Source: Asterias rubens | Taxonomy: Eukaryota | DNA length: 64,000 bases | Direction of reading: 5' to 3' | Assembly (NCBI RefSeq): GCF_902459465.1 | Contig: NC_047068.1 | Location: 11,718,001-11,782,000 of the forward strand | Shown here: piece by piece, positions 1 to 64,000 of the stretch | Layout: each line of letters starts with the position of its first letter | Numbering within the stretch: position 1 is the first letter of the stretch | Made by a program: the position numbers and the translations under genes | Notes under the pieces: model-generated | The model's database searches: none | The model's input: the letters and a program-made list of their open reading frames with translations, nothing else | Told to the model about the DNA's origin: nothing

Positions 1-89
1 AGTGCGGGTGATGATTGGGGGGCTCGTTAGACCCCCTGGAGGAGGCGACTGGGTGACATCGGGGGCAAGTAAGGCGAGTTGCTTCTCAT
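1..89 (-). CDS. Cav3: Cav3 T-type Ca channel exon, II-III linker (partial, continues beyond window edge)
   Basis: Acceptor ttttcacactcag|AT at 91/90 is phase 1, matching the previous exon. It translates (D)EKQLALLAPDVTQSPPPGGLTSPPIITRT, similar to the Cav3 linker motif LAL...PPLIIHTAATP. Not in the ORF track. Confidence 0.85.
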
Positions 90-545
90 CTGAGTGTGAA
101 AATTGAGTAGTGAGAAATGAGATTGAGTTTTAGGAATCTGATTTTGAGCTGTGAGAAGGCGAGTTGCTTTGAATTTGTGTATGAAATCTGAGTGTTGAGA
201 TTAGAGATTCTGATTTTGAGTTTTGAGAAATGAGCTTATAGAGATTCCAGATTCCAATTTTAAGCTGTGAGAAATTAGCATAGAGATTGTGATTTTGAGT
301 TTGAAAATTGATTTAAGATTCTGATTTTGATCTGTGAGATATGAGTTTGGACATATAACATTTTGGTTTTAGAACTGTGAGAAATGAGCTTAGAGATTTG
401 AGATTTTGATTTTGAGCTAGGAGTTCTCGGATTTCAATTTGAGCTGTACAAAATGAGTTGAGAGATTTAAGATTTTGATTTTGAGCTATGAGAACAAATC
501 TAGGAGATTTAGGATTCTGATTTGAGCTGTGAGACATGAGGTTAG
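90..545. repeat. Degenerate ~42-bp tandem satellite (about 10 units)
   Basis: Recurrent unit gagctgtgagaaatgagcttagagatttgagattttgatttt, directly abutting the exon acceptor. Confidence 0.85.
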
Positions 546-1486
546 AGATTTAACCTTTTGGTGAAAGTGACATCTCAGAAATCTGACCTTTTTTTGTATT
601 GAGGTTTGGGGTTGAAACTTGAAATTTAAAACTTGAGACTAGAGATTGAACCGAAATGTTAAGCATAGAATTGAAATTCAATAGACAATATAAATTAGAT
701 TATAAAAAATGTGAGATAGTGTTTAATAAATGCACTTTGTGTAGTATTGAATAGACCTTGAACGTCTGTAATGTATTTCAATATTCTCAAGAAACTGGGC
801 CTAATTTCGCACAAATGCTGAAGCACACAAAAAACTTAAGCAGAAATTATTTTGGCACACTAGAATAGGGTTACCAGCCAAAATACCATGACACATGTAC
901 CAGTAGTGACTGGCTTCCTGCATATTTTAGCCCAGCAGAATTTGGCATTATTGCCTGTTTAATGAGCTCTATGAAATGTGGCCCAAGGGGATTCCATGTA
1001 CGATGCTATAACATGCGAATAAAATAACATCACACAGTTCGACATGAAAAAACTCAGCCTTTAGCCATTGAGGTATAAATGTTCCATGTTTGAAAAGGGT
1101 CAACAGCTTATGATCATCGGTAGAAAAAAAGGCAGCGATTCCTGCGGGCTTTCCCCAAAGTAAACCTCAGACATAACAATAATACCAATTTATTAGACCA
1201 CGCCTATACAACGCGTTATTCCTTTGTAGCTTGATAAGCTTCACGAGTGTTGTTATTAGCCCCGGTCATACATGTAGGTCCAATATAAATCATCAGCCCC
1301 GAGAATCTGCTAGCCATCCCTTGAGATAAATCATCCCTCTAGCTTATTGACTGACTTATATATCCTTAGGTCCGGTAGGTGGGTCTCTATAACCCCCTAG
1401 GCTAAGGACCGAGTCTCCATCGCGACATATATTACAGATTGACCTACATGTACACTATACCTTGCGCATCAATGCTAGTACACCTT

Positions 1487-1765
1487 GGCATTGGACAGGT
1501 TTGGTAATTACTCAAAATATATGTTAGCACCAAAACGAGCAACGGAGAGCTGTTGGTAGTATTATGAATCATCATTTTTAAGATATGTCAATCTGAGAAA
1601 GACTTCAGTCCTTAGGCTTTTCTCAGGCATGTTTTTCTTCCACTATTTTCTTGCAACTTCGACAACCAATTGAATGATTCAAAATTTCGTTATTTGATGC
1701 ATTTGTTGGGATAAATCAAGTGGGACTACTGGTCTGTGACAATTACCAAACATGTCCAGGGCCCT
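1487..1765. mobile_element. Degenerate copy of TIR MITE family A
   Basis: Ends ggacaggtttggtaatt ... aattaccaaacatgtcc. Internal blocks are shared with the 44123 and 60014 copies. Confidence 0.7.
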
Positions 1766-1857
1766 TAAGAAGAAAACATCAATAAAGAACAAGAAGAAAC
1801 ATCAATAAAGAACATATATCCAAGTAAATGTATGGGACCCTAAAGTCTTGTAGCTAC

Positions 1858-1999
1858 CTGAGGTATCCTTGATAGAGACGATGGATTGAACATCTTGTCC
1901 CTCCTCCTTCTTCTCTCCCATCTCATCGTCGTATCTTTCATCCTCTTCATCCAAACTCTCTCTGCTTGCAGCAGCGAGGCTCGTCTCTTTCTTCTCAGG
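1858..1999 (-). CDS. Cav3: Cav3 exon, proximal acidic II-III linker
   Basis: Acceptor attttgccag|CCT is phase 0 and donor TCAG|gtagct is phase 1. It encodes PEKKETSLAAASRESLDEEDERYDDEMGEKKEEGQDVQSIVSIKDTS. Phases bridge the flanking exons exactly. Sequence homology itself is weak. Confidence 0.8.
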
Positions 2000-2684
2000 C
2001 TGGCAAAATCAAAATAAAAAGAGAAAATCTTTCAAATTCACTCAAATGAGAAAGAAACAAATCTGTTGGACCTAGACTACATCTTGGAATAAACCCCACA
2101 ATGACAGTCTAGTAAAGATGACTGCTTCTGTCTTTTGTGTCTGTTGTCTGTCTTGTCCTGTATGGCATTCCACAATCAAGTAATTGCTTAACGGGGCTTG
2201 CCTCCATTTCACCAACACTGACCTATTCCTACTATTATACACCATTAGTGTATTCTGTTTTTATGTAAATCATTATTTTGTGAAGATATGAGAGATGGAA
2301 AAAAATGTTGTTGAATTGAAATTGAAATACATCTCAGAAAACTTCTTCAGGGCTTTTACGAACCTTAACCGTTCCTAATAAATGTTACAAAACACAATAC
2401 TTCTAATAGATTTCTCGACAAACATTTCAAAAGAAAAACAAAATGAGTGTCAAAAGTTCTTTTAAAACCATGGTTCTGATTAATCTGGTTCTGATTGTGT
2501 GAGTAAATTTGACATTCAAGTACTAAACCACAAGAGAAACTAACTAAGTTTATTTATAGTTTAGGTCTAAACAAAGAAAAATTAACCGGAGTGAGACCAC
2601 CGGATGAATGAACTGGCGCTCTACCAACTAACCCCTATCCAGATGCTGGTGGTCTCCATATTATAAGTTATCATGATAACGTAT

Positions 2685-2812
2685 TTATCTTCAAGCAAAC
2701 TTGGCGCGTGACATAGAACACACAAGACGCATGGTAGTGATATTAGCCGTGCAATATAGGTTTTGCCAATCTGCCAATCTGATTGGAGGATTAGCGCGTA
2801 CTTGAAGATAAT
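2685..2812. mobile_element. Short TIR element (ttatcttcaag...cttgaagataa)
   Basis: A second, inverted copy lies at about 25365-25510. Both give the same spurious translation (FKYALIL..TYIARLISLP). Confidence 0.65.
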
Positions 2813-2879
2813 AGTCAATATCTTTGTTCGGGGTTGCAATCATAACAAAAATATTTACTATTATCGGGAAATCGCCTAG

Positions 2880-2951
2880 GGCTGGATAGCTCAGTTGGTA
2901 GAGCGCCAGTACAGTAATCCAGAGCTCGTTAGTTCAAGTCCCGTTCCAGTC
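2880..2951 (+). mobile_element. tRNA-derived SINE head / tRNA pseudogene
   Basis: A-box tagctcagttggtagagc, B-box gttcaagtc and a 7-bp acceptor stem GGCTGGA/TCCAGTC are present, but the anticodon and T stems do not pair. An inverted partial copy lies at 2598-2650. Confidence 0.7.
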
Positions 2952-5900
2952 AATTTTTCTTTGTGTAAACCCAAACTAATTTAAAATTGTACACTCTCTT
3001 CGCACTGCTTTAAACAGACAGACAGAGAGATGTAGCCACAGCCAAAAGTCAAAGCCGTGTTTTTGAAAAAGGTCAACTGAGGTCGAGCACAGGTCAGTGA
3101 ACTTGTTTTAAAATCTTGATAAATGAGAATATTGCAAAGCATTTTGTTTCGGAATTATTGCCATTCGGTAGCTCAACAAAGTGAGACAGAGCAATGTGGA
3201 TTTTACCACCAGATTTGTTGACGTAGTTAACCAACCCCATCTCTATTACTAATGATTCCAGATCTGGAATAACACGCACACAACGAAGGCCATTACATGG
3301 CCTCCGTTGCATCTGGTCTTGGCCTTGGTGCCCCTTCAAAAGTTTCAAATAGACTTTTAGATTTTCTAATGGAAGTGCCCTTCGCAAAATGAAAATGGCC
3401 TTGCTCTTTCAAAGGTGAAATTCCATGCAAGGGACTCCTTTAAATAACTTATTGTGTCAAGATTTTGACATAAACAAAAACTGTGGTTAGGTTGCTGTGT
3501 ATTTTACATAATGCATTCATTTCCTGTCATTTCCAACTGCCATTCAAGTTTTAGAAGTAATTTCCAAACACATTGTGAGTGTTTTATTCCAAATGCAATT
3601 TGCATTTTTAAATCATCAACTCTTATCAACGATCAAGGTCGCATCTTGAAAACAGAGTTTCCGGATCCTAAGGGTTGATGTCTGATAATTTCATTTCCAA
3701 AGGCGTCTTAAAGCATTGTCAATTCACTCTTTATCACATTAATCTTGCGCAGTGATTACCAATGGAATTTGTTCTTTTTCAAACCTTGAAGATGCTTTTA
3801 GATTGAAAGGGTTTAAAATCTGTGTATTATATTTCAGAAAGAAACAAAGGACTCTTATAAGCACCCCCCTTTAAAGGAACATTACAGAATTGGTAAGAAA
3901 GAAAGAAAAATGTCTAAGATTTTACATTATTTTCACGGTCTAATGATGATGGTAGTAGAAAACGTCCCTAAAAATATTTCTGTCTGAAACGTCATACTTG
4001 ATGAGAAATAAATAAAATTAGTTTCCTGTTTGGAGTTTATCGCTCAGTGAGCGTTTTTTATTTTATTTTATTTTATTTTTAATCGATGTCATGCAAAATG
4101 TGTAATCAATTTTCTACAGGCTTGTCAGTTTATGTAATGGTGGATTTCATAAAGTGCTTACACTGCCAGCGACTGTTTTGTAAGCAGAAACCAATTCTGC
4201 AATGTTCCTTTAACAACACGAACCTTAGCGGTAGCTCAGATATGTTAATGTACGTCTCGAGAAGACAGGATGCACTTTGGTCCGAGTGCAAATGCGATGT
4301 TTAGATCGAAGTGGCCAGACTATGATTTGTATGCTTTGCGGTAAACTACTGCAATGTTACATCTTGCTCTAGTTTAGCACAAACTGAGCCAAGATCAAAG
4401 GTGTTTCTTGATTGAGCGATTTCTCCACTCTTCTGCTGAGATAGTCATCCTCTATTAGCGTCATGGAATTGGAATAAAACGTAATTGCCAGAAAAAAATC
4501 TTTTTGAGAAAGACTCTGCTAGAGTCGAAACATCAGGCCATTAAATATTTCTTTTCATTTATACATGTCCTTTTGGTTGGTAATACTTGCAATAGCTAAT
4601 GCAATTTTCCCAAACATCCTTATTTTATGTTATATAAAAGACATACTCTGATTGGTTCTTAGCCACTCCACTTTTTGTTAAACAAGAACTTTGATTGGCT
4701 ATAATTTTCCCGCTTTTTTCCTGGATACCTTCCCTTCTTTTTGTTATAAATTACGATTTTCAAATTCACAATGTTAATAAAAAATTAAAAAACAGCCACA
4801 CTGGTCTGCCTTATTCCGGAAAGACAATTAAATTCAAACAGGTTTCCATCCCCTCACTACAATAATTAATTTAAAGAAAAAAGAAGATTTTTTTAAATGG
4901 CAGACTCGGAGGAGTTACATAGGGATAGTTCAACAACAGTCAACAAAGTAAATAGGGATTACAGTAATTACAGTACCACACCAGGCACAAATAAAATCTT
5001 CTATTATTTTAAGAAAAGAAAATTATCCAATTCTGCCACAATTATGACAGGCCTGATACTTCACGGAGGCAACAAAGGTGATTGCCTCCATGCCCCCTGG
5101 TCATTGCCTTGGTGCCCTTGAAATGCTCCAGTAGAAATTTACAATTTCCTCATAGGGTGCCCTTTACCAAGGAGAAAACGCCTTGATGCCCTTGCCCTTT
5201 CACAAACGAAGCATACAGGCCTGTGGTGACCAGCTTTGGATTCAACAATACAGTATAGAATCACATGTATCATAATCACATGTAAGATTCAAAACATCTT
5301 AAAGATGCGATGTCAATATCACCATAGTGATTCACATTGTGACATCATCACTTTCCTTTGCAATTACAATTGATACACACATAAAGAACAATCTAAAAAC
5401 AGTATTTTCAAAATAAGAAGCAACAAATCTTGTTTCAAGAAAACAATTCTTGCATCAGTCCCTTGAGAATTTGTCTATTAATAATGTCTTTCGGGAACGA
5501 CAAAAGAGGATACAATTTGTTGAATAAGATTTGTTACTATGTCACTCATACCATTTAAGGCAATGTCTCCTTGAGAAATCAGCTCCATGGCCCTTTAAAA
5601 TACTACTGAGACTTTTTAATATTATGCTAAAATGTGTTGTCACCAAACAGCTGTTTTCACAGAAACCATTTGTGCAATGTTTGATTAATGTCACACCGGA
5701 AACCATTGAATTGCATGTATTTGTTTGATTTGCGTTCATGCATTCAGTGACAATGTAAATAAAGCAAACTCGTCATTAATTCATTGAAACAGACTGCCAT
5801 TAGACAAAACATTAGAAAAAATCTTTAGAAAACATGAAATGGTATGTTTTTATGTATTTATATGTCAACTATTATTTTGCCTGGATCAAAATGCAATTCA

Positions 5901-6360
5901 GACAAATTGGAATCAAAGATGACAGGATATCCTAAAACTCTTAATGTCATCTTTTAGATAAAGTGCTAAATTTATGTATTCATTGTCCGAGTGTAACTAA
6001 ATGAAATTTCCCAAGAATAGTGGTTACTTGGAGTTCGAACTTGTTCACTTTCTTAGTTTGCAATTAACGATAAAGGTCAGCTTTCTTTATTTAAAAAAAG
6101 AATTGTTATTCTGAAAAGGTTCAATGATCTTTGTTTAACCCTCACAGGAAATACAATATCTAATTGTGTAGTTATGAACAGTGTACTTAATAATCCGTAA
6201 GGTTAGTCAATTTTGCAAATTTAAAAAAAAAGGTAATGAAACACAAACAACTAAGGGCAATAAGCTTTACATAAATACAATGTGCCACTCAAAAACTCTC
6301 TTATTTAAACCAAACATAACAATGGTTATCAAACAATAAAAGCAGAATACTACATCAGCA

Positions 6361-6592
6361 CACATCAACTAACTCAACAAAGCAGCTGCCACATCAACTA
6401 ACTCAACAAAGCAGCTGCCACATCAACTAACTCAACAAAGCAGCTGCCACATCAACTAACTCAACAAAGCAGCTGCCACATCAACTAACTCAACAAAGCA
6501 GCTGCCACATCAACTAACTCAACAAAGCAGCTGCCACATCAACTAACTCAACAAAGCAGCTGCCACATCAACTAACTCAACAAAGCAGATGC
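6361..6592. repeat. 29-bp minisatellite, 8 copies
   Basis: cacatcaactaactcaacaaagcagctgc x7 identical, plus an 8th copy with one mismatch. Confidence 0.97.
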
Positions 6593-6914
6593 TATCGTGC
6601 AACAACGACAAGCCAGTGTAAACAAAAACTACATAAATTCAGGATATCAGCGTATAGTACAAAGCCATATGCTACAATGTATGGTTGAAGTCATCCAATT
6701 GGGTACTTAAAACAGTCTCGGATAACGTTTTCACATAACAGCCATCTTGAAAAAAATTCTTGACGCAGTGCAAAAAAATTTGATGGTTTTAGAAACAGTG
6801 ATTATTCACTGGAGCCAATAGCCATAGCCGCTTGAGTTGGTCACAAACCATAGAGCTTTATAGCTCTATCACAACATCATGGGGGTGAGCTTATTTCGAG
6901 TTATTATGTGACTC

Positions 6915-7095
6915 ACTGACTTGTGACTTGACTTGACTTGCAAAAATTTGACTTGTGACTTGACATGACTTGAGCAAAAATGACTTGTGACTTGACTTGA
7001 CTTGAGCAAAGATGACTTGTGACTTGACTTGACTTGAGCAAAGATGACTTGCGACTTGACTTGACTTGAGAAAAAATGACTTGGTCACAACACTG
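6915..7095. repeat. TGACT-based higher-order repeat, possibly a hAT-type subterminal region
   Basis: Arrays of gacttgtgacttgacttgacttgagcaaa ending in ttggtcacaacactg (reverse complement CAGTGTTGTG). Confidence 0.7.
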
Positions 7096-7947
7096 GCTCT
7101 ATGTCACAAACTAAGTATGTAATTTTCTGTGTCTTTGGCTATGGCTGTGTCTGGTATCCGGCTACATCAACAATTTAGTCAGACTCGTAAACCGTTTTCA
7201 CACACTAAGTTTTTTGGTGCATGGTTAGAAAGCTAAACAAAATGGCTGCCATGTGATAAAGTATGCTCTCCTTCAAGAACATGAGAAGGGCGGAAATAAG
7301 ATGGTGGAAGAAAAATGGAGAAACAGAGAGAGAGCAAGAGGGAAACTTGAGTGACAAAGATAAATAATCTGGAAGAGGATGATGGATTAGGGGAGGAAAG
7401 ACAATTGACAGTTTGAAACAAATGAAACAACGTCTGATTTGCAAACAGATGGACAGTGTAGAACGGAGGGGGAGGAGGAGGAGGAGGATGAGGAGTAGGA
7501 AGATGGGAGGAAGATGAATGATTTGAACGAAAGGAAAGCAATAAGGAAAGTGGTTGGAAAAGGGGCTAGACATCTCCCGGATTCTCGTGGTGCACGGCTA
7601 TGTTCTGTACGTAGAGGGGAAAATCGGAATGATTGCAATCCGAGAAACAATAACCCTTTGCATTATAACACGCAACGCTGCTGGAACATGAGGTGATGTG
7701 GAGGTTTTTTTGCACCAACTACAGCTGTTGTCCAATGAGCTGCCTCCTTTTGCCTGAATGAGGGCGCTATTGAGAGTGTGACATCATACGCAAGGGGTTT
7801 ATGAACTCGGCTACCTTTGGGAAAACTCATGAAACACAAATACTAGACACAAACTGACAGAGATTGGGAATGGGATAGCTGGAATGAGACCTGGAAACTG
7901 GTCACCTTGAGGAACTGAATCAGCCATTTTGCGGGTTAGATTTAAGT

Positions 7948-8292
7948 AATGTCTGGTACAATGACTTGCTTAGTCACAATGTACCACTTTTATTTTGAAT
8001 TCCTCAGACTAAGACAGTTGCTATGTCAAATGGTTCAGGGCAAGCTTTTGCATAGCAACCTCCAGATGAGCAAACCCCGGTACCGTTGTGCCATACACAT
8101 CCATTCAGAATTGTGTATGAGTGTTCACATCGTCTCTTACTTAACTATGGAAAAGCTAGTCCATAATGATGTGACATCACAAATCTCTGCATAGTCTAAG
8201 GAATTCAAACTAAACAGTAAAGTTGTGATTGAACCAGTCATTTTAATTTAAGTGGTAACTTGTGATCTGAAGCCTGTCATGGTACCAGACAA
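7948..8292. mobile_element. MITE with TIR tgtctggtac(a/c)atgac
   Basis: Inverted ends. A second copy with ~65-bp TIRs lies at about 27058-27332. Confidence 0.7.
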
Positions 8293-10211
8293 TATTCCAA
8301 TCTAAGACGCAAACAGCTTAATGTAACAGGGGTATGGGCAATTGAACTTTATATTGCAGGCCTGGAATTACAACTTTGAGAGGGCAAGGCCATTTTCATT
8401 TTGCAAAGTGCACTTTTCATTGGAAAATGTTAAAGTCTATGGGAAACTTTTGTTGGGACAACAAGGCCAAGACAAGGGGCAACAGAAGCCATGGCCTCCC
8501 TGGCCTGATATCGAAACGATACATAAAAAAAATTAATCAATTAAAACCCCCAAACAACGGAGAAGGATATTTGAGACAAATACGGAGTGGATATTTTGGG
8601 AGATGAATCTGAGGGGAAGATGGAAATGTAGCGACAAAATGAGAAAGACTTGAGAACATCTAAAGCAAGGTTGGCGCAAACCAAAAACAGGCACTGATCA
8701 ATCAAACAAATATATGGTTTTGGGGTCAAATAAAAATCTTATAAAAACTGCAAATGAGAGTCATCAACACTACAAATAAATCAGAGAAGACAATGTGACT
8801 ACTTATAACATGCTTCAAACATTCTTATCTGGCTTGAATCAAAGGGGGAAAACAGGGCTCGAAATTAACACTGGACCACGGACCCAAGATTTTAGGCTCG
8901 GACCAATAAACTTATCACTGTACAAATGCGACGTTCTTGTGTTTTTGAATAATAAAACCTCACTGCATTTTCAATTTAAACTGACAAATGTAAACATCTT
9001 TCTATTCTGTTGTTTACTGAAGTGTTATCCATCAAGTACCTCCTAGTACTTGTTCAGAAAACAACTCAAATGCAAAACTGTGTAGATCTTGTGTTCTTCT
9101 CATTTTGATTCCGATCTTATAACAAATTCTCTAGTCCAGTAAATGCTTTAAGCTACAAGCCAAGCAGTCCTGTGGTTTTTCCCCCCAAATTCGAGCCCTG
9201 GGAAAAGGTAACACACTTGATAATTCCTGGGAAAGGGTTTTCAAGAATACGGCAGGAGGAGGGTGACTAGACTATCACACTGTTTCAAAACACACTTGGA
9301 CGAAGGCATCATTGTTACTTACCATAACATAATGGAAGTGGCCAGTTTATAATGATGAGGCATGGACGAAAAGTGACAAAGCAAAATTGAAAATGTCAAA
9401 TGTATTATAAGGATACAGGTAACCATGGTAACATGAGCATGTCATCGGTGTGGAATGACGGACAGGTGTTCCTAGCGATAGGATTACTGTTTGGACTGAC
9501 AGCTCGGCTACCGCTTATTAAAGATGTATGCTCAGCGATAATTGACAGCGTAAATCTCTAGACTCATCTTGACGTTCGTCTTCCACACTGTGAGGTTTTG
9601 AATGTTGCTTTGAAATACCCAGGTCCGAGAAACTCATATTATAGTTTCAGATCAGATTGTGAATTTCTGAACCTTCTTTGCTGGCTGTTTCAGAAAAAAA
9701 AACACCCTGTGCTGTTTCTTTTAACTGTGAATGACACAACAGAGTTGAGAAGCAATTCCATTTCATATGAATATTTAACTATGGTGTCAGACACTCACAA
9801 GTTAAAAGCATTTTAATCTTAGATACAACAGAGATCCCCCCCCCCAACAAAAAAAACACCCACAAGCGCCATTGAAACTGGTCAAACTGCCAATACCATC
9901 TGTAAGATATAACTAATTATTTATAAATCGCTTCTGTTTTTTGAAAATGTGAAAAGCTGTGTTATTTGAGGTACAAAATGTGTTATAAACAACCTTGCTT
10001 GCTTATTTCTAGAAAAATTTCAAATGACTAAGTACTACTAAAAAATACAAATCTTTAAGCCAGTACAGAAACTCGGTTTGAATAGCTCCCCAATCAAAGA
10101 ACAAGATTTAAACTGCCTTCTACTTTAAAGTTTAAGTAAAATTCTGTTGCACTCCATCCAGACAAACATCATATCATCGATCATCAGAGATCACATCAAT
10201 TGATATATTAA

Positions 10212-10462
10212 AGGGGCGATGTCATCATGATTAAAGGATTTCATTTTGTTTCAAGACATTGGTTTCTATTCCAGCATGGGTATACATGTACATGTAGTTA
10301 TGAATTCTCACCAAGATACTGCAAGCGCGCATGCCCTCTTAAGATATAATACAAGAGGAGGTGCGCATGCAATAACTGGGTGAGAGTTCAGAAATGTAAA
10401 GCCACAGGCCTGCTTTGATCGGGAACAAAGTAACCCCTAAACATAGCGATGATAGCGCCCCT
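10212..10462. mobile_element. TTAA-flanked TIR MITE (Kolobok-like AG...CT termini)
   Basis: ttaa|aggggcgatgtcatc ... gatgatagcgcccct|ttaa. Confidence 0.8.
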
Positions 10463-11241
10463 TTAACGTAGCGAGGATAATACAAAGAGTCCAGTAAAAA
10501 AAATGCTGATTACTTTAACAAATAGATGTTATTCTAGAATCATAAAAGACTTTTATATCCCAACAATTTCCCCTAAAGAATCGAACCTCGGAGAGATTCA
10601 CGTTGTTTTCTTTACAGTTTTTTTTTAAACCAAGTGTTGACTAACTTGTGCTGACGTGATTTCGCAAATTTTCCATCCATTGTTGTTTGAACAATGCGCG
10701 TTGACCGCCCCATCGACCTGCATGAAAACATCAGCGACATTTGACATTTCAATTTCTGAACAAATTTATGTATTGTGTGTCTCCATGCTATCTTCAAATA
10801 GCCTTCACCAATGTGAATGCATTTATCAAGTTGATGGAGGAAGGCATACAAAAAAAATCTACAAAGGAGAGAAGAAAACGAAACGGGGAAAAAAGATGCA
10901 GGAAGGAAGGAAGCAAGCTGGAGGAATGGAGAGTAATGTCTAGATCTTAGGTCCCTGGAGTAATTACAATTCAAAGATAGAAACGGCCGCACTTTCTGCA
11001 TTATTGAGAGGGTAGTCTCAGAACATCTCCCTTTACGCATCGGATCTGAGAGTTACTTGAACATGATTGGGAATGCTACGTCAATGGGTCCTCGCCAAGA
11101 AATCTGATACTTTTTTTGTGATGACCATGTGAGAAGGAAACATGGAGAGTCGTCGGGTTAAAAGTTAAGAAAGAATCGCTCATATATACATGTATAATGA
11201 CATTTTGAGCCCCTTTCGCAGGGGCTAACAGAGTTCATTAA

Positions 11242-11475
11242 AGGGAAGGTACACGTTTGGTAACTACTCAAAACAAATATTAACTTAAAAACTGACTTGG
11301 TAACAAGCATTGGGGAGCTGTTGATAGTATAAAACATTGTGGGAAACGACTCCCTCTGAAGTACACAGTTTTTGAGAAAGAAGGAATTTCTCACTAAAAT
11401 AATAAAAGACTTCTAGCTAGAAGTCTTTTATTCCTATCTGAAAGCACACAAATTCGACCAACGTGTACCTTCCCT
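11242..11475. mobile_element. TTAA-flanked TIR MITE (family A variant)
   Basis: ttaa|agggaaggtacacgtt ... aacgtgtaccttccct|ttaa (16-bp perfect TIR), with an internal perfect 32-bp palindrome at 11401-11432. Confidence 0.88.
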
Positions 11476-12899
11476 TTAACTGATGCATTACCTAGGTCAA
11501 ATGATGGAAAGTGTACTGGATTGAGGGCGCTGTTTTTGGCTTGTGAGGTCCTGCAAGGGGTCTTTATGATTACTAAAGCTGCCAAGAAGATTGAATAAAT
11601 ATACATTCCTCACAAAATTGACAATTTTTGTAAGATTGAAATCTTCGCCTTCAGGAATATTTCAACTATTACAAACTGAGATTTAAGAAAAAAAAAACAT
11701 CATGTTGGAGGGAAAGCTGACAATACTTTTAAATCCACGACCCAATCTGAGCCTATTTCAGCATGGAGAAACTTGCTCCACATTTTCAGCACTGCATGTT
11801 TTTGAGCATGCTACACATAGCCCTGGTACATGTTGGTTACTGATGATAAGAGGATGATTCCTTCACTTGTACCATTTATGCCTCAGGAGAGAATTCTCCA
11901 TCGCTTGGAAAACAAAATAATCTATCGGAGGGTTCAATAATCTTGAGTGACACAAAGTCCGATGTTTTGTACATAATCTGGCATGATACTTATTCCTTGA
12001 CAAAATGGGAACATTTTATTGAGTACAGGGGGATGCCCTACATTTACCCATGGTGTAGGCTTTGATAGACATAATTCATACTATTTATTCATAATTTTTG
12101 TGTTTTTCCAGGTGCAAAACAAAATCGGAAATCAGACTAAATAAGAAGAATATGATGCCTGTATATTAGACAAGTCATCACTGTTGAAGACTGGTATACA
12201 GTATTGACCTTCAATTCATGAGGTCATTGCAATAATCACATGACCCCTTAGGCAAGTACCAAAGGTCATATCTTATTCTCTTGAAAAAAAAGGAAATGGT
12301 TCCATGCTCCGAGGTCATACATTTGGTTTGGTGAATATATGACATGGGCCAAATTTCATGACTCTAACACCACTGAATTATGTGCTTGTGATTACCATTC
12401 TTCGCTTACAGTTCAAGCACCAAATTTCTGTGCTATACCTGAGTAAGCGAAGAATGCAACATGGAGTCGCACAAGCAGAAATTCACTGCTAACCCGTGAA
12501 ATACAATTGAGTAAGAGTGGAGTTCTCTGCTTTTGTAATGCCAATTCTTTGCTTACACTGTACGTGTAGGTCAGAGCCATTCAATTGGCCCCTGGAGTCT
12601 TTATGAATATTAGTGAAAATGTGACTGCAATATTGTGAATATAGATTTTGATGCAATGCATGTTGAGGTATCAATATATATGTGTGCGTAATGTGATTAT
12701 CGACTTGGCTGTCTAGATTATTCTGATAAGAACTTGTTTTGCAATAACATTTCCAATAATGTTATTTCTTGTCATGTGACCTTAGCATTTAAGCAGACGA
12801 GACAAACTCCTGTCTGAGGCTATTCCTCTAAAAGGCATAGTAAAAAATTGTCAGTCCTTCCATCCAAGGTAAAATTTAACAACCATGCTACAATTTAAC

Positions 12900-13720
12900 A
12901 AGGGACCCTTGCTAAACTACTCTCTTGTGAAAAGAGGCTTCCTACATGTCCTAAGGAAGATGTTCTGCTTAAAATCGTAGTAAGTGGACTGTCCACGACT
13001 GGACAACCTAGTACCTCTGTGGGATTCTGACCTACATGTATGCATACAATGCTAAGAATGTTCAACATAATCTTAATTACAGAACAGAAGTTGTTGCAGT
13101 GAAAGTTACAGCTCGGAGTGACGTTGACACGTTCAAAGTACAATTTATCCCAAGAAGTGATGCTTTAAAGTTCTATGAAATTCTTGGCATATGGTTTGGA
13201 TGCCTCATACACGGGATCACTAAAGTTGTAAGATGTCTTATCGTAAATGTCTTAATTGAAAAAACGACGCTTGTTTAGAGCTTCAATCATCGGTTAATAG
13301 CTTTGCCATAAGTACATTATTGAAATACAACATCACTGAGAAAGTGCATTGGGTGTTAAGAAGAAATTGTGAAATTAACAAAAACAAGTTGAGTCGGTTT
13401 ACAAGACCCTACTTTCAGTGAAATCATCTAAAAATGAAAAATGTATACAAATCATTCACCTAACTTTAACAGTTGTTTACCTAATTTGTCTCGGATAGAT
13501 GGGACTTTGTAGGAGCAATAAAATGGCGAGTGTAATTTTTTACTTAAATCGCTAACAATGGTTCTTAAAAAATAATGCTGCATTGTCTAAAATGACTCTC
13601 TACTTTCCCGATCCGCTTATGACTATAAAATCTCTTCAGCTCTTTGTGCAGTCCTTCAATTTATTCTTTAAGATGTTTGGGTAGTTGTTATCTTGAAAAC
13701 TTTCCCGCTTTAAAAATTAT
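12900..13720 (-). mobile_element. Possible heavily decayed non-LTR retrotransposon ORF2 remnant
   Basis: Stop- and frameshift-riddled protein-like text with a CNNFC...DYVEH..HC pattern reminiscent of the L1/Tx1 C-terminal zinc finger. Recognised by eye only. Confidence 0.3.
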
Positions 13721-13889
13721 TATGTGAAAGAAGCATTATTTAATCATATTGGCTTCTTATATAGCCGCATATATCCATCACTCAGTGATGCTCACCACGC
13801 TTTGAAAAACAGTATTTTCGTTCAAGATATGGGACTACATTTGAATTATGAGACCTACTCATTTTACATAGCACCATGTACTGGTTTAC

Positions 13890-14162
13890 AAGGTGCTGTG
13901 GAGCAATATGCTGCCAATCAAACCAGGACACCGGGGCAAACCCCTTCTCTTTTTGATAAGTGCACTGGGTTCTTTTTATAGGCGTTACACAACACACAGG
14001 ACCAACGGCTTTACGTCCCATCCGAAAGAAGAACCATCATGGTTTAAAAGAGTCTTGCTTAAGGACACGGGTGTCATGACTGGGACTCGAACCCACACTC
14101 TGCTGATCAGACACACCAGAAATTGAAACTGGTGCTCTTAACTGCTAGGCCATGACATGCCA
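13890..14162 (-). mobile_element. tRNA-derived SINE with conserved central domain
   Basis: Minus-strand A-box tggcctagcagttaagagc and B-box ggttcgagtccc, followed by the core ggatgggacgtaaagccgttggtcc...aagaacccagtgcact. A second copy lies at about 55985-56160 (+). Confidence 0.8.
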
Positions 14163-14402
14163 CAAACCTTTGACATGCCACATTCTCGTGGAGGATTAGT
14201 TGAAAGTCTAACAACCTGTAGCTACGATCACAAACCCAATAATCTTCAGCACCTACATAAGCCAATTCAATCCACCTGTCCAAATCACCCCCTTGAAATT
14301 TCCCCATTTCGAAATTGAAAACTAATCATTTTTAAACCTCAATTATGCTTTAAAGGTGCGAGGTGTTTAAAGAGTTAAATACCAGGATTTGATTGAGCTC
14401 AC

Positions 14403-14558
14403 CTCGGCAGCGAAACCTTCAACAAGAATAGCCACCAAGAGGTTGAAGAGCACGTAGTTACCAAAGGTCATCAGCGCAATGAAGTACAATGCAGCCCAAG
14501 CGGTGTTATGGTACATGCCGTTGTACAGGACGATGTTCCAATCTTCTTGGGTAAGAAT
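14403..14558 (-). CDS. Cav3: Cav3 exon: domain II P-loop (selectivity filter E) and IIS6
   Basis: ttttctag|ATT...GAG|gtgagc. It encodes [52 protein letters not shown]. 156 nt, phase 0-0. Confidence 0.98.
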
Positions 14559-15406
14559 CTAGAAAAACAAAAATGAGAAACGAGAAGTTGAAAAAGTGAC
14601 TTAGCAATGATGAACACTACAGTTTAGTTTATATGAGTGATGCAACTTTTTAAGTTCACAATTCATGATGATCAAATCATTTGACTGAACATTCTGCTGA
14701 GCATTCTGGAAACAAAAAATACAGAGGCTAAAAGAAGCCATGTGCTTTATATCATTTTCTAATATATTTTGATTTTTTTTTATTATTAGTATTAAAATTT
14801 AAACATCGGCTTGGTGATTCAATTATCACTGTTAATTTTTATGCTTTCTTTTATAAACGTTCAGAAAAATAAAAATGAAACCAGATTTGAAAGCCAAGAA
14901 TTATTTACACTTTTATTAAAATGTAATAAAGAAAAATATTTTGAATAAAATGAAGACACCTGCTGGTTAAAGAGTCACACACAAAGTCTAACAGAACACT
15001 TGTAGTCACTGCACATGTTTCTTCCATATATGGCTTCCATCGGAAACCATACTTTCTTGTTTGCCTTGAAAACAGGAAAAACTCAAAACAAATGGAACCA
15101 GTTGAAGTCATTGAAGATCGGTGCGTGGTGTGAACATTTCAACGTCCCTCAAGTTTTATTGTATTTTTGCTTACTTCTCATAAACAATGGAAGGTAATTA
15201 GGGCATCAGTTGATATACATGTATGGCATCATAATTTTTTTATCAATTCAAAGAATAAGGCAATGTACCTCGAAAAAAAGATCAGGGGAGGATATACAGG
15301 TGTTCAAGTATAACACAAAATAAATGTATTATCTATCTAATTCTTCGCCCCCCCCCCCCCCCCAAAAAAAAAAAAAACAGTTCCTCAAAACAGGTGATCA
15401 TCACCA

Positions 15407-15831
15407 GGACCCAATTTCATGGCTCTGCTTACCAATGAACAGCTTTGTACGCGTAAATCGCTAAGTAACGTGTAGTATGCACATGCACAAGCCAAAATTC
15501 CCTGCTTACCTGTGAAATACGCTTGACATAAAGCGCAGAATTCCCTGCTTACAAGCACCGATTCTTTGCTTCGGTAAGCAGAGCCATTTTGGGGGTAAGG
15601 TTTTGCCATTCACCTCAAATTCCGTCATAAACCGGAGCCTTAAATGTATAATTGGTTTTCAATCACTACCTGATTGTGTGGGTTTTCCCTATCGGGGGTT
15701 GCCTCCCACGTCTAAAACTTTTCTAAATATGGACCCTTGAGTCTTATTGTTCACTAACTTTCTTACGAACCTGTAAATGTATTCTGCACAGAAATTTGCT
15801 CACCGTTAAGCAGCGCTATGAAATTGGCTCC
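15407..15831. mobile_element. PIF/Harbinger-like MITE (GG.CCAATTTCAT...ATGAAATTGG.CC)
   Basis: TIR pair with internal ctgctaagca/tgcttagcag repeats. Relatives lie at about 797-985, 21582-21780, 36756-37129 and 53470-53645. The superfamily assignment is inference. Confidence 0.7.
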
Positions 15832-18162
15832 GTGATTTAAACTGAAAATTGAGCTAGCAAAGAGCACATGTACATCATTTGAAAGAAAAACATTGACTCA
15901 TTTTAATAATTATCGGTGAAAGTACATTAAGAAACTTGGGTTGCCTTTCCATCGAGACAAACAGTACCATAAGAGATAGTGGCATCTCGTAACTTACTGC
16001 TACTAAATTAATTCTACACTTCATTGGTATCGTGATGCAGGTTCTTGATTAAATCGCCTCGCCGTTTTCTCTGATGGAAATTAAATCTAAATGACCAAGG
16101 GGAATATGGCTTGGCGCTTTTAGGCAACAGTTACAATGACGACAATTCACATGTACACAAGTTGCTATGGCAACAGTCATGCAATACACTAGGAAAAAGA
16201 AAGTTGTTTCTGGGGATTTCTTTGACATTCTTTGACTACACAGAGCCGCTGAGCAGACAACAAAATGCAAAAATGCATTTGCATGGCAAAATGATAGTAG
16301 GGCACCAGTCTCTGCAATTTGAAGATGGCATTTTGGCTGGTAACCTATTTCTGCTAAGCAATAAGTTTCAGTGCTAAGCACATTTGTGTTTTTGTTGCTT
16401 TTGAATTTGGGCCCAGGGGCCTTTTTTTTGTACAAAGCAATAAAATCCATCGCAAAACAAATTTGTCAGTATTGCCATAGTGATTTGTATTGTGAAACCA
16501 CACTTCACTTAAAAAAACTCTCATTGATTTGCAGTTAAGATCAATCTGAGCTCTATGTGAAATCGGCCACTGATCTGAACCCTTGTCTCACAGTGAAGAT
16601 TTCATCTCTCACACCAGACTAAAATCAACTACCCCATTTGGAGTATACAGTCAAGTGAAGCCTAATATCGAACCCTTTTTCAGGATAATCAACACTGACA
16701 CTTCTTCTGAAATGACTTTTCTTATTAAACTACCCCAACTGAGATAATATTCACTGTTTTAGTACCTCAATGGAATGATTTTCCCCAAAGAGCGTATTGA
16801 TAATCCCAAGAGGTAAGTATAACATCTTATAAAACTATACCTCAATAAGTAAATACTATTTGTATACCCTGATTTCAACCTTTCCCCAAAGAGAACATGA
16901 CCAGTCTCTCTGATTTGGGAACCCCTCAGGTAACAATGACACTTTCTTCGGCAGTAAAGTCTCTCAGGAGAAGACAAATGATGTTGACTGAATTGAAAAT
17001 GAGCAACTTTAAGTGTCAGATTAGCCTACCGTGACAGGCTGTGAGTCTTTGAGCGAGTGCGGACAAGCACATCAAGATAAACCCTAAAAGGTCTTCTGTT
17101 TTTCCCGCGGGTAAGAAAAAACGAGAAGCGATCACGTTGGCCCACGGTGGACGATAACAAACATGATAATATGTAATCAGGACAAATGCATATCCCACGT
17201 AGACCTTTGCTACAAGTTCTGTCATGTCTTGTATCACATTATCGCTGTTTGCCAGCGGCACAAATGAAACTTCTTATTTTGCTATTGTCTGGTTCTCTGT
17301 AGGCAGTAACAACAGTAAATGTAAGCATGACAAGGCACCAGACTAATTTGCCTTCAAAGCCTCGGTATGGTTACAACTATCTGAATAGTAAGCAGAGAAT
17401 CAAGATGGATGTAAAATGATAATGGTCTTGACAACAAAAACACTTTATTGGTGCAATAAATCTACAATTTTGTCCATGCCCTATCGTTCTTAAAGTAAGT
17501 GTTTATGATCTAAATATAACATCTGATAGGCTTTGGAGCAATCATGTATTCACATCATGTTCATCATCTTGACTTGACACATTTTTTCGGAGGATCACGT
17601 AGGGTACGAGAATGGCGCCCTCGCAAGTCAGAGGGGTTGAAACATGTCGACCTGAATATGTGCGATGAATACAATAGCTGAACAACATAATTTTTTAAAA
17701 GGTGTGAGGAGGCTGAGTATAGATCTATACAAGACTGTTGTTACCATAGCGATCATGGAATGTCATCTTTGAGAAGGAAAGGCCATTTTCATTTTGCAAA
17801 GGTCACTTTTATTGGAAAATCTGAAAGTCTATGGTAATTATTTTTTAAAGGCACCAAAGCCAAGATCAGCGCAATCCTCCAAGCAGTTCTAGGCTGGCAT
17901 AGAAATCAAGAGATACGTCAAGCAACCTGCATGTAATTTATTTAATTTATATCAGGTATTGAACCATAAGGGAAACTGACTGGGTAGATTTTAAACAATT
18001 TGGTATTTGACAAAGACTTCCTTGAGCAGGACTTGAACCAGCGACCCCTAGTTTAACACTCTACCAACTGAGTTGTCTAGCTGTATGTTGGCAGTCTCCC
18101 TAAATGTCTTTGTTGAAGGGTGCCGGTCAGAAGCAATACATGGTGCAGTGTAGCTGGGGCTA

Positions 18163-18590
18163 CCTATTCACTCTCGCATTTCATTCAAAATATTGTTGTT
18201 AGCTTATAAATGTTTGCATGATTTTGCGCCTCCTTATTTGACAGAGCTGTTAACATTGTACACACCTTCTAGAAATCTTCGTTCTAATAAGAAAAAGTTG
18301 TTTGTTATTTCACCAGTGATGACCAAGTCATATGGTAAACGCAGCTTTGCTCACACCACCTCAACTTTATGAAATAATCTCCCAGAACAACTAAAAAACA
18401 TTGACTCCATTGTTAAGTTTAAGATTGCTTTAAAGACGTACTTATTTAACATTTAATTCATCCATTTTGTTGGTTACCCAGTACATCTTGTCTTTGTATT
18501 CTGTTGTGTTTTTCTAAAGAGCGCTTAGGGACATGTTTTACTACTATGTGTTATGCGCTATATAAAAATGGTTAACTATTATTATCAATT
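18163..18590 (+). mobile_element. L2-clade LINE 3' end (5'-truncated)
   Basis: Translates PIHSRISFKILLLAYKCLHDFAPPYLTELLTLYTPSRNLRS...YGKRSFA...L*NNLPEQLKNIDSIVKFKIALKTYLF, followed by a 3'UTR and a (tat) tail. Confidence 0.85.
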
Positions 18591-18653
18591 TACCAAAGTT
18601 TACCATATAATTAGTGACTTTATCATATTTATTGATTGATTGAAAAATCTTAC

Positions 18654-18768
18654 CTGAAACACAGTCACAATTGCCCAGAGGAGGTTGTCAAAGTTCTTCC
18701 GGTCGCATTCTTCAACTCCTTTAACTATTTTACAGAAGTTACAACCAAACAGGTGCATTCCTAGGATG
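18654..18768 (-). CDS. Cav3: Cav3 exon 12 equivalent: IIS5-P turret (three Cys)
   Basis: cccacag|C...CAG|gtaaga. It encodes [38 protein letters not shown]. 115 nt. Not in the ORF track. Confidence 0.97.
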
Positions 18769-18862
18769 CTGTGGGATTGAAAACCAAATTAGACCAATTA
18801 TATCATCAAGGTCAAAATCAGATAAATTAGCGCTTGAGGTAGTGATATTTTTCAAAATGGCA

Positions 18863-19281
18863 GGTTCGAATCCCAGCAGGTAAGTTACGTACTGCCCACG
18901 CTTCCCACCATAAAGTATTTTGTATTCTGTGGCGAAAACAAACTGGCCTTGTCAATCGGCCTCTTAACTTTGATTGTTAATCATCCAGGTGTAATTTTAA
19001 GTTTTTTATTTGAGGTTCGAATCCCAGCAGGTATAATTATTGCCCATGCTTCCAACCATAAAGTAGTTTGTATTCTGTGGCTGAAAACAAACTGGCCTTG
19101 TCAATCGGCCTCTTAACTTTGATGGTTAATCATCCAGGTGTAAATTTAATTTTTTAATTTGAGGTTCGAATCCCAGCAGGTATAGTTATTGCCCATGCTT
19201 CCAACCATAAAGTAGTTTGTATCCTGTGGCCGAAAACAAACTGGCCTTGTCAACCGGCCTCTTAACTTTGATGGTTAATCA
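18863..19281 (+). repeat. ~150-bp unit x2.8, each starting with Pol III B-box ggttcgaatccc (SINE-derived tandem)
   Basis: Units start at 18863, 19014 and 19163 and are near-identical. Confidence 0.9.
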
Positions 19282-19712
19282 GGGAGGTGACGATCAAGCA
19301 GCCTTGGTTATGTACCAACTCTCCAGGGAATTGAGATTGCGTCATGAAGTAATAACGAAAAGCACCTTGAATATTACTCCCTGTTGCCGAGCTAGGGGGT
19401 AGTCTCCAGAACGTTACTTTCATTAAGAAAAAATAAAGAACCAAATTGTTTGTTTAGCAACTGAAGTCTTTTAACCTCCTTCTCAAAAGCTCAATACTTT
19501 AGAGGGAGCCGTTTCTCACAATGTTCTGTACTATAAACAGCTCTTCATTGCTTGTTACCAAGTAAGTTTTATGCTAAAACTTACTTAGAGTAATTACCAA
19601 GGGTCCAGTGCCTTAAACAAGTCCACGGTATACTTAGGTGCTAGGTCTTGAAATGATGAAAAGTCAAGATCTTAATAAAAAAAGCAAACAAAAAAGAGAC
19701 TGAATGACTTAC

Positions 19713-19901
19713 CTGAAGATGAAGATAAAAAGCGACAGGAGAGAGAAGAATGTCGCAACATTGTCCATGGTCTTCAACATGATGAGAAGCTGGCGTCTTA
19801 AAGCAGGCATGAAACGGACCAGTTTAAGGATTCGGAGAAGACGGAAGGTTCGTAGGACAGAGAGACCCCCTCCTTGGCCTTGCTGCATGATTTCAACAAC
19901 G
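19713..19901 (-). CDS. Cav3: Cav3 exon: IIS3-S4 voltage sensor and IIS5
   Basis: ccctcacag|C...AG|gtaagt. It encodes [63 protein letters not shown]. Confidence 0.98.
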
Positions 19902-19944
19902 CTGTGAGGGTTAGAGGGTAAAGGGATAGTAGAGAGATGATAAT

Positions 19945-20245
19945 AATAATAATAACCTTATTTATATAGTGCTTTTTACAAATTTGATAAAAACAGTTTA
20001 AGAAATACAAAAGCGACCAAAGAAAAAACAATAGAGTTCAAAACTACACATTTCACAAACGAAAACAATTAACCACATTATACCTTAGCGTAACTAAGGA
20101 TAGAGGTGGGGTTTTATTTGAGATTTTGAAGAGCTCAGGGTATTAACTAATTAAACAGATTGAGGAAGATGGTTCCAGCATTTCGGCCCCTTGCTGCAAA
20201 AGCTTTAGGGCCTAGCAACTCGTCAGAATCAAGCATCCTTTTAGA
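19945..20245 (-). mobile_element. L2-type LINE 3' fragment
   Basis: Minus-strand GPKAFAA..GPKCWNHLPQSV...KSQIKPHLY (with a frameshift) and a (tta)n tail near 19945. Confidence 0.6.
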
Positions 20246-20249
20246 AGTT

Positions 20250-20610
20250 ATTGTCAAAGACCTGTCTTCTCACTTGGTGTATCTCAACATATGCATGAAA
20301 TAACAAACCTGTGAAAATTTGAGCTCAATTGGGCGTTGAAGTTGCGAGATAACAATGAAAGACAAAACACCCTTGTCACACAAAGTTGTGTGCTTTCAGA
20401 TGCTTGATTTCGAGATCTCAAATTCTAAATCTGAGGTCTCGAAATCAAATTCGCAGAAAATTACTTTTTTCTCGAAAACTCCGTCACCTCAGAGGGAGCT
20501 GTTTCTCACAATGCTTTATACTATCAACCTCTCCCCATTACTCGTTACCAAGTAAGGTTTTATGCTAATAATTATTGTGAGTAATTACCAATAGTGTCCA
20601 CTGCCTTTGA
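20250..20610. mobile_element. TIR MITE family A, left end truncated
   Basis: Near-identical to 60014-60391. Right end ttaccaatagtgtccactgcct. Confidence 0.88.
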
Positions 20611-20760
20611 ATAAAATTCTCTTTGCATAGGAGGGTACCGTACTATTTTACCATCTGGCCTCAGTTTGGTTCATATTGACTCAAATGGGAGAAAAAAAGC
20701 AACCTGACTCTTCTAGTCCGGGTTTGGGACTCCTTTTTAAAAACAAGCAGTGTGGTTTAC

Positions 20761-20912
20761 CTGACGACAACAATGATCCCATCAAACACATTGAAGCCGT
20801 TTCGGATGTACCCAACGAGGCCATAGGCAAGTAGTTTGAGAAGCATCTCTAGAGCAAACAGGCTGGTGAAGATGAGGTTGCTGATCTCTAACGCTTCCGT
20901 CAACTCGGATGG
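20761..20912 (-). CDS. Cav3: Cav3 exon: IIS2-S3
   Basis: tttcaaccag|CCA...AG|gtaaac. It encodes [51 protein letters not shown]. 152 nt. Confidence 0.98.
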
Positions 20913-23900
20913 CTGGTTGAAAGAAACAAATAAGGAATAAAATGTTTACAATTTCATCATGTATAAGGTTTAGCACACTCGACGTCAAGCAGAAAATTGG
21001 CTCTAATCAGAGCCACCACTTCTCACAAAAGAGATTTTGTTATTCGCTTCGTTTTCAAGTTAGGCTATTCTTTTTTTACTTGTGCAAAATTCCTTAAAAA
21101 TCAAACTCGTTACTGGCCAAATTTTCTTGTGTGTGTCTATCCTGAATTATGAAGAGAAACAGAAACCTTCTTAGTTATAGATTCTAAGGTTTAGTTTCAA
21201 GCTCCAAGGCAAACTATTTTTACATGAAATGACCCAAACACAAAAATGACACAAGATTAAGGTGGACGACTTTCAGCTTATTCACGATAACCAAGATGGC
21301 GGGTTGAGAGGCATCACAGAGCAATGACCTCGCTAAACATGATCGGCATGACATGTCATAAGAGCTGAAATGTAGCTAATACCAAATCATTAGCGGACCT
21401 ACGGACAGCATCATAATGGGCATGGGAGATCCTTGTGAGCCTCGGGCAAATCATTGTACATAGATCAGACGGAAATTGTTGTCATCAGTGTCAAGTGCTA
21501 ACCATCTTGAAACAGTCTTCAAGGCCCACTTTCACAAAGCTGCTAAGCAGAAGTTTACACTTAAATTTTCTGCCTTTTGCCCAGGGACAAATTTCATAAA
21601 AATGTTAAGCAGGAAATATTGCTAAGCAAAATTCTTTGCTAAGCAAAAGTTGAGTTTAGGGCACCAGTTGCAACAATTTAAACTTCATGAAATTTGGCTA
21701 GTCAACCAGTTTCTGTTAAGCAGCATTTTTCTGTGCCTAGCTAGTTTTTACGCTTACAGTCTTTATGAAATAGTGCCCTTGGTAGAAGTTAATTAGCATG
21801 AAAGATCTTTTTAAAACTGAGAAGTTTCTTGAGTTCAGTAAAATCAACTCTGCTGCAGTGGAATAAAATAATTACAGCAAGACAAGTTCTCAACAACAAC
21901 AAAATCTACCAAGCGTGTAGATAAACCTCAAATCCCACATGAATTTTGCTTACTATACAAAGTTTGATAATGAATTGAATTGCAAAATATCTGTGATTAC
22001 TGAGAAATCACTGTAATAATCAAAATGCTGCAATCTCATCTTCTGATAAAATTTCATTGAGCTGCTTAAGCACAAAAAGCAGCTAAGCACCAAATAATTA
22101 TGCTTACCAGCCAAAATGCCAAGTCCCCAATACAATTTGTGACTGGTATCCTGCTCATTTCTGCTAAGCAGAGAATTGATAAGCAATGTTTTCTCAATTT
22201 TTGCTTTAGTGGCTCTATGAAATTGGAGCAGACATCATTATGCACTATGCTCTCCCTTGGTTCTCCTAGTCCTGCAAACGCAATTAGAAATCAATGTCTA
22301 CCTTTTCTCAAATGAAACGTGAAGATCAAAGATTAAAGACATGATGTACATACTCAGGTCATCTTTTCTCAGATAAAGTTGAATGACTTTTCATGTTGAT
22401 TTCCTGAATTAATTGACCATAAATCAGTGGTTTTTGTTTTGCCTTCTTTTGACTTATTACCTTCTTTAAGGAGTTTTGATTTTGTTTATATTGAATAAAA
22501 ACAGATTTACAACATGTAAAAGACATAAATATATTGTCATAATGTACATGTAGCATTAAACTGGCTTCATCAGAGGTCAAATGCTGACTATAGCATAATA
22601 TAAAACAAGTAGAAGAGATGGCCTTTAGCTTTCGATCCAAACTGGACATTCATCAGAGGCACAGACAAGTACAAACACAAACATTCAATGATAGCAAAAA
22701 GAGGAGTAAAGGATAAAGGGAAAAGTGTGAAGAAAAAAGCAGGAGAATTATATCCAATCAAAGTTATTAATTTATAGCATATATTATTTAACACCCAAGT
22801 AAATCCTTGAAGTTTGATTGGAGGATTGTAGGTCATGTGAAATTCATTAGTAGGACCTTTACGAGGTCTACGTGCATTTTGGAATAATTCACAGTATTAT
22901 ATTCATCCCATCTTGTTTACTATAGTAAGCTAGACTACACTATTATTAATTTGGTTTGCGGTAACACCATGCATGATGCATGTGTGTATACTTGCCAGGT
23001 GGAGATTGTTCATTAGAGAACTTTCTTGCAATAACGTAACCCTCCTCCCGATAGCGTCGGGAGGAGGGTTATGTTATTGCAACTAGCATTCCACTACCGC
23101 GGAGTAGACTTTTTCAGATTGTTTGCGAGACTTCACCCTTTAAAAGTTGGAATTCAGTCATACTGTGTCTGAAACCTTTTCTGCGGCTTGAACACCCAGC
23201 AGGGTGGATATGTGCGCATTACAAGTGTTATTATAATTTTATTTTTTTCTCAGTTCAGAAAAAAACCTGTTTTGAGATAAATAACTGTTTTCACAGTGTT
23301 ACAAAAACAAACAAAATATTCTTTGAGAAGATCAATGTAAAAAAAAAAAATCTTCAAAATCTCAGAAATACTTCTTATCGGTAGTTGTTTTTCTTATCTT
23401 AGTATGTAAGACTTTACAAATAAGCCAATCCTTTTAGCTATTTTACCACACAGCGTGTTCAGCTTTAATGACATCGCGTGTGACGATCATCCCAGCCTAA
23501 TAACCTTGTGTAGCTGCATCACAAAATCACCCTCAACATGATTGCAACATTTTCAATTTAGTATCTCATTCATCACAACAAAGGCACACTAGGTTTTAAA
23601 CATGTTGAGAAGATTTACAATTTTGTTATCGCTGTGTGGCATACAAATTCAAGAAGCCCCAAAACACAGTTTCTTTATGTCAGATATAAGAACTTATTAG
23701 TGCTCAGACTAATTGGCTTTGAGGGTTATAAAAACGGGTTGACTTTAGGGCAAAGTGTGTTTTTTTTTTTTTTGAACCGTTCGATCCTAAATAAATGTAG
23801 AATGTACAAACAACAAAAACATGTGCAAATTAAATTCAAAAGGTGGTCAGGTTTTTGGATATCGCAGAAAATCCAGAGGGAATATGCCCACATGCGCAGG

Positions 23901-24447
23901 AAGAACAATCCCTTATAGGAATACATAATCTGAGAAGAATTACTGAAGTAATGCTTCTCAGAATCAAATTTCAGGGCATACAAACTGATATCTTTTTACA
24001 TAATCACACTACTTCAAAGTGAAAAGCTTCTCAAAATGCTTTATACTATCGGAAGCTGCTGTAGTTTTTATTGAAATTAATTTCAAGAGTGATTGGCAAA
24101 CGTGTACCTTTCCTTTAAGGAGGGAAAAAGTAATATATGTTAAATCGGGGTTAAGGAATATTCATTTTGGTTTACCCTTCTCTGTGAGCACAGGCCTTCT
24201 CGATCTGCCGGCTCCAAGTCTTTTTCTATAGCTAAGCCGAAGGAATGGAACAAATTACCTAAACTCATCAGGGAATCATCTTCTACTGCCATTAAAAAAA
24301 AAAAAAAAAAAAAAAAAACCTACTTCTTCAGTCAGCCTCTTCATTAATCCTTTGCTGTTTTGTTTATCTTTCTTTCCTTGCATTGTTCTCGTTTTATTTA
24401 TTGTTCAGCGCTTTGATCTGTGTTAAAAGCGCTATATAAATACCTAT

Positions 24448-24452
24448 ATTAC

Positions 24453-24506
<54 letters not shown>

Positions 24507-24511
24507 TATTA
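24448..24511. repeat. (TAT)n microsatellite, about 21 units
   Basis: Direct reading. It follows an L2-like tail (aaaagcgctatataaat) and explains the poly-Tyr ORF. Confidence 0.97.
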
Positions 24512-24564
24512 TATATACTGTATACTCAGTACTTTTCCGAGTTCTGTGAAAAATATCACAGGCA

Positions 24565-24700
24565 TATTACTCGGGTGGGATTCGAACCCACGACCCTTGC
24601 AATTCTAGAGCAGTATCTTACCAAGACTACCGAGGTTGCCCGGTAGCTAGAGGCAGTTCGAACCCTATGTTTAGCAGCGGGTACTGCAAATGATTTAATA
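24565..24700 (-). mobile_element. tRNA-derived SINE fragment
   Basis: gggattcgaacccacgacc (reverse B-box). Relatives lie at about 36070-36110 and 41810-41900. Confidence 0.7.
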
Positions 24701-27589
24701 GATGCTAAATTTGCATCGGGGATAAAGAATATTCATTTTGGTTTTACCTATATACACCGATATGTGTAAGCACTCCATACTCAATATTTGTCTGAGTTCT
24801 GTGGGAGAAAAACAAGTAGTTATAAAAAGAACAACTTTGCTTTCTTGTGATCAAGTAAAACAAAAGTGTCTATATTTCTTTGCAGTGTTTCAATGCATTC
24901 ATGATGCTTATCTGCAAGTCCTTTATAACATAGTGTTTCCAGAGAGAGAGAGACGGGCCATGATAGTTCTTGCAACTCAATGGGAGACTTTCTGGGACGA
25001 TAGAGGGCAGCAGACTTACCGGGTAAATCCATTGTTCTCAGAATTATGCGCATGTTCAGAACTACGTAAACAATGGAAATTTACCCGGTATGTCTGCTGC
25101 CATTTAGCGTTGGAAAGTCTCCTATTACTGCTTACATACCCCCAGGATTTAACACTAATCATGTTTCTCAGGGTGAGTCTTGATTCAACGAAAGAGTAAA
25201 CATCCATGACCAATGTTTTCAAAAAACTCTAGTGGCGGTAGACAATTGTCTCATGAATTCTGAAAATCTACTCAACTACAGTAGAATAAATAGCAAGACA
25301 ATTAAGTTCTCAAAGAACATAATCTACCCAACAGTAGATATACACATTGTGTTACCGCAAACCAAATTTATCTTCAAGTTCGCGCTAATCCTCAAAGCAG
25401 ATTGGCAGAATGGAGTGGTGATAAAAACCTATATTGCACGGCTAATATCACTACCATGGGTATTGTGTGTTCTATGTCACCAAGTTTGCTTGAAGGTAAA
25501 TACGTTATCACACGCGCGCTCGTGAAAATACGGAAAATATAGCGCGTCTGCGTCCCATATCCACGACACCCCGCACTGGATAGCAAAGATATTTTTCACA
25601 ACTTGTTCAATTGCTCAGTGGATGGCACAGGGTCCCGGGTCGTCATGGTAACAAGGATGTTGACATAAGTCTTGTTTTGTAGGAAGTGGCTTCCTCTTCT
25701 GTGCATATGAATGTTGTCGCTGCTGTGTAGCTGTTCGGCATTGGGAAATCCATGGTGATCAGGAGGGAGTGGGGTTTCAGTTGGGTTTCTTTTTATATTC
25801 GCAAGTAGACTGAGAATATGTGATGAAAAAATATATATTTGATTCTTATCCCAATGAAATACAAAGTATTGCATCATGGAGATCTGTTTTTAAGAACATG
25901 CTCTGATGTTGAGCACTTTAGTGGACAAAAAAATACAGACGAATTGCAAATTTGGGCAAACCCTGGGAAATTGCGATTTCTTTGAATTAAGCTACCCTGG
26001 CCTTGCAGCATAAAAAATCCCACGTAAGTTATCAGTAAATACCAAACAACAACTTGCAATAACAAGGGAACAGCCCACACATGACATCAAATATTGCCAT
26101 TTTGACGTGCACTGTCAATGGCAGAAGTGTTTCTAGTTTTTCAAAACCTTGAGGTTCAAGGAGCCTTATTTTATGGGTAAGGTTCAGAAGTGTACAAATA
26201 TCAAAATTACGATTGAATGATAAACGAACACATTATAAACCACATTAAAAAGCACTCCTATTAAAGCTGTTTAAATTCCCAATGGTAGCCGATTTAAGTC
26301 ACATAACTATTTTTCTTCGGTTGCCATCGACAGCACTTTACAAATCAACAATTCTAAAACAGAGACACTCAGACCATTAGCTAGATCGTTTATTGAGTCT
26401 GTCTACTTTGGAATAATACAATTATGTATTCCACACCAGCATGGGCGAATGGCGGCATGAGTGGTACCCTGCATGGGTGAGACGTGCAAGGATTGGGTCG
26501 GCATAAATCTCTGCACCCCAAACTAGAACAGCAATTTACATTGAACCCAAGTCTCGACACTCCTGGGATGACAGGTCTTTTTTTTCAGCTGCGCCAAGTG
26601 TCTGGAAATCTCTCCCACTTTGTCTTAGATCTTGTCTTTGTACCACAAAATTAAAAATTCTTCTCAAAACTGATTTTTATGTCACAGGTTTTCAAGGACT
26701 AATTTTGGTTGTGTCTGCTTTCTCTTGTTTTGTTTGTGGTTTAAATTTGCCTTGAACACCCAGCAGGGTGGATATGTGCCCATTACAAGTCTTTATTATT
26801 AATGTTATTATTAATTTCATCTGGGTTTAGGTAGACTCTGTAGGAAGCAAGACTGTCTCAGACGATGGAACAACAAAAAATATGTAAATGTTTGGTGTCG
26901 CCTGTCAGGCAGACAGAGTTTGTTTGTAATTACAACAATGTGAAAGCATCTTCAACTATGCGCACACTTAAAGATGCTCTAAATTTGAATAGAAAGGGAA
27001 TGTTTTTACTTAGAGGATACACCTACATAATAAACCATATGCGAATTAGATTTGAATAATGTCTGGTACAATGACTTGCTTGATCACAAGTTACTGCTTT
27101 AATTTGAATTACTCAGACTATTGAGGTAGACTGCGTAGGTACAGTAGTATGTACATGTAAGAGACAGTGGACACAAGTAGACAATTTTGAGTGAATACAA
27201 ATGGTACCAGGGTCTGCTCATCTGAAGGTTGCTATAAAAGAGTATTTTGACATAGCAACTGTCTCTATAGTCTGATGAATTCAAATTTAAACAGTAAATT
27301 GTGACTAAGCATGTCAATGTACCAGACTTCATTCAAATCTAATTCGCAAATGGCTCAGGTTGGGAATGATACTTTTCATCGGTCCTGTGAAATGTTGTTT
27401 TTAGTTTAGTTAATTCTTTTGTTTTGATAGAGGAAGAGGTATTCGACTAAATGATTTGGAGTTAAACAAAGGAACATTCAATAGAGAGGAATTTGAATTT
27501 TTGAACCAACGACCTCCGGATTAACTGCTCTACCAACTGAGATACATCCCAATGTTGACGACCTCCCTTTTTTGTCAATCGCAACCATA

Positions 27590-27955
27590 ATAATAATAAT
27601 AAAACGGCAGTTATATTGCGCAGTTACCTGTATAAATATACTCTACCGCATATTACAAGGTTTAAAAAAAAAAGCAGAGAAACAATGAAAAAACAAATAC
27701 ACAAACAGAGCAAGAATGAATTAAATGGGAGCAGTAAACAAATGAGTTTTTAACTTAGATTTAAATAAATTAGGTGAAGAAGACTGTCTGATGCAATTGT
27801 TTCAAAGATTTGGAGCAACGTATAGAAATGGCCGATCACCTAATGTAGCCCTAGATTTCCTAGATGGGTGAGATAACAATCTGTAATCTGCCACGACCCG
27901 GGGATCACACCCAGATTTATGATACAACCTGGGAAGCAGCAGCCGTGGGACCGTT
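27590..27955 (-). mobile_element. L2-clade LINE 3' end
   Basis: Translates ...SRATLGDRPFLYVAPNL*NN.IRQSSSPNLFKSKLKTHLFT*, with a (tta)n tail at about 27590. Confidence 0.8.
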
Positions 27956-28050
27956 AGATTTAATAGCAGAATTAACCATTTTTTTCTGGTTTTTTTTTTC
28001 TTCAGTTATTTTGTCAGCAGGAGATTTGAACATGGGATTTGAGGCATAAA

Positions 28051-28426
28051 TATATATTTGGTTTGCCGTAACACCATGTATGTGTCTACTTTCCAGGTAG
28101 AGTTTGTTCTTTAGAGACCTGTCTTGCTATATATTCTACTCCCGTGGAGTAGAATTTCCGAAACGTAGAGACCAATTAAGAACTCACTACGTGGTAGTGC
28201 AGTTAATAACGTTCCTATAAGCTAAAGTAAAAGTTCTAGCCAAGTTTCTGCCCAGGTAATAGTTAAAAAGCAGGTCAATTCTTTTCAGATCTGAGAAGTC
28301 TCCTGAAAATCTGAAAAATTTACTCCGTAGTAGTAGCATATATAATAGCAAGACAGTTCTCTAAAGAACAAACTCTACCTGGCAAGTAGATACACACATG
28401 GCCTTACCGCAATTCGAATACATATA
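28051..28426. mobile_element. Fold-back MITE with ~105-bp TIRs
   Basis: tatatatttggtttgccgtaacacc... / ...ttaccgcaattcgaatacatata. Partial copies lie at about 22949-23155 and 57718-57805. It ends 54 nt from an exon donor. Confidence 0.85.
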
Positions 28427-28479
28427 AGATTTGCACACTCACTATTAAGAAGATACAAAGAAATAATGACTTGTCTTAC

Positions 28480-29042
28480 CTGTCCATGAAATTCAATTCC
28501 CATGCTGAGTGTGTTGATGAGGATACACACTAGAATCCCTTGCATGAAGTATTTACTCTCAACAATCTCCTCGATCTTTTGACGGATCTTCCGGAAACAC
28601 GAACTGACTCCCGTCTTGGCTATCTTAAGATTCCCCTTCTCCTCTTCTTCATAGTCGGAGTCCTCCAAGTCCGAGTTGTCGTCGTTCTCAGAATCGGAAT
28701 CCGTCCAATCATAGTCTGGGTGGCCCTCGGGACAACCATGGGGGCAGGTACGTGAACTGTGGGAGGGGCAAGGGGAGCGGGAGGGGCAGGGGGAGCGGGA
28801 GGGGCAGGACGAGCGAGAGGGGCAAGGTGAATGGGAAGGGCACGATGAACGGGAGGGACATGGGGTGTGGACTGGGCAAGGCTGATGGACTGGGCAGCCA
28901 GCAGAGTGGACTGATAGACATGGGGAAGGGGGAGCAAGATGGGCACGTGTGATTGGGAAAGGAGAAGGTGGCTGGGTGAGGGGTGGGGCAGAGAGGCGTT
29001 GCCCTAGAGGTGGGTGCCCACCTTCTGGCATAAGGCCATCAC
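28480..29042 (-). CDS. Cav3: Cav3 exon: distal I-II linker and IIS1
   Basis: tcttcag|GT...CAG|gtaaga. It encodes GDGLMPEGG...(PCPSRS)n...acidic patch...IVESKYFMQGILVCILINTLSMGIEFHGQ. 563 nt, phase 1-0. Confidence 0.96.
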
Positions 29043-29626
29043 CTGAAGAAGACAAGAACACAATCAAGATTCACTCAAATTAAGGAAAAACAACAATCAC
29101 AAATCACAAATGTGGAAATATTGGGAAATAATTTCATCATGCAGCATTGGAAATGAAATCCGTCAAAAGTGCACCAACATTTGACATTCTTCCTATATAA
29201 TGTGCAAAGAAGCGATTGCGGAAAATATAAAAAAACATTACTAATTGAACAACAAAATGCCATGCGATTTTCATCCAAAAAATAAAAAGCTTGTTTTTGT
29301 GTCAAAAGCATCGAAGCTAGGGAGGGGTTTCTCAAGTGAACGAATCTAGAAGGAAGTGTGGGATGTCTCGCCCGATGGTCATTGTGCAAGTCAAGTTTAA
29401 ATCATGACGACAATTTTGTCCCCAGAAAATGGTTTTCAGCTAAAAGCTTGCCGACTATTGCTTACAACTGCATGGAATTTTGATGATGGTCAACATTAAA
29501 ATGAGGTGTTTAACAAAAACTCTGGGTAGCTAGCTCCCTTTTTTCTTTTGTCAGAGGAGAAATTTCTGATGAGAATACATTTAAATTTTTGATTTGAGTC
29601 TTGCCATGTTTTTGGTATGGACTTAC

Positions 29627-30425
29627 CGCTGGTTTTATTCCCGGTCCTGAGAGGGGGTGGTATTCTGTATTTATTGAGGGAGTCACCAAGGCAAAGTTCC
29701 TTCCATTGCTCCTGTAGCTTATTAGGAGGCACATCAGTCATTGTATTCAGCGCTGTCTCAGCGGTCAGTTTAGCCAGGGCCATATTCTGTCTTGTATCCT
29801 TAGAGTTTGTGGTGGGATAATTGATTGAGGAGGCCCGATGAATGGACAGAGTGGTCACTACGTGGTGATGTGGGGACGACTTGCACCGTGACCGACTGGG
29901 TATGGGTTCTAAGCGGGAGAGGTTCTCTGTGCAAAAGGTTATGGAGTGCAGCGAGTCATTGCTTGGTCCTAAGCTACCATTTGTGGACGGCACCATGAGT
30001 CTATTTTGCCTGGTTGGCGAGGAGCCAATATCACTGTTTTCAGGACTAGCCCTTGGCGCGTGAGAGCCGTTGTTCCCAAAGTGATAATGGTGGTGGTGGT
30101 GATGGTGGTGGCAGTGCACATGCACAGATTTCGTCCTACGTTTTTTGCGACGTAACGAAATGGCAGGCATCACTTTTTGTTGTCGCTTTCCTTGGATACC
30201 TTTGTGCCAGCGGCGGACTTTCCGCTTTGCCTGCCGCACAAGATGTCCGATGTATTTCAGGATCTCGTCGTAGCAGCTCCCGGGCTCTCCGTTGCTGGCC
30301 AGCGTGCTCGTTGAACGAAATCGTTTCCTCTGCTCCGCCATTAACTTACTCTCTCTTTGTTTTGTTTCAGAAAATTGAGTTGCTATGACTACTAGACACA
30401 AATTTATCAGGAAGAAGGCACCAAT
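29627..30425 (-). CDS. Cav3: Cav3 exon 8 equivalent: IS6, gating brake, poly-His, APRASPE
   Basis: ttttcag|ATT...G|gtaagt. It encodes [25 protein letters not shown]...[23 protein letters not shown]...[12 protein letters not shown]...APRASPE. 799 nt. Confidence 0.97.
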
Positions 30426-31012
30426 CTGAAAACCAAAAATGAACTTTTTTAGTGACGGAAGTTGTCCTCAGTTTTGTTTACAGAAGTTTAAGTTCACAAA
30501 CTAAAGAAAACAAATTGTAAACAAATTACTCAAATATGTTAAAACTTTCTTCGAAAATGATGTACTGATAAAGTTGTTAGTTTAGAAATAATGAAACTGG
30601 TGTTAACTTTGATACTAATTTTTTTTTTTAGCAGTTAAAACATGAACAGCAACATTTAGTTCAACCTTCTAAATCACCTTCAATGAAAATGTTAACAAAT
30701 TGTGGGAATTATCAGTAAACGGATGGAAAATGATTAAAACAAATGAAGAATGAAATATTAAAATGAGTGGACATCATCAGTCAAACTACATGCAGTGTAA
30801 CAAGCAAAAGTTGCTTACACGCATCGTTATAGAACCCTCACACAATGCGGAACGCATCTCCTACGAATACGCGTCTATTCGTTTCCACCATTTTGGGAGT
30901 CAAGTCCGTTGTGCACATCTTGGCTACCAAAGATCGGTGCCTTAAGTGCACTACATTTTGTTCAAGGAGTCTATTGGTAGACTGGGAAACGTTCACAATC
31001 TCATTCAGTTAA

Positions 31013-31394
31013 AGGAACACGTTGCCTTGGATCGGACGAGTTGGTAAATAAAAAGCGTTTGTAACCGATCGTTATAAAATGCATATGATTGGAAAGATGT
31101 TTTAAAAGTAGAATAGAATGATCCACACAAATTTGCCTCGAAATTGCGAGGTTTTCCTTTTACTTTGCGAACTAACACGGTCGGCCATTTATGGGAGTCC
31201 AAAATTTGACTCCCATAAATGGCCGACCGTGTTAGTCGACGAGGTAAAAGGAAAACCGTGCAACTTCGAGGCATGGTTGTGTGAATCATTGTATTCTACT
31301 TTTACAACATCTTTCTAACCATATGCATTTTATAACAAACGGTTACAAACGCTTTTCAAAGACCAACTCGACCGATCCAAGGCAACATGTTCCT
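31013..31394. mobile_element. Palindromic TTAA-flanked MITE family B
   Basis: ttaa|aggaacacgttgccttggatcgg ... ccgatccaaggcaacatgttcct|ttaa. The whole 382 bp is an imperfect inverted repeat around ggagtc-caaaattt-gactcc. Confidence 0.93.
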
Positions 31395-33290
31395 TTAACT
31401 CATTGATGTATTAGCTTGCCAAAGGAGACAAAACCATCTTGTACCATTTCAAAAGTGGATGTCAAACTTTTAGCTTGTTAATTTCTATCAGTTTCTGATT
31501 CAATATTCTTTTGTAGCACGCTAAATTTTAAAATAATTTTAAAATAATAGTATCTGTTTCCCAAGATACGAACAGTGTAAATATTATTGATGTCTTACGA
31601 GGGAAATAAAGTAGAGTGCATCGTAACATGACCATTTCCAAATTATTAGAAAAGTGAAAATAAGGAAGGTGCGGTTGACGGGGAAAGTGAAACATAAAGT
31701 TAAATTGTTAGAATGTTTTAGGATTACAAAAGCTCTTTACATATAGCTTTAAATTTGACATTTTTATCTAATAGGGGCAAAGCGACATCATTTAGAAAAC
31801 CTATAGAGCTGAAAGTAACAGAAGCACTTTTCCGTAACCAACATGCAAACCATTTTAAAACAATAGTGCTGCGTAACACTAAAGCACTGTATGAAATTTG
31901 TATAAATCAAATCAACATGATGAAATTAAATTACAACACGGCGGCACTTAGTGATCAATCAAAGAAAGAAATTGTAAATGCAGGTTTTCTTCATCAAAGT
32001 TGCTCAAAGCCGGAAGTAAAGAATGTAAACAAAATACTGAGGATGATTTCGCCAGATTTATAACTTTTCCAAATGATTTTGAAATTGTTGACACAGGGAT
32101 GTAGTGTATCAGGAGCTCTTTTGGTTTTGCAGGTATTTTAATGAAAAGGCAATCTGTTTGAGGGTCAAATCTGTTTTGAAGAGTTGAATGACCGTGTCAC
32201 AGAGGGCAGCAGACACTTTATGATTGCAAATACTTTCGAGTACGGGGTTTGGCAGTGGCTATGTCAAGATAATGAAAAGGCCTTACTTCAAAATTGCTGC
32301 AGCAGCCAGCGGTTTTGGTTGTAGCCAAATGTTTATGAATGATACTTGATTTTTGTTACAGTTCATGTTTGTTGTCATTTAGCCTTCGAAAAAGACTCTG
32401 CTATGATCGAAACGTCAGGACATTAACTTTTTTTTTGCATTGACCAAAGGTCCTTTTGGTTGGTACGCAGTGTGCATCGTACTGATTCAATTTTCTGACT
32501 TGACTTTTATTACAGTGCACCCAATGGTTCCTGCAATTGTCGTTGAGATTGTGCATTTATTTCCTATCATGTCTCAGGGTACCAACTGAGCCAACTATGT
32601 CTTCAGTGCTGGTTATAGCTCCTTAACTAGACTTACCAAAGTTGATTTGCCAATGTTCAGAATAGATACCGTCTAACCATGGTACATTAGTCATAGCAAA
32701 ACAGTCCTGAAGGCTCTTTGAATTTGTGATATTTGTTTCCCCACTAAAAAGCCTTCAGTCAAAATGGACATTGACTGTTCAATATGTAAAAGACTGTTTT
32801 AAATTGTTCCTATATTGCTGATGGGTTTATGGTAAATTTTGTACTATTTGAATTTGATAAATTTCGACTCCATAAATTATTTCTCTTTTTCTCAGTGTAC
32901 GTTTGGATTTTTATTCTACTTAAAACATTTTGAGCAGCACCAAAACACCGGACATTAATTCAAATTTGTGCAAGTCATCTATTTTAATTTTACCCTCCAA
33001 TTATTGCTCTTTTCCTTAGAAAGCATCTGGCTTTTATTTATTTATTTATTTTTTGAAACAGCAGCAAAACACAGTTAATCCTAAAAGTGACACAATTAAA
33101 GCTGGATAAATAAATGTGTGACAAAACAAGGACCACCAAGGAATGCTAAATTAATGTGCTCTTTTGGGAAGAGTTGTGATCAGCTGGGAGACAAGAAAAA
33201 CAGTCAGGAAGATTCAAGAAGACGAAATAATCATCTCCTTAAAGATGGACCAGAAGAGAAGCCTGTAATGAGAGTCTGCTTTATACTTAC

Positions 33291-33383
33291 TACAATGAGT
33301 ACGACAAAATACGCCCAATTCCAAAAACTATGCACATCTTGGATATGATACATGATATCCGTCCATCCCTCTAAGGTGATGAC
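33291..33383 (-). CDS. Cav3: Cav3 exon: domain I P-loop (selectivity filter E)
   Basis: cggccag|GTC...GTA|gtaagt. It encodes [31 protein letters not shown]. 93 nt, phase 0-0. Confidence 0.97.
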
Positions 33384-34816
33384 CTGGCCGATATAAATCC
33401 AGAGGGAGGGTGGTGGTACCCGAAGGCCGATATTAATCCAGAGGGAGGGTGGTACCAGAAGGAGGAATGTGAACAAAATACAAAACAATGATGTTTGGTT
33501 AAAAAATGAACTAACACAACATGCAGGACGAATGTGGGTCTTAGTGCCAGGTACAGCGCCCGGGTACGGCACCCGGAAACGGCATTGATGCTGAGCCGAC
33601 GACATTGATGCTGTTGATGATGTCCCTTGAAATGAAACTCATGCAAACTACGGCCTGAAACTACAACCTAACTTCAGGTCTTCAAATCTAGTTCAAGGCA
33701 TGCATGAGTTGTCAAGGGGTAGGAGAGAACACAGGATGGGGTAGCATTCCTCGAGGGAGAAGTGTCAGTCTACTTACAACAATCAACAACATAAAATAGA
33801 TCCAGACCCACGAGGAGTGTACGTCCTGGAGATAATACTGTATTTCAACCCAGCTTTCTAATGTGATAACCTGAACACGGATTGAGGAGAAAAGCAGATA
33901 GCGACTTGATAGAGAGAAAAAAACAAAAATACAACCTCAACAAATACAAAATACACAGAATGAAGAAGAATACAAAAACATGGACGTACAATAATAATCT
34001 TGAGAAAATATTAGCTACATTAAATATAAAAGAAAACACATACATGTAGCAAAGACAAACACACACAGAGAAATTTGCCAAGAACAAAGCAAACATCTTA
34101 GAAAAAACACAAGGACTTTCTCATCAAGAAGAGAAAACATGAGACAAAATGATGAATATGAGAAAAAAAACATGAACAACCGCACAACTAAGAAAACACA
34201 AACAAAAACTGACAAATAGGAAAAACAAGTGATAAAAAAGGATACTTGACGTACATTGTGACAAAACAAACATAACATCCAAGGAAGACGGTTGAAAAGA
34301 TGATGGAAGCTGACAAAAACAGACAGTGGAAAAAAACAAACTAACAAGACAAACTCACATAACATGGTTTGTCTAAAGAATCAGAGATGAAAACGATTTG
34401 TGGATGAAATCAGATGGAGGACAAATTACAAGATGCAGATCAAGAAAAATAATTTTTTTAAGAACCACAAGAAGAAAGGAAGAGATTGTCACAGAAAGTA
34501 TCTATAACTTGAAGAAGAGACTTTAGTTATGAGAATCCAACAAACATACATGAGTGAATGCACTCATATATGTAACAACACTTTGAAAAAGAAATAAATC
34601 TTACAGATCCAAATTACATTATGTGCAATCAGAAGCTTGCTTTCTCTACACAAGTGAATACAAGTGCAAATATATAGGACACTCATCGGAATAACAAAAT
34701 TAGCTCAAATCAAATCCTACAAAATTTTGTGCAGTTTTTGCTTCTTAAATATTTGTTTACTTCAAGATAGCTCAACAGTTCATTTGATTTGGAATTGTCA
34801 AACTTTCCTTATTTAA

Positions 34817-35197
34817 AGGAACACGTTGCCTTGGATCAGACGAGTTGGTATATAAAAAGCTTCTGTAACCGTTTTTTATAAAATGCATATGGTTGGAAAG
34901 ATGTTTTAAAAGTAGAATACAATGATCCACACAAGTTTGCCTCGAAATTGCGTGGTTTTCCTTTTACTGTGCGAACTAACACGGTCGGCCATTTATGGGA
35001 GTCAAATTTTTGACTCCCATAAATGGCCGACCGTGTTAGTCGACGAGGTAAAAGGAAAACCGTGTAATTTTAAGGCATGTTTGTGTGGATCATTGTATTC
35101 TACTTTTAAAACCTCTTCCAACCATATGCATTTTATAACAAACAGTTACAAGCGCTTTTTATAGACCAACTCGACCGATCCAAGGCAACGTGTTCCT
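34817..35197. mobile_element. Palindromic TTAA-flanked MITE family B
   Basis: Highly similar to 31013-31394, with TTAA on both sides. Confidence 0.93.
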
Positions 35198-36755
35198 TTA
35201 ATAAAGTTGTTGACATCATTGCCTAATGTAATGGTTAATGTTTTTGTTTTTTTCCATTCACATTCATATTTGGCTCATTTCAATTGCAGCAACTGATACA
35301 AGCAATGATTATTTGAGGGGTCTTCAAATTCTTAATAAAAGTTTGACCAAAATTTGACAGGATTGTTTCTCTGGAATGGATCTGGTATGAGTTTCATAAT
35401 CAGTGAGACATCAGATTGAAACTAATAAGTTTTAAAATTGATAATTAGCAAATCCTGCAAACTTGAAACACATCAAAGCGAACAAAGCACAATTTAGAAC
35501 AAAAAGAAGAGGGACAGAGGTAAACACAAAACATAAAGAGAGAGAAACTATTCCAGAAGTAGAATGAAATAAATAACATCTAAAAATCAAAGACAATTTC
35601 TTGAAGCTGTGTTGAGATAGGGTAAAGCATTGCTAAGTTGGTTATTTCTTAAGTTGTCTTGGTGGGTCAATCTCCAAGAAAACAGATGTGTACCAAACAC
35701 ATCTTTATTGGTATTCATGTTTTCTGGGGTTGCAAACACTTTGAATTAATGTAGCGCTGCTGTCCGATAGCTCAAACGATATGCCCACATTAATTTTTTT
35801 CAAAGGTTTCTCAAAAACTTGAGGTCTAAGATAAATTTGGTTGTTTTCCCTTTTAAAACGTTGTCATCAATAAGGAATGTATATGCTCGGAATTCTACAC
35901 AAGAAATTAAAGCGCACAGTGATTCAGGTCGGATTCGAACCACAAACATTATGCTAATCAGAATGAGCATAAAACGATCAAACTTTGAAAATCTTACAAA
36001 AAAATACCCCATATTAATTTAGAGACTCTTTCTTCATTTTATTCTCCCAAGTCATGTGAAAAAAAAATGCAGAGTGCTCAGTGAAGATTCGAACCCACGA
36101 CCCTTGCGTTCCAGTCCATTCATTCTCATGACGAAGCAATCAGCCATTTAATGACAAGCTGGAGACATCATGATTGCTGTTACATTTGGGTAAATCTTTC
36201 TTCAACATAAACCCAAACCAATCAGTGCACTCCTATATTGCCCATCAAATCTCAGAAAGGCTTATTGGATCTCAAAGTACTTAAAAATGGCACGACTTGT
36301 TGACAAAGCCTACATTTTTTCAGCCCAAGTTTATCCTTAACAAATTTAAATAAGTCAGACTTAGCATAATGTTTAAAATGTCAACTCTCCCTGTAGTATT
36401 TTCTGGTTTTCTTAGCGAGCATATCCCCTGAGCTATTTGGACAAGGCTAAATGGCAGTTTGGAAAAACAAACCATGTTTTTCTCAACAACAACTGTGTAT
36501 TTTTCAGAAGGCAACCAAAACAGTGCGTGAGCGCATAGAGGACAAAGCAGAACTAAAAACACAAGTAAGAGGTTCACATTCTAGTCGGCATTCTGGAAAG
36601 TGTGGATCTTCTTTAAACAAGGGAGTACAAGTACTCAAAGAAAAAAAAAATGGCTGAAAGGCAGAATAATAAATCATTGAAAATGAACATGATTATTAAT
36701 AACACTCTAAGAAAATATACACAACATGATGTCATTGATATTTGTCTTAGTCGCT

Positions 36756-37129
36756 GGCCCAATTTCATAGATCTGCTTATATTCACATGAATCTGCTTCA
36801 CAAATACTTTTGCTTTTTATAGTAGGTTACCAGCCAAGTTGCCATGGGATTGCATACTTCTGGTCCACAACGCTTCTTGTTCAGTGGATCAATTCATTAA
36901 GCAGTATTTTAAGTACAGCAAGGCCCAACTTCATGGCAAGCAAAAAATTGGTGCTAACAAGCAGGGAATTCTGTGCTTACTTTAACAGGTTAAGCAGTTT
37001 CTTTTTGCTTATGCATGTGCGAAATCCATGGTACTGGTCCTTCTTTGCTTACACAGCGAGGGTAGAAATTCAAAGAACGGCGATCGCAAGCCTAGAATTT
37101 GGCTGTAAACACAGTCATGAAATTGGACC
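36756..37129. mobile_element. PIF/Harbinger-like MITE
   Basis: ggcccaatttcat ... atgaaattggacc. Same family as 15407-15831. Confidence 0.7.
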
Positions 37130-48800: not shown

Positions 48801-51800
48801 CATACACAAATTCATATCCATAATGCGTCACAGCATGTCCCGACTCGATGTAAAAAACACATTTACAATGTGCATGAATTATAACAAAATTAAGCCCCCC
48901 ACATCAATTCTCCATGTCAGCGACAGACGATCACTTACAATTGTAATCCAGTCGTCATGGAAACCTTTTCCAAAATGAAATTTGACTCTTTCAAATCTAT
49001 TGATAAATTTATCCATCTCGGAAGATTTTTTTTTTTCCCCCTGCAACTTTAAAACCATGTCTGCATATTGATTAACTAGAATGGTTGATAATATATAAAA
49101 AATAAAAAGAAGAGAGGGGGAGAAAACTCAAGGCCATGATGACGATCTCAGAGATGCAGACTTCATGTCGAGTTTGATCTTTTCTTATTGAGTGTTTCCA
49201 GAGGCACCTAAAGATGCCAGGTGCTGTAAGCCACAGATTCACTAAATTGACGAACCCCAGGAAACTGAATATGATTGTATGGCTCAAGTAATACGGCAGG
49301 AAATTAATATTTATTATGGGGTTATTTTTATCACCATGAGCGTTGGATGTTTTCTGAACTCACAGCTGAAAAATAGTCTATTTGGATATCTAACACCCAA
49401 ATGTTCACATAAAAGTCTTGTTTATTTTTTCTTATTACAATTTTTATTTTTTTATTTGTGTATTTATTTTATTACTAATTAAACAAAAAATATTTTCCCC
49501 TTTTTAATAACTGTTTTCTTGTTAATTATCTTCAAAATACTTGTCTTGGGGGTAAATTTAACCAATTAAAACTCCACTTAAAAAACAAGTGGTTCTGAAT
49601 CTAACAAGAATCTTGTTCATTTATACTGCTAAACGAGTTTCAACTTTTGGAATAACAAATGGAATACAAGTGGTAAGAGTAGAAAGCTAAATATTCCCCT
49701 CAATAAAAAAAAACCCTGTTCCTTTCAGAGCTGAAATCGTAGAATAATGGTTTTATCTTGAAAACTTTTATTATTTTGAAAAGTGAAAATGCAAAGAAGA
49801 TATGACTAAGTTATCAGTAAATAATATTATCTGCAAAACAGTGACTAACTTGAATAAAGTGTTTTAATAACTAAATAATTGGCTAATCTAGTGAGATGAT
49901 TTTAATGGTTTACTTTCCAATTTTCAATTTGCAAATCAGTAATTTTACAAAACCAAAACTGGCTAACTAAAGACTATTGTGCATATGATGAGATTTTGTA
50001 CCTATTCCAGATTTGAACAAGCATTACAAAAGTCATCTCAACATAGATCTTGCACTCAAGCAGCCATCTTTGTCTGGTTTCCATTGTGTACAAAGCTTAT
50101 TATCATGCTTTGACTGACAGGGGCCAGACTAGTCACCTTCAGCCTCATTTTGGTCATATTGACCTAATGAGAAGGAAAACAAAGATGGCTGCCCAAAGCT
50201 AGAGGCCTATTAATAGAAGCAGAGAGATGAAAAAGAGTAGCGTAGAGAGTTTGCATCTTAAAGATTTGCTTTTACGAAGCTGAAGATAGAAAAGCTGAGG
50301 CATGCTACGGATGAAACATTACACGCAGAGTGGCTTGAACTTAACATGCTTAAAATGCTCCTCATCTAATGTTGCAATAAAATCATCTAACAAATATACG
50401 TGCATCGTACTGGGGCCCTCGCTGGGACCGTAACAAGATTGTTAAGATCGATTTAAGATTCTTCTTAATGTGTGAGAGTGATGATGAAAGAGATTGTACA
50501 ACATCTAATCAGAATAATCCATCAGTGCTCAATAAATAGATCTCATAAATATCTATGATTTGATGCTGCGAAAACTGTATTGGATAGAGCATTAAAATTT
50601 GAACTTTTTTAGTTTCTTGAATATAGTTGAGTATCATGAGGAAACATTACTCAGTAAAGCTCACTGGAAACTCAACATAAAGTGAGATTTACATGTATAC
50701 TGCTTACTCGCAGAGAAATAAGGCAATGTTGTACCAGCCCTTTAAGATGTCAGTACATGTATGTAAATTAGTCATGATTGAATTTGCATAATACATGAAT
50801 GAGTTCCTACATGTATGTGGCCCAATGACCTCCACTGACCCAGAGATAGCATTCATGAAAGACGACTGTTTTCTTCAACTAACATGGACAAATTTGAAGC
50901 AAATCGAACAATAAGGCACAATTTTTGTACCAAATATTTAGGATGTTTTTTTTTTTTCATCTATGGTCCCCACAGCTTGTAGGGATATATTGAAAACTGC
51001 TCCCAATCAGTCAAGACAGTCGCTTGTTTTGAGTTCGTTCCAGAAGGATGGGTTACAGAATACAAACTCTATGGGTCAACGGAGAGTCATTTTAATCATG
51101 CTTTTATTCCAGGCTTCATCATCTCCACGGAAAAGTCGGTCACTTGGATAAGGATGATATCCCGAGTGTTCACTTTCTCTACTCTCAAGACATTAAAGTG
51201 GCACTCTAAGTCTACACAATACATCTCTATTTGGATTGGATTGACTGAATAGGCAAGAAGTTCGCAAACTCCTGCTTTAAGTCTAGAGCATTAAAATAAC
51301 AAACACTAGCCCTCTATCGCGCAACCTCATCAAATTTCAGCGAGCAAATTCGCTTGGGGTTGTGAAGTGCTTAGAGCACGCGGCAGCGTAAATGTTTTGG
51401 TTGTGTAGGACACAAATAGACTGTTATTTATTTGTCCTGTTTATGGAGACAAAATCCTTCACTTCGACTCATGAATTATTTTCACTTGGAATCTAATCTC
51501 ACAAGATTATTTATATAAAAATATTAAAATCAGTGAAATATTTCATACACATTAAGCGATGAGATGCATTGTGTATATTGTGCCGAGCTAATTATGGATG
51601 GATTTGTGAATGAAGTTTAAGTGAGCGTCGAATAGGAATATGAATATGCAGATGAAGATGAAATATTAATTAACAATCTGAAACATCAAATAGAAATTGT
51701 TGACAAATATAAAATGGACACAGGAAGACTTACTGCATGACATACTCGATAACTCTTTATCACCAAAGGCAAGGGAAAGAAAGGGAGGAAGGATTGAATT

Positions 51801-52559
51801 AAGAAATAGAAACAAATCAATATATCCTATTGAATTCAATTTATTTGTATTTACTGCAAGGAGAGACATTCAAATGAAGCTAAGGCCCTGTTCGAATTAG
51901 CGGCTACAGCAACGGCTAAGGCTAGATTTCCATGTCGTCATACATTGAAGTATGGGACATCCTTAGCAACACACTTAGCAACATCCGTAGCCGTAGCTCT
52001 AGCTGCCAATCCGGACAAGAGATGCAGAAACCAGGTCAAAAATGTTGAACCCGCGGTGACAAAAAATATAGAAACCGCCTCCCGCTGTGCATACAATGCA
52101 GCCCCACATGCATAATGAATAATACACACAAATCATAACATAAAAATGTACATCAACTGCACTATTGTTCTTATGAAATTTCATAATCGTATTAGTTATA
52201 AAAATCATCATAACATTTTTAATAATAGAGGAGGTTTAAAAACTGAACTGCAAGGGAGAAATATTCAAAGAATGTTAGATATTTGATACATGATAATACA
52301 CACTGACACAAATCAAATAATCAAAAGAATGATTCAATCCCCTTTGGTCTGACAATTGCATCACTGTGTTTAAGGTCACAGCTCCACACTAGACCGGAAA
52401 ATAAACTTGGAGGGGGGGGGGGATTGGGGGTGGGTAGAAGAGAAGAATTACTTCAAAGATAAAGTGTGTAATAACAGAGGCTATTCTTAAACTTGGATTA
52501 ATCTCAAATGCAACTTATTAGAATGGTAACATAGTTGGCAATTGTGAACATTGACTTAA

Positions 52560-52852
52560 CCCTTTAAAGACCATAGCATGCTGAAATGGCTTGTACCAAA
52601 ATGCCCAAAGTGGCCGGAAACTGCTCAAAGATCTGACATATTTTCACTCAAATCAAAAAGGGTAAAAGTAAAGGTCATATCCTGAATAAACATTTTCAAA
52701 TGTTTTCCATGTTAACATAGTATCTTTGCTTCTGAAACAAAACCAAATTTCTGTTTCAAATTTCTCTTTTAGACATTTTTACAAGAACAAAATTAGGTCA
52801 ACAACTCAACGATAGTAGCAATTTCTGGACGTTGTCTTTGAAAGGGGAAGGG
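52560..52852. mobile_element. piggyBac-like MITE (TTAA|CCC...GGG|TTAA)
   Basis: ttaa|ccctttaaagac ... gtctttgaaaggggaaggg|ttaa. The TIR is imperfect. Confidence 0.6.
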
Positions 52853-54642
52853 TTAATCAAATCTTAAGCATTTCTTGAGGTTACTTATTGTTGTGATTTC
52901 TTTGAGCACAGAGAAAGGTCCTTTCTCTATGGTTTGAGTTCCGAGACCAAGGCTGATTTCAATCTTCATTTAAGTTTGAGGGGAAAATGAAGGGCCAAAA
53001 TACACAGGACTGGAATGACTCGCAGGCCAATGCCCTCTGTTGCCCCTGGTCCGTGGTGCCCCCTTCAAAATTCCAATTGACTTTAAGGTTTTCCAATGGA
53101 AGTGCCCTTTTCAGAATGAAAACGGGCTTTCGCGTTCAAGGATAAAATTCCACGCCTGAATACAGAAAAATTTCAAGGAAAATACAACTCTTGATTTAAT
53201 CTTGAGAGACCTAAGTGGTATGACTAATTGCTCCCAGCATGGGGAGTCTCTATAGTCTCGTCTCTTGTTCTGGTTCAACTTTGGCCAGGTCATCATTCAG
53301 AATCTCTGATCCTCTCTCAGAAGTAAAGATACTAGAATATCGATTCATGTGGGACAGAGCCCTGGGCAATTCCGCTGCTCATCCCTTACGTTAAAGGGAT
53401 GGTTTAAATAACTACCTGGGGATCAGTTCTTAATCTGACGCAATCCATCATCATTTGGTAAACACTCAAACTGTTAGAATCTTGGCACAAAAAGCATCAA
53501 AACTGTGCTTACCTGGATAAAGTAACCAGCCAAAATAACATGTCACATGTACAATATATGACTGTTATCTTGCTTAATTTTTGCTAAGCAGAACATTTTT
53601 GAAGCCCTATTTTCTGCTTAAGAAGCTCTCATGAAACTGGGCCCTGATTATGGTGAAGTGTTAAACTCAAAACCTTGTTACTCAACATAAGGAAGTACAA
53701 TAAGTATTCCTTCCACACAGAAACAATGTATAATGATATATTTATTCAAATGTAAATTGTCGTGAGTTGATCCCCCATTTTTGTTAAATCATCCTCTTTG
53801 ATGCCCTATATTGAATTGATGTACATGGCAACATACACAAATAAAACTACACCAACGAACACAGCACATACTGAAGTTGTATCTCAGAACCAAGTTATTA
53901 CTGAAATTACTGTACATGATACATTCACATGAACCACGAGAGTCAGTGAAGGTGTTGAAGAAATACTTTGTTCAGGTTTTATTATATTTTAAATTGTAAT
54001 CAAAATATGACACTTTAACTGATGATTGCTTTTTGGATGCATACAGTGTCTGATGACTGTAATTTCTTCCTGTTATAGTACATGTGTACTAACTCTATGG
54101 GTTGTATTTCTTCACAGTGAATTAATTTTTGAAATTTTGAAATCAACTTTTTATGAGGGTGAAAATATCAAGAAAGGTTTTGGTCCCCAGAATGTCTATA
54201 TCTAGTTACAAATTTGGTTATTATATGCAACAATACATTAACTTATTGTAGAATTGGCCTCCTCAATATTGTCTTCTGCATTCTGTAAAGTACGTCGTTC
54301 AAGATGGAAATAAATGTTATATTGAATTGCATTAATAATAATAATAATAATATTAATAATAAGACTTGTAATGCGCACATATCCACCCGGCTGGGTGTTC
54401 AAGGCGCAGAGTTGAACACTGAAAGTGTAGTTTGTTGTAAACCAAACTATAAGCAGATGTTTTTTTATGCCAGCGTTTCCCAGCATTATTGTGAAACAAA
54501 TACGCACACAGCATCTAAACGCATCACATTCATCTTTGGTAAATGATGCTGATGCAACTTCGCAAAACACCAGCAAGTTGAACAATGCATCCAAGGCTTA
54601 TGGGTTTTTTTTTTTTCTTGTGAGGCGCTGTGTTCTTTGTAG

Positions 54643-54952
54643 NNNNNNNNNNNNNNNNNNNNNNNNNNNNNNNNNNNNNNNNNNNNNNNNNNNNNNNNNN
54701 NNNNNNNNNNNNNNNNNNNNNNNNNNNNNNNNNNNNNNNNNNNNNNNNNNNNNNNNNNNNNNNNNNNNNNNNNNNNNNNNNNNNNNNNNNNNNNNNNNNN
54801 NNNNNNNNNNNNNNNNNNNNNNNNNNNNNNNNNNNNNNNNNNNNNNNNNNNNNNNNNNNNNNNNNNNNNNNNNNNNNNNNNNNNNNNNNNNNNNNNNNNN
54901 NNNNNNNNNNNNNNNNNNNNNNNNNNNNNNNNNNNNNNNNNNNNNNNNNNNN
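54643..54952. other. Assembly gap (310 N)
   Basis: Run of N. The true length is unknown. Confidence 1.
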
Positions 54953-55682
54953 AATAGGTTTATATATTTCCATAAATTCAAAAAAGCTTCTTTCATCCCC
55001 AATCCTCGTAATTTCAAAAAAATAAATAAGAAATGATTTTTTGGCGTCCATCCAAACAATGACAAAATTGCATCAAATCGCCAACATTTTGTATGTGTAC
55101 CATCAGGTCTGCTTTTGATCAAAGCTATCGTTGAAATCATAAGCGCTTTTGTTCCTTTATCGATTGTGAAAAGACTGTTTTATCTCATACGAAAACAAAT
55201 CAATAAAAGGTTTTTTTGTGTGCTACTTTCCTCACACATGGCTGCTAGTTTAGATAAACAATACACACACTGAAATTTCCATTCTGGTCTGAATAGTTTT
55301 AACTTAACTCAAAACCAGCCATAAATAATATTTGTTTTCTATTTTGTCATAAAGAATAAATTAATTGTTATTATGCGAATGAGAAACACAGTTCACAGCG
55401 GCATCATAGTCGGGAGGAAGTGCGTAAATGAATTAATTGAAGTGAAATGCTTTCGAAGTGACGGGGTTCCAGACTCCCAACATTCCTGCGTTGATAACAA
55501 CTGCATGAGGTCTTCACGCTTTAATTTGCAGCGAACATTCAAAACAAATTAGTGTTCGCTTCAATTTCATGATTATGATCAGAATTGAAACAAATAATGG
55601 CAGGGATGAATCAGCATTTTAATATTTATTCTGATTTTCAGACCAAAAATTATTCATGTTTTGACAAATTTACTGGAGTTAA

Positions 55683-57246
55683 AGGGAAAATACATTTGGT
55701 AACTCTTCAAATCTTTTGGTTAGAAGACTACAGCAGCTTATGATAGTACAAAGTATTTTGAGAAGTATTTCACTTTGAAGTAGTGTGGTTATGTAAAAGA
55801 TATTAACTTTTTATGCCCCAAAATTAGATTCTGAGAAGCCTTACAGTCAGTAACGTTTCTCAGATTGTGTATTCCTATTAGGGATTGTTCTTCTTGCGTG
55901 GACATCTGCCTCAAGCATGGTCTTGGAATGCCATGTCAGTTTGTATGTTTTAAGAATTTGAAAAAGTATTACACATTCTTGGTTTTTTTCTTTTGACCAG
56001 CAGAGTGGGTTCAAGTCCATATGGATGGGACGTAAAGCCGTTGGTCCTGTGTGTTGTGAAATGCTCCTAAAAGAACCCAGTGCAGTTAAAGTTAAAAGAA
56101 GGGGTTCACCCCTTTGTTTCTGACATGGTACGTTGTGCTTAGTTTGCAACACAGCATCTTGTAAACTGTAACCTGAGGTATAAATACATATTTTGTAAAA
56201 TGTGTCTTAAAGATTCGAATACAGCTCAGCATACCTGTAGTAATTATACTAAGTATTTGGGATGCCCTTCGGATGTAAAAAGCGCTACATAAGAGCCGCG
56301 TGTTAACATTACTATTATTATAGTATATCCATTAGCTTAATGAAGTAATTTACTGTAGCATATAGGCCTATAAGATAACAGCCAGGTACAAATAAACATA
56401 ACGCGTCATCAAACGCATTGAACTATTGACATCCTAGAAGTTGAAAGTACTTTTTCAACAGCTTTAAAGGGATGATGCAACTCATGTATTTAAAAGCTTA
56501 AAGTAAAGAAGCTTTCAACACAGGAAACTTTCCTCATTTAAAGACATTGGACACTATTGATAGATGTCAACGACCAATCTTCTCACTTGGTGTATCTCAA
56601 CGTATGCATAAAATAACACACCTGTGAAAATTTGAGCTCGATTGGTCGTCGGAGTTGCGAGATAACTATGAAAGAAGGAAAAAACACTTGTCACACGAAG
56701 TTGTGTGCTTTCAGATGCTTGATTTTGAGACCTCAAATTCTAAACTTGAGGTCTCGAAATCAAATTCGCGGGAAATTACTTCCTTCTTGAAAACTGTGTT
56801 ACTTCAGAGGGAGCCGTTTCACACAGTGTTTTATACAAGCAACGTCTCCACATTACTCATTACCAAGTAAGGTTTTATGCTAATAATTATTTTGAGTAAT
56901 TACCAATAGTGTCCACTGCCTTTAATTCTCCCTTGTTTAAAGCAAAAGGTATGTGTTTGGATCACTCTTAAAATGAATGGCTCTCAATAGTATAAAGCAT
57001 TTTTTAAAACAATTCACTTTTCATGTCCCAAGATTTGAATCTGAGAAGCCTACTGTCAGTAACACTTCTCAGATTGTTTTATTCCTATTAGCAATTCTTT
57101 TTCCTGCGTAGACATATTCACTCCAGATTTTCTGCGGTATCTCAAAAACCGACCACCTTTTGAAATGAAATCTTATAAACTTATCTTTATAGTATACAGG
57201 ATTAAAACGGTCGGACGGCTCCAAAAACCAAAGGTGTACTTTCCCT
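55683..57246. mobile_element. Composite TTAA-flanked TIR element with nested SINE and MITE
   Basis: ttaa|agggaaaatacatttggt ... accaaaggtgtactttccct|ttaa. Its left part is the reverse complement of about 23890-24116. Confidence 0.65.
56542..56921. mobile_element. TTAA-flanked TIR MITE family A
   Basis: ttaa|agacattggacactattg ... caatagtgtccactgcct|ttaa. Confidence 0.92.
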
Positions 57247-57940
57247 TTAAAGGTGTGAAATTATTCAACATTCATCTAGCGCTGACCCAGCCCATAAATA
57301 AATCCAGCGATGTTCACACCTCCAACATTCTCGGAGCAGGACCTGAGCTGGATCTGAGATGGATCTGAGACGGAGCTGTGATGTCATTTCTAACAATCCT
57401 AAAGGTCAGCGTGTAGATAACATTTCAATGAAACCTACTGAGTTGAAAAGTTAGAGAACACCTGCCATGCTAATCGATCACAGGCAAAGACGAAAGGTCT
57501 GGCAAGTTCTGCCTTTCAATAAATCACAGATAAATATTGCTTCTTCTTTTTTCTTACACATTAAAGCAGTACAGCTCATATTTTGTATTTTAAAAAAGCT
57601 CAGTGTATCCTTTCTAAAACACAAAAAACCAAAAAAGGAAAGAACAAATTTAGATTTTACAATTGTATAGATGTTTACTCCTGTATGGAATTTAAGGCAT
57701 GTATGGTGAGGTATCAATATATATTTGGTTTGCGGTAACAAGACAGATTCTCAATAATCTATCTGGCAAGTAGATACACACATGGCATACCACAAAACAA
57801 ATATGTTTACTTCTTTTTTCAACGAATCAAACAAGTAAATTGCATTTAGTTGATGTTACTTAATTAAACCCTTTTTTTCCCTTAAGAACATCAAAGCTGC
57901 ATGCAGTGAATGACATTTACAGGCAACACAGATAACTCAC

Positions 57941-58183
57941 CCAGCCACGACGATAAAACAATCAAGGCGATTCCATGTCTCATGAAAGTACCCTTGTTGA
58001 CCTTTGACCCCCATGGCCAGAAGTTTGATGACCATCTCAGCAGCGAAGAATGCGAAGATGAAGTGGTCAAAGCCGTCTAGAACCACGCATCGTACTGTGT
58101 TGCACTCTTTCTCGCAAGGTAGATACATGCCGAGGGTAATACAGTTCAATATGATGACTGCCATGCTGATCCGCTCAAACCAA
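57941..58183 (-). CDS. Cav3: Cav3 exon: IS1-IS3
   Basis: Encodes [80 protein letters not shown]. Donor GG|gtgagt. The acceptor is AC, not AG. Confidence 0.97.
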
Positions 58184-58204
58184 GTGAGAATGGCAGTTAA
58201 GGAA
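58184..58204 (-). promoter_or_regulatory. U12 (minor spliceosome) branch site and AC 3' splice site
   Basis: Minus strand TTCCTTAAC-tgccattctc-AC|T TGG: an exact U12 branch consensus 10 nt before AC. Confidence 0.92.
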
Positions 58205-58239
58205 ATTACAAAATATTGCTACAAGGATCAATTAATAGA

Positions 58240-58525
58240 CGGATGATCAATAAATAAATAATCGGATGATCAATAAATAGTCAGATGATTTATAAATATT
58301 CAGATGATCAACAAAACAGTCAGATGATCAATAAATAGTCAAAGGATCAATAAATAGTCAGGTGATCAGTAAATAGTCAGATGATCAATAAATAATCAGA
58401 TGATAATAAATATTTAGATAATCAATACATAGTCAAAGGATCAATTAAATAGTCAGGTGATCAGTGAGTCAAAGGATCAATAAATAGCCAGATGATCAAT
58501 AAATATTACCATGATCAATAAATTG
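58240..58525. repeat. Degenerate 19-20-bp tandem array
   Basis: Unit gatgatcaataaatagtca, about 14 copies. Confidence 0.88.
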
Positions 58526-60013
58526 TCTGATGATAAATATATTCATATTTTAATAATCATAGATCAAAATAATGTTTCCATCTCAATTTCAAGCCCGCCC
58601 TGCAAAATTACTTTCACTGTGGTCATGGTGGTAATCATAAATAATGGCAGATGTTAAAAATAATTTACTGATCAACACGAAAGAGCAATATCTGAATTTC
58701 ATAAAAACCCCAAGAACAACCCAAAATAAATAAGTCCACAAAACGACGAATGTCAACAAAATTCGTACTTGCAATACTTTCCAATAATTATACAAACAAA
58801 ATCATATTTTGAAAGGCGATTAACACAACTTTAGTGCCATCATTATACATTCTTATTTATCTACAGAGATAACCCCAAACAGGCAAAGGCCTCCTGAATC
58901 TATCTCAAAAAGGCCTCGATGGAGATAAAACAACACCATGCCTTGAAACCAATGACGTCGTCACTGTCTCTTTCTCCTCATCACAAAGAAGTTCTCACCA
59001 TTGAAGATCATCTCAATCGAAGGACAACTCTTGATTAATTACAATCTATCCTATTATAAACTCAACACACTTCTGCTTTAACATTATAATTTGAAATGTA
59101 CCCAGGAACTAAACAAAGGTGAAGGGATCCTTAGAGCATTGTGGCGTGGAGAGGGGGTGAGATGAAGAAAATTGTCATCAGAATTACAAGTATGAATTTT
59201 GTGGGCAATCATGTTGTGGGCTTACAACATGGTGGGGGGTGAGTGGCAATGTAAAAAAAAAAAAAGCTCAAGTTCATATTGCAGACACACAAAATCAACA
59301 CACTTCTGCTTTAACATTATAATTTGAAATGTACCCAAGAAGAAAAAAGGGTGATTGGAACCTAAGAACATTAATGTTGGGGGGGGGGGGGGGGGTTGTC
59401 AGATGTAGAAATCTTTAAGGTCCCAGGGAATAAGCTGGCCCAGCATTCTTTCAAGTCAGTTGATATATCCTTGGATATATTAAGCATTTATAACGTTCAT
59501 CGGCAAAATGTCAAGGTTAGAATCTGCAGACATCTGGCATGGGATAATGCGCGTGGCAAATAACTTGTTCTTTTGACGGAGCATCGGGGGAAACGTCACT
59601 GAAAAAAAAAAAAAAACACCGACACATTCCCTCCATGTGACATCATTAATGTGTGTTGAATAAAGTATGTCATCGTGCTGATATTCTTTATCTAAACTTG
59701 AATCCTTACTGATAAATGTAAAAAGGACTTTTGCTAATAACATTTGTGTAAGGGTGGTTAAGCAACTCTGCTTACTATTAGTAACAAAACACAACTTCAA
59801 TATCCAAACAAGATTAGCAAGGAATGTCTTCTTGTGTGCGTGCATACTTCACGTTACTTCACAGCTAGTACAGAATTTTGGCACTTAAACACTGTGGATG
59901 GAAAATGGTGGATGTATTAAAGCGCAGCTCACCATAAATGAAGAGCCATAACATTTTTATTTGCAACCTTGGTAACTGTATGGCGCCAATGGTGAAACAA
60001 TCTCCTCCTTTAA

Positions 60014-60391
60014 AGCCAGTGGACACTATTGGTAATTGTCAAAGCCTAGCCTTCACAGTTGGTGTATCTCAACATATGCATAAAATAACAAACCTGTGAA
60101 AATTTGAGCTCAATCGGTCATCGAACTTGCAAGATAATAATGAAAGAAAAAACACCCTTGTCACACGAAGTTGTGTGCGTTTAGATAGTTGATTTCGAGA
60201 CCTCAAGTGCTAAATCTGAGGTCTCGAAATCAAATTTGTGGAAAATTACTTCTTTCTCGCAAACTATGGCACTTCAGAGGGAGCCGTTTCTCACAATGTT
60301 TTATACCATCAACCTCTCCCCATTACTCGTCACCATGAAAGGCTTTATGCTAATAATTATTTTGAGTAATTAGCAATAGTGTCCACTGCCT
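60014..60391. mobile_element. TTAA-flanked TIR MITE family A
   Basis: ttaa|agccagtggacactattggtaatt ... caatagtgtccactgcct|ttaa. Confidence 0.93.
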
Positions 60392-61724
60392 TTAAGTTAT
60401 GGTGATTCTTAAAGCTCAATGGTGAAGAGTAAGTGTATAAATCAAAGCTCTAACAAAACACAGCAGTGGGGGTGAAGCTCAAAGAACAATGCCTCTACCC
60501 CCTCCCTTCCCCCCCCCCCTGCCCTCTTTGGCTCACATAATGGTTATCAATCTAGTAAATCTTGTCTCGTTCTTGAGTTGAGTCTGCCAAATGAGTTTGC
60601 ATTGCTACACTTACAATCTCTGTATGAAAGATACACTTTAGTATTTACCGTTAAACTTCACTTCAATTTGCACACAGAATTTTTAACAAAATAAAAAAAT
60701 TCAACAAAATTCTTCTTAGGGCTTCTTGTAATCGTTGGAGCCAGTTTGTGTGAGGTGGGCGGGGCTTACGGAAGAATGAACTTTTTAACTTAACTTAAAC
60801 TTAAATGCATTTATACACTGTTTCAAAGCGCTGTACAGGCAAGAAAAACATTAAAATCACTGACAAAAAAAAATGAGCAAAAATAGCAAAATGGTTTTAA
60901 AAATACACAACAGTTTTAACTTCAGAGTCTTTTGAAGCTGTATATCAATTTGACAAGAAGGGAAAATTGAAAACCGCAACCATTCATTATTTTTTTATAT
61001 GTAATGTCCAATAATTCTATAGCATATTGTTCTGTGGTTTCTTCTTGCATTAATAGAAACAACTTTACAGTGCATATGACTTAATATCTATCCACCAACA
61101 ACAGAAGTTTTTCCTTCAGAACTCCTAGCTTAAATGTCAACCATTGTTTTGTTGGGGTGATAGAACAAACATTACAACCCAAGATAGTGCCACGACAATG
61201 GACATTTTCACTAAGTAATCAATTCAATGTCCACATAAATAGCATTTGAAAGGTATACTGTGAATAATTCTACAATGTTTTTGCAGTCGCAGTTTCCTAC
61301 ATGGTAAATACAAGCTATGAAACTGCGTTGTAATTTTGGCGTACTGACGTCATAATGCTGTAAGCACGCTTAGCAATACTGAGAAGAAACAATTTACCAA
61401 CCAAAATACCATAATTATATTGTCTACTTTTTATAAACTATTTCTTTCCTAAAACAAAATTGTGGACCAAAATCTGCTCAGCACAATTGTCTGTGCACAG
61501 ACATTGTTCAGCATGAAAAGATGCTACAGATATATATTTGTTTTTGGCAAAAATTTGCAGGGATCAAATTGCAAACAATATACCTGACATGGTATTTTGG
61601 CTAGTAGTAATCTTTTTCTGCAAGGCAAACGTTTTCTCTACTGAGCAGATTCTGTTCTAAACAACTTTGATTGGTTTGCGGTAGGTCCCTCCCCCATTGG
61701 AGCCATTCAAACAGCTTTGTTCCA

Positions 61725-61910
61725 CATGCTGCATCTCTTCGGAACTCCTTGCATGTTTCCCTCCATCCCACAATCTAGATTGTTTTAAGAGGAATATCAA
61801 TTCCTACCTTCAGCTCCCCCGAGTTCTTTCCACTCTAAACTTTTTTTGTTCTTGTAGCCCTATACCAAGAGTGGCTTTTAAACTTGTTTGGGGGAACTTG
61901 CATAAATAAC
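61725..61910 (+). mobile_element. CR1/Jockey-group LINE 3' end fragment
   Basis: NSFVPHAASLRNSL / CFPPSHNLDCFKRNINSYL resembles the SFFP...LWNSLP...FK..VN ORF2 terminus, with an A-rich tail. Confidence 0.55.
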
Positions 61911-62277
61911 AAATGAAACCAAAATTGATAGCTACGTTTGATGAAGCTTAAAAGTGCCTCAATTTTGTCACTCATAAGTGTAACATTAACAAAATTACTC
62001 TCATAATTACTATAAAAAAAACGAATGAAGGGACACAAAAACAAAATTTCTAATCAAAGTTTCTCCACTTAATCCACTGACATCAATATGATTAATGGTT
62101 TTTCATGTGAGGAGCCATTCAGATAGTGCAGTGTTTTAAAGAACCCGGACTTTGCCCACACTGTGAATTGCAAAGTGGTGAACTAACGACAAGCGTGGAA
62201 TCCCACAGATGTTTCTGTAGACACAGCCTCAAGTGTTTAAACTTCGTACCTAAGGAGCTCCAACCATCCGTCAGAGC

Positions 62278-62369
62278 GGGTCAAAGGTCAGAAATGATGA
62301 CGAGGGCCTTGTTACATACAGACCTAGCTGCAATGAGTGGTCACTGCTCCAGAGGGTTGCTATAGCAAC
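62278..62369. promoter_or_regulatory. Candidate intronic enhancer: DR1 element plus RFX X-box
   Basis: GGGTCA-A-AGGTCA at 62278-62290 and the palindrome GTTGCTATAGCAAC at 62356-62369. Motif match only. Confidence 0.4.
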
Positions 62370-64000
62370 AGCACCATCTTGGATACACAGCTATTAATAT
62401 CCCATCTGCGTCATATGTCTGTACTTTGATGGTCGAGTTTAAAAGCTGCACAGACTGTTGTTGAGATGCTCATGTATCTTGTTTCTCGTTAAGTATTACC
62501 TGCTACTTAGTGTTGCTGTCTGCATGGAGCCTAAAACGTCACTACTTTTGTTTTTGCCAACCCTCACTTCCATCGTGATGTTTTTCATCCTGTATCCATT
62601 TGAGAGAAGTTTAACATAAATCAATCTTCTCTCGTGATTAAGTACAGCACATACCTTCAGTGACTCTTCCCCACGAATTGAAGGTATTTTTTTATATAAA
62701 AATCTACTTTAATGTGAATGTTGTTGTTTTATGACTGAACCTAATGAGTGTAGCATTCTTCTGACGTAAAGGAAAAGCATCAAGCCTTTAATTGATATCA
62801 AAAAGACCACAGAGTGGTAAACCTCTCTCTTTCATGGCTTTGGCTTATCAGCCATTTGCTTGTTATGAGAAGCATGGGATTATCAAGCGGAACAATTTTT
62901 TACAGGTTTTTTTCAACTTAATTTTAGATAGTTAAATTAACTTAAATTTTATGTCCACTTTTATAAACAGGAAAACAGAAAGTACTACCAGTAATTTGGG
63001 GTTACAACCATTTTTTAAAGTTTCGAATCCTACTAACCTTTTTTAACTTAGATATATAACAATTTCTGCTAAGTATAAACTAAAAGGGGACCAATCACAA
63101 ACAGTACTCACGCCATGATTTTTTGATTGGTAACTTGTTTGTTTAGATGATCTTCCCACCTAGGCAACTCGCCAAATGCTCAACGTTGGTTTAAAGTCTA
63201 TTATTATGTATTGAACAAATAAAAAAACGTCGTTCAGTAACTAGACGACAATAGTGTCTTCTCTGCTAAGCAAAATATTTTTTGCTTAACAGCTTCATGG
63301 CCCTACGACCTGCCACCTCGTCCCAACAGTTTATGATGTTTAGGTGCCCCTAATATAATAACGTAAATTATCGGCTAATCAACTTCACAAGACATCTATC
63401 TACATCTGAAACTATACAAATTCTGATCACGTCGTCGTCATGAGCTAAATCCCTACACTCTACACACTTCATACATCATTCAGGACATGCCCTGCTTATG
63501 TCTGACAAAACATCGTGGGACGACGGCACCCACCGCCATATTAAAATTTCATAAGAGGTTCGGATTGGAGTTTTAGTAACTACGTCATTCGTAATGCAAA
63601 CCTCTTGCACTCAGCCTAGCAGGGAAAAGGCGAAGTGTGAATAAACCAAGAATTTGTCCTTTCTGATGTCATTTTATTTCTACTTAATCTGCAAAATGAA
63701 ATGATTTTGTGTTTTCAGAAATCAAAGATTTTGTCAGGATAGTTTGTATAAAAAAAGGGAATAAAAAAGTGGGAGCAAGAACTTAACCGGCAAAACGGGT
63801 AGAGTTGTCGGCTCAGTCCATTATATCCTGGCCACGATCCAGCAAGGGTGATGGCCAGTTATGACCAAGTCACTTCTTATTTTTTCACATTCAATGCCCT
63901 TTTTTTGCTTATAATTGTATCAAGGTGCTGCACTGTAAAAACCTATTTCAAGGAGGAGACTATTTTCACATGATTGTCATCTCAACTACTTACAATCGGT

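Follow-up and report, generated by a model that had tools for sequence, protein, structure and literature searches.

A lone 12a-type turret exon in the T-type (Cav3) channel gene of a sea star and its possible bearing on sodium permeability

Exon 12 of the Cav3 (T-type) channel gene of the sea star Asterias rubens, reconstructed here from a genomic stretch of 64,000 nucleotides (the window), is probably a single and constitutively used turret exon of the ancestral "12a" form, and a mixed Ca2+/Na+ current is expected from the channel. This reading is based on (i) the splice sites, reading frame and RNA joints of the exon, (ii) searches of both flanking introns for a second exon 12, with a positive control in the snail Lymnaea, (iii) the position of the protein in a gene tree, and (iv) comparison of the turret residues with those of channels of known ion preference. 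A pair of tandem exons for the selectivity filter of domain I was found in the same gene.

Reconstruction of the gene and of exon 12

Cav3 references align to exons of the window from domain I S1 (58182) to domain II S6 (14385). Because nothing past domain II S6 (14385) aligns within the window, the window holds the first half of the Cav3 gene, and domains III and IV lie beyond it. On these alignments, the gene encodes a four-domain Cav3 channel alpha-1, matching Cav3 rather than Cav1/2 or Nav. Among solved structures, the best match of exon 13 is human Cav3.1 (E 1.7e-31), and Cav2.3 follows at E 3.8e-15. The filter residues seen in the window are the Glu of domain I (TLEGW or TLESW) and the Glu-Asp of domain II (TQEDW), those of domains III and IV lying outside it. 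The coordinates of the features discussed below are collected in Table 1.

The large exon of the I-II linker (29811-30443, minus strand) encodes eight consecutive His past the gating-brake region. This stretch is also kept in two related contigs (L001 and L002) and in four of the protein matches (P0280-P0283).

The preliminary description of this DNA, made from the letters, had proposed a turret exon of 38 codons with three Cys at 18654-18768. The coordinates are right, and the coding strand is minus; translation of the plus strand at this place gives nonsense and was rejected. The exon has 115 nt, AG/GT borders and phase 1, as judged from the sequence and the splice sites. Read from 18768 down to 18654, it follows the acceptor cccacag/C, opens with C ATC CTA GGA ATG and closes with the donor TTT CAG/gtaagat. 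The encoded peptide starts with ILGMHLFG and ends with the pore helix (TVFQ at its end); Cys residues occupy positions 9, 12 and 21 in a CxxC-8-C pattern, Lys residues occupy positions 13, 16 and 24, and the motif D-R-K-N-F-D stands after the third Cys. Splicing of exons 11, 12 and 13 yields a single open frame that passes from IIS4-S5 through the turret and the VFQ/ILTQEDW junction to IIS6.

Splicing was examined in RNA contigs assembled from four public runs (X1-X4) over the region 14300-20000; such contigs drop rare isoforms. Two organisms are represented: the first matches the window exactly, and the second is a close relative, whose exon 12 encodes an identical protein and has one synonymous change at 18720. 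Two joints, 19713/18768 and 18654/14558, both GT..AG on the minus strand, were found in the four runs and in both species. Among the RNA joints listed, there is no further canonical joint in 14300-20000; the remaining ones lie in high-depth repeats and are without splice-site ends. The two joints reproduce exactly the intron borders given in the preliminary description (14559-18653 and 18769-19712). Exon 12 is spliced constitutively in the RNA examined.

Table 1. Features of the Cav3 gene in the window
Feature	Position	Strand	Evidence
Exon of domain I S1-S2, with three-Cys loop P-C-x3-C-x4-C	57940..58182	-	Cav3 alignment; pattern common to bird and Lymnaea Cav3
Exon a of the domain I filter, VITLESW..., 93 nt, phase 0	33778-33870	-	CAG/G acceptor, GTAAGT donor
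Exon b of the domain I filter, VITLEGW..., 93 nt, phase 0	33291-33383	-	CAG/G acceptor, GTAAGT donor
Exon 11: IIS4, S4-S5 linker, most of IIS5	19713..19904	-	RNA contigs, joint 19713/18768, frame, tblastn to Cav3 references
Intron 11-12, 944 nt, without exon-12-like frame	18769..19712	-	Probe searches, GT..AG joint
Exon 12: end of IIS5, L5II turret (CxxC-8-C, D-R-K), pore helix P1	18654..18768	-	Sequence, splice sites, RNA joints
Intron 12-13, 4095 nt, repeat-rich, without exon-12-like frame	14559..18653	-	Probe searches, non-canonical joints only
Exon 13: domain II filter Glu and "beacon" Asp (TQEDW), P2 helix, IIS6	14403..14558	-	RNA joint 18654/14558

Search for a second exon 12

Intron 12-13 is the place where exon 12b is expected in protostomes. 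Neither this intron nor intron 11-12 contains an assembly gap, the sole N run of the window being at 54643-54952. Self-comparison by tblastn with the exon 12 peptide (word size 2) returned exon 12 itself at E 7e-25 and no second exon 12 in 14559-19712, where the next-best match had E 0.15. In the window as a whole, a match at 40467-40508 (E 0.021) was considered as a second exon 12 and rejected, being the pore helix of domain I. A motif scan for LGM..FG or W...TVFQ found no other instance beyond exon 12, and an in-frame [TSA][VIL]FQ motif with a donor site was found nowhere else in the two introns.

Seven long turret peptides served as 12b probes, including five-Cys 12b peptides from Lymnaea, beetle and other contigs. 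Each of them matched exon 12 via its conserved ends (E 1e-6 to 3e-14); no 12b-like exon was detected with these probes, everything beyond exon 12 being at E 0.14 or worse. At the same settings, the sea-star peptide recovered both exon 12a (43002-43118, E 9e-16) and exon 12b (45370-45519, E 5e-11) in the Cav3 locus of Lymnaea stagnalis (L006, assembly GCA_964033795.1). Since the same search recovers both exons in Lymnaea, a 12b-type exon in the sea-star introns would have shown. The Lymnaea gene model itself (CAL1528277.1, P0002) carries the mutually exclusive 12a and 12b in one protein, which is an annotation error.

Self, motif and 12b-probe searches and the RNA thus agree with the preliminary description that there is only one exon 12, of the short tri-Cys type. 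The two checks proposed there, a tBLASTn comparison of 12a and 12b peptides with both introns and an inspection of transcripts for variants, bring the same answer: no second exon was found while the Lymnaea control was positive, and the RNA contigs join exon 12 only to exons 11 and 13. It is extremely improbable that a 12b-type exon exists and was missed, whether by being too divergent, by lying in a mis-assembled stretch or by being used in unsampled tissues. Such an exon could be hidden by the loss of rare variants from assembled contigs or among 50 low-support joints beyond those listed, but it would have to lie in gap-free introns that have no other in-frame [TSA][VIL]FQ motif with a donor, and to escape every probe, each of which finds one exon here, in a search that finds both in Lymnaea.

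Two further observations concern the introns themselves. Within 14559-19712 they contain repeats at very high RNA and DNA contig depth, for example at 19457-19647, 17738-17928 and 15255-15445. At approximately 18830-19274, several tandem copies of a short element follow each other, and their translation repeats the same peptide.

Evolutionary position of the lone exon

For the gene tree, 585 residues were pieced together from the window. The window protein groups with tunicates and vertebrates versus all protostome sequences (SH-aLRT 97) and stands outside the chordates (SH-aLRT 98), as expected for an echinoderm. Position 5 of the turret is His in the sea star, as in chordates, and it is mostly Asn in the aligned 12a turrets of arthropods, snails and a horsehair worm (Gordionus). 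The exon had initially been viewed in the frame of the protostome 12a/12b pair of Lymnaea; this framing does not fit an animal that groups with chordates (SH-aLRT 97, as above) and an exon 12b that has been published as protostome-only. Exon 12b is described as "unique to protostomes" by Smith et al. 2017 (PMC5379919), and Guan et al. follow turrets of the 12a type across a range that begins with flatworms and extends to hemichordates and tunicates, stating that the animals in this range carry "one or both" exons (PMC7382465).

The Ciona and Phallusia proteins among our matches have a single tri-Cys turret, as in the sea star. Among the best 120 matches of a Ciona query (domain II region) there was no named echinoderm Cav3, only tunicates, one barnacle and vertebrates. 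A query with the frame of the I-II linker matched genomic frames only; in five loci derived from these matches (L001-L005) no domain II exons were found, and only L002 has the domain I filter exon.

Because the animal is a deuterostome and 12b is published as protostome-only, a lone 12a-type exon is the expected deuterostome state and not a loss; at the level of the phylum, the support for this comes from papers and a single gene tree. Exon 12b, long and with five Cys, is a novelty of protostomes and was never present in the sea-star lineage, and therefore no switch has been lost in the sea star. Vertebrates later lost Cys2 and Cys3 of the turret. The single exon, taken as a genomic fact, is expected and has been largely published at the phylum level for non-vertebrate deuterostomes.

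Comparison with characterized turrets

With 38 residues (38-46 in the class), an extent from the end of IIS5 to the pore helix P1, and the tri-Cys CxxC...C arrangement, the sea-star exon fits the 12a class. The 12b partner of this class (five Cys, 48-55 residues) is absent in the sea star, and its presence is not a defining feature outside protostomes (PMC5379919). Exon 12a of Lymnaea stagnalis LCav3 (Senatore et al. 2014; Guan et al. 2020, 2022) has the same borders (ILGM... and ...TVFQ), the same CxxC...C frame and a Lys three residues past the last Cys, and the next exon carries the Glu-Asp filter; identity over exon 12 is 67%. The two genes differ in that a mutually exclusive exon 12b lies 2.25 kb downstream of 12a in Lymnaea and is absent from the sea star. 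Between Cys2 and Cys3, the loop has 8 residues in the sea star and 9 in Lymnaea, where it holds a fourth Cys. The Na+ permeability of the Lymnaea channel has been measured, whereas the sea-star channel is known here from its sequence.

Tunicates (Ciona, Phallusia) are likewise deuterostomes with a single tri-Cys turret of the 12a type, with His at position 5 and with C-D-R-K; their turret has 39 residues, compared with 38 in the sea star, and the loop residues differ. The first turret Cys of vertebrate Cav3.1-3.3 bonds to voltage sensor I, and in Cav3.1 and in the models of the Lymnaea channel the partner of this Cys is provided by the S1-S2 loop of domain I. Exon 12 of vertebrate Cav3.1-3.3 (6KZO) resembles that of the sea star in its length class (38-39), the first Cys, the D-R-K-N-F-D motif and the pore helix. 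In vertebrates, however, Cys2 is replaced by Ala or Ser and Cys3 by Pro, and hence these Ca2+-preferring channels are without the intraturret strap.

To locate the lysine implicated in ion preference, we matched the numbering of P0002, the genomic protein of Lymnaea, to the positions given in the literature (PMC7382465, PMC9694082). In exon 12a of Lymnaea, the Cys residues are C1051, C1054 and C1064, and K1067 is the K of C-D-R-K, three residues past the last Cys; in exon 12b, they are C1054, C1062, C1064, C1073 and C1075, and A1078 is the A of C-D-R-A. The homolog of K1067 in the sea star is Lys24, the K of its own C-D-R-K. The implicated lysine is thus distinct from the two loop Lys among which the preliminary description had sought it; it stands three residues past the third Cys.

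This lysine is widespread. A search of 1.8 billion proteins gave 134 tri-Cys turrets for comparison, and the K1067-equivalent Lys is present in all but two of them (132/134); the loop of 8 residues between Cys2 and Cys3, as in the sea star, was seen in 27 of the 134. The same Lys is also found in Ca-preferring vertebrate channels (as P-D-R-K) and in the exon 12b of a beetle. The Lys is thus required by the snail model without being diagnostic, and alone it proves little, because Ca-selective vertebrate channels keep it too.

The partner Cys for the turret is present in the domain I S1-S2 loop of the sea star within its P-C-x3-C-x4-C pattern, the disulfides themselves being predicted. By analogy with the structures and models of snail and human channels, Cys9 would bond the turret to voltage sensor I, and Cys12 and Cys21 would strap the loop of 8 residues. 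The strap may hold Lys24 near the filter-adjacent Asp of domain II and in this way weaken the preference for Ca2+. With regard to exon 12, the turret is fixed and the channel would have a single ion preference in all tissues. In the snail work, high Na+ passage also needs a four-Cys L6 loop in domain IV (PMC7382465, PMC9694082), a region that in the sea-star gene lies outside the window. When snail exon 12a was placed in human Cav3.2, Na+ passage rose approximately 3-fold without the domain IV loop and approximately 10-fold with it (PMC7382465).

Tandem exons for the domain I filter

The Cav3 references align twice in the window over one segment of 31 residues in domain I, at exons a and b (Table 1). 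The two exons lie 394 nt apart, and each codes for the filter Glu, helix P2 and the beginning of IS6. Their products agree at 20 of the 31 residues. Given saturation at synonymous sites (pS 0.92) and a pN of 0.26, both copies are regarded as retained coding exons. Exons a and b look like a candidate mutually exclusive pair.

A like pair was found in another invertebrate, in a contig whose nearest reference is Lymnaea (L002; ENA ERZ25069296, ctg21802_4x_l). Its two exons, at 7217-7309 and 7359-7451, are 49 nt apart and have perfect splice sites (pS 0.72, pN 0.05). In the second copy, the filter Glu is changed to Ala and a nearby Asp to Asn, the rest being nearly identical; this pair is a candidate for a splice switch that acts on the selectivity filter of domain I in a Cav3 channel. 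Only one copy of the domain I filter exon is present in the Lymnaea locus L006. No published account of such a domain I exon pair in Cav3 was found in the literature.

The gene could accordingly be suspected of having its pore splice switch in domain I instead of exon 12, with exons a and b tuning ion preference or gating. We regard this as rather unlikely. The equal length and phase of the two exons, their matching CAG/G acceptors and GTAAGT donors, the identity of 20/31 residues with a pS of 0.92 versus a pN of 0.26, and the like pair of L002 with its Glu-to-Ala second copy all speak for such a switch. However, both sea-star copies keep the filter Glu, which leaves an effect on selectivity speculative, and a protein search with the exon-a frame gave no match, a result that is uninformative owing to length limits. 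The pair nevertheless bears on the earlier proposal that the animal has no splice switch: with regard to 12a/12b this proposal is borne out by the searches and the RNA, whereas at the level of the gene it may fail on account of the domain I pair at 33.3-33.9 kb.

Ion preference of the channel

From the turret and filter residues, a mixed Ca2+/Na+ current is predicted, in which Na+ would have an appreciable share. In sea water, the chance that Na+ carries over half of the inward current is roughly even. Two views of such channels have been published. According to Smith et al. 2017, 12a-like turrets outside protostomes give only moderate Na+ permeability, and sea-star eggs are cited as an example (PMC5379919). 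The Spafford group has put forward a role for 12a channels in carrying Na+ where Nav1 is missing, be it from a whole animal or from a tissue, and counts echinoderms as lacking Nav1 (PMC6259924, PMC9694082).

The relevant native current is that of sea-star eggs.

Channel I of sea-star oocytes, described by Hagiwara in 1975, is reportedly the first low-voltage-activated Ca current to have been described. According to Hagiwara et al. 1975, the channel I current of the egg has a low threshold, depends on both Ca2+ and external Na+, and does not discriminate between Li, Na, Rb and Cs; their conclusion is that Ca2+ carries the current and that Na+ modifies it rather than permeates (PMC2214882). The threshold, -55 to -50 mV, fits a T-type channel, and the Na+ dependence fits a 12a-type turret; the species, Mediaster, is another one of the same animal class, and the link from gene to current is one that we infer. 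The Na+ dependence is compatible with a Na+-permeant T-type channel and does not prove one.

A stronger claim would be that the channel is constitutively and predominantly sodium-passing, like Lymnaea LCav3-12a, in which approximately 90% of the inward current is Na+, and that it replaces the absent Nav1. All determinants visible in the window are present (the tri-Cys turret, the K1067 equivalent, the Glu-Asp and the domain I partner Cys), non-vertebrates are all reported to have the additional determinant, an extra Cys pair in L6 of domain IV (PMC7382465), Nav1 is reported absent from echinoderms (PMC6259924, PMC9694082), and channel I of the egg depends on external Na+ according to Hagiwara et al. 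(PMC2214882). We nonetheless judge this claim to be unlikely. The Lys is not sufficient, being present in Ca-preferring vertebrate channels and in beetle 12b, and molluscs and nematodes are the only animals in which the K/A rule has been demonstrated (PMC9694082); sea-star egg currents are put in the low-Na+ group by Smith et al. 2017 (PMC5379919); the current of Hagiwara et al. also needed Ca2+ and was without selectivity among Li, Na, Rb and Cs (PMC2214882); and domain IV lies outside the window.

The opposite claim is that the channel prefers Ca2+ about as much as the Cav3 channels of Trichoplax and vertebrates (20-30% Na+), the tri-Cys turret being simply ancestral architecture and extreme Na+ passage requiring protostome-specific changes beyond exon 12. 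This is possible, with the chances somewhat against it. It agrees with what Smith et al. 2017 argue and with their data (PMC5379919), with the only approximately 3-fold rise in Na+ passage that snail 12a alone brings to human Cav3.2 (PMC7382465), and with the conclusion of Hagiwara et al. that Ca2+ is the carrier (PMC2214882). On the other hand, the Cys2-Cys3 strap of the sea star is absent from Trichoplax and vertebrates (PMC7382465), and the Na+ dependence of the native current would be left unexplained. The reading that we prefer remains that of a lone, constitutive 12a-type exon in a channel with a mixed Ca2+/Na+ current.

Implications

No paper linking the sea-star Cav3 gene to the current of Hagiwara et al. 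was found in the literature. This link is the only fresh angle of the present analysis, the Na+ hypothesis having already been proposed in general terms. In its full form it would state that the sea-star Cav3, fixed in its 12a form, is the basis of the Na+-dependent channel I as a mixed or mainly Na+ low-threshold channel whose pore is tuned by the domain I exon pair; we offer this highly tentatively, as an idea with most of the probability against it.

The Na+ dependence of the T-type current of sea-star eggs has never been explained molecularly, and the sea-star turret carries the frame and the lysine of the Na+-passing snail turret, without an alternative form. Thus, the sea-star Cav3 bears on whether a 12a turret alone predicts Na+ passage outside protostomes, a point on which the two published views disagree, and on whether echinoderms use Cav3 instead of the missing Nav1. 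If the channel I reading is true, sea stars would have a standing low-threshold Na+-passing channel in a group reported to be without Nav1.
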